Positions 1-64,000 of a stretch of 64,000 nt of DNA are shown here, piece after piece (positions within the stretch are counted from its first letter, which is position 1; each line of letters begins with the position of its first letter). The DNA is taken from positions 4,947 to 68,946 of the IMG/VR virus record IMGVR_UViG_3300035703_000076. One strand, written 5' to 3'. The stretch is from a virus. A model generated the notes under the pieces. It did no database searches and was not told the origin of the DNA. It saw only the letters and a program-made list of their open reading frames with translations. The position numbers were made by a program, and so were the translations under genes.

Positions 1-35
1 GTCGGGGCAGATGGCGGCGTGGTTTTTCATTGGTT

Positions 36-452
36 TTATTTAAAGGCAAGGTTTATTTTTTCTGAAAGAAGTTTCTCTGCGTCAAGGGTATAAGATAATT
101 CTTGCCAAAGCGGGACTTTGTGATTACTCCATTCTAAAAACTTGTATTCCATATATCTTTTTTTTGCTAATTCCAATCTTTCTTTTTGTTTTTTTGGCAA
201 TTTTGATTTACAGAAAAAAACTAATCTTAAATCAATTTTACGAATGCGTAAATCATCCTCAAAAACATTAAAATCAGCCCTTACTCCAATAAGTTCAAAT
301 TCTATGCCGTTTTCAAAAAAAGTTTTATTTTGGTATCTGTCAAAAGTTTCCCTTTCTACTTTTTCTTTTATTTTCTCAACAATAGCGTTTACTGCCGAGG
401 CTGCTTTAAATCTTTCTTGTTGAGCTTCAATTAAAAATTTCACTAATTCCAT
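36..452 (-). CDS. hypothetical phage protein (138 aa)
   Basis: ATG-started ORF co-oriented with the early region; no motif recognised. Confidence 0.75.
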   Translation of the reverse strand: MELVKFLIEAQQERFKAASAVNAIVEKIKEKVERETFDRYQNKTFFENGIEFELIGVRADFNVFEDDLRIRKIDLRLVFFCKSKLPKKQKERLELAKKRYMEYKFLEWSNHKVPLWQELSYTLDAEKLLSEKINLAFK

Positions 453-483
453 TGGTTTAAAGTTTTTGGTTATTAATAATCGG

Positions 484-570
484 TCATTGGTTCAATCCTT
501 CAAAAATTAATTCTTCGCCGGTCAAGGCGTGGTAAAGATTTCCAATCCTGAGTTCGTGTGCTTTTATCAT
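484..570 (-). pseudogene. internally collapsed remnant of an 'ELRIGN...NLYxALTGEEL' phage protein (28 aa)
   Basis: Hand translation MIKAHELRIGNLYHALTGEELIFEGLNQ*; N- and C-terminal motifs of a family recalled from Bacteroidota phages are joined directly. Confidence 0.55.
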
Positions 571-575
571 TGGTT

Positions 576-614
576 ATGTGGATAGTTAATGTGGATAGTT
601 AATGTGGATAGTTA
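576..614. repeat. 3 x 13-bp perfect tandem repeat ATGTGGATAGTTA
   Basis: Copies start at 576, 589 and 602. Confidence 0.95.
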
Positions 615-624
615 TGTTTGCTTA

Positions 625-674
625 ATTTTGTTGGATATGTGCAAGTTTATGGCACATGTCTGGTAGTTATAGGA
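625..674 (+). other. attI-like leader/recombination site of cassette array A
   Basis: 34/44 nt identical to 61424-61467, ending ATGTCTGGTAGTT; directly precedes the first cassette (GTT at 666). Confidence 0.7.
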
Positions 675-676
675 AA

Positions 677-850
677 TTAAAAAATTGAAGTGAGCCTTTT
701 CCAAAATGACTTCCATCTAAATTTAATTATCCTGTCACAAATCATACACCTATCAGTTGTGTAGTGTTCGGTATTTGTGTAAATAATGTTTCTAAAATCA
801 CCACAATCGTGTTTAGCGTGGGTGTATGCTTTGTCTTGTTCTTTATTCAT
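677..850 (-). CDS. cassette A1 gene, 57 aa, possible Zn-binding (HxC...CxxC)
   Basis: Hand translation MNKEQDKAYTHAKHDCGDF...DRCMICDR...KRLTSIF*; below the ORF-track size cut-off; fills cassette 1. Confidence 0.7.
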   Translation of the reverse strand: MNKEQDKAYTHAKHDCGDFRNIIYTNTEHYTTDRCMICDRIIKFRWKSFWKRLTSIF

Positions 851-869
851 CGTATCAATTTTTTAACTA

Positions 870-970
870 TCCTATAACAGCACCTAACAAAAATGGCTGC
901 ATAAGCATTGGTTTTCAATTCAGAAGTTCTTACAAGCAGCCACTTCTGTTAGCCGCAAAACGTTATGTGC
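870..970 (+). repeat. attC-like hairpin A1
   Basis: TCCTATAAC...TAACAAAAATGGCTGC / GCAGCCACTTCTGTTA...AAAAC-GTT. Confidence 0.85.
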
Positions 971-974
971 CATT

Positions 975-1256
975 TTAAGGCGACACGTAATAAGGGTTTG
1001 AAGCAATCTTTATGTAGCTTTTAGCATACAAATTGAATCTACTTCCATCAACCCAATAAACAGCATGTTGCGTGCTTAACATATTTACAGAATCGCATTC
1101 TATTTGTGCAGACGTAGTCCAGTTATCATCATCTGTTTTTGCTATTATGTAAGCACGTTTTGGTTTTGGTTCTAACTCACACGAAGAAAAAACGGCACAT
1201 AACAACAAACTTGCAAAAGCAAGGGTTAATCGGTTAATTGAAAATTTGTAATTCAT
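975..1256 (-). CDS. cassette A2 gene, predicted lipoprotein (93 aa)
   Basis: Hydrophobic N-terminus ending FSSC (lipobox-like); start codon lies inside hairpin A2. Confidence 0.75.
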   Translation of the reverse strand: MNYKFSINRLTLAFASLLLCAVFSSCELEPKPKRAYIIAKTDDDNWTTSAQIECDSVNMLSTQHAVYWVDGSRFNLYAKSYIKIASNPYYVSP

Positions 1257-1329
1257 ATTACATTTGTTTTAAGTTGAAATTTTGTGCTTCTAAATACTTG
1301 CCTTCGCAAGTTTGCAAAACGTTAGTGGC
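1194..1329 (+). repeat. attC-like hairpin A2
   Basis: GGCACATAAC-A-ACAAACTTGCAAAAGCAAG / CTTGCCTTCGCAAGTTTGC-AAAAC-GTT. Confidence 0.85.
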
Positions 1330-1333
1330 AAGT

Positions 1334-1549
1334 TTAAAAACCGCACTTGACACATTTTATATCCTTTTTATCCATTGAAGTGAATCCAATTGGTAATTCT
1401 GGAACATCGCATATACATTTAGATTCTTCGTTGAATATTTTATAATCATTACAAATTTTCTGCAATTCGTCTTTCTCTATAAGAAAATCACCTGTAAATT
1501 GGTCAATTCTTAGTTCATATTTTTGGATTAATTTATCTATTAGTTTCAT
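1334..1549 (-). CDS. cassette A3 gene, 71 aa, C-terminal CxC...CxxC
   Basis: ORF fills cassette 3; Cys motifs. Confidence 0.7.
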   Translation of the reverse strand: MKLIDKLIQKYELRIDQFTGDFLIEKDELQKICNDYKIFNEESKCICDVPELPIGFTSMDKKDIKCVKCGF

Positions 1550-1579
1550 ATTTTAATTTATAAATGTTAATAAAAACCA

Positions 1580-1712
1580 GCCACTAACACTCGCTATAAG
1601 TAATGGCGGGTTCAGTGGTAATTGTTGTGTTGTGCTTTCTATTGTCATTTGTTGTATTTTGATAGTGAGTAGTTCCAATACCGCCACTACTCATAGCGGA
1701 AACGTTATAGGG
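1580..1712 (+). repeat. attC-like hairpin A3
   Basis: GCCACTAAC-ACT-CGCTATAAGTAATGGCGG / CCGCCACTACTCATAGCG-GAAAC-GTT. Confidence 0.85.
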
Positions 1713-1742
1713 CATTTAAACTGTTTGGCACATAATCTTAAA

Positions 1743-1952
1743 TTACTCAATCAATAAATTATATTCGGATAGGTACTCTCGTATCTTCTCCCTGCTATCT
1801 TGATAGGCAATATACATATCTTCTGGCAGAGTCTCATACTTGAGTTTGCCTCGTAAATACTGGTCATATTCAAATATAGCCGCAGCATACTTACTGCCAT
1901 TAATTGCTAATTGTGCTTCTTCAATCGTGTCAAATTCTATGACTATTTTCAT
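1743..1952 (-). CDS. hypothetical phage protein (69 aa)
   Basis: ORF in the tightly packed minus-strand run. Confidence 0.75.
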   Translation of the reverse strand: MKIVIEFDTIEEAQLAINGSKYAAAIFEYDQYLRGKLKYETLPEDMYIAYQDSREKIREYLSEYNLLIE

Positions 1953-1976
1953 TTTAAATAAATTTAAGATTTTCTT

Positions 1977-2330
1977 TTACACCCCATACACCCGAACATT
2001 CAACCTTACCTCACCATTTGGCCGCTTCCTTCCAAGGCCAGTTAACTCGTCAAAAACGGCGTAGATTAAAGCCTTGTCCAAATCGAAGCAATCGGCTGAA
2101 AATTGACTTACCTCCATTTTGACAAACCGAAGATTCTTTTCAGGCATGGATGGAACGGAATGAAGTTTACCAGGAATCAATCCCTTTTCCTTCATTGTTC
2201 TATTCGCCTTGTTCATTGCAAGTTTGAGAAATGCTTTTCTAGCTTCGGCAGAATGGATTTCAATTTGTTTGCGGTGCTGCTCGATTTGGTCTAATCGGTA
2301 GTTAAGGATGGTTTCGTAGTTTTGGAGCAT
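1977..2330 (-). CDS. hypothetical protein
   Basis: ORF, operon packing. Confidence 0.7.
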   Translation of the reverse strand: MLQNYETILNYRLDQIEQHRKQIEIHSAEARKAFLKLAMNKANRTMKEKGLIPGKLHSVPSMPEKNLRFVKMEVSQFSADCFDLDKALIYAVFDELTGLGRKRPNGEVRLNVRVYGV

Positions 2331-2332
2331 GG

Positions 2333-2665
2333 TTAAAGATTTATTATTTCTCCTGATTCTGTTTTGTAATTAAACTTAAATCCATCGTTTACGAAGTTTC
2401 GCACAAGCGATGGGCTTGAAAAAACCTTGCCATTTTTTATGCAATTTGAAATATCTTCAATGGTTGCTCGCCCAAACTCGTAACTGTTTCCATGTAAGGT
2501 GAAAGTATCGCTTTCTCGGTCAAGCGACCACCAACCGCCACCTTTTACGTTATTTTTGTTCGTAACAAGTTGTTTGTGATAGGTGCATTTCGCCAATATC
2601 AAACAATCCCCATGTTCTTCGTCAGTTTCGATAATAAATTTTGTAAAAACGTCCATTTTCTTCAA
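2333..2665 (-). CDS. hypothetical protein (start probably MDVFTK at 2656)
   Basis: ORF, operon packing. Confidence 0.7.
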   Translation of the reverse strand: MKKMDVFTKFIIETDEEHGDCLILAKCTYHKQLVTNKNNVKGGGWWSLDRESDTFTLHGNSYEFGRATIEDISNCIKNGKVFSSPSLVRNFVNDGFKFNYKTESGEIINL

Positions 2666-2668
2666 TTT

Positions 2669-2917
2669 TTATTTGTGGTTATTTTTTGCAATTTGATTCA
2701 ATACTTCAACGTGTTCGGCTGTCAATTCAAACTCATCCCAAGCCCCGTACCTGCATTTGTAGCCGAAAAGGTACTTTAGGGCGTACTTTAATCGGTGAAA
2801 AAACGGCCTCGGTGCTAAGTGGATTTGAAGGTAAGTTGTGTTGTCGTCCTCGTCATGGTTGACAATGATTTGATGCTCGGTTGAGTAACAATTGCAGATT
2901 AAGATTTGTGGGTGCAT
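2669..2917 (-). CDS. hypothetical protein (CxC..H, YLFGY..YG.W motifs)
   Basis: ORF, operon packing. Confidence 0.7.
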   Translation of the reverse strand: MHPQILICNCYSTEHQIIVNHDEDDNTTYLQIHLAPRPFFHRLKYALKYLFGYKCRYGAWDEFELTAEHVEVLNQIAKNNHK

Positions 2918-2920
2918 GGT

Positions 2921-3838
2921 TTACTTCTCCTTCAATGGTTTAAACAAAAACTTCCTTGGTGTGGTCGAAGGAACTGAACATTCCTCAACGATTTCGGGGT
3001 AGGTTTCCTTCAATTTCTTGCTGTCTAATTTCGTTGTTTCTTCCCCTCCCTTCCAAGTGAACAATGGCTTTCCTTCTTTGCTTAAAATAACCTCATTTTC
3101 AAGCATCTTCATCTTGATAGTTTCCTCAATCGTTTCCTTCTCGCTTTCAAGCCTTGTCAATTCTTTTCGTACATTCCCAAGGGCTTTGTGTAGTTCAACG
3201 ATTCCATCATCCGCAACAATTGACTTGGCGTTGCTTTTCGGAAACATTTCAAGCACGTCCTCTGCGTTTTTCGGTTCGGGTGCAACATCAGTCAAAACGT
3301 GGTTGTGCCAAAAGTTCCTTGCCGATTCAAGTTGTTCCTCAAACAAATCTTCTTGGAACGTCCATTGCATACTTCCGATTGAACTACCACTTTTAAGGTA
3401 GAAAATGATTCCTGTTTTTAGGCCGCAAATGCCCAACTCCCAATTGATTTGCTCAATCCAATAAACGGGAATGTCATCAACCGATTCAATTCTTTGCTGG
3501 GTGTTTTTGAGGGAAATAATTACTTCCTCGTAATCCAATCGGGCAAAGGCATCAGGAACGGCAACAATACCGATTTCCTTGGTGAACATTTCCTTGTTAA
3601 GCCTTTCATGGGTTAATCGAACAACCCCGCCTTCTTGGTTGATTTTTTCAACCCCCATTTGAAGGATAAATGGTTCAATTTTGATTCCAATAAGTTGCTT
3701 TTCGGAAAGTTCACCTTTTGTGGCTTTGCCCGTTTTTTGTTGCCAGATTTGGAAGGGGGTAACGTAATCGTTAAACCCCCTGATTGCGGCAATGTCGGAA
3801 CCTCCAATGCCGTGTGCTTTGATGTTTGATTTTTCCAT
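2921..3838 (-). CDS. YqaJ-family (lambda exonuclease-like) recombination nuclease
   Basis: GIGGSDIAAI.G...Y.TP..IW..KTG N-terminal motif; PD..(S)LK core; YWIEQ. Confidence 0.85.
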   Translation of the reverse strand: MEKSNIKAHGIGGSDIAAIRGFNDYVTPFQIWQQKTGKATKGELSEKQLIGIKIEPFILQMGVEKINQEGGVVRLTHERLNKEMFTKEIGIVAVPDAFARLDYEEVIISLKNTQQRIESVDDIPVYWIEQINWELGICGLKTGIIFYLKSGSSIGSMQWTFQEDLFEEQLESARNFWHNHVLTDVAPEPKNAEDVLEMFPKSNAKSIVADDGIVELHKALGNVRKELTRLESEKETIEETIKMKMLENEVILSKEGKPLFTWKGGEETTKLDSKKLKETYPEIVEECSVPSTTPRKFLFKPLKEK

Positions 3839-3840
3839 GA

Positions 3841-4479
3841 TTAGAAAGGTAAAGAAGTGTCTTCGTCCTCAGCCGCTGGATATTGGTTGTTTGAAATGTG
3901 AGTTTCGGCAGGGCTTGTTAGTTTTGCGTACTGCTCCGAAGATTTGATTTTGTCCTTGATAAAGTCTGGCAAAGATTCAAATTTGGCTTTGTCAAAGTTG
4001 TCAAGTTCAAAAACAAAGGTTGGATTAACTTGTGGTGGACACTCCATACCTTTAATCATTGGTGAAACAGAAGCGATTTCGTTGTAAACAACAGAAGGGT
4101 CTTTTGCTCCTGGTTTCTCAATGATGTTAAGCATACAAGCAACTCCAAGAAGCTTTGTGATGTCGAACGATTTTGCTTCCGCCTCGGTGAAATCTTTGCC
4201 CCTCCAAGAAGCAAGCATCTTGCGAAGTGTTGCTTTCTCATTCATTGACAAAGTGTATTCCTTGGAAATCACACAAGGCTGTTCACCTTTGTCCTCGTTA
4301 AACACTTTCTTTTCGGTTGGAAGTTCCCATCCGATTCTCACTTTGTGAAGAAGTTTTTCTTCGCCTTGGAAGCTTTCTTTGATTGTTCCAAGTTCAATCA
4401 TTTGGTAACACCTTGCAAGGTAGTTGCCTGATGGGATTAATTCTCTTTTAACCCCTTTGTTGGTTGCGTTGATAGCCAT
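3841..4479 (-). CDS. putative ssDNA-binding/annealing protein
   Basis: Adjacent to YqaJ; G.Y.ARCY..I.LGT motif; acidic C-tail ending DTSLPF typical of SSBs. Confidence 0.65.
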   Translation of the reverse strand: MAINATNKGVKRELIPSGNYLARCYQMIELGTIKESFQGEEKLLHKVRIGWELPTEKKVFNEDKGEQPCVISKEYTLSMNEKATLRKMLASWRGKDFTEAEAKSFDITKLLGVACMLNIIEKPGAKDPSVVYNEIASVSPMIKGMECPPQVNPTFVFELDNFDKAKFESLPDFIKDKIKSSEQYAKLTSPAETHISNNQYPAAEDEDTSLPF

Positions 4480-4491
4480 TGTTTATTTGAT

Positions 4492-4920
4492 TTAAAAATT
4501 AAAGTTTACTTGTTCGTTTGGGTCGGGAATATACACGTTCAATTCCTCCGCCGCAAATTGTTTGATGTCTGCAAGATACTCCATAAACTGCGAAGTTGTT
4601 AGGTTTGAGGTGTGTCCTGTAATAGTTTTCACCTCCCCTGTTGTTTCATTTATCAAATCTTCTTTGACAAAGGTTTGCTTCATTAGTTCGTGTACTTGCC
4701 CGGTTGTTAATTTGTACCCAATTTGATAAAAACCATCTTTGAGGATTGGGTAAACTACTCCCCACAGATAGGCGTTTTGTTCGTTGCTTCGTTTTTTACG
4801 TTTTCTTTCGATTGTAAGAACTATTTCCTTCCCTTCAAAGGATTTTATCGCTTCGGTAATTGGCTGTCTATTAGACGAAATTAGGCCGTTAATTACTTTG
4901 GTCGGGAAGGATAGTTTCAT
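4492..4920 (-). CDS. NinB/YbcN-like recombination protein
   Basis: RS.EQNAYLWG, H..MK, TS.L...F..YL..I motifs. Confidence 0.75.
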   Translation of the reverse strand: MKLSFPTKVINGLISSNRQPITEAIKSFEGKEIVLTIERKRKKRSNEQNAYLWGVVYPILKDGFYQIGYKLTTGQVHELMKQTFVKEDLINETTGEVKTITGHTSNLTTSQFMEYLADIKQFAAEELNVYIPDPNEQVNFNF

Positions 4921-5132
4921 TACGCAATTACGTTTTGATTGAAAACAACATGACTCCTGTCAAGTTCTGGATTGCCTCGCTCGTTTACTAAACAGGCTTC
5001 AAGTTCAAGTTTAATATCTTCAAGGTTTACAGGTTCAACTTTTCGGATATAAAATGTTTCTTTGTCGCCTTGGTTCGCAAGGTCGTAAAATATCTCTACT
5101 TGAAATGTTGCTAATGTTTTTAGGCTTTCCAT
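4920..5132 (-). CDS. hypothetical protein
   Basis: Stop overlaps the next gene's start. Confidence 0.65.
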   Translation of the reverse strand: MESLKTLATFQVEIFYDLANQGDKETFYIRKVEPVNLEDIKLELEACLVNERGNPELDRSHVVFNQNVIA

Positions 5133-5137
5133 ATTAT

Positions 5138-5530
5138 TTAGTTCTCGTCAAAGAAATCTGATAATGATGGTTTCGAGTACCAATTTGAAATAAATCCATT
5201 TTCTCCAATATGCAAATCGATATAATCGCCATATTTTCCTGGAATTAATTCATTTGGAACATAGTCATTTTCAATAGAAGATATGGTATTTCCTTCTGAA
5301 TCTAAAAGGAAATATGAACCTTCGTCACAAACCTTCATGCTTAAATGACCTTTTTGACCTTTTGGCCAATCCAAAACTCGCCCTTCGTCAATATTAATAA
5401 TAGCAGACCACGTATTTCCACTTCTTAATGGGAAATCATTTGGTATATCCTCTTCTCCATATCTTACAGCTACGTCAACTTTGACCATTACAATTTCAAC
5501 CTCTTTTTCCGCTTTAATTATTGCTTTCAT
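5138..5530 (-). CDS. conserved hypothetical phage protein (KVCDEG.Y, YVP, YGDYI motifs)
   Basis: ORF, operon packing. Confidence 0.75.
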   Translation of the reverse strand: MKAIIKAEKEVEIVMVKVDVAVRYGEEDIPNDFPLRSGNTWSAIINIDEGRVLDWPKGQKGHLSMKVCDEGSYFLLDSEGNTISSIENDYVPNELIPGKYGDYIDLHIGENGFISNWYSKPSLSDFFDEN

Positions 5531-5553
5531 TTTATTATTGATTTTTAATTGAT

Positions 5554-5865
5554 TTACTTTTCCCTGTTGTCGTATCTTACAACTGCTGCGCTTTCCCTTT
5601 CACCATCCCCTAATTCAGCATCAACGGCATTTTGCAATTCTTTGATAAACTCGTTCGGCTTGGCTAATTCAAAGCCTGTTATCTCGTGGCTTGCTGCGTA
5701 CCTTGCCCCTGTAATATCATCGACGTAGCCTTCATTGGTTGAAACTGATACTTCAAGGTCAACCACTACCGAAATGGTTATGGTGTCATCTTTTCTTTGC
5801 GGGGTTCGGCCAAATGTGGCCTGACTTGCTGCGGCAATTGCAGCCTTGATTTGTTCTGATTTCAT
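5554..5865 (-). CDS. hypothetical protein, first gene after an early promoter
   Basis: ORF about 21 nt downstream of the predicted +1. Confidence 0.7.
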   Translation of the reverse strand: MKSEQIKAAIAAASQATFGRTPQRKDDTITISVVVDLEVSVSTNEGYVDDITGARYAASHEITGFELAKPNEFIKELQNAVDAELGDGERESAAVVRYDNREK

Positions 5866-5874
5866 CGCTTAAAT

Positions 5875-5898
5875 GTTGTTATTGACTCTGCGAAAATA
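5875..5898 (-). promoter_or_regulatory. early promoter: TATTTTCG-N4-GTCAATAACAAC
   Basis: Variant Bacteroidota -7 box plus a motif shared at identical spacing with 8218-8241 and 13465-13487. Confidence 0.7.
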
Positions 5899-5956
5899 GT
5901 AAATATTTTGATTGGAGTACAGAAATTGTTTAATTATTTTTCATGGCGCAAATAAG

Positions 5957-6226
5957 TTAGGCGCAACTAATAAGAACCGCAGATTTGAGATTGCTTGCAC
6001 CATCTGACGGGTCGATAAACATTCCATAATTAAAATACAGGTTGTTCTTAGTTTGCAAAATAATTTCCTTCGTCCTTGTTTTTACTTCGACAATTTCAAA
6101 TACTTTAAACCTGAATGACCTCCTTGGGTGGTCGTGCATATCTCTATGAAATTCACAAGCCAATAAATCGCCCTTTTCCAAGCCTTCAAAGTCTGCTATT
6201 GTTTTTAACTCTTTTGTCGTTATCAT
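5957..6226 (-). CDS. hypothetical protein (possible ex-cassette gene)
   Basis: ORF; its stop lies in GTTAGGCGCA, like the cassette gene ends. Confidence 0.7.
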   Translation of the reverse strand: MITTKELKTIADFEGLEKGDLLACEFHRDMHDHPRRSFRFKVFEIVEVKTRTKEIILQTKNNLYFNYGMFIDPSDGASNLKSAVLISCA

Positions 6227-6286
6227 TTCTTTTTCAAATTATTCCCCTGCCGAAAAGCCGCCCAGCAGGATAGCGGTTAGTTGGTT

Positions 6287-6326
6287 TCATTCAAAATTAG
6301 CCTTCCATCGAGGGTAAACATTGGGG
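6287..6326. repeat. 40-bp direct repeat, copy 1 (copy 2 at 7478-7517)
   Basis: 38/40 identical: TCATTCAAAATTAGCCTTCCATCRAGGGTRAACATTGGGG. Confidence 0.9.
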
Positions 6327-6506
6327 TTAATCTGAAACCAACAACTCAATAGAAATGTTTGATAAATCTACCCCACACCTTTCATAAATTGCCATTTTCA
6401 TATCCCATTCAAGGTCTTTTAACTCTTTTGCCTTTTCGTTTTCGTTTTTCCAATCTGTGTTCCATTTTTCAACTTCTGATAATTCAATTTTTGCTACAAT
6501 TTTCAT
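6327..6506 (-). CDS. hypothetical protein (59 aa)
   Basis: Hand translation MKIVAKIELSEVEKWN...ELLVSD*; A-rich upstream. Confidence 0.6.
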   Translation of the reverse strand: MKIVAKIELSEVEKWNTDWKNENEKAKELKDLEWDMKMAIYERCGVDLSNISIELLVSD

Positions 6507-6533
6507 TTTTTTTTGTATGTTTTTAAAATATTA

Positions 6534-7001
6534 CTATCTGCTTTCCATATCGAAAATCAACTTTGCCTCTATTGACTTCATCAGTTCTTTTATCGCCCCT
6601 TCTTTTGTTCCAGATTCGGCAACCATACCTTCTACTCCAACAAGTTCTGCCGTCCAAGAATGAAATTTACCATACGCCGTATCGGTTTTAATTTCTTGAA
6701 ATTTAATATCTAATTTTGGGAGTGCTTTGTTTGTTTTTGGCACGTGCTGACTTAATTTTTCCACTACCAATGCAAGGGTAGTAGACGGCAACCTTAACGC
6801 ATTAACGATGCACCAATTAGCAATTTCTGAATTTTGGTTAGGCAGTAAAATAGTTCTGCAAATTGCCACTATTTCGGAAAGTTGCGTTTCGGTCAAATTA
6901 AGGCCGTACTCAAATTCCATGTGTTTAAAAAGTGTTTGATTTTCTGATGCCATTGGGTTTATTTTTTGCTTGTTAAATGATAGCTTCCGCAATACGGACA
7001 T
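6534..7001 (-). CDS. hypothetical protein; C-terminus HicB-like (AEL.G..G...E..TKE.AI)
   Basis: ORF; weak motif resemblance; true start may be MASENQ at 6953. Confidence 0.55.
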   Translation of the reverse strand: MSVLRKLSFNKQKINPMASENQTLFKHMEFEYGLNLTETQLSEIVAICRTILLPNQNSEIANWCIVNALRLPSTTLALVVEKLSQHVPKTNKALPKLDIKFQEIKTDTAYGKFHSWTAELVGVEGMVAESGTKEGAIKELMKSIEAKLIFDMESR

Positions 7002-7130
7002 TTGTAAACTCGTTTAGGCTTTTTCGTTGCCAACCTTCGCTGACTTTTTCCGTAAGCCCTTCCTTGCTTGGAAAAGCTATTAACTACCTTTTGCGCTTGT
7101 TCAAATGTATCAAATGAAGTTTTTCCGCAA

Positions 7131-7481
7131 TTAGACATTATCTACCTCCTTTGCCTGGGTTCGTATTTCATCAAGGCTTCTCAATATAGAATCTACTCTA
7201 TCATTTGGGAACTCCTCTCTAATTACCGAAAGCAGTAATTTTACTTCTTCGCATTTCACATAAAAATCAAATGCCAATCTTTGGTTTTCCGTAGGGTTTT
7301 GAATTTCCTTGAATCGTCGAATATTTAGGTCGATTTCGTGGATTCGAATAAGGGCTGCAACCTTTGGAATAAGTTTCGATTTGTCAAAGTATGGTTCGTT
7401 TTCAATTGCTTCAATTATCTTGGTCGCAATGAAAATAGGCGATTGGGTTTTTATATCTCGTTTAGCCATTGTTATTATCAT
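7131..7481 (-). CDS. hypothetical protein
   Basis: ORF, operon packing. Confidence 0.65.
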   Translation of the reverse strand: MIITMAKRDIKTQSPIFIATKIIEAIENEPYFDKSKLIPKVAALIRIHEIDLNIRRFKEIQNPTENQRLAFDFYVKCEEVKLLLSVIREEFPNDRVDSILRSLDEIRTQAKEVDNV

Positions 7482-7953
7482 TCAAAATTAGCCTTCCATC
7501 AAGGGTGAACATTGGGGCGGCCTCGTCGTGGATTAGACACCTGTTCCATTTAGCGGATTTAACGATTACAGGGATAGGGCTGTGCATTTTTGCAACTTTT
7601 TCCAAGTCCTTAATCGCTTGCTTGCAGTCCTTTTCGAAATATGGCCGAACTGCTAAGCCTCGGTCTTTCATTGTGGATTGGTTTTCCTCGGTTCCGTTCC
7701 AAAGTTGCTCAAGCTGTCTAATGCGTTCTAATCGCTCGGAAACGATGAAGGTGTGGAAATGGTCAATGAAGATGTACTCGAAGCCTATATCTAAGGCAAT
7801 GCATAGATTAATGAACTTAAAGCCAAGGGTTCGGTTTGCCAAATTGAAAACTCGTTCAACTCGTTTTGGCGTGGTCGGTTTCTTGTTTAAAAGCCTGTTT
7901 GCTTCTTCGGGTTTGTAAAGGAACAGGCGGTCGGGGTAGGTGTCGGATAGCAT
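7462..7953 (-). CDS. hypothetical protein (163 aa)
   Basis: ORF; its 3' end is duplicated at 6287-6326. Confidence 0.7.
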   Translation of the reverse strand: MLSDTYPDRLFLYKPEEANRLLNKKPTTPKRVERVFNLANRTLGFKFINLCIALDIGFEYIFIDHFHTFIVSERLERIRQLEQLWNGTEENQSTMKDRGLAVRPYFEKDCKQAIKDLEKVAKMHSPIPVIVKSAKWNRCLIHDEAAPMFTLDGRLILNDNNNG

Positions 7954-8217
7954 AGTTTCTCTTGATTTTAGTGGTTATTTCCCAAATATTCCCAAACCTT
8001 AACTAAGGATGGCCAGGCTACGTTGACAATCAAACCTGCAACGTAAACAATTGCCATCCAAGATACGGCAAGTAATAGGAATCGGCAAATGCCGTGGGTT
8101 CGGGCTTTCATGCGAAGCAAAAATTAATGGTTGATATAATGACTAATAAGCCAATAGAAAAGATAATTGCGGCAGCAAGTAGCAGCCTTTTAAGGAGGTT
8201 AGGTTTCATTGTTTTAA

Positions 8218-8241
8218 GTTGTTATTGACATTGCAAATGTA
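8218..8241 (-). promoter_or_regulatory. early promoter: TACATTTG-N4-GTCAATAACAAC
   Basis: Consensus TAnnTTTG box plus the shared leader motif. Confidence 0.75.
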
Positions 8242-8248
8242 GTAATTT

Positions 8249-8473
8249 CTAAATATCATCAATATCTTTTCGGATAAAACTTTCGGGGTTTCGGTAAAAA
8301 TACCCAGCCCTAACCACCACCTCTCTCATTTTGGTTTCGGATAAGATTCCTAAAGCATAACGGTTTCGGATGTTGTTTCCCCATTGGCTGCTCATCCCGC
8401 ATCTGCGGTAAAAGTATTTAAAGTTTAAGGTGTAGCAGAAAGCCTGCTCTAAACTCATTGTTTCTGTTCTCAT
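8249..8473 (-). CDS. hypothetical protein
   Basis: ORF. Confidence 0.6.
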   Translation of the reverse strand: MRTETMSLEQAFCYTLNFKYFYRRCGMSSQWGNNIRNRYALGILSETKMREVVVRAGYFYRNPESFIRKDIDDI

Positions 8474-8492
8474 TGTTGTTACATTGATTTGA

Positions 8493-9185
8493 TTAAAGTA
8501 AATTTTCTTGTTTGTAATAGTTTATTAGATACCACACATTTTGAGGTGTAAACTCCTTCCCATCGGTTGTTATGTAGCCGCTTCGTTTGTAGCCTAAGCG
8601 ATTAAGGTTGTAGCTAATTTCCTTTAGAAGATAGTCGGGGTTGGCGGCAATATACATTTTGATGTACTCGTATATCTGAACTTTGTTGTTATCCTCCCAT
8701 ACGGCTCTTTTCCTTGCTATTCCTCCATTAACTGCGGCTTCATAGCTTAGGTTTTCAGGTTTTCCAAGTTTCACTCCATTGGATTTCTTTACTTGCAATG
8801 CAGCCTTTGTTCGTTTGCTTATCAGTTCCCTTTCGTGCTGTGCCATCGTTGCGAAGATGCCAAGGGTTAGGGTGTTGAGGTCGGGCAAATCTAAACAAAC
8901 AAAGTTAACTGATTCCTTCAAAGTAAACAAAAAAGATACATTTCTACTTAGTCTGTCTAACTTAGCTATGAGCAAAGTTGCTTCTTTTTGTTTACATTCC
9001 TTTATAGCTTGTTCAAGTTGAGGTCGCTTGTCCTTCTTACCCGATTCAACTTCTGTAAACTCCTGCAATATACGGCCATTATTTTTGGCGTATAAGTTAA
9101 CAGCTTGCTTTTGTGCTTCCAAACCTAAGCCTGATTCGCCTTGTCGCTTTGTTGATACTCGGTAGTATGCAATGTAGGTTTTCAT
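8493..9185 (-). CDS. serine recombinase (resolvase/invertase family)
   Basis: YYRVST..Q, G.K..RP.L and KLDRLSRN catalytic motifs; ERELIS.RTK helix E. Confidence 0.92.
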   Translation of the reverse strand: MKTYIAYYRVSTKRQGESGLGLEAQKQAVNLYAKNNGRILQEFTEVESGKKDKRPQLEQAIKECKQKEATLLIAKLDRLSRNVSFLFTLKESVNFVCLDLPDLNTLTLGIFATMAQHERELISKRTKAALQVKKSNGVKLGKPENLSYEAAVNGGIARKRAVWEDNNKVQIYEYIKMYIAANPDYLLKEISYNLNRLGYKRSGYITTDGKEFTPQNVWYLINYYKQENLL

Positions 9186-9187
9186 AT

Positions 9188-9424
9188 TTAATTTAGCGTA
9201 AAGGATTCCAAGGTTAAGATTTCAAGTTTGGCGAATTGTAGCTGCCAATACATTCTTCTGACGGCTTTATAATATTCCCAAAATTGTTCCTGTTCCCTTT
9301 TCGGCAACTTGAATAATTCGCCCGAATTTATGAAGTTTCTACATTCCGCTTTTTGGGCGGAAAGTTCGGCAATGGCTTCATCGTTTGAAGTCAAACGACT
9401 GATGGTGTCGGTGTGGTAGTACAT
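9188..9424 (-). CDS. hypothetical protein (start MYYHTD)
   Basis: ORF; internal ATG with A-rich upstream. Confidence 0.6.
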   Translation of the reverse strand: MYYHTDTISRLTSNDEAIAELSAQKAECRNFINSGELFKLPKREQEQFWEYYKAVRRMYWQLQFAKLEILTLESFTLN

Positions 9425-9455
9425 TGTTTGTTGGTTGGTTTTAAAGATTAATGTT

Positions 9456-9688
9456 TTAGGGCAATTCAAAGAATGGATAGTCATTATCATCAAAGTCATT
9501 CTCAAAAGCAATCAATCCCTTTTTGCTAAGGTATTTCCTTTCGCCTCCGCTATGCCGAAAGTACATTGTATTTTCTTCGTCCAATTTCTCGAACTTCAAT
9601 AGGGTTGCAAAAGGTAGTGTTGGGTTTGTGTCGCTGTATATTTTACCAGCAACAAGTTCTTTTGGGTGGTTGATTTTTTGTAGGTCAT
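9456..9688 (-). pseudogene. frameshifted hypothetical gene
   Basis: ATG ACC TAC + A6 is out of frame with a downstream open frame of about 75 codons (INHPKELVAG...PFFELP*); one extra A restores it. Confidence 0.45.
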
Positions 9689-9738
9689 TTGATTATTTTT
9701 TTTGATTGGTTTAACATTAAGTTTTTTTCGGGTTTGGG

Positions 9739-9963
9739 TTAAGCGCACCACCGAGGAAAGTCAATTTCTCCCGTTTTTATAATAATTTGGGCTACTTCTT
9801 GGGCTTCGTTCCCTTGGTACAAACCATCGGCAATGCAAGCTATAAACCATGAATGTAAATTATCCTCCTCGCTGTGCGCTGCTTCGGGGTCTGCCGCTAA
9901 ACTGGAAATTCTTAAAAGTTCATTTGTGGCAAGTTCTTTTGTTAATTTTTCACGTTCGTTCAT
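9739..9963 (-). CDS. hypothetical phage protein (DPE.AH..ED...RWCA)
   Basis: ORF with a recurrent small-phage-protein motif. Confidence 0.75.
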   Translation of the reverse strand: MNEREKLTKELATNELLRISSLAADPEAAHSEEDNLHSWFIACIADGLYQGNEAQEVAQIIIKTGEIDFPRWCA

Positions 9964-9996
9964 TTTGATTAATTTTTACTCGGTTAATACATTTCC

Positions 9997-10194
9997 CTAT
10001 TTCGGGTTTGTTGTTACATTATTTACATTGTTATTGCCCCATTCAACGATTTCTTGCAATGGTGTGGACTGCGAAAAGTTTTCCTCTTTAAAAGGAAACT
10101 TAAAGCCCTCCTTCCAAAGTTCGGCAGTTCGGTTGTACGCTGTACCATTTTGGACGATTAAATAATGGTTGTTTTTTAGCTTGATTTTTAACAT
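9997..10194 (-). CDS. hypothetical protein
   Basis: ORF. Confidence 0.6.
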   Translation of the reverse strand: MLKIKLKNNHYLIVQNGTAYNRTAELWKEGFKFPFKEENFSQSTPLQEIVEWGNNNVNNVTTNPK

Positions 10195-10202
10195 TGTGTT
10201 TT

Positions 10203-10424
10203 TTATTGGTTGGTTAATAGTTCTTTTGCTCTTATCATTCCCAAAAGGAAATAATTTAATTCATTGTAGGGCAATGTAGGGCTAATTGTACTTTGTCCTA
10301 ATTGGGCGAAAAAGTGAGGGGTTGTTTTTCGTTTATCATTAAAGATATATTGACGAATGGTTATGCCCAATTTTAAACAATTGGCTGCATTTTGCAGGGC
10401 TTCAAGTTCGGTTATGTTTGACAT
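10203..10424 (-). CDS. hypothetical protein
   Basis: ORF. Confidence 0.65.
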   Translation of the reverse strand: MSNITELEALQNAANCLKLGITIRQYIFNDKRKTTPHFFAQLGQSTISPTLPYNELNYFLLGMIRAKELLTNQ

Positions 10425-10449
10425 TGCTTTTTTTTGGTTGGTTAATTAA

Positions 10450-10698
10450 TTAAAACTCTTTGTTGTCCTTTATGATTTCATTGCATAGGGCTAAATATCC
10501 TTGATGTACCCTATTTTTCCCATTGTGGTCGGTTTCGTCGGGTAAGCTATGCCAATTGTCAACTGCCTTGCTGTTGGTTGTTACGGTGTGAATTTCTTTG
10601 CCATAGTGGACACATGAGATATACCAATGTCCGTAAGTTGAGGGTTCGACATTCAGTTTTTTAACGTTGTGAAATGCTTGGGCTTTTGTGGCGTTCAT
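10450..10698 (-). CDS. hypothetical protein
   Basis: ORF. Confidence 0.65.
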   Translation of the reverse strand: MNATKAQAFHNVKKLNVEPSTYGHWYISCVHYGKEIHTVTTNSKAVDNWHSLPDETDHNGKNRVHQGYLALCNEIIKDNKEF

Positions 10699-10724
10699 TT
10701 GATTGGGGGGTTAGTTTATTAAAG

Positions 10725-12197
10725 TTAAAATTCCATTTCAAAAATTACTGATTGGGCTTGTTGACTGGTTGTTTCTTTTGCTCTGCCCGTTTGTCTTTTT
10801 TGGTAGGCTGTTTGCGGTTTAGCTTCAAAAAGTGGAAAGCCTTTTAGTTGAGCAACTTTAGCGTTGAAAGTTTCCCATACTTTTTCACTTTTAAATTCAA
10901 AGTGCATGTTTCCATTTTTGAAAGCTTTGTATTTAAAAAACTCGCACCCATCAAAATATTCACCGTAAGCATTGCGGTTTATGGATTGGTATAATGTTCT
11001 TATTTTGTCGTAATCAATACCACAGGCAAAACAAAGGGCTTTTTCAAGGTCTTCAACTTTGGTACTATTGTATGAACTAAGGTAGTTGTAAGTTGTGCTT
11101 GTAACGCCGTATTCTTTTGCAGGGTTTACAATGTTAGGAAGAATAAACTTTTTACCTACTAAAAAATGGCCGTTTGTTTTCCATCCTTGGACATTGTACC
11201 TGTTGTCGTGGTGATGCTTGGTAATTGTGTCGAAAGCTTCTAAAATCGCTTTATCCATACGATTTCCAGCAGTTCCAATAATCATTTCCACCATTTTGTA
11301 AATGTTTCGCATGGTAAAGGGAACATTTTGCTGCGTTTCAGTAAATTTATTAATATCCTCCCTTAATGACTTGGTTGAATATTTGTCTAATTCAAATTTT
11401 TTGATGATAAAAAGCCAAGCGGATTTTTGAAGATTAATTTTAAATTCATTTCTTAGAACTGTCGCACCCTTCTCTGTGCAACTAAAGCTTAAACTTTCAC
11501 CATAAAATCCGCTTAGTAAAGCATTCATTTTTTTGGCCGTGTTTAATTGTTCGTCATAAATTTTAATTGCAGCCACATACCTATTAACCAAGTCCCTTAC
11601 AAAGTTGTAAGTAATTAGTCCGTTTCCCTGCGCTTCGATTGGGTCTTCCTCCATAAAAAAACCTTCAAATTCTTGGCTGTATTCGCTTGATGGCTTTTGA
11701 ATGGATACCAAAGCTATGTTAACATCTGTTTGCCTTTCAGAAGTAGAAAAACAATTGCCTAAATTTACATAGTTTCCATTCTGTTTAACAACTTCATAAA
11801 GTTCTTTTCTTTGCTGCGAATATGTGTTTTTTAATGTTTCCAAATTCAGTAGGCTAATAATCCTGCATCCTGATGGGGCAATGTTGAAAGCATGAAGCAA
11901 ATGTTCAGCACCTCGGCTAAAAGGAGGATTCATTACGATAAAATCAATATGACTAACATCTTCGCTTTTCAGTTCTAAAAAGTTTTCAGCAATTAACTTG
12001 CATTTGCTTTTAATGATTTCTTTTAGCCTTGAGTCGTTTTCACATGCAATAACATTACCTCCTTTATTTTTTAGGAAGTCAACTATGTTACCACTCCCTG
12101 CGCTTGGTTCTAAAATGGTCTTGCCTTGGAAATCTATTCCAAAAGTCATTTGTTCAATTACGTCCGTAGGGGTTGGGTAAAAATCTTGATTAAACAT
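10725..12197 (-). CDS. N6-adenine-type DNA methyltransferase with DUF4942-like C-terminal domain
   Basis: DFYPTP, LEPSAGSG (motif I), VMNPPF (motif IV); C-terminal GWKTN and FKNGNMH.F. Confidence 0.88.
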   Translation of the reverse strand: MFNQDFYPTPTDVIEQMTFGIDFQGKTILEPSAGSGNIVDFLKNKGGNVIACENDSRLKEIIKSKCKLIAENFLELKSEDVSHIDFIVMNPPFSRGAEHLLHAFNIAPSGCRIISLLNLETLKNTYSQQRKELYEVVKQNGNYVNLGNCFSTSERQTDVNIALVSIQKPSSEYSQEFEGFFMEEDPIEAQGNGLITYNFVRDLVNRYVAAIKIYDEQLNTAKKMNALLSGFYGESLSFSCTEKGATVLRNEFKINLQKSAWLFIIKKFELDKYSTKSLREDINKFTETQQNVPFTMRNIYKMVEMIIGTAGNRMDKAILEAFDTITKHHHDNRYNVQGWKTNGHFLVGKKFILPNIVNPAKEYGVTSTTYNYLSSYNSTKVEDLEKALCFACGIDYDKIRTLYQSINRNAYGEYFDGCEFFKYKAFKNGNMHFEFKSEKVWETFNAKVAQLKGFPLFEAKPQTAYQKRQTGRAKETTSQQAQSVIFEMEF

Positions 12198-12232
12198 TTT
12201 TTAAAGTATTTATTGATTAATAAAATTGAACA

Positions 12233-13240
12233 TTAGTTTTTTGAACTGATTAAAAAACTTTTTACGTCTTCTAATTTGCGCTTGCTGAAAATAATACCTT
12301 TTCCACATTTTAAACGTGGGTTGTAACTTCCTCCGATTTTTATTAAACCTTCGTAGTGTTTGGTTAAATCCCCAACAACGGCGAAAGCTTTTTCGGAATA
12401 GTCAACTATTTTGATTTTACCTTTTACCTCTACTTCTGTTTCAACGGTTTCGGGTTTAACATTGGCTGCTTCATCAGTTACAAATTGAATGTAGAAAAAG
12501 TTTTCAATCCCACTTGTGGCTGTTTTGTCGTTCCTTTTTACCTCAAAACTTTTGAAACCGTCGGGAATAGAGGTATGATATAAAAGCCTGTGCGCTATCC
12601 TGTTCGGTTGGTCATTATAGTCTAGGTTTGAAAAATCAAAAAGTAACTCTAATTGCTTTTCAACTTCTTGGGAAATCTCATTAGAAATATCCCTGTGTGA
12701 ACTTACATACTTTGCTTGGGGAATGTCGGTTCTTTGGTTGCTGTATTCATAAATATCCTCCATGCCGTTGAAATGGCCGTATTGATATTTATCAATAATA
12801 TTATCAACTTCGCCAGTCGTTGGGCCGTTTGACCAATTAACATGAACGCTGTTTCCTCCTGAAAAAGAATCGGACTTTACAGAGAATTTAACAGAAGGGA
12901 AAACCTTTTTCAATTCTTGCTTAATCGCTGCGCTCGCTGCTGCGTGGCTGCTTGACTTTCCTTTGTTGGCTTCTTTTTGTTTTGCCTTCCATTCTTCTCG
13001 GCTGTCTGCTGCTGCTTTTAAGCTATTAACCTTGGCTGTTAATAGCTCAATTGTTCTATACCTGAAAAAGTCAGTATGATTGGCCGCAGTACCCCAAAAG
13101 GATTTTAAATAAAAATCGGTTTCGTGTATAAAAATAAATAGATTTTTATATTCAATTTTTTTGTATCCATTGCGTAATAGCCAATCAAATTGGGTTGCTC
13201 TGCTGTTGTCCCTGTCTGCTTTGGTTAATAGTCTGTTCAT
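12233..13240 (-). CDS. LPD29-domain polyvalent-type protein
   Basis: LKKVFP.VKFSV.S...SGG.SV.V.W..GPT...V......Y..G.FNGMED.Y motif; C-terminal DYSEKAFAV.G...GG.YN.RL domain. Confidence 0.75.
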   Translation of the reverse strand: MNRLLTKADRDNSRATQFDWLLRNGYKKIEYKNLFIFIHETDFYLKSFWGTAANHTDFFRYRTIELLTAKVNSLKAAADSREEWKAKQKEANKGKSSSHAAASAAIKQELKKVFPSVKFSVKSDSFSGGNSVHVNWSNGPTTGEVDNIIDKYQYGHFNGMEDIYEYSNQRTDIPQAKYVSSHRDISNEISQEVEKQLELLFDFSNLDYNDQPNRIAHRLLYHTSIPDGFKSFEVKRNDKTATSGIENFFYIQFVTDEAANVKPETVETEVEVKGKIKIVDYSEKAFAVVGDLTKHYEGLIKIGGSYNPRLKCGKGIIFSKRKLEDVKSFLISSKN

Positions 13241-13284
13241 TGCTTAAAAGTTTAAAAGTTTAAATATTTGGTTGGTTGGTTGGT

Positions 13285-13452
13285 TTAGTTTTTTGAAGTC
13301 AAATTTTCAAGGAAAAGAACGATGCTTAAAATGATGCTTAACAAGGTGAAAAAAGCGAAAAACTGATATTCCTTTGAAAAGGCTGAAAAACCGACAAGGA
13401 AAAGGCAAAGAAATAAGCTAATTAATAGGGGTTGGTTTGGTTGGTTGTTCAT
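13285..13452 (-). CDS. small two-TM membrane protein (about 55 aa)
   Basis: Hand translation MNNQPNQPLLISLFLCLFLVGF...; first gene after the promoter. Confidence 0.55.
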   Translation of the reverse strand: MNNQPNQPLLISLFLCLFLVGFSAFSKEYQFFAFFTLLSIILSIVLFLENLTSKN

Positions 13453-13464
13453 TGTTGTATTGTT

Positions 13465-13487
13465 TTGTTATTGACACGACAAACATA
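13465..13487 (-). promoter_or_regulatory. early promoter: TATGTTTG-N4-GTCAATAACAA
   Basis: Consensus TAnnTTTG box plus the shared leader motif. Confidence 0.75.
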
Positions 13488-13572
13488 CGGCAACAATTAA
13501 TACAAAAAACAACAGCAAATAAAAAAAGTTGTAACTGCTTGGAAATCAATGAAAAAGATTTACATAAAAGGT

Positions 13573-14061
13573 TTATTTCTTGGCCTTTTTTAGTGGTTTT
13601 TTACCCAATTTTCGGCGGTTTTCTTCCTGTTGTTCAACAAGGAACGGAAAGGTTGTACGAAAGTCCAGGGTGAACATATCGCAAAATTCGAGGGTTGGAA
13701 GGTAGATTAAACAGACTGAATAAGCTTTAAAAAAGGTGTGGATTGGTAGTCCTCTTAAATAGTCAGGTTTGCATCGGGAAAATAGTTGGTTGGATATTTT
13801 AGCGAGGGCTGAAAATTCAGGTTGACTTAGTCCGCTAATCTTTTGTATGTATATCAAATTAGCCCTAAATTTTGCGTAAAATTGCGTTAAGTGGTTTGAA
13901 AAGGCTAAACCATTATAATGAGTGTAAAGTATGTTTAAATGGTTAAAATGGGCTTTTCCTTCATCAGTCTTGAACTTGGAGAGAGCGTTATTAATCATTT
14001 TCTCCCTCTGCAATTTATAAGCTTCAAGGCTTTTATTTGCTTTCCATTTCACATTTTCCAC
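13573..14061 (-). CDS. XRE-like HTH protein (possible repressor)
   Basis: NL..I....GLSQ.EF...A.IS....SR pattern; sits at the divergence point. Confidence 0.55.
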   Translation of the reverse strand: MENVKWKANKSLEAYKLQREKMINNALSKFKTDEGKAHFNHLNILYTHYNGLAFSNHLTQFYAKFRANLIYIQKISGLSQPEFSALAKISNQLFSRCKPDYLRGLPIHTFFKAYSVCLIYLPTLEFCDMFTLDFRTTFPFLVEQQEENRRKLGKKPLKKAKK

Positions 14062-14378
14062 CCTTTTCCTCCTTTCAATTCAACCTTTCCTTCCTTTCCA
14101 CAACCTTGAACGTTGGTTTAAGGTTATGAAAATTGGTGGTTTTGGTAATTGATTGGAGCATTTTGTTAGTTAATAATTTATTTGAATTGCCGCAAAGATA
14201 AAGCAATTTTTTAAATATACAATAGCACCCTGGTCGTATATTGCCTATGCCTTGCTTCCCTTGCCTTGCCTTGCTTGGTTGTGGTTTGGGTTTGACCTTG
14301 AAAAAAAAAGTAAGGCAGGGGGGTTGATGGCAGGGGGGTGCTTTTTTTGTCTGCTTGGTTTGGCTGAACGTGGGGGTA

Positions 14379-14490
14379 AACCCCTCTTTCATTGAGGGAC
14401 AACCCCTCTTTCAATCAGGGATGCTTTCTTCAACCCCTCTTTCTTTGCGCTAAACCAATTTTCCTTCAACCCTCTTTCATTGAGGGATGC
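14379..14490. repeat. four copies of AACCC(C)TCTTTC, three followed by A(T/A)T(G/C)AGGGA
   Basis: Copies at about 14379, 14401, 14432 and 14468 in a pyrimidine-skewed intergenic region. Confidence 0.85.
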
Positions 14491-14771
14491 CTTCTTTGAC
14501 CTTCCTTTCTCCCTTGTCAACCTTTAGCTTTCTTTTCAATCCTTCCTTTCCCTTCAACAGCTTCTTTCTTTTGGATGATAAGAAAGGTTAGATTGATTGA
14601 ATGGTAAGTAATCCTTCAACAACAGCTTTGGTTTGAATGTTATGGATGTTTTGGATGTTTTGAATGTAAGTCAAGGTTAAAAAAAGTATATCAAAAAAAA
14701 TAATACTTGGATAATAAACTAATAGAAGCGATTTTGCTTTGCCTACTCTAACAAGGATTTTATGTATAACT

Positions 14772-14834
14772 TCGGTACTATTAGTGGTATTATCGGTACT
14801 ATTAGTGGTACTTTTGGTACTATTAGGAGTACTG
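14772..14834. repeat. 3 x 21-bp iteron-like repeat (TYGGTACTATTAGKRGTA...)
   Basis: Period 21 bp at 14772, 14793 and 14814; just upstream of the RepL-like gene promoter. Confidence 0.85.
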
Positions 14835-14914
14835 ACAGGATAAAAAAAAGTTATTATAAATGTAAATTGATAAAATATTAGTACTATATTTGCGGACTGA
14901 AAGTAATTTAATAA

Positions 14915-15391
14915 ATGAAAGAGAGGCACGTAAAAACAACTGAAACTGTTACCAATAATTTCTCAGAAGAAACTGGGGAATTGAAGGGGAGCCATAAAGA
15001 AACAAAGAGCTATTCGATATTCGTGGAGGATAGCGAAAGCTTTGCTTATGTGTTTTCTTCGATTATAGGGGCATTAAAGAACTTGAATGGTAATGATGTA
15101 CTTCTTTTGACTTATTGTTCGTTAAACGCAGAATTTAACACCAACAGGATTACGATTAACAAGCCCATCTGTGACGAAATTTATGAGAAGCTTGGCGTTC
15201 CATATCAGTCGGTTAAGAACTCGCTTGGAAAAATGACCAAGATTGGTATCTTTCAAAGGTTGGGTTCGGGAAGTTATTTGATTAATCCCCATTACTATTG
15301 GAGGGGTAAAAGGAATGAGAGAGGTAAAGTTGCCAAAGAGTTTAGTATATCAGTAAAAATCAAACCAAATAATAATTTTGAAAATGAGTAA
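14915..15391 (+). CDS. RepL-like winged-helix replication protein
   Basis: HTH followed by G.YLINP.YYWRG, typical of RepL-type proteins; TATATTTG promoter upstream. Confidence 0.7.
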   Translation: MKERHVKTTETVTNNFSEETGELKGSHKETKSYSIFVEDSESFAYVFSSIIGALKNLNGNDVLLLTYCSLNAEFNTNRITINKPICDEIYEKLGVPYQSVKNSLGKMTKIGIFQRLGSGSYLINPHYYWRGKRNERGKVAKEFSISVKIKPNNNFENE

Positions 15392-15635
15392 AACAGAATT
15401 TTTAGAACTTTACGGAGAAGCAAAAGTTTCCTTTTCTTTTTATTACAAATACACCTTTTCGTTTAAGGGCGAATTTGATGGCAAGTCAATTTATGCAAGC
15501 GTTGGCGGCATTGCTGATGATATTTACAAGTTAAACATAATCGGAGGGCAGGAATACTTGTTGAAGGACTTGGATTTTAATTACGCCGAGGTTACAAAAT
15601 GCGGAATTACAATTGCTGAATTTAATGACTTTTAA
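15378..15635 (+). CDS. hypothetical protein
   Basis: ORF, operon packing. Confidence 0.7.
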   Translation: MKMSKTEFLELYGEAKVSFSFYYKYTFSFKGEFDGKSIYASVGGIADDIYKLNIIGGQEYLLKDLDFNYAEVTKCGITIAEFNDF

Positions 15636-15649
15636 TAAAAACCAATAAA

Positions 15650-15874
15650 ATGAGTGAACCTAAAAAAAGACATTTCTTTGTAGGCTATTGGGCAATCACG
15701 GCTGATGGTGAGAAGGTTGTGAGTTCTATTATGATAGATACGTTTGGTGTTTTTCCAAGCATAGATAGCTTAGCTGATTCTATAAAGCCTTTTTATGATA
15801 ATTCGGACGTAGAGATTATTTCCATTACCGAACTATCTGAAACTGATTACAAACAATTTTACGGGGAGGAATAA
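15650..15874 (+). CDS. hypothetical protein
   Basis: ORF. Confidence 0.7.
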   Translation: MSEPKKRHFFVGYWAITADGEKVVSSIMIDTFGVFPSIDSLADSIKPFYDNSDVEIISITELSETDYKQFYGEE

Positions 15875-15876
15875 CC

Positions 15877-16101
15877 ATGACCTACCAAAAATGTCCAATC
15901 TGCGATGGAATCGGTATGGTTCCCGAACCCTATGCTGTAACAACAAGCTTCCACGTCAAATGCCCCACTTGCAAAGGTGCAAGGATTATCAGTTCAATGA
16001 CGGGCTTGCCTCCTGAAATGGTTGTCAAGGAAGTTGAGGAAAGGGAAAAGGATGAGCAATTTAAAAAAGAATTGCAACTTATTATCAATCAACAATTATA
16101 A
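15877..16101 (+). CDS. DnaJ-type zinc-finger small protein
   Basis: CPICDGIG...CPTCKGA (CxxCxGxG x2). Confidence 0.75.
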   Translation: MTYQKCPICDGIGMVPEPYAVTTSFHVKCPTCKGARIISSMTGLPPEMVVKEVEEREKDEQFKKELQLIINQQL

Positions 16102-16105
16102 TCTT

Positions 16106-16291
16106 ATGCAACAATTAATCAAATCAGAACTACGCCGAAGGAAGGAACAACGCCACCTTGACTATTATGGCAAATGGGTTGAACGAGCAATGGCAATGAC
16201 TGCACGAAACAAACCCCGCCCCATCCTCCAAGATGAAATTGAGTATCCCGAAGCTGAAACATTTTGCTTTGAACTGAAAAATAGGAAGTAA
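16106..16291 (+). CDS. hypothetical protein (start MQQLIK)
   Basis: ORF. Confidence 0.55.
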   Translation: MQQLIKSELRRRKEQRHLDYYGKWVERAMAMTARNKPRPILQDEIEYPEAETFCFELKNRK

Positions 16292-16416
16292 CCCCCTAAA
16301 AACACCGAAGGCCACCTATTACAGCAGCCTTTGATGAAAACTTTAAACTATGAAAAAAAGTGAATCAAAACCAACCACGGAAAATTCACGCCACAAAGGT
16401 AAATAAACTTTTTTAA

Positions 16417-16677
16417 ATGAGAAACTTCCTTATTGTAATTTTATTTCTGTTGTGTGTAGTCCAGGCAAATGAGATTGACAAGCTTGAAAAGATTGACGAG
16501 GTTCACATCATGGAGGCTTGTTACCCCGAAATTGACACAATGGTTGGGCAGGATTGCGTTAAAATTGTTTTTGGAAGGATTGCCAAGCAAATTTATGACG
16601 ACACGCTTAAAACGAACAGAATTTACATAGAAAAAGCAACTTTTAAATATTACTCCAATGACCCTCACCGCCGTTGA
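16417..16677 (+). CDS. hypothetical protein with signal peptide
   Basis: MRNFLIVILFLLCVVQA N-terminus. Confidence 0.6.
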   Translation: MRNFLIVILFLLCVVQANEIDKLEKIDEVHIMEACYPEIDTMVGQDCVKIVFGRIAKQIYDDTLKTNRIYIEKATFKYYSNDPHRR

Positions 16678-16882
16678 CCAACTGATACTTGACTTGACTT
16701 CCAACCGAATGCTTGAATTGAAAGACCCGTTTCTTTTCCAAGACCTTGTAACCAAAGCTAAGGAAATCGAAATGAAGCAAATCGTTGAAGCGAGAAGCAC
16801 CGCCCCTTTGTTGTTGAACCCAATGAAGGAAGATTATAAGGTTGAAGCGGAGCATTATTACAACAAGAAGTTTAAAAAATAA
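16658..16882 (+). CDS. hypothetical phage protein (TAV...AKE.E..QI..A...AE.YY)
   Basis: ORF with a motif common in Bacteroidota phages. Confidence 0.7.
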   Translation: MTLTAVDQLILDLTSNRMLELKDPFLFQDLVTKAKEIEMKQIVEARSTAPLLLNPMKEDYKVEAEHYYNKKFKK

Positions 16883-16904
16883 TTTGTAGTTTCAAAAAAG
16901 TTTT

Positions 16905-17035
16905 TACCTTTGCTCCAAGTTCACTCTTGGCGGAGCGCACTAAAAAGACATTTTTTATTCCTCGGGCATAGCCCAAAGAATTCGCCCCACTTGAAGTTCC
17001 CCTCCGCCAAGAGAACAAGTGGGCTTTTCTTTTTT
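16905..17035 (+). promoter_or_regulatory. promoter plus structured leader/attenuator
   Basis: TACCTTTG box; 12-bp inverted repeat 16924-16935/17002-17013; competing stem 16986-16993/17016-17023 followed by a T tract. Confidence 0.65.
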
Positions 17036-17036
17036 A

Positions 17037-17804
17037 ATGCCAAACCACAAAAGAGATAGGGAGTATGTAAGGTTTCAAGCTAAACTTAGCGATGAGGGCT
17101 TGCTTTCTTTGTGGTGCAACTTCGATACATTAAAAAGGCATTGCGAAGTAATTAACGGAAAATGGGCAGACCTTGATGGAGGTTTTGTTCGTACAAAAGA
17201 CCTCGAAATTCACGCTAAAAGGTTAAAGGTAAGGAAAGATACCCTTCGCAAGAAATTAAGCCAAATGGTGAAAGAAGGATGGGCAATAAAGAAGCGTACA
17301 GGCGTTCAATTAGTTTCTTGGAAAAAGGTTGCGGCTAAATATGGTTTCAACCTTAAACAGAGAATGATTTTAGGCCACAACAAAAAGACGTTTAGGCAAA
17401 ATGCCACTTATGCTTACATAAGAAGTTCAATAAATCAAAAAGTTCACCGAAGATTTCAAGAACTTAACAGAAAGGAAATGATTGTTAAAAAGGAGCTTAT
17501 CAGAGAAACCAAGCTCGCTTTGATTAACAACCCCAGCGATGATTACAACTTTGCTCCTTCTGTTAGAGAGATTGCAAGGAATATCGGATTAAAGTCAGCA
17601 AGAAGCGTTTCAGCAATTAATCAGAACCTTGAAGCAAGGGGATTGATTGAAATGGAGAAAAGAATAGCTTTTTTTTGCATGACTTCGTACTTTCCAATCC
17701 ATATCAAAGGACAACCCGAATTTGAAGGACATTGTTTCCGTTCAAAGAATGACAAAGGGCTTGTTGTAATGAGAAGATTGAAGCAATTTATTTTTTTAAA
17801 ATGA
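17037..17804 (+). CDS. tandem winged-HTH DNA-binding protein (possible replication initiator/regulator)
   Basis: TLRKKLSQMVKEGW and LexA-DBD-like PSVREIA..IGLKS...V......LE.RGLI. Confidence 0.6.
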   Translation: MPNHKRDREYVRFQAKLSDEGLLSLWCNFDTLKRHCEVINGKWADLDGGFVRTKDLEIHAKRLKVRKDTLRKKLSQMVKEGWAIKKRTGVQLVSWKKVAAKYGFNLKQRMILGHNKKTFRQNATYAYIRSSINQKVHRRFQELNRKEMIVKKELIRETKLALINNPSDDYNFAPSVREIARNIGLKSARSVSAINQNLEARGLIEMEKRIAFFCMTSYFPIHIKGQPEFEGHCFRSKNDKGLVVMRRLKQFIFLK

Positions 17805-17940
17805 GGCTTTGGCAAGAAAATGCACATATTGAAAGAAACCCAATACCTTTAGACCATTTGGCATTAAGACAACAGCAAGGAGTGTTTGACCCCCTTGAGA
17901 TAGCTAAAAACCCGACAAAAACTAAAAAAAACTTGAAAAA

Positions 17941-18321
17941 ATGAAAAAACTGACTTACAACCTTGAGAAAGATATGGAATCGGGAGAAATCGAAATTTAT
18001 AGCTCAAACAGCAAAACTAAGCCTCCATACACTTTCGAAGGCTTGCTTAATCTTGCAAATTTGCATTCTACAAGCGCACTGCAAGCGGCGCATAGCTCTA
18101 TGACTTATTACAAATTTAATTACCTTAATACAGAGGAAGAAAGAGCCGAAAATCCACGTTATGCTATGGTGAAAAAATGGGAGCAATATTACGAAACCAT
18201 AAAAAGTAACAAAAGGTACAAGTGTTCTTGTGGATGGAAAGGAAAAGAAATCGAAACGCAGGAAAATCATTTTGGAGAATGTATTTGCCCTGATTGCAGG
18301 ACTACAATAAACACAGATTAA
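17941..18321 (+). CDS. hypothetical protein with C-terminal Zn ribbon (CSCGW.G...CPDC)
   Basis: Cys motifs. Confidence 0.7.
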   Translation: MKKLTYNLEKDMESGEIEIYSSNSKTKPPYTFEGLLNLANLHSTSALQAAHSSMTYYKFNYLNTEEERAENPRYAMVKKWEQYYETIKSNKRYKCSCGWKGKEIETQENHFGECICPDCRTTINTD

Positions 18322-18330
18322 ACAATAAAA

Positions 18331-18522
18331 ATGGAAACCTCAAAACAAAATGGCGATTTTGTAATTGTTGACAAACAGGTTTACGCCAAAATGAAAGAAT
18401 TTATTGAAGGCTACAAATACGCTTTGCAAACAACAAAGTCAATGCCAAATTTCGAACCTCTTGAAAAGCTGAAAATGCTCAAAATAATAGAGCAAATTAA
18501 GGAATGTCAAAAATTTATGTAA
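18331..18522 (+). CDS. hypothetical protein
   Basis: ORF. Confidence 0.6.
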   Translation: METSKQNGDFVIVDKQVYAKMKEFIEGYKYALQTTKSMPNFEPLEKLKMLKIIEQIKECQKFM

Positions 18523-18779
18523 GCATGGAAAAAGAAACTACCGAACACTTAATAAGAATTCATTATAGAATTAAAGATTTTGCCGATGCAAGAGATAAAG
18601 AAGGGCTGAAAAATTACCTTGAATCTTTAAACAAAGAAGAATCTACTTGCGGCGAGTTAAGGATAGCTCTTATAATTTGCAAGGATATTAGAAGCTTTGT
18701 GGATAAAGATTTAATTCCTGACGATATTTTTGAAAGCATGAAAAAACTCCTATTTAGCAAAACCAATAGTAAATATTAA
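18504..18779 (+). CDS. hypothetical protein
   Basis: ORF. Confidence 0.6.
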   Translation: MSKIYVSMEKETTEHLIRIHYRIKDFADARDKEGLKNYLESLNKEESTCGELRIALIICKDIRSFVDKDLIPDDIFESMKKLLFSKTNSKY

Positions 18780-18961
18780 AATGTTAGAACTAATTGAAAC
18801 CTCAAACCAGCATTCGTCAATAAGCCCCTTGTTGCTTGTAGTTGCTTTTTTATTTTTATTGGTAGTCCTTGCAATAATGCTGGTTGGTGATGATGAAAAT
18901 GAAAAATAATTTTTTTTAATTCATAATTATTCATAACTTTGCACAACCATTACTGGTAAAC

Positions 18962-19285
18962 ATGGAAGATTTAAACAACTCTAAAGACCTAAAGGTAATT
19001 GCCAAAGGGATTCATGAAATGCTTGCAAATGAAACGCCTTCATCATTTCAAATTTGGCTTGAAGAAAATGGGTTCGAGAACGACTTTGAAGAAGAAAAAG
19101 AATTAAGCGAAAAAGACCTGTTTCAAATTGGATTTAGGGGTATGGGAAAATATATTCAATTCTTTAACGAATTTATTGATTTGCCTCTTGATGAAAATTT
19201 TAGAAAAACCATAAGCGGAAACGATAAAATGAGGGCTATTATGGTAAGAATGATTGAAGTTAAAATTATTGAAAAAGGGGTGTAG
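18962..19285 (+). CDS. hypothetical protein, paralogue of 62370-62678
   Basis: Shared C-terminal domain Q.GFR...KY..FFNEF.......NF....S.N...R...V..IE..IIEK.V; own TAACTTTG promoter. Confidence 0.75.
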   Translation: MEDLNNSKDLKVIAKGIHEMLANETPSSFQIWLEENGFENDFEEEKELSEKDLFQIGFRGMGKYIQFFNEFIDLPLDENFRKTISGNDKMRAIMVRMIEVKIIEKGV

Positions 19286-19286
19286 G

Positions 19287-19568
19287 ATGGAAAAGATTAA
19301 ATTCAAATGTTTGCTTTGCGGAAGGGATAATTTCGATGCAAAACAACCCCATAGATGCCAAGGCGGATTTAGGAAAAGGGGGCTGAAGTGGGAAATGATA
19401 GTTCCTGAATTAACAGGCTTTGAAATGCTTGAACTTGGTAAACGCGCAAGCGATAAGGCCGACCTGTTTATGATGGCAACGCACCAAATAAGGGAAGCAA
19501 TGAAGTTGCATAAAATGAACAGGGAGAAAGGCGCAATTTTGTATGTAATTAACAAATTTAATCTATAA
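19287..19568 (+). CDS. hypothetical protein (CxxC..HxC)
   Basis: ORF from MEKIKF. Confidence 0.6.
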   Translation: MEKIKFKCLLCGRDNFDAKQPHRCQGGFRKRGLKWEMIVPELTGFEMLELGKRASDKADLFMMATHQIREAMKLHKMNREKGAILYVINKFNL

Positions 19569-19728
19569 CATGGACGAAATAACTAAGCGAGAATTAAAAG
19601 GCGCAATAATAATGCTGTTAGGCGTTTTGGTTGCTGTAGTGTCCGAGCATTGGCTAAATCTTACATTTGGATTGATAATGGGATTTATCTCGCTAAGCTA
19701 TTTTTCACACCTTTTTAAATAAAACATA

Positions 19729-20010
19729 ATGGACAAAAAACAAAAGCAATTTCCCTCATACGAAGATTTTGAAGTTCAAAAAGAGGCTTTCAAAGGAACT
19801 ATTGAGGGCTCGTTTATCTACGAATTTATTTTCAACAAAAAACTTGACAGCGTAGGTTATTTTAAGGCAATTGAAAAGGCTTTGAAAAACCAAGACTACG
19901 CCTATTATTTGTATGAAAGAAATAAGTGGAACATGGAACACAGACCAACACGGAAGCAAAGGGTTATTAGGTGGTGGAATAGGTTAATTGCTAAACTTTT
20001 AATTAAATAA
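19729..20010 (+). CDS. hypothetical protein
   Basis: ORF. Confidence 0.65.
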   Translation: MDKKQKQFPSYEDFEVQKEAFKGTIEGSFIYEFIFNKKLDSVGYFKAIEKALKNQDYAYYLYERNKWNMEHRPTRKQRVIRWWNRLIAKLLIK

Positions 20011-20012
20011 CA

Positions 20013-20246
20013 ATGGAAAAATTTTATCATGCACTTTTTGCGTATTTTACCGTAAGCTCTGCGCTTGGCATACTTTACATGATTTGGAAAACATGGATTT
20101 TAGATGGACAATATCATAAAGACCCTTATCTTAGAAGGGATTGGTACTATTTTGTATTAATAGGATGGTTAATCACTATTCCTTTAATTTTAATAACCCT
20201 CGTTGCCATTGTTGTTGACGACATTAAAAAAATAAAATGGAAATGA
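20013..20246 (+). CDS. two-TM membrane protein
   Basis: Two hydrophobic segments. Confidence 0.65.
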   Translation: MEKFYHALFAYFTVSSALGILYMIWKTWILDGQYHKDPYLRRDWYYFVLIGWLITIPLILITLVAIVVDDIKKIKWK

Positions 20247-20542
20247 CACTAACTGAAATCCTGAAAGACTATTTTGCCAAAACTCCACTTGCCCAAGTGA
20301 AAAAAGACTGGGAAGAATCACAAGAATTTGACAAAGTTGGGCCACCTTTGGATGAGTACATGAAATTCTTGGAGGAAAAGCATTTTCCAACTCCGATTAC
20401 AAACACTATAAATTTTGGGGATATTGCTTGCATGCACAATTCTTGCACAAAATGTCACGGAAGAGGCGTTGACAATGAAGGAAGGGCTTGTATTCATTTA
20501 ATAAGCTGCAATTGTAAAAGATGCAAGCCAATGGCGTATTAA
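20237..20542 (+). CDS. hypothetical protein with Cys/His-rich C-terminus
   Basis: CMH..C..C.G.G....G..CIH.ISC.C.RC. Confidence 0.7.
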   Translation: MEMTLTEILKDYFAKTPLAQVKKDWEESQEFDKVGPPLDEYMKFLEEKHFPTPITNTINFGDIACMHNSCTKCHGRGVDNEGRACIHLISCNCKRCKPMAY

Positions 20543-20605
20543 TTTTTCCCAAAATAAATTTGTTTGTTTCATAAAACTTCATAACTTTGCATCCAATAAA
20601 CATAT

Positions 20606-20701
20606 CCTCTTCTGGTGTAATAAAACACGTTTTAGGATAAGGTGGCGTAATTAACCACAACTTGTCTTGAAAAGATGGGGGTGAAAATCCCCCAAAGAGG
20701 C
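20606..20701 (+). ncRNA. tRNA-like RNA 1 with an elongated anticodon-position hairpin
   Basis: Acceptor CCTCTT/AAGAGG; D-arm-like TGGTGTAATAAAACAC; T-arm GGGGG-TGAAAAT-CCCCC; promoter TAACTTTG at 20582. Confidence 0.6.
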
Positions 20702-20798
20702 GCTCTAAGTGTAGGATTAATCCGAACAACGAGGCGACGCAATGCGCCTACAATGCGAAAGCAAGAGGCTTGGAGATAGATATGTTTACTGAAACCTT

Positions 20799-20929
20799 GG
20801 ACAAATGGCGGGATAGGTACACGCAACAGGATGGTGTGATAGAGATTTGAAACTATAATCGTAAGCGCACCTCGTTCTTAGGAGAAATCCGATAATAGGT
20901 CGCTGGTTCGAACCCAGCTTTGTCCGCAA
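20799..20929 (+). ncRNA. tRNA-like RNA 2 with a branched insert of about 75 nt
   Basis: Acceptor GGACAAA/TTTGTCC; D-arm TGGCGGGATAGGTACACGC; canonical T-arm GCTGG-TTCGAAC-CCAGC; no canonical anticodon stem-loop. Confidence 0.7.
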
Positions 20930-20944
20930 AACTTTTAAACTAAA

Positions 20945-21166
20945 ATGAAAGGAATTTATTTAACAGAAGAAGGCGTAAATGAAATAGGAAAAGCTATTTA
21001 CGTTTTAGAGCGTTCCATTTCTAATGCAGAAGGCCAAATAAAAGAATTCAAGGAAATGGGATTTGATGTTAAGCAAAACGAAGCATCTATTCGTTCCGAT
21101 AAAAAAGTTTTGGCTGTTTACAAAGAAATCGCTTCATCTTATAAACCTTTTTCAAAAAAAAATTAA
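20945..21166 (+). CDS. hypothetical coiled-coil protein
   Basis: ORF. Confidence 0.65.
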   Translation: MKGIYLTEEGVNEIGKAIYVLERSISNAEGQIKEFKEMGFDVKQNEASIRSDKKVLAVYKEIASSYKPFSKKN

Positions 21167-21171
21167 CCACC

Positions 21172-21318
21172 ATGCCCAAACTCCGCAAAACGATAAACAT
21201 TGACAAGGAAACAGCCAACAAGGTTGAAAAGTTGTCTGTCAAGCAGAAAAGGTCGTTCAGCCAAATGAGCGATATTTTGTTGAACAAAGGGATTGAAGTA
21301 ACTGAAAAGGGAAAGTGA
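21172..21318 (+). CDS. ribbon-helix-helix-like protein (48 aa)
   Basis: Hand translation MPKLRKTINIDKETANKVEKLSVKQKRSFSQMSDILLNKGI...; CopG/RHH pattern. Confidence 0.65.
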   Translation: MPKLRKTINIDKETANKVEKLSVKQKRSFSQMSDILLNKGIEVTEKGK

Positions 21319-21450
21319 TGCCACGCTACGCCAAAGTAATCGCAACAGGAATCATTGGAAGGGTTCACGATATGGACGAGCATTTTGTTGGCTTGTGGAT
21401 TGATGGGAAAAGTCGGTTGCAAGTGTACCTAATTGGGGAGGTTGAATTAA

Positions 21451-21690
21451 TTGATTAAAGCTATGAACATAACTATCAAAGCCGATTCCGAGGATATAAG
21501 GATTTACGTTGATAAATTGCTTCATTTGAGGTTTCCAAGGGATAAAAACATAATTGTGCATAGTTGGATTGAAGGACACAGCAAAGCTTTCTACATTAGC
21601 CTCGATGTCAATGGAAGGAAGGAAGTTGTTATTTACGACAGCAAGGAAATGTGGGAGAAGGTGTTGAAAGTATTAGATTGTGAATTGTAA
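21451..21690 (+). CDS. hypothetical protein
   Basis: ORF. Confidence 0.6.
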   Translation: MIKAMNITIKADSEDIRIYVDKLLHLRFPRDKNIIVHSWIEGHSKAFYISLDVNGRKEVVIYDSKEMWEKVLKVLDCEL

Positions 21691-21701
21691 AAAATTAAAA
21701 A

Positions 21702-21896
21702 ATGAAAAATCAATCACTCCCCACCTTTGAAACATTCGTTGAAGATAACTTCATCAGAATCCATTTCAATCTTTACCAATCCATTGACACGAAAATTTAC
21801 TTCACCTACGAACAGGTTGAGGCAAGGTACGCCAACTTGAAGTTTCAAGAAAGGGCAAAGAAATTAAACTTAAATCAGGAGGAAAAAGAACAATGA
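21702..21896 (+). CDS. hypothetical protein
   Basis: ORF. Confidence 0.6.
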   Translation: MKNQSLPTFETFVEDNFIRIHFNLYQSIDTKIYFTYEQVEARYANLKFQERAKKLNLNQEEKEQ

Positions 21897-22375
21897 AACA
21901 CCATTCAATCATTGGCCGAATTGATGCCGAAAACTACAACAGCTTAATCAACTTCTTGAACGAAAGCCAGGGTGAACAGAAATCAATTTTGCTCAATAGT
22001 GGGGGAGGGGAAATAGCTTATTGTTATGCTACCTTGCACGCAATTGAAAAGGTTGTGGACGAAGTTGAACTTGTTGGCTCTAATGGCGTTTATAGCGCAG
22101 CCTTTGAAATATTCTATAAATTTAGCGGCAAAAAAGTTCTTTTGCCATACTGTAAAGGAATGACACATAGGCCAATGGTCGGCGTATCTTTAACAGACAA
22201 CCTCCAAACGGTTTTCAGAGAGGACGATTGCCAAAAAAGAACATTGAAGGACAATCAACAGAACCTAATTGACGAATGTTCAAAGTTTTTAACGCCAAAA
22301 GAAATGAAGGACTACAAGCGTGGGGTTGACGTTTATTTCACCTACAACCGAATGAAAGAAATCTTTAATTTGTAA
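21893..22375 (+). CDS. ClpP-like protease-family protein
   Basis: IGRID, LNSGGG, YSAA (catalytic Ser) and MTH (His) motifs. Confidence 0.7.
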   Translation: MKHHSIIGRIDAENYNSLINFLNESQGEQKSILLNSGGGEIAYCYATLHAIEKVVDEVELVGSNGVYSAAFEIFYKFSGKKVLLPYCKGMTHRPMVGVSLTDNLQTVFREDDCQKRTLKDNQQNLIDECSKFLTPKEMKDYKRGVDVYFTYNRMKEIFNL

Positions 22376-22377
22376 CA

Positions 22378-22812
22378 ATGAAAATATTAGCACTTGACAT
22401 AGCCACCAACACGGGGTGGAAAACAGAAACAGCAAGCGGGGTGTGGAACTTAAAACCTGCAAGGGGTGAAAGCGAAGGAATGAGGGTTGTAAGGTTTAAA
22501 TCCAAAGTAAGGGAACTTATCGACATGGAATCAATTACCCTTGTCAGTTATGAACGCCCTGCGGGAATGCACAAAGCCTCCATTATGGTTGCATCAGAAA
22601 TGGTGGGGGTACTGAAAGACCTTTGTATTGAAAAGGGGATTGAACTTGCTTGTTATTCAGCAACAGAAATCAAAAAGTTTGCAACGGATAAAGGCAATGC
22701 GAACAAGGAGCAAATGATTGAAGCGGCAAGGAAACGTGGATTTAATCCAGCTGACGACAATGAGGCTGACGCTATATGGTTATACCTTTTAACTAAAAAA
22801 GATGTTAACTAA
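22378..22812 (+). CDS. RuvC-like Holliday junction resolvase
   Basis: ILALD....GW, YE, KKFAT.KGNA.K..M, DDNEADA. Confidence 0.85.
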   Translation: MKILALDIATNTGWKTETASGVWNLKPARGESEGMRVVRFKSKVRELIDMESITLVSYERPAGMHKASIMVASEMVGVLKDLCIEKGIELACYSATEIKKFATDKGNANKEQMIEAARKRGFNPADDNEADAIWLYLLTKKDVN

Positions 22813-22813
22813 C

Positions 22814-23071
22814 TTAGCAGTTCCACCTTTTTCTTGCGGCTTTGCCTCGTTCGCCTGTCCAACCCTTAGACCTTGCACAGAAACTTTTCTTTCTTGCAGC
22901 GTCCTTTTCTGTTTTTGGATTTGGAGCAGGTGGTTTAAGGTTAGAACCCGTTTTAGCATTTAGAAGTCTGCGACCTCTTTCAGTCATACCAGCTCCCTGA
23001 GAAACGGGTAAGTAGTTTTTATTTTTGCCCTTTGTGGTTTTAGGAATTGGTTTGTCGTGTTTGTTTGCCAT
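22814..23071 (-). CDS. small basic phage protein (RKKSFCAR...RKRWNC; DUF6321-like)
   Basis: Motif; own TAATTTTG box 4 nt before the ATG. Confidence 0.75.
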   Translation of the reverse strand: MANKHDKPIPKTTKGKNKNYLPVSQGAGMTERGRRLLNAKTGSNLKPPAPNPKTEKDAARKKSFCARSKGWTGERGKAARKRWNC

Positions 23072-23106
23072 AAGACAAAATTACAAAAAAATAATTATCT
23101 TTGCCT

Positions 23107-23475
23107 ATGCAATATTTTGGAATCATACTTATAGCAGTAGCTATATTAATTTTTATTTACGCCACACTTGAACTAAGGAGAAGCCGTATATTAGAACGTG
23201 AAGACCTGGAAGATGGGGATTTGTCTCAAAATGCAAGTAGTATTATTGGTGAAGTTGCCGAAAAGCCGTTTGACCTTGTTACCTTTCGTGGTGAAACAAT
23301 AAAAATGGGAATATACGAAGCTTGGTATTTTAATAATGTACTGAAAGACAGGAAAGCAAGAAGCAAAGCTTGGGCTTTAGCCAAAAAAGGAAAGTACCCC
23401 TTTCCTGAAATATTGGAAATGGAGAAAGATTGGAGAGCAACGAAGGATAATCCTATTGAAGTAACTCTACCCTAA
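23107..23475 (+). CDS. membrane-anchored hypothetical protein
   Basis: N-terminal TM; TATCTTTG box just upstream. Confidence 0.65.
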   Translation: MQYFGIILIAVAILIFIYATLELRRSRILEREDLEDGDLSQNASSIIGEVAEKPFDLVTFRGETIKMGIYEAWYFNNVLKDRKARSKAWALAKKGKYPFPEILEMEKDWRATKDNPIEVTLP

Positions 23476-23737
23476 ATGCTCTATTAATGGAAATTTCATT
23501 TCCTTCGATTCCTTTTGAATCAGGCAGAAACAAAACCTTTACGTTGTCTCCCTTTTTGATTCTTTCAAGGATATTAAATATGCCTTCTTTCGCTTCAAAG
23601 AACGGAAAGAAAGATTTTCCATTTTTCTCGTTTACGACTTCTAACTTGAAGCAAGTTTTTTTAAAAGGCTCTCCTTCTCTTGTTGTTAAGTGTCTATGTG
23701 ACAGACTTACGAATTTTCCTGTAATTGATGATGACAT
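23453..23737 (-). CDS. OB-fold/SSB-like small protein (DUF3127-like)
   Basis: ITGK......T..G..F.K..F........F.F......I.KGD.VKV.F pattern from MSSSITG. Confidence 0.55.
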   Translation of the reverse strand: MSSSITGKFVSLSHRHLTTREGEPFKKTCFKLEVVNEKNGKSFFPFFEAKEGIFNILERIKKGDNVKVLFLPDSKGIEGNEISINRAFRVELLQ

Positions 23738-23764
23738 TTCAAATAAATAAAGCACAAAAATAGT

Positions 23765-24151
23765 ATGGAAGACGAATATTTTGACTATATCCCTGAAATT
23801 CCTAAACTTCTTACTGACCAAGAGTTTGAAGAAGCGGAAAAAGATTCGATAAGAAAGCCTTATGTGGCAAAGTTATTAAAGTTATTTAGGCACGTTAAGG
23901 AAAGGCCAGAATTAAAGGTAAAGGCAATGCTAAATTCAAGCCTTGATAGCATCTATACGATGACTTCTGATGGCGGGTTAAGTGTTGTTAAGGATGGTGA
24001 TGTGAACCCACTTTTAAAAGCAAATTTGCTTATTGCAGAAAAGTCTGCTTCAATAATGAAAGGAATTAACGAAACGAAAAAATTAACAGGAGAACCTAAC
24101 CAAGAAAGTGAAGGAGTAAAAGAATCAAAATTTAAACCTAAGTTGGGATAA
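23765..24151 (+). CDS. putative terminase small subunit
   Basis: Size and position immediately upstream of the large subunit. Confidence 0.5.
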   Translation: MEDEYFDYIPEIPKLLTDQEFEEAEKDSIRKPYVAKLLKLFRHVKERPELKVKAMLNSSLDSIYTMTSDGGLSVVKDGDVNPLLKANLLIAEKSASIMKGINETKKLTGEPNQESEGVKESKFKPKLG

Positions 24152-24168
24152 ATTAGTAATTTTGCGAA

Positions 24169-26124
24169 ATGGGTTTAATTAAAAACAATCAATACTTTAA
24201 GTCTTTACCGAAAGACGTTGCTGACGTATTGGAAAAATTCGACCCCAAAAAACCTATTTTTCAATTTACGAATATACCTACTTTTCGGACAAATCTTGAA
24301 AAGGAAAAGTATTGGGCAACAGAATTTGAAAGGTGGAATGTTGGATATGGTGGACTTCCTGCAACCTTGTACTTTATGGCAACTCAAGGGATGCTTAAAA
24401 ATCGTATAACAGGTGGGTTAGAACGTCCCGTTTGTCGTGATGTTGATTTGTACCTTCACACAAGACTTGAGATTGCAAAGAAACAAAAACGTAGCGCAGG
24501 AATATTAAAAGGTAGGGGTGTTGGGCTATCAACCTTGTTTGGCATATTGGCTAATCATACTATGCTTATAAAGCCTGGTAGTAATATTAATATGACCTCA
24601 AAAGACCAGCCAACCCTTGCTAAGATTTTTTCCGACAAATTGATTGTTTGCTACGAGAATCTTCATAAGGATATACGACCCGAAGAAAAGAACAGAAACG
24701 AAACCAAACAAACCTCTTACCTTGCTGTAAAAAGCGAATATGTTAATCAGTTTGGTGAAACAAAAGAAGGGGTGAGTACAATCTTTGCAAGGGAAACTTC
24801 TGATAGCGATAAAAGTGCTTCTTCTTTTTCGGGTAGTGGTGCTGCATTAGGTTTATACGACGAGCTTCCTTTGCATAGAAGGAAAAACAAGCTTTTAAAC
24901 TCGTCTATTGAGTGTTATAGAAATCCAAGGACAAAAGAACTTGATGGATTTTTGATTTGGGGAGGAACGGTGGAGGACACTTTAACAAACGATGACTTGA
25001 TGGAGTTCAAGAAAACTGTTGAAAAGTCTGACACTTGGAAAAGCGATATAATTTTTCTTGACTGTCTTTGGGGTTTTCAAAAAACAAGCACCGATTATAC
25101 GGGATGGACAGATTGGGAGAACGGGCAAATATGGTATGAAAAGGAAATCGAAAGTATGATTTCTAAGTCTGACGATGAAGCTATACGTTCTTTTAAGAAA
25201 AACAACCCAAGAAGTATTAATGATATTTTTGAACTTGCTCAAGGCGGATTTTGGGAGGACGATGTTGCTTCAATAGCCAAGCAGCACTACGATGAATTGA
25301 TTTCAATTCCCGAAGCCAAGATGCCTCTTGTAACAGGAAACATATTTAGAAACGGAAGAAAATCTACCTTTATGCCAAGCGCAAAAGGTTTTTGTGAAGT
25401 TATTGAACAACCAAAAAGTGGGGTAAAATATTTTATCGGCGTGGATGGTGCTGCTTCGCAAGAAAACACAACCAATAGTTCTGAAAAGGATAGGTCTAAG
25501 GTGTCGGCAACGGTGATGAAAATATACGAAAGCCCCGAAGGGTTGAATTTTGCTCCTGTTTGCCAATATACAGAACTTCCAAAACAAATGGAAAAGTGTT
25601 ACGAGGTATTAACCGCTCTTGCCACTTGGTATAACGCTAAAGTGCATATTGAATCCAACCAAGGACAAGCAACAGGAATTGTAACGTATTTTATAAACCA
25701 AAATCTTGAAGATTATTTATTTGCCCTTCAAGCGGAGGTGGGGACACATATATTAAAGAAGAAAGCAATATACGGTCAATATAGAACGGAGCAAATATTG
25801 TCTAAGCAAATTGACCTTGGAAATATTTATCTAAGAAAACATTGTAAGGATATTTTTATCCCTTCATTGATGTATGAAATAGCTTTTGCAAATCATACAG
25901 ACAACTTTGATAGGCTAAGTAGCTTTTTAACGGTTCTTGCTATTGCTTGGCCTTTAATAAACAAGCCTATTCAAAAAGAAAATAAAATTCAGCAATTCAT
26001 AGAACACCCTGTAATGGTAAGGAATCAAGACGGAAGTTGGGGGTGGGGTATGAAAAGGCAATATCTTGTAAATCCACACGAACACACAAATAATCTTTTA
26101 CCCGACACATACTCAAGACAATGA
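24169..26124 (+). CDS. terL: terminase large subunit
   Basis: LKGRGVGLS (Walker A), LGLYDE (Walker B), GGT coupling motif, FIGVDG RNase H-like nuclease. Confidence 0.9.
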   Translation: MGLIKNNQYFKSLPKDVADVLEKFDPKKPIFQFTNIPTFRTNLEKEKYWATEFERWNVGYGGLPATLYFMATQGMLKNRITGGLERPVCRDVDLYLHTRLEIAKKQKRSAGILKGRGVGLSTLFGILANHTMLIKPGSNINMTSKDQPTLAKIFSDKLIVCYENLHKDIRPEEKNRNETKQTSYLAVKSEYVNQFGETKEGVSTIFARETSDSDKSASSFSGSGAALGLYDELPLHRRKNKLLNSSIECYRNPRTKELDGFLIWGGTVEDTLTNDDLMEFKKTVEKSDTWKSDIIFLDCLWGFQKTSTDYTGWTDWENGQIWYEKEIESMISKSDDEAIRSFKKNNPRSINDIFELAQGGFWEDDVASIAKQHYDELISIPEAKMPLVTGNIFRNGRKSTFMPSAKGFCEVIEQPKSGVKYFIGVDGAASQENTTNSSEKDRSKVSATVMKIYESPEGLNFAPVCQYTELPKQMEKCYEVLTALATWYNAKVHIESNQGQATGIVTYFINQNLEDYLFALQAEVGTHILKKKAIYGQYRTEQILSKQIDLGNIYLRKHCKDIFIPSLMYEIAFANHTDNFDRLSSFLTVLAIAWPLINKPIQKENKIQQFIEHPVMVRNQDGSWGWGMKRQYLVNPHEHTNNLLPDTYSRQ

Positions 26125-28343
26125 TTTCATTAAACATGATTGAACCCCAGGTTTTTCGTCCTGACCCTTGGATTAGCAAAAACGAAATCGACAAACAAAT
26201 GGTTGAAGTCGATGAGGACAAAAGGCAGATTACTTGGTTTAGTCAAAACCTTAGATTTTTCTTATACAACTATTACAACCGACCTGCTGGAAGTTGGTCT
26301 ATTGACGACCCAATGGAGAATCTTCGGATTGTTTCAAGGGGTGTTGAGTTTAGTAGGTACTTGTTTGGAAAGCAAAACAATCTTTTCTACAAGCAGTTTA
26401 CAACGGATATGGATAACAACAATCTTCAAGTTCGTTGGGAGGCAGGAAAGGAAATTTCAAATATTTACAGGCATCATTTAGGTTTGTTTGAAAAACAACT
26501 TGGAAACAAGAAGATAACTGCATTAACTTTAAGTAGAGATGTTGTTGTTGAAAGGAAAGCGTTTATTGAGGCGGCAATGCTTCAAGGTAGCGAAGAGTTT
26601 ATGCAAGTTCTTGGTCAAATTGATGGAATGAGCTTAAATCCACTTGGAACAAAAGAGAACCCTAAAACTCCGCAAAAAGCTGCGGAAATGGCTATGAAGA
26701 AGTGGAAAGACAAGGCGGCTGACAATGCAGTTAAATTGGGGTACGCCTTGCAAGAGGGGCAGTTTATGGATATGATTATGAAGGCTTGTTTTGCTGACAA
26801 GTATGCCGCAAACTTTACAGGCGTTAGTATCCTTGCAAAAAATGGAAAGCCCGAAATTCAGCATCATCCCTTTTACAATTTGTTTTGGGAGAAAGCGACA
26901 AACGACCCCTTCAATAGAAAAATGAAAGCTGCTGGGTATATCGAGCAATTAACTGCCCAAGAAATATTAACAAGGTGGAGTGTAAACGAGCAAACGGCAC
27001 AAGAAATAAAAGATGCGTATATGAACATAACGCCAAACGCCAACTATTATAATTGGCCTTTATTTTCTTGGTATGGCCCTGCGACAACAAGCAGAGCAGG
27101 AACGATAAGCGTTGTTACTTGTTTTTGGATTGGGCCAAGACACTTAAACAAAAAGAAAATAAATGACAAGTATGGCAACGTAAATTACGTTAAGCCAAGA
27201 AAGAACGAAAAGTCTGAACTTGTAACAAACGATTTATACTATTGTGTTTTTGCTGGTGATAGATGGATTTTGGAAGAAGGTCTTGCAAATAATGTTGTTC
27301 GTTCTTGGGACAACAAGAGCAACCCTGAAATGCCCATCAAGATTTTTGATGGATTCAATATAATGGGCGATGGCACGTCTATGGTTGGTCTTATGAATCA
27401 AATCCAAGATATGCTTGACTTCCTTCGGTTCAAGATTAAATCCATTATGGCAAGGGATAAGGGTGTTGTATATTTGATGGATGGAAGCAAATTGAACAGC
27501 CTTACTGATAATCCGAAAAGGCTTATCAATGACTTTAGTGCTTTTGGTTTTAGCGTATACAATGGTGCATCAGGCGAGTATGGGGACGTTCAGTTTGGTG
27601 ATGGTGAACTAATAAAGCCGCTTGACTTTAGGCTTGATAGCGCAGCAATAAACGTATACACCAACCAATATGCTTTCTTCCTTAATCAAATGGAGAAGAT
27701 TGCATCATTAAGCGGCGTTGCTATGGGGCAACAAACAACCTACGTTTCGGAGAAGGTGAGAAAAGCCTCAATGGAAGCTGCATATACAGGACTGCTTTCC
27801 GAGTTTACCAACTTTACAAGGTACGAAGAAGAGATTTTGCAATACGCAGTAAACTTGTATATTTTGCTTTTAAAAGGCAAGAAAGAAAACATTGTTATTG
27901 GCAAGGAAGGTATTGATGTGCTTGATGTTGATGGAGAATGGACGTTGCAAGATGTTTTGATATACCTCAAAACAGACGATGTTATTGATGAAGAAAGAAA
28001 ACTAAGCCTTGATGGAAAACTTCTTGCTTACTTACAAAATAGTGGAAACCCAAATAGCGCAGAAGCGTTCTTGACTTCAATTAAAATGATGAAGGCGGAA
28101 ACGTATCAAGAGGCGGAAGATATTTTAGAGGACTATATCGAGAAAGCTAAAAAAGCCCTTGACGAAGCAAATGCACAAGCACAAGCAATGAAACTTGCAG
28201 AAATGCAAAACTATCAAAACGCTGTTGACAAACAAGAGTCGGGAGCAACGGCAAGAAAGGAAATGGAGGTTAACTCTAAAATGGCAGTTGAAGCAGCAAA
28301 TCTTGAAGCAAAAGAACAAGAAATGCAGCAACCTTCGGCTTAA
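26121..28343 (+). CDS. portal protein
   Basis: 740 aa between TerL and scaffold; helical, coiled-coil C-terminus. Confidence 0.8.
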   Translation: MISLNMIEPQVFRPDPWISKNEIDKQMVEVDEDKRQITWFSQNLRFFLYNYYNRPAGSWSIDDPMENLRIVSRGVEFSRYLFGKQNNLFYKQFTTDMDNNNLQVRWEAGKEISNIYRHHLGLFEKQLGNKKITALTLSRDVVVERKAFIEAAMLQGSEEFMQVLGQIDGMSLNPLGTKENPKTPQKAAEMAMKKWKDKAADNAVKLGYALQEGQFMDMIMKACFADKYAANFTGVSILAKNGKPEIQHHPFYNLFWEKATNDPFNRKMKAAGYIEQLTAQEILTRWSVNEQTAQEIKDAYMNITPNANYYNWPLFSWYGPATTSRAGTISVVTCFWIGPRHLNKKKINDKYGNVNYVKPRKNEKSELVTNDLYYCVFAGDRWILEEGLANNVVRSWDNKSNPEMPIKIFDGFNIMGDGTSMVGLMNQIQDMLDFLRFKIKSIMARDKGVVYLMDGSKLNSLTDNPKRLINDFSAFGFSVYNGASGEYGDVQFGDGELIKPLDFRLDSAAINVYTNQYAFFLNQMEKIASLSGVAMGQQTTYVSEKVRKASMEAAYTGLLSEFTNFTRYEEEILQYAVNLYILLLKGKKENIVIGKEGIDVLDVDGEWTLQDVLIYLKTDDVIDEERKLSLDGKLLAYLQNSGNPNSAEAFLTSIKMMKAETYQEAEDILEDYIEKAKKALDEANAQAQAMKLAEMQNYQNAVDKQESGATARKEMEVNSKMAVEAANLEAKEQEMQQPSA

Positions 28344-28498
28344 ATTTTATACCTTTCTCTAAGGATTTGATTTATAAGTTCAGTTGGGCTTATATCTCTT
28401 TCTTGGCATTCTTGACGAAATTTTCTTAGTAAATTAGGACGAGGGGTAATTCTCAACAAAGAGGATTGCCCCTTTCTGCTTGTTGCAATTTTTTCCAT
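28340..28498 (-). CDS. ribbon-helix-helix-like regulator (52 aa), counter-oriented
   Basis: MEKI...LRIT....L...F...C....IS..ELIN..L; TATATTTG box 4 nt before the ATG. Confidence 0.65.
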   Translation of the reverse strand: MEKIATSRKGQSSLLRITPRPNLLRKFRQECQERDISPTELINQILRERYKI

Positions 28499-28591
28499 TA
28501 GGCAAATATAGGCAATTAAACCGATATACATAACTTTCTTAATGTATAAGCCAAGGTATTTTTGTGGTTGATTTATAAAAACGAAAGCAAA

Positions 28592-29704
28592 ATGGAAAAC
28601 AGCAACGAAATGGACTGGACACAAAACCCAGCATTGACGCAAGCAATTGAAAGCAAAACCGTTCAACAAACAGAAGCTCCGAAAGGGGATTTGATGGAAG
28701 AAAAGGTTGAAACGATTGAAAGTGAAACAAAAGTCGAAAAACCTGTTGAACAAGCGAATCCTCAAGGGGAGCAAGAGCAGCAAATTGAAGTTAATAAGGC
28801 TGCTGAATCAAAGGATGATATTTTTGATGTTGATGATTCAGAAGTTTTTTCTCAAATCATTACCGACCCAAGTAAGGAGAAAGAAGTACAAGAAAACAAA
28901 ATCAACCCAGAGGTTGAAAAGAAAATAAAGTTCCTTGAAGATTTAGAATCAGACCCAATTGCCAAATTGGTTATTGAAGCAAGATTAAGAGGCGAAGATG
29001 TTTATGAGGCTTTAGAGAAAGTAAAACCAATCAATGTAGAAAAACTTTCTATTGATGATTTGAAGAAAGAATACTTTAAAGAAGCGGAAAAAACATTAAA
29101 ACAAATTGGACTTGATGAAGACGAGGTGAGGGATGAAATGGAAAGGGAGATGGACAAGTTCAATGATATGACAAGGCTTGAACAAGCTCAAAAGCTTGGC
29201 GACATAAAGCAGAAAATGATAGCGGAAAATGCCAAACGCTTGGAAGAAGCAGGCAACAATCCGTTTAAACAAGCAGCAGCCAAGTTAAGTGAGATAAGAA
29301 AGCAAAATATAGAAAACGCACAGGCAGAATGGGGGCAAATGAAAAAAGACCTTGTTGGTAAGTCGATGTATGGTTTGGAATTAACCCAAGAACGTATCGG
29401 CATGGTTGAAAAATTCATTCAACACCCAAACTACCCTCCCGTTTTAAACTCTGATGGCTCTATCAATATGCAAAAAACCTTCCTTTTGTACGGGCCTTAT
29501 GCACTTCGGAATGATGTGTCAAAGGCAATAGCGGCAAAAGCAAAAGGTGAAGGCAAAGATGAAGTTTACAGAGAGGTGACACGCCCTGACGATTACACCA
29601 CAAGGCGACCAAATTCACCAGCGTTGAACGGCAATACTGACCGCAAGACGGCATTAGCAAACACAATCGCAGAGGCGTTCGGTGGTGGCCTCGACAAATT
29701 TTAA
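28592..29704 (+). CDS. capsid scaffolding protein
   Basis: Acidic coiled-coil protein directly upstream of the capsid gene; own promoter box. Confidence 0.7.
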   Translation: MENSNEMDWTQNPALTQAIESKTVQQTEAPKGDLMEEKVETIESETKVEKPVEQANPQGEQEQQIEVNKAAESKDDIFDVDDSEVFSQIITDPSKEKEVQENKINPEVEKKIKFLEDLESDPIAKLVIEARLRGEDVYEALEKVKPINVEKLSIDDLKKEYFKEAEKTLKQIGLDEDEVRDEMEREMDKFNDMTRLEQAQKLGDIKQKMIAENAKRLEEAGNNPFKQAAAKLSEIRKQNIENAQAEWGQMKKDLVGKSMYGLELTQERIGMVEKFIQHPNYPPVLNSDGSINMQKTFLLYGPYALRNDVSKAIAAKAKGEGKDEVYREVTRPDDYTTRRPNSPALNGNTDRKTALANTIAEAFGGGLDKF

Positions 29705-29726
29705 CAACAATTTTTAATCAAAAAAA

Positions 29727-31112
29727 ATGGCACAAGCTTTAACCCCCAACACAAACCTGATTGCGAACGGTTTGACGCTTCCTTCGTTGGATAGCATGAA
29801 ACTCGCCGCAGACATTTCAGGTCAATATTGCGAATTTATGAAAGTAATTTGGATGCTCAACTATGACCGTCCAATGGAAGAAATGAGTATTTCCACAGTT
29901 GATGGTAAACGTACAACTACAATTCTTCCTGACACAATCCGTACTGCTACCTTGGCTGCAAATGCAATTCCTCTTGGTGGTGGACAATTTCAAGTAACCT
30001 TTACAGACCCTAACTACTCTTTGTTCCGTGTTGACGACATCATCCGTGATACCTACGCCAACAAATCGGCTCGTGTGGTTAGCTTTGTACCAGGTTCGGC
30101 TATCATTACTGCTGCTGATGCAACAGGTATTAACGTAGCTTCTCAATTCCTTGCAGGACGCAACGTAACTTGTTTAGATGGTGTTCAATCTCCAAACCTT
30201 TACAGTTCTTCTCCTGATGGAATCTACAACGACCCAAGCCAACAATTCAACTACGCTAACATCGTTCGTGAAGGAGCGCAAATTAGCCGTCGTAATGGAG
30301 TTGATTCCACAATGGTTCAATTCAAAGGTAAAGGTTGGTACTTTGCTTATGAGCAACAAATGGTACAACGTATCTTCCGTGGTCTTTCTTTCCGTTTCTT
30401 GTTTGGCGACCGTTTCTCTGATGGTACTCGTAACTACAATGGCGGATTGGATTGGTTAATTCCAAACCGTGGTGGTTCAGTTTTCTCTTTGCCAACTCCA
30501 TTTAGCTTGACTGACATCAACGATTGGATTCAAAAAATCATCATTTCAAACGCTACTCCAACTTTGGATATTTGGGCTTTCTGCGGAACACAATTTATGT
30601 TGAGATTTCAACAACTTGCTACCGCTAACGCCCAATACATTACCAACCTTGGCCCACGTGCGGAACTTAACGGTAAATCATTGGTTAACTACAACGTGAT
30701 GACTTATAGCATTATGGGTGTAAACGTAACCTTTATGCGTCTACCTGTTCTTGACTACGCTAAAGCGTTCCCTGATGTATCAGTAAACGGTGGTTTGAAA
30801 TCTTCTTGGACTTGTTATATGATGAACCTTGCCCCAATCCCAGGTGTGGGTGGTGGAATGTTGCCAGCTCTTGAGTTCTTCTACTTTGGCGCACAACCTG
30901 TATTCTATGGTTATGTTGCAGGAACAATCAAAGATTGGAACGGAGTAGCAGGCGGCTCAATGGGTTCAGTAAACGCCCTTGCAGGTGACGTGAATCTTGC
31001 CTCTTACCTAAGCGCAACTGATAAAGACGGTATTTCTGCCTATATCGGTGCTGACGTGGGAATTGACGCTCGTGACACTAAAGCAATGGTTAAATTCTAC
31101 ATTAGCGCATAA
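29727..31112 (+). CDS. major capsid protein
   Basis: 461 aa; position; high-expression codon bias; FLFG.R......GGL motif; followed by a GC hairpin. Confidence 0.8.
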   Translation: MAQALTPNTNLIANGLTLPSLDSMKLAADISGQYCEFMKVIWMLNYDRPMEEMSISTVDGKRTTTILPDTIRTATLAANAIPLGGGQFQVTFTDPNYSLFRVDDIIRDTYANKSARVVSFVPGSAIITAADATGINVASQFLAGRNVTCLDGVQSPNLYSSSPDGIYNDPSQQFNYANIVREGAQISRRNGVDSTMVQFKGKGWYFAYEQQMVQRIFRGLSFRFLFGDRFSDGTRNYNGGLDWLIPNRGGSVFSLPTPFSLTDINDWIQKIIISNATPTLDIWAFCGTQFMLRFQQLATANAQYITNLGPRAELNGKSLVNYNVMTYSIMGVNVTFMRLPVLDYAKAFPDVSVNGGLKSSWTCYMMNLAPIPGVGGGMLPALEFFYFGAQPVFYGYVAGTIKDWNGVAGGSMGSVNALAGDVNLASYLSATDKDGISAYIGADVGIDARDTKAMVKFYISA

Positions 31113-31128
31113 TTAAGTAAACACATTT

Positions 31129-31146
31129 GGGGGCTTATACGCCCCC
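31129..31146 (+). other. GC hairpin after the capsid gene (no T tract; stabiliser or weak terminator)
   Basis: GGGGGC-TTATAC-GCCCCC. Confidence 0.6.
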
Positions 31147-31170
31147 TTAATAAAAAAATCAAACAAAAAA

Positions 31171-32238
31171 ATGACACCTCCAATAGTAAACATTCTTAAC
31201 ACCGTAACAGGTGCGGCTGATGCCACAATTACAGGTGGAAAAGTTGCTTTTCCAAACGTATCAGGTTTTCCTGTAATTGACTACTTGAAAATCAAGGATT
31301 CAGTTTTCAATCAATCAACTGTTTATACACCAGTAACTCCTGTTGTATTTGCCGCAGGATGCAAACGTGCCTTGCAAGAACAATCAGCAAGTTTTGACAT
31401 CACCTTTACTGCTGCTAACAGCACAACTTATGCTTTTACAATTGAGCAAGTTGTAAACGAAAGATTGCAAGTTGTTCCATTTTCATTCACCTCTGATTCA
31501 ACTGCTACTGCTGCTGAAATCGCAGGTGCTTTTGTAAGTGCAATCAACGCTGCAACTTCCTTGCGTGTAACTGCATCAGGAACAGGCTCTCCTATAACTG
31601 TTGTTGCTCAACCAATCGTAAATGGTGGAACTGCCAACTTTACAATCATTCCACAAGGTAACGTAGCCGTTGACTTGACAAAAAACGCTGCTTTATCGGC
31701 AGGTGGTGGAAGCGCAATTAGCGGTATTACCAATGCTACACCAAGAGTTGTAAGTGCTACTGCTCACGGCTTGAAAAATGGACAAACAATCGTATTGAGA
31801 GCTTGCGCAGGTGCGGGAGCTACTTCTGTAAACGGAATTGCTTTCCAAGTTCAAGTGGTTAATGCAAACTCTTTTAGCCTTGTAGGTTCAACAAATGCTG
31901 GTGCTATTACAGTTGCCGCAGTAGAGGTTTATTTTCCTGGTCAAGAGCCTTTGGGTCAATATGCTGATGTATTGAAAAGTCTTGTTGCCGCAGGAAGCAC
32001 AAACTTGCCAACTGTTGGTCAGCAATATGCTCAAGTTAACCTTGTGTACAACACAGACGATACATCTTTGTTGAACACTCAAAGGGAAGACTACAACCAA
32101 GCAATTCTTTGGGTTAACCAAGGTTCTTCCACTACCGTATCTGCTGCTCCTGACGCAAACTACTTGCTTCTTGAAACGCAGGTTGCTACTATCTTGGGTG
32201 GTGGCGGAAGTGCTTACCTTGCTGTTCCAACTCCTTAA
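31171..32238 (+). CDS. auxiliary capsid/decoration protein with FCCH-like inserted domain
   Basis: A/T/G-rich beta protein after the capsid gene; ITNATP.VV....HGL.NGQ motif. Confidence 0.65.
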   Translation: MTPPIVNILNTVTGAADATITGGKVAFPNVSGFPVIDYLKIKDSVFNQSTVYTPVTPVVFAAGCKRALQEQSASFDITFTAANSTTYAFTIEQVVNERLQVVPFSFTSDSTATAAEIAGAFVSAINAATSLRVTASGTGSPITVVAQPIVNGGTANFTIIPQGNVAVDLTKNAALSAGGGSAISGITNATPRVVSATAHGLKNGQTIVLRACAGAGATSVNGIAFQVQVVNANSFSLVGSTNAGAITVAAVEVYFPGQEPLGQYADVLKSLVAAGSTNLPTVGQQYAQVNLVYNTDDTSLLNTQREDYNQAILWVNQGSSTTVSAAPDANYLLLETQVATILGGGGSAYLAVPTP

Positions 32239-32266
32239 TTTGTCTTAGCAAACTGAAAGCCTTATG

Positions 32267-32293
32267 GGGGGCTATTGACTTAGCCCCCTTTTT
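32267..32293 (+). terminator. rho-independent terminator
   Basis: GGGGGCTA-TTGACT-TAGCCCCC-TTTTT. Confidence 0.85.
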
Positions 32294-32317
32294 ATTAATC
32301 AAAAAAAAGAAAGCAAA

Positions 32318-33466
32318 ATGAAAAACAAAGTATTACCAGCAGGCACTTACATCGTTGAGGCCAACTCTTCTGAACTTACAGAAGGAACACACGTTATCCC
32401 AGGTGTATACAGGGATGGAACAAAAACCGTATATCTTCTTACTGATTTTGGAATTTCAGACGAATCGCCCGAAATAGGTTCAGGCAAAACCAAATGGAAC
32501 TTGGAGCTAAAAAGGGGCTATGAATCGCATCCTTTTGAAATTACCATCACGGATATGGATGATGACAATGAGCGTTCAAGAAAAGAATCGTTCATTTTAG
32601 CTTTGCGTAGACATAGCCATTGCAACAATCCTGAAAACTCCAACTACAAATTTGTTACTCCATCGTTTAAGGTAATCAACAAGGCTGATAAAATCAATGA
32701 GCGTGTTGGAATTATCAAAGGCAAAGGAAGTGTATACAACTACATTAGCGACCTTACCTTTGAAGAATTGCGTGACCTTGAATTTGCGGAAGGCGGAAAT
32801 GCTATTGGGAAAACATACGATGACCTTTTTGTGAAATGGGCTGATTTTGACACAAGCCCTGCAATGATTGACCCTGAAAACTTTATGAGGAAACAAAAAG
32901 GAAGCGACAGGGCTATTGAGGTTATTGTAAACAAAGCAATCAGGCTTCTTATTGTTGAACAAAGGGATGGTTACTATTATATTAGCGGTGAACTGATTGG
33001 TAAATCGGTTGCCGATGTAATTAACTATTGCAAAGAAAACACCGAGAAGTACGAAAAGCATATTCTACCAATGGTGAGAAAGTCGGATGTTCTTTTGGAA
33101 ACTCCTGAAAAATCTGCAAGAATTGTTGCCAACCCAAACGAGGAAGCAAAACAAGAGCAAGCAAAAAGGGATGAATTACGCAAGATTTGTTTTCAAAAAG
33201 GAATCCATTACAACCATACTTGGACTTCTTCTAAGTTAGAGGCTTTGATTCAGGAATATGACAATGCTCCTGAGAATAGCACTTTAAGAAAAGAGGCTAA
33301 GATTATGGCTAAGGAAAACGAAAAGGTTGGCGAAAAAGTAAGGATGAAAACTGTTGTTGCCTATTTAAAAACCTACAATGTTCCCCACGTTGAGGGCGAC
33401 ACGTTGGAGAATTTAGAAAAGGCAATGAAAAATCATCAGCTTGAAAAAGCCGCCGCAGCACTTTAA
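32318..33466 (+). CDS. conserved virion-module protein of unknown function
   Basis: 382-aa ORF between head and neck genes. Confidence 0.75.
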   Translation: MKNKVLPAGTYIVEANSSELTEGTHVIPGVYRDGTKTVYLLTDFGISDESPEIGSGKTKWNLELKRGYESHPFEITITDMDDDNERSRKESFILALRRHSHCNNPENSNYKFVTPSFKVINKADKINERVGIIKGKGSVYNYISDLTFEELRDLEFAEGGNAIGKTYDDLFVKWADFDTSPAMIDPENFMRKQKGSDRAIEVIVNKAIRLLIVEQRDGYYYISGELIGKSVADVINYCKENTEKYEKHILPMVRKSDVLLETPEKSARIVANPNEEAKQEQAKRDELRKICFQKGIHYNHTWTSSKLEALIQEYDNAPENSTLRKEAKIMAKENEKVGEKVRMKTVVAYLKTYNVPHVEGDTLENLEKAMKNHQLEKAAAAL

Positions 33467-33490
33467 TATACACCCTCAACCCCTATGTAT

Positions 33491-33522
33491 AAGCCGCTTT
33501 TAATCAAGGCGGCTTTCTTTTT
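33491..33522 (+). terminator. rho-independent terminator
   Basis: AAGCCGCTT-TTAATC-AAGGCGGCTT-TCTTTTT. Confidence 0.8.
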
Positions 33523-33585
33523 GCCTAAAAACATCCACAACTTTAATTTAAGTGTAAAATAAGCTATATTTTTGCGTATACAACC

Positions 33586-34482
33586 ATGACAGGCTTAGAA
33601 CTAAAACGCATATTTGACCTTCAAGTCGACAAGGACTACACAGGCTATTGGGACAATATTAAGCTCAATAGAATCTTTGCAAGAGCCTTGATTAATGCGA
33701 TGGAGAAGATTTATCGTAATTTGTCTGAACAAGGCGAATACGATGAATTAAGGGGCTTTATTAAAGTTAACAGAACCTTTACCCCCGCAGCGTTTAATAT
33801 TCTGTATACGGACATAACCGCTACTGCTACACCAAACATACAGGACTACTACCACTTGTTGCACGTTAGCGCACAATTTAACGAGCCGCTTTATAATGTA
33901 AATGTTGTTTCAGCAACCAACGCAAGTCCAATAGTTGTAACCTTTAGTGGTCAAAACAATATACGGACAGGAGATAAGTTGTTTTTTAGTGGTGCTGTTG
34001 GCAATACTAACCTTAATGGTTTAAGGTATCCGAAAAAGGTAAAGAACAATGTGTTTGCTTTATACCTGGACGAGAACTTTCAAACCCCAACCACAGGAAA
34101 CGGAGCGTACACAACATTGAGCGCAAGCGTAGCGAGGTATTGGTATGAGGCTTGTCAAAGGTATTTTTCTGACAGAAAGAATACGCAGTTTGGTTCACCC
34201 TCAGCAAGCAATCCAAAGTTTGAACAACAAAATGGAACGGCTTTAACGCCAACTATGATTTTGTTTCATCCGTTAACCTTGCAATGCAACCAAGTTAGCG
34301 TAGATTATATTTCTCAACCTCCACAAGTTATTGACGTTGCTGACAATGTAATTGACCTTGAAAGGTGGTACGACAAAACAATGCTTTACCTTGTTGTTGA
34401 ACAAGCCTCTTTATTGGCTGCACAACAAATAAGGGATGGTGAACTTTATCAATCTACGGCTGCTCAAATAGTACAACAATGA
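33586..34482 (+). CDS. tail ring/adaptor protein with FCCH-like insertion
   Basis: MT..EL...F...DK N-terminus and Y...P C-terminus resemble crAss-type ring proteins; ATNASP.VVT insert. Confidence 0.6.
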   Translation: MTGLELKRIFDLQVDKDYTGYWDNIKLNRIFARALINAMEKIYRNLSEQGEYDELRGFIKVNRTFTPAAFNILYTDITATATPNIQDYYHLLHVSAQFNEPLYNVNVVSATNASPIVVTFSGQNNIRTGDKLFFSGAVGNTNLNGLRYPKKVKNNVFALYLDENFQTPTTGNGAYTTLSASVARYWYEACQRYFSDRKNTQFGSPSASNPKFEQQNGTALTPTMILFHPLTLQCNQVSVDYISQPPQVIDVADNVIDLERWYDKTMLYLVVEQASLLAAQQIRDGELYQSTAAQIVQQ

Positions 34483-35114
34483 CAGGAAACGAAGTATACG
34501 AAAGATTTGTAAGGCTTGCATCTGCTGGTATTCAAACCGACGAAAGCCGTTGGGATGAGCCTTATGTTCAAAACCTTGTTGACACTTGTAGGGCAACTGC
34601 TATACAAACGATTTATGTAAAGACTAAAATCATTCACCCCAATTGGGTTCAAGAATTGAATTTAGAATTTAGCGAAGATTTGCAAGAGGATAATTGTTTT
34701 CAACGATTTGAATGTCCGATGTTTGTTTCTCTTGATGGAAGCACTCAAGGGCTGATGTTTGCAGGAAGCCAAAGAAACAATTGCACAATTCCTGTTGTTC
34801 GTACAAGAGCAGAACTTGGAATTTATCAAAACAATAGGGTTACAGCAAACAGAATGATGGGGTTGTATGTTTACCCTTACCTCGATATTTACCAAAAGGG
34901 CATAATGCTTGAACAAGTAAGAGTTAGTGGCGTATTTCAATATCCATTTCAACTTCCTACATACAACAAAATGATTGACGAATATCCTGTTACAACGGAT
35001 GTTCTTGAAATAATGGAAGAAATTTGGGTAAATAAACTTAAAGTTATTATGGCAACGCCACTTGACATTTTGCCTGATTCAAAAGAAACCCCAGCAACAC
35101 TACCTAAACAATGA
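34479..35114 (+). CDS. tail ring/adaptor protein
   Basis: Position; GVF..P...EYP motif. Confidence 0.6.
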   Translation: MTGNEVYERFVRLASAGIQTDESRWDEPYVQNLVDTCRATAIQTIYVKTKIIHPNWVQELNLEFSEDLQEDNCFQRFECPMFVSLDGSTQGLMFAGSQRNNCTIPVVRTRAELGIYQNNRVTANRMMGLYVYPYLDIYQKGIMLEQVRVSGVFQYPFQLPTYNKMIDEYPVTTDVLEIMEEIWVNKLKVIMATPLDILPDSKETPATLPKQ

Positions 35115-35827
35115 GCGAAATTCACGGAACATACGCAAAGGTTAGTATGGATGAGGTAATCCAACAAGCTAAATCTGAACTTGATATTGAGAACACGACC
35201 CAATGGGATTTGTTTTTGCAAGTTGAGGGAGAGGAAGCTGTTAGAAATCTTAATTGCCAATCGCTTGTTTACAAAAAGCAAGAATGTATTGATATTTGCG
35301 AGGGGCAAACTCCGTTGCCTTGCGGTTTTTATAAGTTTTTAGGATTAAGGTACTACGACCAAAGGTTGGGTAATTGCCAAAAAGTTATTTATGCAGACAC
35401 AATGTTTTTAAATGCAGAGGGTTGCAATAATTGGCCTTTCCCTGCGGGAGAAACAAGTTGGTTTACCAAAAATTGGTTTACCGCAATGCAGATAGTAAAC
35501 GGAAAGATGAGTTTTGTTAATGGACACGGTTTTGACAAAGCTGTTATTGCTTACCTTGGCTTTAATGTGGACGAGAACGGACACCTTATAATATACGAAC
35601 ACTACGTTAGGGCTGTTAAGGCGTATATGAAATATCGCTTTATGATGAAAAAGCCGCAGAACTATGTTCGTATGCAAATTGACGATGCTATGGCAGAATG
35701 GAAGGCGCAAAAAAGATTTGTTAAAGGGGAGGACAATGCCTTTAATGCTGATTTATACAGAAGGGAGATTATGGCAGCAATGACCGCTTTAATTGTTTCA
35801 CCGACAATACCAACTTGGACTTATTAA
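35111..35827 (+). CDS. tail ring/adaptor protein
   Basis: Position; LPC, AY.G..VDE.G...I motifs. Confidence 0.6.
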   Translation: MSEIHGTYAKVSMDEVIQQAKSELDIENTTQWDLFLQVEGEEAVRNLNCQSLVYKKQECIDICEGQTPLPCGFYKFLGLRYYDQRLGNCQKVIYADTMFLNAEGCNNWPFPAGETSWFTKNWFTAMQIVNGKMSFVNGHGFDKAVIAYLGFNVDENGHLIIYEHYVRAVKAYMKYRFMMKKPQNYVRMQIDDAMAEWKAQKRFVKGEDNAFNADLYRREIMAAMTALIVSPTIPTWTY

Positions 35828-35828
35828 G

Positions 35829-38800
35829 ATGCCTGAACAATCAGTTGTACCTATTGGAAATTTAAACCTTGATGTTGATATAGCAAGGATTAAGGATGGC
35901 GATTATTCAAACGCTTTGGATATTACTTTCATAACAGACGAAGGTGGGTCAAGTGTTAGTGCTGAAAACCAATATGGAAACAAGTTTTCCTTTAAGTTAG
36001 GAAGTGTTGTTCCGCAGGTAAAGAAGTTTGTGATAAATATGCCCTCAAGCACGATTCCAAACGATATTCATTCTGCAACAGTATTTAGAAGCAACGGACT
36101 GCCTTGGTTTAGTTTTAATTTTTATTATCTTTCAACCCAAGCGGCAACTATATTAGATTTTGAAAGCGAATTTATATCTGAAATAAACGTAGCAGCTTCT
36201 TCGCCTCCATTCCCTTTTCAATCGTCTTTAAGCGGTGGGGTTTATTCTATTTGGCTTGCACAGGACGGTCTTGATTGGAATATCCTTATTGATGGAGTTC
36301 CGCAAACAATTATTCAAGAGCCTGTTGGTAAACCTGGAATATTTAAACCAATAGGAAGTTCGTATATTGACAACGACCTATTTGTTTGGTCTTGTGTAAC
36401 TGATGATGAACCTTTGAAAGTTGACGTTGTAAATAGTCAGCAATTAGGGCAAATGATTGTCGTAAACACAGTTCCCTTTGCTAATCCCTATATCGGTTTA
36501 CAACACGTTTATATTAGCGGAACAAACAATGGAATGGACGGGGCTTGGCTTGCTCAAAATAGCGTTGGTAGTCCTTTTTCATTCTTGCTTATTGGAAGCC
36601 AATGGACGGTTAATTCAAGCGGTGGAACAATACTTATTGGAACAGAAGCGATAGGAGAGCTTGGAGTTGCTCAATATACGGAAGGAACAGATTCGTATAC
36701 ATACACAAGACTTGCAAGGTCAAGGAAATTTAATTTTGTTTCAAAGCATCAAATTGACGCTCGTCCAACCGAAAGGAACATAAGAAGTACAAATTTCTAT
36801 TGGACTGACAATTACAACCAACAAAGGTGTATGTACTATAAAGGTGCATATATTCAAGATGGTTTTATTTCTTATTTTAACCCTTTAGGGCTATACGAGT
36901 ATCAAACGCTTAATGAAGAAATACGTTCGCAAGTAATTGCTAATTTTAAGGTTCAATTTGTTTCGCAAGATTCAACAGGAGGTGCAGTAAAGGCAGGAAA
37001 TCATAGGTACGTTGTAAGAGCAAGGAGCGGGGGTAGAAATAAGACTGAAATATCATTACCATCAGGACTTGTAAACGTATACGCTCAACCAAATAGCAAC
37101 TTAGCTTTGGGTTCGGAAGTTGGAACGGTTACTCCAAAAATAAACAACTTGCTAATTACAAACATTCCACCTGGCGTGTTTGAGGAAATTGAACTTATTG
37201 ATATTCTTTACAGTTCAAGTTTTGGTTTAATTAGCGCAACGGTTGTCAATATTTTTCCTTTAGGCATAGATGATATTGAATTAAAAGTAAGCCATACAGG
37301 TAATGAGGCGGGTTCGTTTGGAATTGATTCAACAGAACTTCAATATATTACAGAGATTTATAAAACCGTAAAAAGCAATCAAGTGATTGACAATAGAATG
37401 GTCAACACAAATGTTACTTTATACGAAGAGCTTGACTTGTCGGAGTTTTTTAAAACTTGGAAACATAGTATCATAAGGCAAACGATAAATGATAGTGGAA
37501 ATTTTTTCAGTAGATTTGATATTCAGTATAATTCAAACTCTATTGGCAATCTATGCTATCCTTCAAAAGCTAATTTAGCCTATGGAGAATATCAAAATCC
37601 TTCAAATGTAAATTCAAATATGAGCCTTATGTTGAATGAAACATATAGGTTTATGGCTGTTTGCAAAAGAAAAGATAATGGCCAACTTACTTCTGCTTTT
37701 TGGATTGATGACATTTGTGTAAACAATAGGGGTGTAAATGAAAATGCCCTTGGTTTGCCTATTACAGTAAATAGAAGGGTTGCTACGGTTGCGGATGCTG
37801 ATATTGTTGTCCCTGCAAGCGGAGCGGGTTCGATAGGCTTTCAAAATGTAATATTTGCCTACGATAGCGGAGCTTTGCCTGGTTCTCCATTGATTTATAA
37901 TTATGGGCAAATATATTACGCAGGACACGGACTACAAACGGGGGATACTGTGTTTGTAGCAAATTTTACAGGAGCGGGTGCTGTTGCAAATGGGATAGAT
38001 GTCGGTGCATATTTTACAGTTAGTGTTATTTCTTCTGATACCTTTAATTTAAACGGATGGGTTAATGCTGGTAATGTTTTTTCAGTTGGCTTGACTTCTT
38101 ATTGGGCTACTGCCGTTGCTCCATCGGGCAACCTTCCGCAGAATTATGGATGGAATAATTTAATGGTGTATAGCTATGGTGTTGAGTTTAGCGGATTCGA
38201 CCTTGCCTTTCAAATTGATGGTAAACCATTTTATGAGTTGTTTGATGAGATTTATATATTTAGAGCAGATTGTGTTCCCGAAATACTTTATACAGGAGTT
38301 TTAGTTCCATCTGTTTCGGGCAGAATATATGTTCCTGAATATAAATTTGGGCATGGCGATGGTGGTTTATTGACCGATTTTTTTGATGCACAAGGAAGTC
38401 ATCCATATCAAAGCGGGGGGTCAACCGACCAAGAGGCTTACAATTCGGGAGATTATACTTCTTATCCTGCCCAAGGAACAGGCGGAGCTGACTACGAAAA
38501 ATATACGGCTCAATGTGCTTTTTATAGCCCCGACCACGATATGGTGGGCAATAATGTTGACAGGTATTTCGCTTCTGATATTATTTTAAATTATGGGCCA
38601 ATGAGCTTCATAAGAAGTTCAAACGGTTTAGGTAAAATTGAAAGCGGAGGTAAAAACCCTTGGCATTTAGATACAGCAATGGAACTTGCTTGGCTTCAAA
38701 GGCCACAATACCCTAACATAATGCAAAATTTTACGGGTGCTGGTTTTGTTGAAAAAGGCGGAGTGTACACAAACCAAGGTTTTCCTAATTATGTAAAGAA

Positions 38801-40745
38801 GCAAGTTTATATTGTAGACCCTTCTCAGCCGAATAAGGGTACAACAAATTTTGACCTTGCACCTTCTTGGTTTTTTGACTTAAATCAACCCTTATGGACT
38901 TGGGGTAGCGACCCTATACAAAACGGTTATTTAGATACAATTTGCTATGGTCAATATTACAGGCCAAAAGCTTACGATATAAATAATCCCGAAGCAAATA
39001 AATACGGAAGTTTCAAGCAAACAGTAAGTTATTATACGGGATTTTCTTTAAACGTACAACAGTATTCAACATTTGCAGGTCAACAATTTCCTACAAATAT
39101 TGTTCAAGTTTATGGCGGAGATGTTTACAATCAAAAGTATTTTCACAAAGTAAGAATACCTGTTTCAACCGACCAATCTGGTTTTGTTGACACGACTTAT
39201 TGGGTTGGCGGAGGCGGAGCTTTAATTTACTATTCACAAAATAGGCACAACGCAAGAATGATTAGGGACGTGAATGGTGATGGCGATGCTCAATTTCCTA
39301 TTTCAAATTATGGAGGATGGTTAAGCCCTCAAAAGTCTGCTCGTCCTGTATATGACCCTACCTATGATTATTGGACAAGTGTTAAACAAAAATTAGGCTA
39401 CTCAACTGATGTTCGGGACTATGCCGCCCCATCCCGAACTGTTTACTCCGCTTTAAAACCTCAAGACGGAACGTATGATGGTTATAGGGACTTTCAGCCA
39501 CTTGACTTCCTTGATGTTCCCCTTACGGATGGGGAAATAACCCATCACGAAAAGGTAAATGGCGAGTTGTTTATACAGCAAGTTAAGAAGTGGCTTAAAT
39601 ACTTCTTCAACACAAGGGGTGAACTTCAAGTTACAGGCAATTCAACTTCAATTGCAATTGGCGATGGAAGCGTTCTTTCTCGTCCACCAATCGAACTTTC
39701 TGCCTATGGTTCAAGAAACAAATGGTCTTTTATAAAAGGCAAAAGCGTTGGAGGGCAAGAAGTTGTTTACATATTTGATTTGACCTCAAAAGCTATCATC
39801 AGATACGCTGGGGATGGCACAAGGAACATTTCTCTTGAAAACAATATTGACAGCTTTATACGCAATAATACACGCTTTTTGGATGGTGTTGATACTCCCG
39901 CTTGGAAGTATGGTATTGCGGCGGTGTGGAACGAAAAAAGAAAGGTTGCCATTTGGACTGCAAGGGCTATTAACCCAACAAAGCCGATATGGTTTGTAAC
40001 ACTACCTTATCAAGTTGGCGACATAGTTTGGTTTGGCGACAACAATACAGATGCAGGATGGGAACAGTTGCCTGCGTTTTTTGAATGTATACAAGCAAAC
40101 AATGGTTCTTTATCCAACAAGCCATTAAGTGGTGCTGATTGGCAAGACTATTGGGTTCAGTTACCTTTGTCCGACAATAGGGTTTATAATGTTTGGACGT
40201 TAGAATTTAACGAACTAAAGAATGGATTTAGTACCTTTGGCACTCCAAAACCTAAAATCTATATGCCATTTAGAAATACCGTTCTTACAGGCGACCCAAG
40301 GGTTAGTTTTAGCTTGCAGTATGAACAAGATATTTACGAGCAAGACAATGGCGAAAAGGGTGTTTGGTATGATTACAGAACTGGTGAGGGGCTTTATGCC
40401 GATGGTTTTATAGAGCTTGTTTTTAATTCACAAACGCAGGATATTAAACATTATTTAGCCCTTCGTGTAAATAGTTTGATAAAACCTTTTAAATTTGAAC
40501 TTTTTACGAAAAAGAATCAAACTTTCATGTTGGCTTCGGATGTTGAAGAAAGGGAGGATTTGTTCTTTACTGCTGTAAAAAATGACTCTAATACGCCGCC
40601 GTATATTGGTCAAAACGACCAAGATACTTCTGCTATTTTTGGTCAATATGTAAAAATTAAAATGTACTTTGAAAAAAGAACAAGGCAATATTTAACTGAT
40701 TTGATGGTAAGGTTTAAATTTAGTCCAAGAAACTCAAATAAGTAA
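35829..40745 (+). CDS. tail stabilisation/muzzle protein (P22 gp10/crAss-type)
   Basis: About 1640 aa; N-terminal LN.D......GDY.NAL.I, YWTD..N; C-terminal TL.FNE..N.F..F and G.Y.... Confidence 0.7.
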   Translation: MPEQSVVPIGNLNLDVDIARIKDGDYSNALDITFITDEGGSSVSAENQYGNKFSFKLGSVVPQVKKFVINMPSSTIPNDIHSATVFRSNGLPWFSFNFYYLSTQAATILDFESEFISEINVAASSPPFPFQSSLSGGVYSIWLAQDGLDWNILIDGVPQTIIQEPVGKPGIFKPIGSSYIDNDLFVWSCVTDDEPLKVDVVNSQQLGQMIVVNTVPFANPYIGLQHVYISGTNNGMDGAWLAQNSVGSPFSFLLIGSQWTVNSSGGTILIGTEAIGELGVAQYTEGTDSYTYTRLARSRKFNFVSKHQIDARPTERNIRSTNFYWTDNYNQQRCMYYKGAYIQDGFISYFNPLGLYEYQTLNEEIRSQVIANFKVQFVSQDSTGGAVKAGNHRYVVRARSGGRNKTEISLPSGLVNVYAQPNSNLALGSEVGTVTPKINNLLITNIPPGVFEEIELIDILYSSSFGLISATVVNIFPLGIDDIELKVSHTGNEAGSFGIDSTELQYITEIYKTVKSNQVIDNRMVNTNVTLYEELDLSEFFKTWKHSIIRQTINDSGNFFSRFDIQYNSNSIGNLCYPSKANLAYGEYQNPSNVNSNMSLMLNETYRFMAVCKRKDNGQLTSAFWIDDICVNNRGVNENALGLPITVNRRVATVADADIVVPASGAGSIGFQNVIFAYDSGALPGSPLIYNYGQIYYAGHGLQTGDTVFVANFTGAGAVANGIDVGAYFTVSVISSDTFNLNGWVNAGNVFSVGLTSYWATAVAPSGNLPQNYGWNNLMVYSYGVEFSGFDLAFQIDGKPFYELFDEIYIFRADCVPEILYTGVLVPSVSGRIYVPEYKFGHGDGGLLTDFFDAQGSHPYQSGGSTDQEAYNSGDYTSYPAQGTGGADYEKYTAQCAFYSPDHDMVGNNVDRYFASDIILNYGPMSFIRSSNGLGKIESGGKNPWHLDTAMELAWLQRPQYPNIMQNFTGAGFVEKGGVYTNQGFPNYVKKQVYIVDPSQPNKGTTNFDLAPSWFFDLNQPLWTWGSDPIQNGYLDTICYGQYYRPKAYDINNPEANKYGSFKQTVSYYTGFSLNVQQYSTFAGQQFPTNIVQVYGGDVYNQKYFHKVRIPVSTDQSGFVDTTYWVGGGGALIYYSQNRHNARMIRDVNGDGDAQFPISNYGGWLSPQKSARPVYDPTYDYWTSVKQKLGYSTDVRDYAAPSRTVYSALKPQDGTYDGYRDFQPLDFLDVPLTDGEITHHEKVNGELFIQQVKKWLKYFFNTRGELQVTGNSTSIAIGDGSVLSRPPIELSAYGSRNKWSFIKGKSVGGQEVVYIFDLTSKAIIRYAGDGTRNISLENNIDSFIRNNTRFLDGVDTPAWKYGIAAVWNEKRKVAIWTARAINPTKPIWFVTLPYQVGDIVWFGDNNTDAGWEQLPAFFECIQANNGSLSNKPLSGADWQDYWVQLPLSDNRVYNVWTLEFNELKNGFSTFGTPKPKIYMPFRNTVLTGDPRVSFSLQYEQDIYEQDNGEKGVWYDYRTGEGLYADGFIELVFNSQTQDIKHYLALRVNSLIKPFKFELFTKKNQTFMLASDVEEREDLFFTAVKNDSNTPPYIGQNDQDTSAIFGQYVKIKMYFEKRTRQYLTDLMVRFKFSPRNSNK

Positions 40746-40749
40746 AACA

Positions 40750-41445
40750 ATGGGATTAACTGAATTAATAATCGGTGCTTATCAGGTTGATAAAGGCAAA
40801 AAAGCTATGAAAGCTTTGGAGGCTAAAGGAGTCGACCCTTTATCTCCCGAATATTTAAAGATGCAAGGTGTTGCAGAAGAAATGGCAAGGAGGGGTTTTA
40901 GTCAGCAAGAAATAGAGGCGTATATGAACGAGCAGCTTTCTGCCTCAAATGCCGCCTTTAATGCTCAACGCAATATGGCGGGGGGCAATCTTGCTCAAGC
41001 GATGGGTGCAACCCAAGTTTTGCAAATGCAAAAAGCAAATGCTGCAATGGCGGCTAAGGATGCAGAATTAAAAAGGTCAAATGTTCAGACATTGTTTAAC
41101 GTATATCAAACGCTGCAACAACAAAAGAACATAAACCAAGAAAGGTTTGATAGGCAAATGGCTGCTGCAAATGCCATTGCTGCTGCTGGAGCGCAAAATG
41201 TTGCAACAGGGATAACTGATATTAAAAACACAGTTCTTGGTGCGTTTACGGCTGGCGCAGGCAATACAGGGCAAAGTGGCTTCAAAACACCAGACCCTTA
41301 TCAACAATCGCCAACAACAACAACGGCATCTAACCCAATGGCAAGCAATCCTGAAATTAATATTTCTTCTTATCAAAGCCCATACGAAGGGCAACCGTAT
41401 AACCCTTACGATATAGGAGGATTTTCAGGCAATAAAGGATTTTAA
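40750..41445 (+). CDS. putative internal virion (ejection) protein
   Basis: A/Q/M-rich helical protein after the tail stabiliser. Confidence 0.6.
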   Translation: MGLTELIIGAYQVDKGKKAMKALEAKGVDPLSPEYLKMQGVAEEMARRGFSQQEIEAYMNEQLSASNAAFNAQRNMAGGNLAQAMGATQVLQMQKANAAMAAKDAELKRSNVQTLFNVYQTLQQQKNINQERFDRQMAAANAIAAAGAQNVATGITDIKNTVLGAFTAGAGNTGQSGFKTPDPYQQSPTTTTASNPMASNPEINISSYQSPYEGQPYNPYDIGGFSGNKGF

Positions 41446-41449
41446 TTAA

Positions 41450-42964
41450 ATGGCATACGTTATATCACCATACGCACAACCTGCGATACTGCCGAGAGAT
41501 AATACGGGGGTTCAACTTGTTTCTGAAATTGCCAAAGCTGGCTATGCTCGCCGTATGAAGGAAATGGAGAACAAGATGAAGTTGGAAGAAGAGGGAAGAA
41601 AGGCTTTTGATGAAGCGTATAAATATGCAAATCTTGATTTAAGCAAGGTTGACCCAATTTATCACGATGAGTTAAAGAGGCAAGCAGATGCTTTGGCTAA
41701 AGGAATGATTGAGGCTTACAAGCAAAATCCTGCATCGTTTAAATACAATACCGCCATTGCAGACGAGGCTCGGAGGCTAAGTACAATTAAAACGCAAAGG
41801 GAGGCTCAAAGTGCTGACATACAAAAGTCTATGGATGCGAGAAGGCAACTTGAAAAAGAAGGCAAGTTTGATGTAGCATTTAACGAGCTTGGGCAAGCTT
41901 ACTCGGCTTGGCAAAATGCAACAGACCCTGCTGAAAAAGCTAAAAAACAACAGGAGTTTATTGAAAGATACACTTCTGGCGATTTGAACATAGCAACGCC
42001 TAAAGTTGAAGATTATACTTGGGCGGGCAATGTGGCTAAAGAAGCTAAAGATTTAATACAAAGTCAACAAGGCAGAAAATTAGATTACACACAAAGGAAA
42101 ACATTTGAAGATGTAATAATGAATGATGAACGTAAGAAATCATCATTAGCAAAACAAATAGGATTAGACAGTTCAACACCCGAAGGCGAACAAGAACTTA
42201 GAAAAAGAATTCAAAGCTATTTGCCGTCAGGTGAAAAACCAGCTCCGCAAGGTGGGGGTTATGGATTAGGTTATGCTTCTTCCATAACAAATCCAACACC
42301 TGGCAGAGTGGATTTTGGTATGACTACGGAAAAACAAGGGGGAGGAACAATGACGGCACAATCTTCTGTTACCTCGCCCGCTCAAATTACTTTTTCTACT
42401 GCAATGCCAACAACGCTTGTTCAGCCATCAGTTTCATATGGCCTTGAAAATGGGAAAACATTAAATAACGATGCCGATTTTAAGGATAACAAGCTGTTTG
42501 AGGTCGCTTTGAGTAAAGTTGCTTTATTGCCTGTATATAAAAAGGGTGTTACAAGGAAAGGCGGGGTTGACGTTTCGGGAGAAATTGTTGACGACTTGAA
42601 TCTTAATGATGAAAGATTAAATGGCAAATATGAGTATAAGGTTTTTGCAATAGGTCAAGGAACGAAGGAAATTGGTGAAGATAGCAGAGACAAGCAATTG
42701 ATAACAAAAGATTTGTATATACCAATAAACCAAGTAAAAGACGCAGTTTGGGATAAGCTTGCTCAATCAGAAAAGCAAAGCGTTATGAAGAACATTTTTG
42801 ATATGAAGGAATTGGCGAGAGATTATAATTCTAAATTAAAAAGCCCAAGTAGCGAAAAGCCTGCTGCTGAAAAGCCGAAGGGTGAATATAAAATTACCAT
42901 GCAGTACAAGGGGGCTACTTATGGCAGAAATTCAGAAAAAGACCAATGGGTTAAAATAAAATAA
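41450..42964 (+). CDS. putative internal virion (ejection) protein
   Basis: 504 aa; position. Confidence 0.6.
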   Translation: MAYVISPYAQPAILPRDNTGVQLVSEIAKAGYARRMKEMENKMKLEEEGRKAFDEAYKYANLDLSKVDPIYHDELKRQADALAKGMIEAYKQNPASFKYNTAIADEARRLSTIKTQREAQSADIQKSMDARRQLEKEGKFDVAFNELGQAYSAWQNATDPAEKAKKQQEFIERYTSGDLNIATPKVEDYTWAGNVAKEAKDLIQSQQGRKLDYTQRKTFEDVIMNDERKKSSLAKQIGLDSSTPEGEQELRKRIQSYLPSGEKPAPQGGGYGLGYASSITNPTPGRVDFGMTTEKQGGGTMTAQSSVTSPAQITFSTAMPTTLVQPSVSYGLENGKTLNNDADFKDNKLFEVALSKVALLPVYKKGVTRKGGVDVSGEIVDDLNLNDERLNGKYEYKVFAIGQGTKEIGEDSRDKQLITKDLYIPINQVKDAVWDKLAQSEKQSVMKNIFDMKELARDYNSKLKSPSSEKPAAEKPKGEYKITMQYKGATYGRNSEKDQWVKIK

Positions 42965-45900
42965 TGGAAGATTTAAACAACCTACCCGAAACTTTACCTG
43001 CGGACTTCAAGTTTGACGAAGCGCCCGAAACGCTTCCTGCTGATTTTAAATTTGATTCCGAGGCTGAAAAAAAAAATTCTATTGGGAACGCTTTACCGAC
43101 TGGTGGCAAAGTTGGGGTATCCGCAACCCCTTCTACTGGAAATGAAGTTGCTGGTTTGCTTGGTGTTAAACCGATTAAGCCAAGTCAATACGCTGCTCCT
43201 ACCCCATTGGTTGAAAAGGCAAAAACGATTGTCGAGCCTGTTGCAAAGGGGCAAGTAATTGACGAAAAAAACAAAACTATCATTGAGCCAATTTTAATAA
43301 AAATTGGACAAGAAAAAGACCAACCATTACCCGCTTCGTTCGACAAAACGACTTTTGATAATTACAACAGAACCTTTGAGGATTACAAGCAAAAAAATAA
43401 ATGGCTTGGTGATGCTATAAAAAACAACACTTTAAATTACTATGTAAACAGCGGAGGTGCTTTAAGCGACTTGGGCAACATAGCAAGCGGAGTTTTATCT
43501 GCTCCTGCTTACAAAAAAGCGGAAGAAGAATATAAAAAAAGCCCAAGTTATGCTCAATTTGCAAAACAAATACAACAATCTAAAAACGCTTTCTTTGAAG
43601 CAAAAGCAAAAGCCGACAAAGAAACTGAAAGACAATCAGAAGCTATTGCACAATCATTAGGCGGTTGGGGTTCTTTAGTTGACAAAGTTGGCAATGCTGA
43701 TGTTGAAAAAATAAGGGAAGGTGTAGATTCTTTCCTTGAAAAAAATAAAATTGAATCAGATAGCCCAATAGCTTACAAACTTAGAAATGAATTAAAAGCC
43801 CAAGCCGAATTTAAGCAAATTGAGCCAAAGATTAATAAGGAATTTGAGGCTCAATATCAAAAACTTTATGGCACAACGCCCGAAGAAGATATTAAAAAGG
43901 AATATGGCGTAACAGTTGAAAAAGCCAAAGGTATAAAGGCGGCAAAGCAAGAACTTGAAAAGAAAAGATTATTGGAAGACAAAGCTCTTGAAGCTGAATT
44001 TAAACCCGAATACGAAAGCCTTGGTTCTTCATATAAGGCAAAGACAACGGAAATAGACAGCCAAATTGAAAACGACCCTGAACTAAATTCTTTTGCACAA
44101 CAACTTGGCCAAGAAAGGCAAAGTAGATATCAAGCAATGGTTGACAACGGGCAAATGTCTGTTGAACAGGCTAATGCAGAAATGAATAGTCCTGCGTCAA
44201 TAGAAGAGGAGAAAAAAAAGATATTGCAGAAGGTTAATGAAAAATATGGAAAGGTTTACGAAAGTGCTTTTGCTGAATATCAAAAAAGCTTAAATGAAGT
44301 TGGTTCTCGTTACAAATCTGCTTATAGGCAACAAGAAAACGCAAGGGTAGAACAAGCAAACAAAAAGATACAATCAGAAATTGAATCTTTGAAAGGACAA
44401 TTTGAAATAAGCCCTGCCTTAATTGAGAAAAGAAAGAAGGCTTATGGCGAAGCTTATACAAAAGTTTCAGAATCAGGATTGAAAGCGGAAATTGCGGCAG
44501 GCAGAACTTTGCCATTTTTGGCGCAAGCAGGAATGTCGTTATTAATGGGTCTTGGAGGTGGATTAAAGGGCGTTGGTGCTGAATTTGACAACAAAACGCT
44601 GTATGACCTTGGTGAATCGCTTGAAAGTGATTTCAAAATCAATGTAGGCGAATCTAAAGAGTTTTCCGATTGGCTTGATTCAAGCAAGTTGACAGTTGGC
44701 ACGGGTAACATTATTGGCCGTATGATTCCTGGTATTGGATTAACCGCCGCCGCTGCCGCTTTAACAAAAGATTGGGGATTAACAGCAAGGCTTGCAACAA
44801 CGGCTGTTACAAGTTTCGCTGCTGAATCTTCAGATATGGCAGGGACAATTAGGGATGAAGTTTTACAATCAACTGGCGACCCTGCAAAAGCGGATGATGC
44901 CGCAAGGGATATGTGGAGGTCGCAATTGTATCTATTCCCTTTGTATGGGATTGAGGGTGCGCCATATATTGATGAATTTTTTACTCAATTAGGAAAAAAA
45001 ATTGCGCCAAAGATTTTTGCAGAAACGGCAAAGGGTGCAAGAAAAACACTTGGACAATGGGCAAAAGAAACTGCTGTAAAAACATTAGCAGGTGGCGTTG
45101 GTGAAACTATCACAGAAATAGCCCAAGAGTTTCCTCAAAACATAAACGAAGAAGCTATTAGAAACGGAAAAGAAATTAAAGGAATTGTTGACCAAATTGA
45201 CGTTTACAATGAGGGCGCAACCCTTCCTAAATTAAAGGAAACAATTGTAACGGTATCGCCTTCTACGTTAATAATGGGTGCTACTCCTGTTTTTGTTTCT
45301 TCTGCTTACAACAAAGCAAAAAGCAGTTATTATGAAAGGAGTGTTGACAATTATTTAAACTCTGCTTCAATAAGTGCTTCTTTAGAAACAAGCCCCGAAC
45401 AATATTTGTTTAACATTAACAGAGAAAAGGGAAAGAATTTTACAGGAACGCTTTTAAATACTTTATTTACAAGTGGGAAAATAAGCGAAAGCGAGTTTGA
45501 TAGGCTTAGTGAGAAGATGGTAAATATGGAAGCCTATAATGAAGTTGTCAAAAAGGCCAAAGCAAAAGGCACTGAAATTGGTAATTTAGTCGGATACAGG
45601 CTTTATGACCAATATATCTCTGCAACTCAAGCTTACGAATCTGAAAAGGATGAACTTGCAAAAGAAGTTCTGAAAAAACAAGCAGATGAAGCAAAGGCTC
45701 AATTTGTCAATCTTTTGCAAGGTAAAGGGGCAAATATTTCTGTAATGACTTTAGGTAACGGACAGGAATACGCCTTTTTGCCTGACGAAATGATGTTTGC
45801 ATTGCAGTTTCCAAATATTAGGGAAAGTATTAAAAATGGCGACATTGGAGTGGTTGTTGGTGGTGACAAAGCAGTTGTTGGCGATTTGTTAAATGAATTA

Positions 45901-46971
45901 AATTCGTTAGAAAAAGAGCCGCAAGTTGAAGAACCCACCCAAGCTCAAGAAGTTGTTGTTGAAGAAAAACCCATACCAACAGAAGCTGTTTTAGTTGAAA
46001 GGCAAAAAGAAAAAAGGGATGCTGAAATTGAGGAAGTTCAAGCGTTGCGTGATGACTTGGGGCAAGAAGTTGAACTTATCAACGACATACCTTCTTTTAT
46101 TGACGATGTGATTGATAGGATTGACCTTGGAATGATGGTTGCGCCTGAAATGCTAAGTGATGCAGTTGGTGAACTTGACAAGCAATTTGACAAACTTCAA
46201 GAATATAAAAACGACCCATCAAGAACACACACAACTGCTCAAATTGATGCAATGATTGATGTTCTTTCTGCGGTTAAAACAGAGATTCAAGATTATCAAT
46301 TAAAACAATCAGAAAATGAACAACCAACAAAAACCGAGCCTACAACTGAGGCTGCTCCGAGCGTTGAGCCAAGCCAAACAATCGAAACAAACCAAGTAAC
46401 TCAATCACAAACCACAAATACAAACCAAAATGAACAAAAAACCAAAATTGGGGAGCGGGGAACGCTTCAAGAAAATGACCAACAAGTTGGAGAAGGAGGG
46501 CAAGTTCAAGGAATCAGCGAAGAAAATCGCGGCATCAGCGGGGATGAAAGCCTACGGGAAAGCCAAGATGCAGAAGATGGCACAGGCGGGCAAGAAGAAA
46601 ATGTAACGGAACAAGGGGGTGTAACAGCCCCCTCTCCTAAAACACAACCCAATGAAACAAAAACAGAACAAGAAAAGCCCCTGCTGGAAGGGGTACGAAA
46701 TGGTGGGAATGAAACCCAAGGCGGGCAAGAAAGTACCGAACTGCGTGCCGAAGCCCAAAACCAAGAAGAAGTAAAAGCAACCATTGCAGATGCCGTAGCA
46801 AAGTTTTATGCTATTGAAGGCAAAGGTTCTCAAAAGCGTGAGGCAGCAAAAGCGTATAGGCAAACTTTAGAAAAAATGCCAACGGTAAAAAACATTTTTG
46901 ACAATATAAAGCCTATATTTGCACAACTTGAAAGAGAAGGAATTATAACAAAATCTAAAGAATGTCCATAA
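42964..46971 (+). CDS. large ejection/internal virion protein (1335 aa)
   Basis: Coiled coils, Gly/Ala-rich membrane-like segments, E...E..QE motif, N-terminal PETLPADFKFD x2. Confidence 0.7.
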   Translation: MEDLNNLPETLPADFKFDEAPETLPADFKFDSEAEKKNSIGNALPTGGKVGVSATPSTGNEVAGLLGVKPIKPSQYAAPTPLVEKAKTIVEPVAKGQVIDEKNKTIIEPILIKIGQEKDQPLPASFDKTTFDNYNRTFEDYKQKNKWLGDAIKNNTLNYYVNSGGALSDLGNIASGVLSAPAYKKAEEEYKKSPSYAQFAKQIQQSKNAFFEAKAKADKETERQSEAIAQSLGGWGSLVDKVGNADVEKIREGVDSFLEKNKIESDSPIAYKLRNELKAQAEFKQIEPKINKEFEAQYQKLYGTTPEEDIKKEYGVTVEKAKGIKAAKQELEKKRLLEDKALEAEFKPEYESLGSSYKAKTTEIDSQIENDPELNSFAQQLGQERQSRYQAMVDNGQMSVEQANAEMNSPASIEEEKKKILQKVNEKYGKVYESAFAEYQKSLNEVGSRYKSAYRQQENARVEQANKKIQSEIESLKGQFEISPALIEKRKKAYGEAYTKVSESGLKAEIAAGRTLPFLAQAGMSLLMGLGGGLKGVGAEFDNKTLYDLGESLESDFKINVGESKEFSDWLDSSKLTVGTGNIIGRMIPGIGLTAAAAALTKDWGLTARLATTAVTSFAAESSDMAGTIRDEVLQSTGDPAKADDAARDMWRSQLYLFPLYGIEGAPYIDEFFTQLGKKIAPKIFAETAKGARKTLGQWAKETAVKTLAGGVGETITEIAQEFPQNINEEAIRNGKEIKGIVDQIDVYNEGATLPKLKETIVTVSPSTLIMGATPVFVSSAYNKAKSSYYERSVDNYLNSASISASLETSPEQYLFNINREKGKNFTGTLLNTLFTSGKISESEFDRLSEKMVNMEAYNEVVKKAKAKGTEIGNLVGYRLYDQYISATQAYESEKDELAKEVLKKQADEAKAQFVNLLQGKGANISVMTLGNGQEYAFLPDEMMFALQFPNIRESIKNGDIGVVVGGDKAVVGDLLNELNSLEKEPQVEEPTQAQEVVVEEKPIPTEAVLVERQKEKRDAEIEEVQALRDDLGQEVELINDIPSFIDDVIDRIDLGMMVAPEMLSDAVGELDKQFDKLQEYKNDPSRTHTTAQIDAMIDVLSAVKTEIQDYQLKQSENEQPTKTEPTTEAAPSVEPSQTIETNQVTQSQTTNTNQNEQKTKIGERGTLQENDQQVGEGGQVQGISEENRGISGDESLRESQDAEDGTGGQEENVTEQGGVTAPSPKTQPNETKTEQEKPLLEGVRNGGNETQGGQESTELRAEAQNQEEVKATIADAVAKFYAIEGKGSQKREAAKAYRQTLEKMPTVKNIFDNIKPIFAQLEREGIITKSKECP
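46316..46399 (+). CDS. candidate nested ORF, +1 frame (27 aa)
   Basis: MNNQQKPSLQLRLLRALSQAKQSKQTK*; A-rich upstream; same frame as the next two nested ORFs. Confidence 0.35.
   Translation: MNNQQKPSLQLRLLRALSQAKQSKQTK
46430..46606 (+). CDS. nested small basic protein, +1 frame (58 aa, KPKLGSGERF type)
   Basis: MNKKPKLGSGERFKKMTNKLEKEGKFKESAKKIAASAGMKAYGKAKMQKMAQAGKKKM*; A-rich initiation region. Confidence 0.75.
   Translation: MNKKPKLGSGERFKKMTNKLEKEGKFKESAKKIAASAGMKAYGKAKMQKMAQAGKKKM
46652..46774 (+). CDS. nested small basic protein, +1 frame (40 aa, PCWKGY...VPNCVP type)
   Basis: MKQKQNKKSPCWKGYEMVGMKPKAGKKVPNCVPKPKTKKK*. Confidence 0.8.
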   Translation: MKQKQNKKSPCWKGYEMVGMKPKAGKKVPNCVPKPKTKKK

Positions 46972-47498
46972 TGATACTCGATTCTCCAATGATGGTTATG
47001 CCTGAGTTTCCAAAAAAACTTGACGCAAAGATTGTTAGCCTTTTAATGCCACGTTTAAATGACGAGTACAAGGCTTTCTACTTCTACCGAGCCGCTTCAA
47101 ATTACTGCAAAGGTGTAGGTTACGAAAAAGCCGCAGAGTTCTTTGCAGCCGAATCTCTTGATGAACTTTCCCACGCAAAGGGTATTGAAACATACCTTGT
47201 TGATTGGAACATTGACGTTAATTTGCCTATCGTTGAAACCCCACAAATTGTTTTTAGTGGACTATTTGAGGTTCTTGTAAAGGCTTATGAACTTGAGTAC
47301 AACCTTTGGAAAGAGTACAACGATACTTCTGATGAGATTTTTGGCAAAGGCGATATTGCCACGTTTAACTTCCTTAGAACATATACGGATATACAAACCA
47401 AGTCTGTTGCTGAATACAGCGACAAGCTCAATATGCTTCAAGGGGTTAATGTGATGAGCAAGTTTGAACTTCTTACTTTAGAGAAAAAATTATTCTAA
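46962..47498 (+). CDS. ferritin-like protein (non-haem ferritin fold)
   Basis: LN.E..A...Y, FF...S.DE..HA, A...E, D..T.NFL.....Q ferroxidase-type pattern. Confidence 0.85.
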   Translation: MSIMILDSPMMVMPEFPKKLDAKIVSLLMPRLNDEYKAFYFYRAASNYCKGVGYEKAAEFFAAESLDELSHAKGIETYLVDWNIDVNLPIVETPQIVFSGLFEVLVKAYELEYNLWKEYNDTSDEIFGKGDIATFNFLRTYTDIQTKSVAEYSDKLNMLQGVNVMSKFELLTLEKKLF

Positions 47499-47499
47499 T

Positions 47500-50400
47500 A
47501 TGGCTTGCGAGGTCAAATACCAAGGGCAGACACTTTCTTTTGAAGAGTTTGCCGAAAAGTTGCATAATGGACTTTTGGACGAATTTATTGCCCAAGGTGT
47601 TGTTAAGAATGTACCAACCATAAAATCAATTCAAGATGCCGTACAAAAGCAAAGCGCAGAGGGCGTTCTTTCACGCCAACAAGGAGAAGCTGGAAAAGCA
47701 GGGGGTGAACGTCAAGGAATGGGACAAGGCAAGCAAGGGCAAGAAGCTGCCAAGCCGAGCAAAGAAGAAATAACTTCCGCAGAAGCAACGGTTGCTCTTG
47801 ATGAAGAAACCGAACTATTGCTTGAAGGACTTGCCGCAGAAAGGAGAAGGGCGGGCAAATATACAGTTGACGGAGTAACATATACAAGAAACGAAAAAGG
47901 ACAAGGCATTGTTTCGGAAGAAGGTGGGGATGTTAGGTTTACAAATGAACCTGGCGGTGGTGGCGTTGTCGTTCCTTTCAGATACAAACTTGTTGAAGCA
48001 AACACAGTTCAGCCTTCACACGAAGGAGGTTTGAGAAATCCAAACTTCTTTATACCCGAAGCGCAACCTAAAAATAGGAACGACCAAGCAAGTTTATTGG
48101 CGGAGGATGATTTTGCCAACAACCCAAGGTTTGGCGAGCTTGGACAAGATACAGGGGCGTATAAAGGTGCGCCCGTTGTAAACGAAAGGGGTGAAGTTAT
48201 TCAAGGAAACAACAGGGCTGCTGGACTTAAAAAGGGATATGCTGTTGGCAATAAAAAGTACAAGCAAGACTTAGCTGCAAATGCAGAGAAGTTTGGGTTT
48301 ACCAAAGAGCAAGTTGAAAGCATGGAAAACCCCGTGCTTGTTCGTGAAGTTATTGTAACTGATGAAAAAGCTATTGAACTTGGAAACTACGATGTAAAAG
48401 ACCTTGAAACCGCAGGAAAAAGAAGGATTGACCCTTCTGCCCTTGTTCGTAGGCTTCCTTCAAAAGTTAAAGCGAGCCTTGCTAAAGTTATTTCAGCAGG
48501 GGAAACGATTAAAGAATCTATTAAAGAAAATGCGGATGAGATTTATCAACTTATACGTCCGTATATCAATACAAGTATTGCCAACACTATAATCACAAAT
48601 GGCAAATTAAATTCTGTTGGTATTGAGGACGTTGAGGGCTTATTTACGCAGTTCTTGTTTCAGAATGGCGACCCTAACCTTCCTCAAATGTTTGAAGGTT
48701 TGTCTAATACGCAACGTGAGGGTATTAAAAAGTCTTTACCATACTTGCTAAGTGCAGGAGCAGGCAAAAGTATCATACCCGATGTTCAAGAAGCGATAAT
48801 TGCTATTTCCGATTTTATGGCAAGCGGTAGCTCTGATTTTAATGCTTGGCTTTCTCAAGGGGATATTTTTGTAGACAACAAAACGCCAAAAGATATTTAT
48901 TCTCCGCTTGCTTTAAAGATTGCAGAGATATTAAATACAGCCAAAACACAAGCCGATATAGTTGGAACTACTACAAGGTCAAAAACAGAACCAACATCTT
49001 TTGTTAAGTATAGCGAATTGACAAAAGGAACAGAAGCGGGTTTATTTGAGGAAGCTAAAGAGGGTATTTCAAAAAAAGAAGCAATAAAACAAGCATTTAA
49101 TGTAGATTACAATGAAAGAAAAACTTATTCAAATAGTCAAAGAATCGAAGAAAAGGCTTATAGAAAGCAAGAAGAAGAAAACTCAGTTAAGCAAAAATAT
49201 AAAGATGACCTTGCCAAAGGATTAGATAATTTAATTACTAAGCTCGGAGGAAAGAAAAATATAACACCAGAAGAAAGAACTTTTATAATAGAAGATTTAC
49301 GAAATATAATAAAAGGTCTTGTTGGGTTAACTTATGAGGAAATAAAAGAAATGGTTGTTCCTGCTTTGAAAAAGTTAGGATTAACTTCTCGTGAAGTTGA
49401 CGATATTTTAGTCGAAGCAACTACCGAAGAAAGAAGAAGGCCAGACTATTCAGAACCTTCTTTAGAAAGAGAAACTGAAACAAAGAAAAGTAGAACATTA
49501 GAAACGGTTGAAACTTTTTCTTCAAAAAGAATAGCGGAAAGAATTAAAAAACTTGAAAACTATTACTACAAAGTTCTTCCAAATGAAGAAGTTAAAGCTG
49601 CCGTAAATAAGATTTTTGAACTTTATTCTGTCGAAGAAATCGCTGACGATTTCCTTAACCCTGATGTAAATTCAAAAATGTATGGGCCTGTAAAAACGGT
49701 AATAGGTCTTGAACTTATGAAACGATTCAGTAAGGAAAAGAACTATGAAATGTTTAACAAGGTCGCAAATGAATATGCAGAAATAGCAAAAGAAGGGGCA
49801 AGAACAATTCAAATTATAAACATATTTGATATTGTAAAATCAATGGGAGGGATATTTGCTAAATTAAAAGCAAAGGAAATTATACAAGAAAGAAACCAAA
49901 GATTGCGCGATTTGAACAAACAGAAGATGGAGCAAATTGCTATGCAACTTAAAAATGCAAATACGCAAGCAATAGATGAGGCATTAGGCGATGAAAAGAT
50001 AAGGGAAATAGTTGGCAAGATTTTACAAAAATATGCGCCCCAAACAACAACAACTGATGAAAAACAAAAAGAGGCGAGTAAAGCAAAATCAAAAACAAAT
50101 CTTAATGAAGGTAGGATAAAAGAGCTTATTGATAAAAAGAAATTATTAAAAGAAAAAATAAAAAAAGGCGGCTATTTTACAAGCGGAGGAATTACGCCAG
50201 AGCTATTCGAGCTTGCTGCTACAAATATCGAATTAGGTACAAGAACATTTGCTGAATTTTCAAAGCAAATGACAAAGGATGTTGGTAAGGCTATTAAACC
50301 ATATTTACTTGAATTATACAAAGAAGGCAAGTCTATATTAAAAAATCAAGGACAAGACGTTTCTGATACAACAAGTAATGTTGACGCATCTTCTGAATTT

Positions 50401-52992
50401 TCTTCTATGTTTGAAGATAAGGACATAAAAACCCTTGTTGGTAAAACTATACAAGAAAATCTTGAAACTATATTACGCAAAGGACTTGGTGAATCTCAAA
50501 GAAGTAAAACAATAAAAGAAATCACCGACAAGCTTGGACTTGAGCCGTCTGACGCTGCTTCTATCGTTGATAAGATAAATTCAGAGTTTGACAAAAGGGT
50601 TAAAAATAAGCAAGAAGGCATAAAGAAAAAGCTATTAAAGGGTCTTAATAAACAAACAAGAGAGAGGAAAGAGTCTTGGGAAAAATTAGCAGAAGCGTCA
50701 AGGTCGGGAATTTTATCTGATGAAGAATTAAAGCCTTACTTAGAGAAAGCTTTTGGTATAGAAGAATTAAGCGAAAAGGACGCAAATGAAATAGAAAGGA
50801 TTGCAGATAATATAACAAAGTTTCCAGAAGGCAGCCCTTTTCAAACAAGGGAAATTTATAGGCTTGCTCAAAAATTAAACTCTTTATCTCCTTTTACTTT
50901 TTCTGAAATTATGACTTCCATTTTTTACGGAAACATACTTTCAGGGCCTAAAACCCAAGAAGGCAACTTTGTTTCAAACTTATCAAAAGCAATAGAATTA
51001 TTATCCATTGACACTATAAGAGCTATTTCAAAGGGTGATTATAGATTTTTAGGCACAGCCTTAAAGGGGTTATTAATAGGCTTGCAAGGCGAAGGTATTC
51101 CTGGTTTTAAATCTGCATTGCTTACAGGGAAAATACCAACAAGGGAAAAAATTAAAGGCTTTAGGGGTATTGAAGATTGGAATCCGACAAGTCTTGTAGG
51201 AAAAGGTTATAAGCAGTTGAAATATGTTACGAGGCTTATGGGTGGTGTTGATGCTTTATATTACGAATCAGCAAAATATAAAAGGGCTTTTCAGTTGGCT
51301 TACGATAAAGCCAAAAGAGATAATAAGGGCATGACATCTTCGGAAGCTTATCAAAAGTTTATAAACGAAATTTACAATAACGACCCTACTTTAAAAAATT
51401 TTATAGCACAAGCAGATGCAGATTATAATGAAAGGGTGAGTCAAATAAATGATGACTTGGATTTAACTGACGAGCAAAGAAAAAGTCAAATTATGGAGGC
51501 TGGTATAGATAGGGATTCACAAGTATATTATTATATATTTGGAAATCTACCCGAAGATATACAAGAAGAATCTAAAATTTACGCCAAAAGAGCAACGTAT
51601 ACACAAACGCCTGAAGGGTTTATTGGCCTTTTAGCAAGGAACTTAAATTCTTTTATACAAGGAGTTCCTTTAATGAATAGGGTTATTCCTTTTGTTAATA
51701 TTATTGGAAACGTAGCAAATGATGCTTTTAACTATGGAAACTTCGGTTTAGCACCTATTGCTCGTTCTGTGACAGAAAAGGGCTCTATAAGCGAAGCTAT
51801 TAATAGGAATCTTGAAAGGTTTGGAATAGTAACAACCAATAAGTATAAGTTTAACGAAAAAAGCCCCTTAACTGAAAATGAAAAAGCGGATTTAAGGGCA
51901 AAGGCTGTTCTTGCTTTTTCTTTAAGTGCCGCAAGTATGTTGTACTTATTGAGGCCGAAAGATGATGATGATGAAGATTATGAAACAGAAGTTTCGGGTG
52001 CAGGCCCAAGTACGAGAAAAGAAAGGGATGAACTTTTAGCAAAAGGATGGAGGCCATATTCAATAAGAATAGGAAATAATTATGTAAGCTATAAGTATAC
52101 TCCTTTTGTTTTATTATTTGCAATTGTTGGAAACATTCAAGACCAAACAAGGTATAAATCAAGTGATGATGAGCTTGAACTAAAGGTCACAAATGCTTTA
52201 TTTAAAACATACTCAAGAACTTTTTTTGATATGACCTTCTTAACAGGGTTGGCTGATTTATTTTCTGCAATAGCAAATAAAAACGATAAAGGCGTGTGGC
52301 AACAAGACCTTGGTAAGTGGGTATCTAAAAACCTAAAAGCTGCCGTTGTACCGTTTTCAAATTTTATTGAGCAATCTTATAATTACTATCTTGATTATAT
52401 GGATATGCCAATGCCAGAAACAAGAAGAAGCGAAGGTGAAAAAACATTTACTGCTAATCTTTTAAGCGGCATACCCATAATAAGCAATATGTATAATATG
52501 CCAAGAATGAATGCACTTGGCGAGCCTATAATGGTTGAAAATGAATTTTTGATTACTGAAAAGAAGGAATCAAAGGGTATATGGAAACTTTTTGAAGATA
52601 AAAAATATAGGCCAACCTATCCTTATCCAAATGAAATTGCTGTTATTGATGAAGATGGTATAAAGAATATTTCTTCTAAAGAATATTCGACCTTTATGAA
52701 AGTTCGAGGCAACTTTATAAAAAGTGTAATAAACCATAGAGAAAACAAAAGTAAACTTGAAGGCTATCCAATAAAAGATGGCAAAAAAGAGCCTTTTAAA
52801 AAAGAAATAAACGAAGTGTTTTATAACGGAAATAAATTTGCTACTCACTTTATTTTACTTCAAAGAAGAGGCGAAAAGTTAGATGAAGAAAATATAGAAA
52901 AAATTATACCTAACTATATGAAAAAGATAAAAGCGTATAAACAACCAAAAGAAGAGTCAAAAAAGATTGACTACGTAATCAAGGGTTACTAA
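47500..52992 (+). CDS. giant polyvalent/ejection protein with DdrB-associated ParB-like domain
   Basis: Y.LVEA....PSH, QP..R, GAPVV...G.VIQGN.R motif; C-terminal PF...P/G..PYS....YVSY region resembling LPD38-type tails. Confidence 0.7.
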   Translation: MACEVKYQGQTLSFEEFAEKLHNGLLDEFIAQGVVKNVPTIKSIQDAVQKQSAEGVLSRQQGEAGKAGGERQGMGQGKQGQEAAKPSKEEITSAEATVALDEETELLLEGLAAERRRAGKYTVDGVTYTRNEKGQGIVSEEGGDVRFTNEPGGGGVVVPFRYKLVEANTVQPSHEGGLRNPNFFIPEAQPKNRNDQASLLAEDDFANNPRFGELGQDTGAYKGAPVVNERGEVIQGNNRAAGLKKGYAVGNKKYKQDLAANAEKFGFTKEQVESMENPVLVREVIVTDEKAIELGNYDVKDLETAGKRRIDPSALVRRLPSKVKASLAKVISAGETIKESIKENADEIYQLIRPYINTSIANTIITNGKLNSVGIEDVEGLFTQFLFQNGDPNLPQMFEGLSNTQREGIKKSLPYLLSAGAGKSIIPDVQEAIIAISDFMASGSSDFNAWLSQGDIFVDNKTPKDIYSPLALKIAEILNTAKTQADIVGTTTRSKTEPTSFVKYSELTKGTEAGLFEEAKEGISKKEAIKQAFNVDYNERKTYSNSQRIEEKAYRKQEEENSVKQKYKDDLAKGLDNLITKLGGKKNITPEERTFIIEDLRNIIKGLVGLTYEEIKEMVVPALKKLGLTSREVDDILVEATTEERRRPDYSEPSLERETETKKSRTLETVETFSSKRIAERIKKLENYYYKVLPNEEVKAAVNKIFELYSVEEIADDFLNPDVNSKMYGPVKTVIGLELMKRFSKEKNYEMFNKVANEYAEIAKEGARTIQIINIFDIVKSMGGIFAKLKAKEIIQERNQRLRDLNKQKMEQIAMQLKNANTQAIDEALGDEKIREIVGKILQKYAPQTTTTDEKQKEASKAKSKTNLNEGRIKELIDKKKLLKEKIKKGGYFTSGGITPELFELAATNIELGTRTFAEFSKQMTKDVGKAIKPYLLELYKEGKSILKNQGQDVSDTTSNVDASSEFSSMFEDKDIKTLVGKTIQENLETILRKGLGESQRSKTIKEITDKLGLEPSDAASIVDKINSEFDKRVKNKQEGIKKKLLKGLNKQTRERKESWEKLAEASRSGILSDEELKPYLEKAFGIEELSEKDANEIERIADNITKFPEGSPFQTREIYRLAQKLNSLSPFTFSEIMTSIFYGNILSGPKTQEGNFVSNLSKAIELLSIDTIRAISKGDYRFLGTALKGLLIGLQGEGIPGFKSALLTGKIPTREKIKGFRGIEDWNPTSLVGKGYKQLKYVTRLMGGVDALYYESAKYKRAFQLAYDKAKRDNKGMTSSEAYQKFINEIYNNDPTLKNFIAQADADYNERVSQINDDLDLTDEQRKSQIMEAGIDRDSQVYYYIFGNLPEDIQEESKIYAKRATYTQTPEGFIGLLARNLNSFIQGVPLMNRVIPFVNIIGNVANDAFNYGNFGLAPIARSVTEKGSISEAINRNLERFGIVTTNKYKFNEKSPLTENEKADLRAKAVLAFSLSAASMLYLLRPKDDDDEDYETEVSGAGPSTRKERDELLAKGWRPYSIRIGNNYVSYKYTPFVLLFAIVGNIQDQTRYKSSDDELELKVTNALFKTYSRTFFDMTFLTGLADLFSAIANKNDKGVWQQDLGKWVSKNLKAAVVPFSNFIEQSYNYYLDYMDMPMPETRRSEGEKTFTANLLSGIPIISNMYNMPRMNALGEPIMVENEFLITEKKESKGIWKLFEDKKYRPTYPYPNEIAVIDEDGIKNISSKEYSTFMKVRGNFIKSVINHRENKSKLEGYPIKDGKKEPFKKEINEVFYNGNKFATHFILLQRRGEKLDEENIEKIIPNYMKKIKAYKQPKEESKKIDYVIKGY
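47636..47773 (+). CDS. nested small basic protein, +1 frame (45 aa, MP(F/Y)KSKAQ type)
   Basis: MPYKSKAQRAFFHANKEKLEKQGVNVKEWDKASKGKKLPSRAKKK*. Confidence 0.8.
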   Translation: MPYKSKAQRAFFHANKEKLEKQGVNVKEWDKASKGKKLPSRAKKK

Positions 52993-53156
52993 ATCAACCC
53001 CGCCTTTCTCTTGTACTTCAATATTCTTTCATCAACAGTTGTTTGGCAAAAATCTTGTGTTCTGTAAACCCCGCCAAGAAGTTCAATATCTTTCTGTTTG
53101 ATATAAACCCTAACTGCAACTTTCTTTAGTTCAGGTGGTAGCTTTTTTCTTGGCAT
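52989..53156 (-). CDS. small DNA-binding (RHH-like) protein, counter-oriented (55 aa)
   Basis: MPRKKLPPELKKVAVRVYI...; TATATTTG box 4 nt before the ATG. Confidence 0.65.
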   Translation of the reverse strand: MPRKKLPPELKKVAVRVYIKQKDIELLGGVYRTQDFCQTTVDERILKYKRKAGLI

Positions 53157-53254
53157 AATGCAAATATACACAATTTCAACAAGTTAAGTCAATAAAAGCG
53201 ACACGAAATCAAATGCAATTATTGTCAATGTTATAATAGTATAATTTTGTGTCC

Positions 53255-53827
53255 ATGCCAACACCATCAGCACCATCAAGTGTACTTATACCTTCGATTA
53301 AGGTTTGCATGAATAACAATTGTGCGAAGGTTGAAATCTACGACACAACCTGCCCTTATTCTAACAGCAATTTAAACGGATGGGGTTTGCCGAATGTGGC
53401 AATTACAAGTATTGTTTCTGCTACGTTAGACATCAGCGTTTACAATCCTGTTACGGAAACTTTCTCTATTGAAACTTCGGGGATTGACGTTTCTTCTGTT
53501 CTTCCTAACATTAGCAATATTCCATACATAGCCACTATTGGGAAGTCTGATATTTATTACCTTGTTGTAACATATACAACTGATACGGGTGATGTATATA
53601 CTGCCGAATATTACTATGTTAACCTATGCGATTACTACTGCTGCTACGAAAAGAAAGCTGCGGCAAGTTGTGGTTGTCAAGGCGGAACAATAGAACTTTT
53701 CAACATTTGGACGCTTCTTCAATCAATTGAAGCAACGACTTGTTGCGGGGTGAATATTGCCGCCATATTGGATATGATTAAAAAGTTAAAGAAATATTGT
53801 TCTGACTGCGACTGCGGTTGTAAATAA
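53255..53827 (+). CDS. tail-fibre hub/adaptor with Cys-rich C-terminus
   Basis: D.T..Y...N..GWG.PN; ends CSDCDCGCK. Confidence 0.6.
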   Translation: MPTPSAPSSVLIPSIKVCMNNNCAKVEIYDTTCPYSNSNLNGWGLPNVAITSIVSATLDISVYNPVTETFSIETSGIDVSSVLPNISNIPYIATIGKSDIYYLVVTYTTDTGDVYTAEYYYVNLCDYYCCYEKKAAASCGCQGGTIELFNIWTLLQSIEATTCCGVNIAAILDMIKKLKKYCSDCDCGCK

Positions 53828-53837
53828 ACTTACCAAA

Positions 53838-54614
53838 ATGTGTAACTGCAAATCAAATAATTGCACTTGTTGCAACGGAATATTAAGAGGCCCACAAGGC
53901 CCTGCTGGCGTACAAGGGCCACAAGGTGTTGCTGGAACAAATGGAACGAACGGGACAAATGGCACGAATGGAACGAACGGGACAAATGGTCAAGACGGTG
54001 TTGCCGTTATTGATAGTTTGAGTTATACTGAAAACCAACAAACGAATGTTTCAGGCGGATATGCTGATTCGGGTTTTCAAAATGTGTCTGCTCCAGGCTC
54101 TATTTCTAATATACAAATAAGAACGGGTTCTGTTAACGACCTTTGGTTTAGAAACGAAGATGATGCTATTCAATTTCAAATGGTATTATCAAACACCAAC
54201 ACAGGCGGAAGGATTATGCAAGCTGTTGGGGTTGCCTTTAACGACCAAGGAAATTTAGGAGGTGCTGTTTACGCTGCTCCTTTTCAAGGTTTTACAAAGG
54301 GTAATTCAGAGCCAAGTTCTAATATTCTTTTGCATATTGAAGGAACAATAACTCGCATAACAAATACAACATTTAGAAGCCATTCTAAGTATTTTATAAC
54401 TCAACCAAATATTGCCTCTGTTCCTTTTACAGGTTTTTCTACTGGCGTATTTGAAGACCCCGCAGGGAGGCTTTCTGAATCTGTTTATGACATAACTTAT
54501 TCAACTGATTTTGATAACGTAAACGGTTTATATTTAATTCCATTTATACAAAATGAATTTGCCAACGATTGGGGGTTAATTTTCTTTACCGCTTGGGGTC
54601 TTAAAAAAGTATAA
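53838..54614 (+). CDS. collagen-like fibre protein
   Basis: N-terminal Cys cluster, G-X-Y repeats including (GTN)x6. Confidence 0.75.
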   Translation: MCNCKSNNCTCCNGILRGPQGPAGVQGPQGVAGTNGTNGTNGTNGTNGTNGQDGVAVIDSLSYTENQQTNVSGGYADSGFQNVSAPGSISNIQIRTGSVNDLWFRNEDDAIQFQMVLSNTNTGGRIMQAVGVAFNDQGNLGGAVYAAPFQGFTKGNSEPSSNILLHIEGTITRITNTTFRSHSKYFITQPNIASVPFTGFSTGVFEDPAGRLSESVYDITYSTDFDNVNGLYLIPFIQNEFANDWGLIFFTAWGLKKV

Positions 54615-54616
54615 CA

Positions 54617-55540
54617 ATGCCAAAAATAATTAACACACAGATATTTACGGTTAACGCAGCAGGCGCAACATTTACCATAAATGATTATGATACATTTGGT
54701 GAATATGTTATTTCGGGTGCTGCTGCCCTTGTAGCAAACAACAGCGTCATATTTGGCGGAACTCCGCTTTTGAATATGAACGTAAAAGTTCGCTACGAAG
54801 CGACTTGCACCAATGCAGGAGGAACTGTAACCATTTTGGGAACTGTTCTTAACAATACCCAAATGGGTCAACCTTGCTTTGCTGATTGCAATTACAATGG
54901 GGCTTCTTGGGATGTTCAAGTGTATGCTGATGCTTCTTCAACAGGATGGATTGTAAGCACCGATTTTAGCCCAGGTTCTGTTAACACGGCAGCTATTGCC
55001 AACAATGCAGTAACTCACGCTAAATATCAAACCATTGCTGACCAAACCTTTTTAGGGAACGTATCAGGTGGTGTTGCAAGTCCCTCCGCTTTAACCGTTG
55101 CTCAAATGCAAACGGCTCTTGGTGTAAATAGTGGGTATGCTACTGTTTATTATGCAAGTATAACAATACCAACGGCAAGTGTTTTGACGTTAAACACAAC
55201 TCCGTTGACGATTGTGGCTGCCCCAGGTGCAGGGTTGGCTATACAAGTTGTTTCTGCAACCGCAAGTATGACCTACAACACAACCGCTTATGCTACAAAT
55301 GGAGTTTTAAGTTTAATCTCTTTAGGTTCTGTAATTAGCCAAGCCGCCTTAACTGCAAATGGTTTTTTGTTTGGAACAGTAACAAGAAATGTGTCTTTTG
55401 AAATAACAAAATCTGCTCTAATTACAGACACTCAAATTGGGGTAAACACACCATTGCTTGTTCAGGTTGATACAGCAGACCCAACGGCAGGAGATAGTGA
55501 TATAACAGTAACCGTACTTTATCGTATATTGCCAATATAA
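54617..55540 (+). CDS. virion fibre/structural protein
   Basis: T/A/V-rich; VNTAAIANNAVT.AK fibre motif. Confidence 0.7.
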   Translation: MPKIINTQIFTVNAAGATFTINDYDTFGEYVISGAAALVANNSVIFGGTPLLNMNVKVRYEATCTNAGGTVTILGTVLNNTQMGQPCFADCNYNGASWDVQVYADASSTGWIVSTDFSPGSVNTAAIANNAVTHAKYQTIADQTFLGNVSGGVASPSALTVAQMQTALGVNSGYATVYYASITIPTASVLTLNTTPLTIVAAPGAGLAIQVVSATASMTYNTTAYATNGVLSLISLGSVISQAALTANGFLFGTVTRNVSFEITKSALITDTQIGVNTPLLVQVDTADPTAGDSDITVTVLYRILPI

Positions 55541-57273
55541 TGTTAACAGCAGCCGACATAAAAAGACAGTCTACCTTAGCTTGGTGTTGCCTTGGTAAAA
55601 GAATGGGCGATTCTTTAGTTATGGAAAAACAAGGTCAAAAGTGTGAAGGAAATATGAGGGAGATTGGCTACGGCTTTCTTTATGTAAATGCAGTAAAGGG
55701 TTATGTTCCCGAAAATGATGTTGTAACGGCCTATTCAAGTGGTTGCCAAATGAATTTTGAAGGCAATCAGTTTATAATCAACAGCTATTTTGATGTAGCA
55801 ACAAATACATTTTACGAAATGTATGATAGTGCAAATGCTGATAGCGTAGGAAGTTGGCTTTATTTTGACGCAACGCAAGTAACATCAAGTTCAGCAGGTG
55901 GTGGAACAGTTTCTTTATCATACACATACGACCCTGTTACAGGTGTTTTAAGCATAGATGGCGGTGCTGATATCTTTCAAGTTACTTATGATAAGTTTTT
56001 TGAAAACATATACCTTACCAATGAAGATGGAAATGTTTTGACATTAGGGTTTTATGGAGAAAAGACATTAAATGGCTGTTCGGAAGTTGTTGTTCTTGCC
56101 GACAAACCTTGTCTTGGGCCAACCGAGGTTCAGTCAATTTTAAACAAGGCAAGCAAGAATTGCGACTGCAACTGCGAGGATTATGTTAACTCTGAACCAA
56201 CAAGCAAAAGAGGCGAATCGCTTTATTTAAGTGATGCTGAATTTAATTGCATTGATGGGGTTGTTTATATGACAATAAACTTTTCATATTCAGGCTCTCC
56301 ATTGCCTAATTCTTTTGGAATTTATGTAAACGGAAACATTGTGTATACATTTTCAGACACAGGGTTAAGTAGCGGAAGTTTTGTTACAACTGTTACAAGC
56401 CCAGAAATTGCGGCATTGGCTCAAAACGCCACTTATGATATAACAATTTACGACAACTACGGAACAACTTCTTCTTGGGCTTCAAACACAATTGAATCAA
56501 TTCCATTGAACACTTGTACCCCTCCCGAAGTTTGTTGTACTGTATGCGACCTTAGTAATGGGCAGTTTTTTGTTTCGGCAATGAACATAAATGGAGATGA
56601 CTACAATTTATTGAATCCTCCACCTGCTCCATTTGACGCATATATGGGAACGTATATAACCTTTGATGGAAGCAATGGCTACACTTGGTCGCCTATAACA
56701 TCCGATGATAGCTATACTTATAGCTTCGATTGCGAATCAAATGTTGCTGTTATGGATACCCCTGCGCTTAGAGAGGTGTTTTATTTAACAATAGATTTCA
56801 ATTGTGCTGCAACAGGCGCAACGGGTTATGCAATAATTGAAGATTCAGAAGGAACCCCATTGCCTGTGATATTCACATTAGAAGTGTCAGAAGAATTTAC
56901 GAAAGATTGTAGCGGGGAATGTTGCAATATAGAAACATTGAATGGTTACACTTTAGATTCTATTGGCAAGTTTTACTATACAGGCCCAGATAGCGGTTCT
57001 TACATAGCCCTGCCTGCTGTTGGGGAGGATGTAATAAAGTTTGTTTTCATCAGCGAATCGTCTGTTGAGGTTTACACTAACGATGTGTTAACGGGAACTT
57101 ACAACTATACTTATACGCCATCAAGCGGATTGTTGTATATCGAATCTCCGCCTGATGATTCCAATGGTTATCTTCAATTAACTTGCGATTGCGGCTTGTT
57201 TATTTACACGGTGTTTATTCCTGATGGTGATGGGTCGTATACAATAGTGAATTATTACTTTCAATCAATATAA
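55540..57273 (+). CDS. acidic Cys-containing structural protein with repeated beta domains
   Basis: 577 aa; repeated Y.Y.Y.P..G.L.I motifs. Confidence 0.65.
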   Translation: MLTAADIKRQSTLAWCCLGKRMGDSLVMEKQGQKCEGNMREIGYGFLYVNAVKGYVPENDVVTAYSSGCQMNFEGNQFIINSYFDVATNTFYEMYDSANADSVGSWLYFDATQVTSSSAGGGTVSLSYTYDPVTGVLSIDGGADIFQVTYDKFFENIYLTNEDGNVLTLGFYGEKTLNGCSEVVVLADKPCLGPTEVQSILNKASKNCDCNCEDYVNSEPTSKRGESLYLSDAEFNCIDGVVYMTINFSYSGSPLPNSFGIYVNGNIVYTFSDTGLSSGSFVTTVTSPEIAALAQNATYDITIYDNYGTTSSWASNTIESIPLNTCTPPEVCCTVCDLSNGQFFVSAMNINGDDYNLLNPPPAPFDAYMGTYITFDGSNGYTWSPITSDDSYTYSFDCESNVAVMDTPALREVFYLTIDFNCAATGATGYAIIEDSEGTPLPVIFTLEVSEEFTKDCSGECCNIETLNGYTLDSIGKFYYTGPDSGSYIALPAVGEDVIKFVFISESSVEVYTNDVLTGTYNYTYTPSSGLLYIESPPDDSNGYLQLTCDCGLFIYTVFIPDGDGSYTIVNYYFQSI

Positions 57274-57276
57274 GCG

Positions 57277-58416
57277 ATGACAAGACAAGAAGAAATAGTT
57301 AAGGGGTTTAATGAAAGTTGGAGTCAATTCGGTATAAACGTATCGAGCAATGTTTCTAACCCTATAAACGGAATTACAGTAAACAATCCAAATGGAGGAA
57401 GGGCTGTTGCTTTAAATTTCATTGACGGAGTTAATGCAACAAAACTAACTGCTGCTCAAATTGCTGCGCTACCAAATCCACAAGCAGGTCAAATTGTATA
57501 TCAAACCGATGGAGTTACAGGTGTTTATGTTTATGATGGTGCTTCTTGGGCTAAAGTAGGAGGCTTGTCTTCTGTAAATGGAACAACCAATCGCATCACG
57601 GTAACAGGTGGAAATACGATTGATATTGCCTCAACTTATGTTGGACAAACTTCAATCACAACACTTGGAACAATCACCACAGGAACTTGGACAGGAATCA
57701 TTGGTCAAGCAACAATGACACTTGGTTCTGATGCAACAGGTGATATTTATTACAGAAATTCGGGTGGAAACTTAACAAGGCTTGGAATCGGTTCTGCGGG
57801 TCAAGTTCTTGGAGTTAGTGCAGGTATTCCTGCTTGGCAAGCTGCGGGTTCAGGGATTACAGTAGGCACTACAACAATTACATCAGGCACATCAGGCCGC
57901 ATTGCATTTAACAATAGCGGCGTGTACGGAGAAAGTGCTGATTTATTTTTTGATTTAACCAATAAACGATTAGGAATAGGAACAAGTTCACCAAGCTACT
58001 TTGTTGATGTTATAAGTCCAGGCAACCAAAGTACACAGGCAAGGTTTAGAAATACCACTACCCAAACCTCAGTAGAAATCTATTCAGGAAGTGGAGTAGT
58101 AATTGTCGGCGGTTATGCTTCTCTTGGTTCGACTATTATGGCTGAAATGTACATTCAATCAAATACGGTTTATTTCACCAAGTCAACGGGTGCAAGAATG
58201 TTTACTTTGAATGATGGTTATATGGCACTTGGCACTAATACATCACCAACGGCAAGAATACATTTACCCGCAGGAACGGCAAGCGCAGGAACTGCTCCTT
58301 TGAAATTAACCGCAGGAACAAACTTAACTACTCCCGAAAGTGGAGCATTTGAATTTGATGGAACTAATCTTTACTTCACCGTTGGTGGAGTTAGAAAAAC
58401 AGTAACTTTAGTATAA
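57277..58416 (+). CDS. tail fibre protein
   Basis: YVGQTSITTLGTITTGTW, GDIYY, RLGIG, GIGT.SP, GAFEFDGTNLYFT motifs. Confidence 0.8.
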   Translation: MTRQEEIVKGFNESWSQFGINVSSNVSNPINGITVNNPNGGRAVALNFIDGVNATKLTAAQIAALPNPQAGQIVYQTDGVTGVYVYDGASWAKVGGLSSVNGTTNRITVTGGNTIDIASTYVGQTSITTLGTITTGTWTGIIGQATMTLGSDATGDIYYRNSGGNLTRLGIGSAGQVLGVSAGIPAWQAAGSGITVGTTTITSGTSGRIAFNNSGVYGESADLFFDLTNKRLGIGTSSPSYFVDVISPGNQSTQARFRNTTTQTSVEIYSGSGVVIVGGYASLGSTIMAEMYIQSNTVYFTKSTGARMFTLNDGYMALGTNTSPTARIHLPAGTASAGTAPLKLTAGTNLTTPESGAFEFDGTNLYFTVGGVRKTVTLV

Positions 58417-58435
58417 ACAATTAAGAATAAATAAA

Positions 58436-58684
58436 ATGCAAGTAGAATTTCTTAAAACAAATGTGGAGGGTTCGCCCAAAATTGACCTTGTAACAGGCGT
58501 AACAACACAAGCGGCTACTATTGTTAGTCAATTTGTTGGAAACCCACACCCTGACAAGTTTCTTCAAACCGATTATCAAGTGTTTGACCTTGACAACAGC
58601 TTGTCTATTGAACAGGCTTTGGCTCAACTTGATGTTCAAGCTGCTCAATGGGTGGACGACACTTACAACACACCTCAACCTTAA
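58436..58684 (+). CDS. small tail-associated protein
   Basis: ORF following a fibre gene. Confidence 0.65.
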   Translation: MQVEFLKTNVEGSPKIDLVTGVTTQAATIVSQFVGNPHPDKFLQTDYQVFDLDNSLSIEQALAQLDVQAAQWVDDTYNTPQP

Positions 58685-58706
58685 TCATAAATAAACAAGA
58701 AAGCAA

Positions 58707-58892
58707 ATGGAAAACAATCAAGAAAGCAACGTGCCTGAGTTTGATATAAACGAATTTGTGGCAAAGAAAGAGCAAGAGTGTACCGAAAAAATAAATGAAG
58801 TCCTAAAAGAATACAACTGCCGTATAAAATCGGAGTTTGTTATTTCCGAATCAGGAATTTCTCCAATTCTTAAAATAGTTTTCATAAAATGA
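58707..58892 (+). CDS. small coiled-coil protein (possible fibre chaperone)
   Basis: ORF. Confidence 0.6.
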   Translation: MENNQESNVPEFDINEFVAKKEQECTEKINEVLKEYNCRIKSEFVISESGISPILKIVFIK

Positions 58893-59650
58893 CAAGGCAA
58901 GAAGAAATATTAAAAGGGATAAATGATTCTTGGTTTAACTTAGGCGTTAATGCAACCTCGAACACATCTTTACTTGTAAATGGGATTACCGCAAATAATC
59001 CAGTTCACGGAAGAAGCGTTGTGTTAAATTTCTCCGAAGGATTGAATGTACCAAAGTTTACCCTTGCTCAAGTTTCTTCTTTTAAAAATGTAACCGATGG
59101 GCAACTTGCGTATATCACCGATGCTACCCCTGCTGGAATTTATGTTTACATAGGTTCGTCTTGGGTTTTAAGCCAAGCGCAATCAAATCCTTTCGGAAAC
59201 TTTTTGGACACCACAACACAAACCGTTGCTATTGATGCCATTGCTGCAATGAAGTTTAATACAACAATTGAATCTTCAAGTGTAAGCATAGTTAATGACA
59301 ATTTAGGCTATCCAACAAGAATAACCTTCGCAACGCCTGGTGTTTACAATATACAATTTTCAGCGCAGTTGTATAGGACAAGTGGAGGCAGTTCAAAAGA
59401 CCTTGTTATTTGGCTTAGAAAAGGCGGAGTAGATGTTCCACAAAGCTCCACAAAAGTAACCCTTCAAGCAGGGGCTAATTACCTTGTAGCTTCTTGGAAC
59501 TTTTTGCAAAGCATTTCTGCCGCAGGCGAATATTATCAAATTATGTGGACGCAAAACGATAATATAGAACTATTATACGAAGCGGCTAATTTAACCATTC
59601 CTTATCCTTCAATTCCGTCCATAATATTAACCGTTAACAAAGTTAACTAA
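58889..59650 (+). CDS. second fibre/spike protein, C1q/TNF-like C-terminus; N-terminus paralogous to 57277
   Basis: MTRQEEI.KG.N.SW shared; GVYNIQFSAQL...IW.R..G.DVP.S motif. Confidence 0.75.
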   Translation: MTRQEEILKGINDSWFNLGVNATSNTSLLVNGITANNPVHGRSVVLNFSEGLNVPKFTLAQVSSFKNVTDGQLAYITDATPAGIYVYIGSSWVLSQAQSNPFGNFLDTTTQTVAIDAIAAMKFNTTIESSSVSIVNDNLGYPTRITFATPGVYNIQFSAQLYRTSGGSSKDLVIWLRKGGVDVPQSSTKVTLQAGANYLVASWNFLQSISAAGEYYQIMWTQNDNIELLYEAANLTIPYPSIPSIILTVNKVN

Positions 59651-59812
59651 AAGTGAACATTGAATCAATATGCTACGTTACTCTGACAATAGCGGCCATT
59701 CTTGCAACTGCAAACAATTACATTCTGTTTCGGGCAAGGCTAAAAAAAATAAGGCAATCAAGACAAATATTAAAAAAGCTTCAAACCCAAAAAAACAAAA
59801 AAAATAAAGAAA

Positions 59813-60031
59813 ATGTACCACTTTGACCCTACTGATTTTTCATCCGAAGACAAGTTGATGTATTTTCCACTTATCGTTAGTGTTGTTTTGAATGTTTTTC
59901 ACATTCTTCAAACGCCAGAGTTTTATCAATCTCTTTTATATGTAATTCAATTTGCTTCTGCGGCAATAAGCTTGTTTTTTGGCTTAAAAAAATTGGTTAA
60001 TTATATTATATTTCTTTTTAAGAAAAAATAA
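59813..60031 (+). CDS. putative holin/membrane protein
   Basis: Two TM segments, basic C-terminus, lysis context. Confidence 0.6.
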   Translation: MYHFDPTDFSSEDKLMYFPLIVSVVLNVFHILQTPEFYQSLLYVIQFASAAISLFFGLKKLVNYIIFLFKKK

Positions 60032-60033
60032 AA

Positions 60034-60309
60034 ATGACAACTTTTAAATTAAAGAACTTTACCAAAAACAACACTCCAAGGTGGGCTGCTCAAATTGGAA
60101 ATTCAGCACTTATAATAGGTGCTTTTTTTGCTTCTGCTGCCGCAACTGCAACTGCTATTGAGAGTTATTTTGAAGTTGTTCCTGCAAGCCTTATTGATAT
60201 ATTAGCTTACTCAAAATTAATAGGTGCTGTTGGTGGTTTGTTTTGTGGTTTTGTAAAAACTATTTCTAAGCTGTTTGGCATTCCATTAAAAGATTTAGAT
60301 TTGCAATGA
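60034..60309 (+). CDS. putative holin/membrane protein
   Basis: TP.W...IG N-terminus, two TM segments. Confidence 0.6.
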   Translation: MTTFKLKNFTKNNTPRWAAQIGNSALIIGAFFASAAATATAIESYFEVVPASLIDILAYSKLIGAVGGLFCGFVKTISKLFGIPLKDLDLQ

Positions 60310-60512
60310 AAGCGGAGGTTGACAAATACGAAGAGTCAAGGGAGTTTCCTTGGGAGATTGTGTTGAGCCAAGCCGTTCCTTTTATTGTGGAACTTTTTTC
60401 AAGAAGAAGGGCTTTAAAGAAACGCATTGAAGACCTTGAAAACCTTATAAAGGTGCAACAGTATCAAATAACAGAATTAAAGGAGCTGATAGAAAATAAA
60501 AAGCGAGATTGA
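60306..60512 (+). CDS. small membrane-associated coiled-coil protein (lysis module)
   Basis: ORF. Confidence 0.55.
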   Translation: MKAEVDKYEESREFPWEIVLSQAVPFIVELFSRRRALKKRIEDLENLIKVQQYQITELKELIENKKRD

Positions 60513-60525
60513 TTACTTTTGTTGC

Positions 60526-60933
60526 ATGAATAAAGCAACGATAACAAGAACGTATAAAAAGGACGTTACATTGGGCGAAATGAGCCTATCAAATTCCAAG
60601 GGTGAAACATTATCACTTAAAACGATTGAACTGCCTTGGAAAGAAAATAAAAGCAGAATTTCTTGCATTCCAAAGGGAACTTATTCAGTAACATTCACCC
60701 CTTCGCCAAGGCTAAAAAAGAAAACTTATAGGGTTGTGAATGTGAAAGGTCGGGATGGGATTTTATTTCACCCAGCGAATTTTTCAAGTCAACTAAAGGG
60801 TTGCATTGCTCCTTGCTTAAATCACGCCGATATTAATAATGACGGAGTTATTGATGGAACTTCAAGCAGAAATGCAACGGAAGCTTTGGAGAAATTCTTC
60901 CAAACAGAAAGTTTTGAGTTGACTATTGAATAA
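60526..60933 (+). CDS. DUF5675-family putative endolysin/peptidase
   Basis: TIELPW..N...ISCIP.G.Y, SPR, V.GR.GIL.H.AN....GCI. Confidence 0.8.
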   Translation: MNKATITRTYKKDVTLGEMSLSNSKGETLSLKTIELPWKENKSRISCIPKGTYSVTFTPSPRLKKKTYRVVNVKGRDGILFHPANFSSQLKGCIAPCLNHADINNDGVIDGTSSRNATEALEKFFQTESFELTIE

Positions 60934-60951
60934 GTTTTTTAACTTTGCGAA

Positions 60952-61039
60952 AAGTATAACCCTGTCGGTTGTTATTGACGTATCCACTTAGACAGGCTGC
61001 CCCTGAAGTTTCTTTGATTACTTTGGGGGTTTCTTTTTT
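60952..61039 (+). ncRNA. candidate sRNA of about 88 nt
   Basis: TAACTTTG box at 60940; stem CCTGTC/GACAGG enclosing GTTGTTATTGAC; terminator 61000-61039; no ORF. Confidence 0.5.
61000..61039 (+). terminator. rho-independent terminator
   Basis: CCCCTGAAGT...ACTTTGGGGG plus T tract. Confidence 0.75.
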
Positions 61040-61122
61040 GTGGAAGGGGTGGAAAAAACAAAAGCCACCGATTAAAGTGGCTCCTGTCCTGTTTACCTAA
61101 TTACCTGTGGCAAAGGTAGGGA

Positions 61123-61413
61123 TTATTTCACTTCAAATTTAACTTTCTTTCCATGTTCAAACATCGTGTTTTGCTTAAACCTACATTTGCCCGATTTTCC
61201 GTTGCAAGGTTGGTATGCAATACAGGATTTTCCGCATGCCTCGTGTTCAAATATTTCCTCTGCTGCCCTACACCAAAAATACTTGTCGTTATTTTCTGGA
61301 ACCGCTTCAAATAGTTCAATTTCGGTCAATCCTTGCTCTTTGGCATCGGTTAAATGATAGTCCAATGTGTAGCACATTTCCGATAGTTCTGTAAGAAAGT
61401 AGTATTTAGGCAT
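61123..61413 (-). CDS. Cys-rich hypothetical phage protein
   Basis: FWC...CG..C..Y.P.NG..G.CR motif. Confidence 0.75.
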   Translation of the reverse strand: MPKYYFLTELSEMCYTLDYHLTDAKEQGLTEIELFEAVPENNDKYFWCRAAEEIFEHEACGKSCIAYQPCNGKSGKCRFKQNTMFEHGKKVKFEVK

Positions 61414-61423
61414 GGTTTATTTG

Positions 61424-61474
61424 ATTTTGTTAGGTATGTGCCATAAAGTGGCTTATGTCTGGTAGTTACCTGCC
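61424..61474 (+). other. attI-like leader/recombination site of cassette array B
   Basis: 34/44 nt identical to 625-668; GTT at 61465. Confidence 0.7.
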
Positions 61475-61738
61475 ATTTTCCCAACGACCGATAACCCAAT
61501 CAGGAACAATTCCATCATTAGTTCTATTGGCTAAATCTTCATCCCAACTGAAATTCACGACTATCTTTTCATCTGAACTCCAATCCCTACCAAAATCTTC
61601 AATAGTCAATTCAGCATCGTATTTCGCCAATAATGCTTTTAACTCGTTTTGGAATTGTTCTACCTTATCCTTACCCGACAAAAAAACGGCAGGTAACACG
61701 GGTTTGGCAAAATTGCCGTTTTGTTCTTCTATTAACAT
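61466..61738 (-). CDS. cassette B1 gene (90 aa)
   Basis: Starts in the hairpin loop; its stop TAA coincides with the GTTA core. Confidence 0.75.
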   Translation of the reverse strand: MLIEEQNGNFAKPVLPAVFLSGKDKVEQFQNELKALLAKYDAELTIEDFGRDWSSDEKIVVNFSWDEDLANRTNDGIVPDWVIGRWENGR

Positions 61739-61819
61739 CAGTTCTTAATTTTAAACATTTGTACTTCTATTTAGCTTTTCGGTTCGGCAACTTCGCCAAA
61801 CCCGATACCGTTAGGCACA
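61688..61819 (+). repeat. attC-like hairpin B1
   Basis: GGCAGGTAAC-A-CGGGTTTGGCAAAATTGCCG / CGGCAACTTCGCCAAACCCG-ATACC-GTT. Confidence 0.85.
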
Positions 61820-62083
61820 ATTAAGCAACATACCTTCGAGTTCAGAAATAACCACAATCCATTGCTCACTTTCAATGTTCATTGCTTCATCCATTTGTCC
61901 TTTATCTGCAAAATCTTTACACAAATTAGCTAAATCAATCGCTGCGATTAAATTGTCTTTATTTGATAACATCCCTGTGTATGGGTTGTGGTCTGATGAT
62001 TTCAACATCAATTCTACTATTTCTTTCGTTTTCATAATTTTAACTGTGCCTAACAGCGTATATGTGCAATACGCTTTCAGCAT
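61811..62083 (-). CDS. cassette B2 gene (90 aa; alternative start 62035)
   Basis: Its stop TAA coincides with the GTTA core. Confidence 0.75.
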   Translation of the reverse strand: MLKAYCTYTLLGTVKIMKTKEIVELMLKSSDHNPYTGMLSNKDNLIAAIDLANLCKDFADKGQMDEAMNIESEQWIVVISELEGMLLNCA

Positions 62084-62143
62084 TTGTTGTTAATAATTAA
62101 GTTTATCGTATGCGTACTGCACATATACGCAAACCCGTTACCT
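62045..62143 (+). repeat. attC-like hairpin B2
   Basis: TGTGCCTAAC-A-GCGTATATGTGCAATACGC / GCGTACTGCACATATACGC-AAACCC-GTT. Confidence 0.85.
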
Positions 62144-62386
62144 AATCTTCACCATCACCCTATCCCCTACTTGCCTTACAAACTGCCCTTTGATGATAAG
62201 GACTGAATCTTTTCCGACCTTACCGAAGTTGTAGCCGATTTGGATTTGATGGTTAATGATTGGCTTTGACTGCGAGTGGTTCTTGGTGGGAAGAGTTCCT
62301 ATCCATAGCAAAATCAAACAGGCAATTGCAATGTAAATGCCTAACAAAAGTTTATAAGAACTATCCATCCTACACCTCCTTTTCAA
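62138..62386 (-). CDS. small membrane-anchored protein (start probably MDSS)
   Basis: N-terminal TM. Confidence 0.65.
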   Translation of the reverse strand: MKRRCRMDSSYKLLLGIYIAIACLILLWIGTLPTKNHSQSKPIINHQIQIGYNFGKVGKDSVLIIKGQFVRQVGDRVMVKIR

Positions 62387-62678
62387 TGATTAACCTTTCA
62401 ATTTGCTTGACCTTCATTTCCCTTATTGTTGGGTTTTCCGAAACTATGGTTTTGAAGTTGCTGGAAAATTGATAATTGGTAAACTCGTTAAAAAAATTAA
62501 CATATTTTTCAATGGCTCTAAATCCAGCTTGAAGCATATCATTTTCTGTTTGCTCAATTGCAATTTCTGCATCAATACCTTCCAGCCTATCCCTTTCAAT
62601 CTTCGCAACCTTCAATATCTGGTCATAGTGGCAAGGTTGGCAGCGTACTTGGATGCGTTTGGTTCTTGTTTGCTTCAT
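62370..62678 (-). CDS. hypothetical protein, paralogue of 18962-19285, RHH-like N-terminus
   Basis: Shared C-terminal domain. Confidence 0.7.
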   Translation of the reverse strand: MKQTRTKRIQVRCQPCHYDQILKVAKIERDRLEGIDAEIAIEQTENDMLQAGFRAIEKYVNFFNEFTNYQFSSNFKTIVSENPTIREMKVKQIERLIIEKEV

Positions 62679-63199
62679 GCTTTGTCCTCCTTCAAAGTTA
62701 CTTGAACACCTTTAACCTCCGATGCAATGGTAAGTAGTTCGGATATGGTAAGTTGCTCGGTTCTGATTGGTTTTGCGGTCGTGTGGATAGAAAATCCTGT
62801 CAATGCTGATGGATTTTTTGCAATAAAATAATCCTTTCCATCGTCATTGAATTTAGCAACAACGATTCTTTTGGTAAATATATCAGCATCCCATACTTTC
62901 ACCTCCATTTCGCAAGGAAATTCAACATCTTCCTCCAAGCCAAGTTCGGCATCGGTTGGGATGTGGTCAAAGATTTGGCATTGCAATTTTTCTGCAAGGT
63001 TTCTATTTAAACAGGAAAAGATATGATTAGCTATACCATAATACCTAAAATCTTTAAGTGCCTCTTTAGTGTTTATGTAGTCAAATCCAATATACTGCTG
63101 AATCAATCCTTTTTCGTTCATTTTTTCCCAAAACCTTTTCAGTTCAACCGCAAACTCTGGCGATTGATTCTCGATTACGACGTTGTTGATTTTTTTCAT
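62675..63199 (-). CDS. hypothetical protein
   Basis: ORF, operon packing. Confidence 0.7.
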   Translation of the reverse strand: MKKINNVVIENQSPEFAVELKRFWEKMNEKGLIQQYIGFDYINTKEALKDFRYYGIANHIFSCLNRNLAEKLQCQIFDHIPTDAELGLEEDVEFPCEMEVKVWDADIFTKRIVVAKFNDDGKDYFIAKNPSALTGFSIHTTAKPIRTEQLTISELLTIASEVKGVQVTLKEDKA

Positions 63200-63201
63200 G
63201 G

Positions 63202-64000
63202 CTAAATATTAAAGAATTTACAAAATTCAACGTTACCATATTGGCTCTTGGTTTTTTCGGCCATTTCCAAAATAGTGAACTTTTGTGGCTTAATTCCAGC
63301 CGATTCGATAAACGATTTTACGCCTTGCTGACAAGCGCCTGTAATCACTCGGTAAACCTCAATACATTTATCGTAGGGCAGTTTTTCGTTTACGTCCATG
63401 CCTTTAAAATCGTCCTTATTCCTTTCAGCAATTTTGTAAATCAAATCCGCCTTAGCATCCTTAATTGTGTCTCCATGTGCATATTTGCCGTTTCCATCAG
63501 TTACAAGAAAATACTCGTTTTTTTTGCCAACGTCTTTAAGTCTCCAAACATTACCTTTTTTCGATATTACCTCCGAAAATTTACCATCGGCCAAGACAAA
63601 ATCGCCATTTCCTTTGCCCCATTTCATAAATGGGATATTTTGATTTTGTAAAATTGGCAATTGTGCTTTTACTTTATCAGGTAGCGTGCAGCCTCTGAGG
63701 TAGAGAGAGCCGCCGATAGTAGTAGGTAGTACCAAGTTATCAGGTAGCGTGCAGTCTTCGAGGTAGAGATGGCCGCCGATAGTAGTAGGTAGTACCAAGT
63801 TATCAGGTAGCGTGCAGTCTTCGAGGTAGAGATAGCCGCCGATAGTAGTAGGTAGTACCAAGTTATCAGGTAGCGTGCAGCCTCTGAGGTAGAGAGAGCC
63901 GCCGATAGTAGTAGGTAGTACCAAGTTATCAGGTAGCGTGCAGCCTCTGAGGTAGAGATAGCCGCCGATAGTAGTAGGTAGTACCAAGTTATCAGGTAGC
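63202..64000 (-). CDS. LRR-like repeat protein (5' end outside the window)
   Basis: 21-aa repeats LPDNLVLPTTIGGxLYLxxCT; C-terminal AHG.T...A..DL..K / YR.ITGAC..G...F domain. Confidence 0.85.
   Translation of the reverse strand, partial: LPDNLVLPTTIGGYLYLRGCTLPDNLVLPTTIGGSLYLRGCTLPDNLVLPTTIGGYLYLEDCTLPDNLVLPTTIGGHLYLEDCTLPDNLVLPTTIGGSLYLRGCTLPDKVKAQLPILQNQNIPFMKWGKGNGDFVLADGKFSEVISKKGNVWRLKDVGKKNEYFLVTDGNGKYAHGDTIKDAKADLIYKIAERNKDDFKGMDVNEKLPYDKCIEVYRVITGACQQGVKSFIESAGIKPQKFTILEMAEKTKSQYGNVEFCKFFNI
63674..64000. repeat. 63-bp tandem repeat, at least 5 copies
   Basis: Units start at 63674, 63737, 63800, 63863, 63926 and 63989. Confidence 0.95.

What the first reader, a model, noticed from the sequence alone, without database searches (positions are those of the whole stretch)
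61424..62143. Second cassette array (B) obeying the same rules
Seen: units 61466-61810 and 61811-62137 with GTTACCTGCC/GGCAGGTAAC and GTTAGGCACA/TGTGCCTAAC self-complementary ends, 19-20 bp arms, and the same 1-nt versus 5-6-nt asymmetric spacer. Three consecutive genes (61466, 61811, 62138) end with TAA exactly on the TAAC of the core. Inference: five of five cassettes across two loci having 9-10 nt cassette-specific end matches is unlikely to be chance and points to one shared mechanism.
Basis: partly seen in the sequence, partly recalled or inferred. Interest (0 to 1): 0.85.

Follow-up and report, generated by a model that had tools for sequence, protein, structure and literature searches.

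The report
Integron-like gene cassettes in a phage
Two small early genes of this freshwater phage are swappable gene cassettes bounded by folding DNA sites, part of an integron-like gene-exchange system that Flavobacterium-type bacteria and their viruses share.

Summary
Window 61424-62146 holds a leader ending GGTAG|TTA, then cassette B1 (61466-61810) and cassette B2 (61811-62137), then a fixed gene.

- **Site layout:** each cassette ends in N6-TAAC, 1 nt, a 19-20 bp arm, a loop, the second arm, 5-6 nt, then G.
- **End rule:** each cassette's first 10 nt are the exact reverse complement of its own N6-TAAC box.
- **Exact mobile units:** both cassettes occur as exact-boundary units beside other neighbours in other viral contigs. 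A sister phage has three different cassettes behind the same leader.
- **Rule holds elsewhere:** 25 of 40 cassettes in other viral contigs and 30 of 32 in two Flavobacterium chromosomal arrays.
- **Likely enzyme:** those chromosomal arrays lie directly 3' of a Xer-like tyrosine recombinase that lacks the integron-integrase insert. Viral relatives of that recombinase also sit beside such arrays. This phage encodes no tyrosine recombinase, so I infer recombination in trans.
- **Differences from classical integrons:** the enzyme, an asymmetric spacer, no bulged bases, and antisense cargo. The B1 site supplies the gene's start codon.

The closest print record is Qi et al. 2023, on integrase-less attC clusters in virulent phages. 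I call it a new variant of a known kind. This scan had already noted the system on other DNA: 57 notes, at least 45 genomes.

The parts
61424..61465 (+). Leader, an attI-like junction sequence ending ...CTGGTAG, directly before the first cassette
   Evidence: It is 34 of 44 identical to the leader of array A (625-668), and the last 13 nt are identical. The same leader stands before three other cassettes in L003. Contigs of other runs match up to 61468 and then diverge. Its function as an insertion site is inferred.
61466..61810 (+). Cassette B1: TTA-N6, antisense ORF, N6-TAAC box, folding site, final G
   Evidence: Homology to L012 runs 61813->61462. To L009 and L011 it runs 61778->61465/61472. 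The box complement is 10 of 10.
61469..61738 (-). B1 gene, 90 aa, no family match. Its ATG lies in the site loop, and codons 1-17 are encoded by the site and the box.
   Evidence: ORF list. No PHROGs hit. The same loop ATG opens ORFs of 52-321 aa in 24 of 24 other distinct genes linked to this site type.
61688..61813 (+). B1 recombination site (alpha type): R'' box 61688-61697, A, arm 61699-61718, 66-nt loop, arm 61785-61804, ATACC, G|TTA
   Evidence: The segment 61694-61813 is 82-94% identical in more than 25 viral loci attached to other genes. It is 78% identical to a site between two methyltransferase genes of Flavobacterium phage mumin6-1.
61811..62137 (+). Cassette B2
   Evidence: Homology 62133->61809 to L044 (94%) and L047 (93%), and 62143->61809 to L051 (88%), with other neighbours on both sides. 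A contig of run X2 holds 61791-62135 and runs on unlike at both ends.
61814..62035 (-). B2 gene, 74 aa from ATG 62035. The longer 90-aa frame from 62083 is probably not used.
   Evidence: The loop ATG is ATA in L044, while the 62035 start is kept in all relatives. No PHROGs hit.
62045..62140 (+). B2 recombination site: R'' box 62045-62054, A, arm 62056-62074, 37-nt loop, arm 62112-62130, AAACCC, G|TTA
   Evidence: DNA fold energies are -17.68 (- strand) against -16.78 (+ strand) kcal/mol.
62138..62386 (-). Fixed flanking gene (82 aa, membrane-like) whose stop codon is the TTA of the last G|TTA. It is not a cassette.
   Evidence: No complement of its first 10 nt within 62147-63300 at up to 2 mismatches. 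It is conserved in L003, L004, L107 and L108 with differing content behind it.
61123..61413 (-). Flanking 96-aa Cys-rich gene on the leader side
   Evidence: No Pfam or PHROGs family. It is absent from relatives in runs X2, X4 and X5, where 61087/61090 joins 61428/61431 with 16 other letters between.
625..1713 (+). Companion array A: leader plus three cassettes (667-962, 963-1321, 1322-1704) built on the same rules

Best explanation
Array B is a two-cassette array of an integron-like gene-capture system shared by Flavobacterium-type bacteria and their phages.

Each cassette is a unit that a site-specific recombinase can cut out and paste in. It carries a folding site of about 95-125 nt whose foot is a 10-12 bp stem. 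That stem forms between the cassette's own two ends once the cassette is closed into a circle. When the cassette inserts at the leader or at another site, the crossover falls inside the shared GTTA/TAAC tetranucleotide. By analogy with integrons, it falls between A and C on the folded strand. The foot is thereby split, which is why each cassette begins with the complement of its own N6-TAAC box.

The folded strand is the - strand of the window, which here is the sense strand of the genes.

The phage has no tyrosine recombinase. I infer that the reaction is run in trans by a Xer-like tyrosine recombinase of the host or of a co-infecting phage. That enzyme sits next to arrays of the same sites in Flavobacterium chromosomes and in other phages.

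In phages the cargo is antisense to the site. The B1-type site also serves as the 5' end of the gene, supplying the start codon and the first 14 codons.

Shown: the anatomy, the exact-boundary mobility, the family of sites and the recombinase linkage elsewhere. Inferred: the enzyme acting on this phage, the cleavage position, the folded single-strand substrate and the leader as insertion site.
For: Anatomy and chance.

Exact units elsewhere:
- B1 is whole in L012.
- B2 is whole in L044, L047 and L051, with different neighbours.
- In L003 the same leader is followed by three other cassettes, each with 10 of 10 own-end matches.
- Contigs of runs X2, X4 and X5 (three other studies) leave the window at 61468, 61694 and 62135/62136.

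Own-end rule:
- Runs of 8 nt or more in 25 of 40 non-redundant cassettes of other viral contigs. The adjacent-box control reaches 8 nt or more in 1 of 40, and non-self pairs in 38 of 1560.
- 21 of 21 and 9 of 11 in two chromosomal arrays; adjacent-box control 0 of 32.
- Compensatory change: the window has GTTAGGCACA/TGTGCCTAAC, while L047 and L051 have GTTAGGCGCA/TGCGCCTAAC.

Folded strand:
- Arm mismatches on the R''->R' strand are A.C or C.A in 139 of 316 (viral) and 67 of 159 (chromosomal). G.T or T.G account for 52 and 28.
- The opposite strand therefore gains wobble pairs in both settings, although gene orientation differs between them.
- That strand folds better: -20.1 against -15.85 and -17.68 against -16.78 kcal/mol.

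Recombinase linkage:
- A Flavobacterium contig (L071) has a 347-aa tyrosine recombinase with an 80-bp site 27 nt after its end. An alpha-site methyltransferase cassette follows.
- 90 of 151 genomes sampled from that contig's genus have a homologue at E<=1e-40.
- Of the 30 best loci, 23 have at least 600 nt of 3' flank, and 15 of those 23 have a co-oriented site there.
- 20-kb stretches 3' of the gene hold 22 and 12 sites.
- Of 80 viral loci with relatives of the recombinase, 53 have at least 1500 nt upstream. Of these, 49 have at least one site there and 42 have at least two.

Shared pool: the chromosomal alpha site is 98.5% identical to one in viral contig L035. The whole chromosomal cassette is 73-78% identical to L027, L031 and L032 over exactly site plus gene.
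Against: - No recombinase of this kind is in the phage (PF00589: 0 matches), nor in the complete phages mumin6-1 and P12002L that carry such sites. Action in trans is inferred, and the host of this phage is not known.
- No excised circle and no exact empty allele was seen.
- 15 of 40 viral cassettes do not meet the own-end rule at 8 nt. 8 of 23 evaluable chromosomal loci showed no site within the flank held.
- The B1 gene occurs with three unrelated hairpins, and homology starts exactly at its GTTACCTGCC box. A single crossover point does not explain this.
- The viral loci were gathered through relatives of B1, B2 and the recombinase. They are not an independent sample.
Confidence: 0.75

Rival explanations
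1. It is an ordinary integrase-less attC cluster (CALIN) of the classical integron system. The sites are attC sites served by a true integron integrase (IntI) of the host.
For: The sites have AAC/GTT ends, an R'/R'' stem and own-end complementarity, and they prefer one strand. Qi et al. 2023 report that an attC site of Polaribacter phage P12002L, predicted by HattCI plus Infernal, recombined with attI1 under IntI1, bottom strand only. P12002L carries sites of the same layout around its methyltransferase genes.
Against: - No match over the TIGR02249 cut-off in the 4 Bacteroidota assemblies that hold alpha sites (0 of 4).
- The recombinase next to the arrays scores 193.7 against a cut-off of 265, in two stretches that skip model positions 179-237. 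It scores as well against XerA, XerC and XerD models.
- Spacer geometry differs from the canonical 5-6 nt on each arm, and there are no bulged bases.
- The IntegronFinder 2.0 paper reports almost no complete integrons in Bacteroidetes (passage).
Confidence: 0.1
2. The units are shuffled by homologous recombination at the conserved hairpin modules, as proposed for promoter-stem-loop cassettes of T4-type phages, without any site-specific enzyme.
For: The alpha site is 82-98% identical across many unrelated genes, enough for homologous exchange. The phage encodes a YqaJ-type exonuclease and NinB. Hairpin and gene modules are exchanged separately for B1.
Against: - Neighbouring cassettes in one array have unrelated hairpins: B1 against B2, and the three types seen with B1.
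- Homologous exchange does not explain the cassette-specific 6-nt barcodes that stay complementary, with a compensatory change.
- It does not explain the fixed 1 against 5-6 nt geometry.
- It does not explain the constant linkage to one recombinase clade.
Confidence: 0.08
3. The phage's own small serine recombinase (window 8493-9185, - strand), or an unrecognised phage enzyme, moves the cassettes.
For: PF00239 Resolvase domain, E 1.6e-29. The sister phage with the same leader also has one.
Against: 0 of 2 complete cultured phages with such arrays (mumin6-1, P12002L) have a PF00239 match, and 1 of 5 records overall. Serine recombinases act on duplex sites, so they would not explain the strand-biased wobble pairs (established knowledge).
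Confidence: 0.05
4. The hairpins are only RNA elements (terminators, processing sites or translation control) of the early operon, and the end matches are incidental.
For: In the phage the better-folding strand is the mRNA sense strand. The B1 hairpin encloses the start codon.
Against: In chromosomal arrays the same wobble bias lies on the strand antisense to 28 of 32 cassette genes. Homology breaks fall exactly at TAAC/GTTA. Own-end complementarity spans whole genes of 0.2-1.7 kb.
Confidence: 0.02

Closest known systems
Classical integrons, especially sedentary chromosomal integrons (IntI, attI, attC cassette arrays)
   Same: - Arrays of single-gene cassettes, each with an imperfect folding site that ends AAC...GTT.
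- The crossover lies in the shared core, so each cassette starts with the complement of its own inverse core.
- One strand is preferred for folding.
- A tyrosine recombinase sits at one end of the array.
- Chromosomal arrays hold 20 or more cassettes (Nivina 2016 passages).
   Different: - The recombinase lacks the IntI insert and scores below every curated cut-off.
- The R stem is 10-12 bp with a 6-nt barcode, not 7 bp.
- The spacer is 5-6 nt on the AAC arm and 1 nt on the other.
- There are no bulged bases; G.T wobbles occur instead.
- Phage cargo is antisense, and the site can encode the gene's 5' end.
Clusters of attC sites lacking an integrase (CALINs) in virulent phages: Qi et al. 2023, Front Microbiol 14:1091391. 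Includes Polaribacter phage P12002L.
   Same: Integrase-less arrays in lytic phages with DNA methyltransferase cargo. P12002L has sites of the same layout (AGTGCCTAAC, A, 14-nt arm, loop, arm, AGCC, G|TTA) with the genes on the opposite strand.
   Different: In the parts I read, the paper treats them as classical attC sites served by IntI. It reports 17 CALINs in 10,705 phage genomes. It does not mention Flavobacterium, a Xer-like recombinase, a leader, the barcode rule or site-encoded start codons ('flavobacterium' and 'bacteroid' occur 0 times).
[quoted passage not shown] Treponema)
   Same: In Flavobacterium chromosomes the recombinase gene points into the array and is co-oriented with the sites and most cargo (Cury 2016 passage).
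   Different: Those elements have true IntI. In the phage-borne platforms found here the recombinase is divergent from the array instead.
Promoter-stem-loop mobile cassettes of T4-type phages (recalled from memory; paper not seen)
   Same: Small early phage genes are each headed by a stem-loop that carries expression signals, and they are shuffled between related phages.
   Different: That model rests on homologous exchange at repeated elements. It has no AAC/GTT cores, no own-end complementarity and no linked recombinase.

Membership tests
Integron (classical) | An integron integrase (tyrosine recombinase with the IntI-specific insert) next to the array | tested here: not met
   PF00589 has 0 matches in the phage genome. 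The recombinase beside the same sites in Flavobacterium scores 193.7 on TIGR02249 against a cut-off of 265, and model positions 179-237 are unmatched.
Integron (classical) | An attC site: an imperfect hairpin with conserved AAC/GTT triplets in complementary R'' and R' boxes | tested here: met
   TAAC...GTTA with 19-20 bp arms at both B sites and all three A sites.
Integron (classical) | Crossover in the core, so that a cassette's first bases complement its own inverse core | tested here: met
   10 of 10 for B1 and B2. Homology breaks fall at TAAC/GTTA. The exact phosphodiester bond is not resolved.
Integron (classical) | An unpaired central spacer of 5-6 nt on each arm, and extrahelical bases on the arm opposite AAC (Nivina 2016) | tested here: not met
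   The spacer is 1 nt on one arm and 5-6 nt on the AAC arm of the folding strand. The arms pair without bulges.
Integron (classical) | Preference for folding of the bottom strand | tested here: met
   A.C mismatches on the R''->R' strand become G.T on the other strand. Use of that strand in recombination was not tested.
Integron (classical) | Cargo ORF on the top strand, followed by its attC | tested here: not met
   5 of 5 window cassettes and 40 of 41 in related viral loci are antisense. The feature is met in chromosomal arrays, 28 of 32.
Integron (classical) | An attI site where cassettes are inserted | tested here: inconclusive
   The leader ...GGTAG|TTA is shared by arrays A and B and by L003. 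Similar ...ATAG|TTA junctions lie next to phage-borne recombinases. No functional test was done.
CALIN (cluster of attC sites lacking an integrase) | Two or more attC sites called by the IntegronFinder or HattCI covariance models, with no integrase nearby | not testable with these tools
   Those models are not on hand. Rfam has no such family, and its scan gave only one chance-level hit.
Flavobacterium-type integron-like system (Xer-like recombinase plus these sites; named here, no print description found) | Site geometry: N6-TAAC, 0-2 nt, arm, loop, arm, 4-6 nt, GTTA, with own-end barcode complementarity | tested here: met
   B1 and B2. The same geometry and rule hold in L103 and L104 next to the recombinase. 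The B1 site is about 95% identical, by eye, to the site in chromosomal contig L071.
Flavobacterium-type integron-like system (Xer-like recombinase plus these sites; named here, no print description found) | The Xer-like recombinase is on the same replicon | tested here: not met
   No PF00589 match in the 68,946-bp genome. The array would depend on an enzyme supplied in trans.

The most novel reading that the evidence does not exclude
These arrays belong to a distinct, so far undescribed class of integron run by a Xer-like recombinase without the IntI insert. The class is common in Flavobacterium chromosomes and in Bacteroidota phages. Phages that lack the enzyme keep leader-headed landing pads and borrow the host's recombinase during infection to swap accessory genes, many of them anti-restriction methyltransferases. 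They use a special kind of cassette whose recombination site doubles as the gene's start codon and first codons.
Probability: 0.55. Interest if true: 0.85.

Novelty: new variant of a known kind. Interest (0 to 1): 0.7.

Why it matters
- **Wider reach of integrons:** integrons are known mainly from Proteobacteria and are defined by IntI. A parallel system with a simpler Xer-like enzyme, present in a large share of sampled Flavobacterium genomes and in their phages, would widen that picture.
- **Origin of IntI:** such a system would give a natural intermediate for the long-standing question of how IntI arose from Xer-type recombinases.
- **Phage-host gene exchange:** it would show a direct route by which lytic phages and hosts trade single genes.
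- **Counter-defence cargo:** many cassettes linked to the B1-type site are DNA methyltransferases, so the arrays may be a quick-change store of anti-restriction genes.
- **Testable now:** cultured material exists, namely Flavobacterium phages of the mumin group with hosts LMO6 and LMO9, and Polaribacter phage P12002L.

Tried and rejected
**Searches that gave nothing useful**
- Rfam at E<=10 on 61000-62600 gave one chance-level hit, NsiR1 at E 5.8, and no relevant family.
- PHROGs (10 proteins) and Pfam gave no family for the 96-aa, 82-aa, 174-aa or 261-aa neighbours.
- B1 and B2 were scanned against PHROGs only, with no hit.
- The 102-aa neighbour gave only a sub-threshold RNase_T hit.

**Leader:** the pattern scan of viral contigs found only the sister contig, so the leader is lineage-specific.

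**Empty allele**
- It was not found among 5 relatives of the 82-aa flank gene.
- Laid contigs showed joints 61477->62132 (X2, side 33) and 61468->61694 (X4, side 23), both marked 'between: not known'. I do not read these as empty alleles.
- Parts of the window without contig cover in X2, X4 and X5, and the small word shares of runs X4-X20, are not used as evidence of anything.

**Alternative cassette phasing**
- I considered that each hairpin belongs to the gene upstream of it. I rejected this for three reasons.
- The leader stays constant while the first cassette changes.
- The hairpin-plus-gene units of B1 and B2 keep together while both neighbours change.
- Chromosomal arrays have the ORF-then-site order.

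**Rejected readings:** the RNA-only reading and the serine recombinase are treated under rivals.

- The first regular expression for alpha-site start codons was too strict, with 1 hit. A looser one replaced it.
- One search listed 27 ORFs. I dropped the window's own B1, a chance match at window 20243, and a non-alpha site in L027.
- Loci L061, L067, L068 and L072 showed no array, and L070 only distant sites.
- L105 and L106 were fetched and not used.
- Eight of 23 evaluable chromosomal recombinase loci had no site in the flank held.
- I did not use structure prediction, complex prediction, the protein atlas or the large protein searches.

**Literature**
- Four searches gave listings only.
- From those listings I saw no paper describing Flavobacterium arrays with a Xer-like recombinase. 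This is not proof that none exists.
- What I read:
  - Qi 2023: abstract, passages and section 3.4.
  - Neron 2022: passages.
  - Cury 2016: passages.
  - Nivina 2016: passages.
- The supplements of Qi 2023, which hold the coordinates of the P12002L sites, were not available. I therefore cannot say which of the sites I saw is their active attC2.
- The T4 promoter-stem-loop work is recalled, not read.
Full report
**What the window is.** The window is bases 4947-68946 of a 68,946-bp viral record with a 93-bp direct terminal repeat. Structural genes lie on the + strand. Small early genes lie on the - strand at both ends of the window. The finding lies in the right-hand early block.

**Anatomy of array B.** Read on the + strand, the parts are:
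- A leader, 61424-61465, ending CTGGTAG.
- Cassette B1, 61466-61810.
- Cassette B2, 61811-62137.
- A fixed gene, 62138-62386 (- strand).

B1 starts (with the preceding G) GTTACCTGCC at 61465-61474. It carries GGCAGGTAAC at 61688-61697, then A, a 20-nt arm (61699-61718), a 66-nt loop, the partner arm (61785-61804), ATACC and G61810.

B2 starts GTTAGGCACA at 61810-61819. It carries TGTGCCTAAC at 62045-62054, then A, a 19-nt arm (62056-62074), a 37-nt loop, the partner arm (62112-62130), AAACCC and G62137.

The three - strand ORFs ending at 61466, 61811 and 62138 all stop with TAA on the TTA of G|TTA.

**Is it more than chance?**
- A strict scan of the whole genome for this layout finds five sites on the + strand, exactly the three of array A and the two of array B. 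It finds one weak hit on the - strand.
- Twenty dinucleotide shuffles gave a mean of 0.2 for both strands together.
- The 14-nt end of the leader occurs twice in the genome, once before each array.

**Are the units mobile?** I collected relatives of the flanking genes and of the two cassette genes from viral contigs.
- *Same leader, other cassettes.* In the sister phage (L003, flank gene 92% identical) the same leader is followed by three other cassettes. Their boxes are GTTAGCACCA/TGGTGCTAAC, GTTATAGGGC/GCCCTATAAC and GTTATCGGTA/TACCGATAAC. The third lacks a right arm. The same fixed gene follows.
- *Other relatives.* L004 has neither leader nor hairpins between the two flank genes. L108 has other cassettes behind the fixed gene. 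L107 has none.
- *B1 as a unit.* Homology to L012 runs from 61813 to 61462 at 85%.
- *B2 as a unit.* Homology runs from 62133 to 61809 in L044 (94%) and L047 (93%), and from 62143 to 61809 in L051 (88%). The neighbours on both sides are unrelated to those in the window.
- *Independent contigs.* Laid contigs of three other studies leave the window at 61468 (leader plus GTTA), at 61694 (the TAAC of the B1 site) and at 62135/62136.
- *Empty allele.* The exact empty allele was not found.

**The end rule is general.** I scanned all fetched loci with a looser version of the layout. Over 247 kb, 110 sites lay in the window's + orientation and 34 in the opposite one. The commonest geometry was 1 nt and 5 nt.
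- For 40 non-redundant cassettes bounded by two sites, the cassette's first bases complement its own N6-TAAC box over 8 nt or more in 25, and over exactly 10 nt in 18.
- The box compared with the adjacent GTT side reaches 8 nt or more in 1 of 40. Non-self pairs reach it in 38 of 1560.
- The conserved form is GTTA-N6-AT against AC-N6-TAAC. This is a 6-nt cassette-specific barcode inside a 12-position stem.
- Orthologous B2 cassettes show a compensatory double change: A/T in the window and L052, G/C in L047 and L051.

**A modular site that carries the gene's 5' end.** The B1 site (alpha type) is 82-94% identical in more than 25 viral loci where it heads unrelated genes. Homology ends at TAAC and GTTA. 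It is 78% identical to a site between two methyltransferase genes in cultured Flavobacterium phages of the mumin, filifjonk and tooticki groups.
- In 24 of 24 other distinct alpha-linked genes, the ATG in the loop opens an ORF of 52-321 aa reading MLIEEQNGNFAKP..., or a close variant, into the cargo. One search listed 27 ORFs; I dropped the window's own B1, a chance match at window 20243 and a non-alpha site in L027. By their motifs, many of these cargos are DNA methyltransferases.
- In the B2-type site the loop ATG is not conserved (ATA in L044). The start at 62035 lies behind the box.
- B1 and B2 themselves match no PHROGs family.

**Which strand folds, and is the fold DNA or RNA?**
- On the strand that reads TAAC...GTTA, arm mismatches are mostly A opposite C: 124 A.C plus 15 C.A of 316 in viral loci, and 63 plus 4 of 159 in chromosomal arrays. 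G.T or T.G account for 52 and 28. The other strand therefore folds with G.T wobbles.
- In the window that strand gives -20.1 against -15.85 kcal/mol for B1, and -17.68 against -16.78 for B2.
- In phages the folding strand is the sense strand of the cargo: 5 of 5 in the window and 40 of 41 in related loci.
- In chromosomal arrays it is antisense to the cargo in 28 of 32 cassettes.
- The bias follows the site, not the gene. This argues for a folded DNA strand, as in integrons, and against an mRNA structure.

**Which enzyme?** The phage has no PF00589 match. It does encode a 230-aa serine recombinase, a YqaJ-type exonuclease and NinB. The complete phages mumin6-1 and P12002L have neither a serine nor a tyrosine recombinase.
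- *First link.* A scan of species-representative genomes with the B1 protein found alpha sites on four Bacteroidota assembly contigs. On one Flavobacterium contig (L071) a 347-aa tyrosine recombinase ends 27 nt before an 80-bp site. An alpha-site methyltransferase cassette obeying the end rule follows.
- *What the protein is.* It scores 213.7 on the XerA/integron-integrase model (cut-off 220) and 193.7 on TIGR02249 (cut-off 265). The TIGR02249 match is in two stretches that skip model positions 179-237. It scores about 180 on XerC and XerD. It is therefore a Xer-like enzyme without the IntI insert.
- *Spread in the genus.* Homologues at E<=1e-40 occur in 90 of 151 sampled genomes of that genus, many on contigs of hundreds of kb to 3.5 Mb.
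- *Linkage in chromosomes.* Of the 30 best loci, 23 have at least 600 nt of 3' flank. Fifteen of these have a co-oriented site there, six within 120 nt of the gene's end. Two 20-kb stretches 3' of the gene hold 22 and 12 sites. The end rule holds in 21 of 21 and 9 of 11; both failures come from one spurious site.
- *Linkage in viruses.* Viral contigs encode relatives of the enzyme: 195 stretches, 80 kept, 39-47% identity. Sites pile up on the 5' side in the divergent orientation: 218 there, against 22, 20 and 13 in the other three classes. Of 53 loci with at least 1500 nt upstream, 49 have at least one site and 42 at least two. The gene is adjoined by junctions such as ...ATAG|TTA, which resemble the window's ...GGTAG|TTA.
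- *Shared pool.* The chromosomal alpha site is 98.5% identical to one in viral contig L035. The whole chromosomal cassette is 73-78% identical to L027, L031 and L032 over exactly site plus gene.

**Comparison with what is known.**
- *Nivina et al. 2016 (passages).* They describe attC as a bottom-strand hairpin with R and L boxes, cleavage between A and C of AAC, a central spacer of 5-6 nt on each arm, and extrahelical bases on the arm opposite AAC. Array B shares the hairpin, the AAC/GTT cores, the split foot and the strand preference. It has a 5-6 against 1 nt spacer, no bulges, a longer foot and antisense cargo.
- *Qi et al. 2023 (abstract, passages and section 3.4).* They report 17 integrase-less attC clusters in phages, including Polaribacter phage P12002L with methyltransferase cargo. 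One of its sites was recombined by IntI1. I found sites of the present layout around those genes. Without the supplements I cannot tell which is their active site.
- *Neron et al. 2022 (passage).* They report almost no complete integrons in Bacteroidetes.
- *Literature gap.* Four literature searches gave no description of the Flavobacterium platform.
- *Earlier notes of this scan.* They describe the same system on other DNA: 57 notes in at least 45 genomes. They also cover array A of this phage. My tests of the recombinase linkage, the strand bias and the cargo orientation were made independently and agree with them.

**What remains open.**
- The enzyme acting on this phage, the exact cut, the role of the leader and the use of a folded single strand are inferred.
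- The B1 gene occurs with three unrelated hairpins, joined exactly at its GTTA box. In L011 and L013 its 3' box no longer matches.
- There are therefore exchanges at the second core as well, or other routes of cassette formation, that the simple model does not cover.

**Verdict.** This is a real array of mobile cassettes: a new variant of the integron kind, and a second instance in this phage. Interest is 0.7.

Noticed in passing
window 63669-64000, continuing into the record's start (L069): A tandem 60-bp repeat inside the - strand ORF 63202..63999. It encodes repeated LPDNLVLPTTIGG(S/Y/H)LYL(R/E)(G/D)CT units, which look leucine-rich-repeat-like, and it runs across the record's end.
   Followed up: no
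window 8493-9185 (- strand): A 230-aa serine recombinase (PF00239, E 1.6e-29) in a phage with no other lysogeny gene seen. The sister phage has one too. Its target is unknown.
   Followed up: partly
L007, L008, L010, L013 and L009, L011, L012 against window 61685-61813: The B1 gene (82-93% identical) is headed by three unrelated hairpin types, and homology starts exactly at GTTACCTGCC. Hairpin and gene modules can therefore be exchanged separately.
   Followed up: partly
L011 about 2761-2772 and L013 about 2735-2745: B1 homologues whose 3' box (GGCTTATAAC, GGCGTATAAC) no longer complements their 5' box. This looks like the product of an exchange inside the box.
   Followed up: no
L042, L043, L045, L046: The B2 protein is the N-terminal part of a longer ORF in these contigs, with no site and no boxes. 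This may be a non-cassette source form of the gene.
   Followed up: no
window 61087-61431: Contigs of runs X2, X4 and X5 join the terminator region to the leader with 16 other letters between. The 96-aa Cys-rich gene 61123-61413 is therefore an indel among relatives.
   Followed up: partly
L056 (Polaribacter phage P12002L) 32801-32922, 39126-39242, 39519-39707: Further hairpin sites with CAAC...GTTG cores between small early genes, outside the methyltransferase cluster.
   Followed up: no
L103 and L104 (Flavobacterium chromosomes): Arrays of at least 22 and 12 cassettes directly 3' of the Xer-like recombinase. Many recombinase homologues lie at contig ends, as expected if repeated sites break assemblies.
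   Followed up: partly
window 61040-61095: A terminator-like hairpin (GCCACCGATTAAAGTGGC) between the convergent late and early blocks.
   Followed up: no
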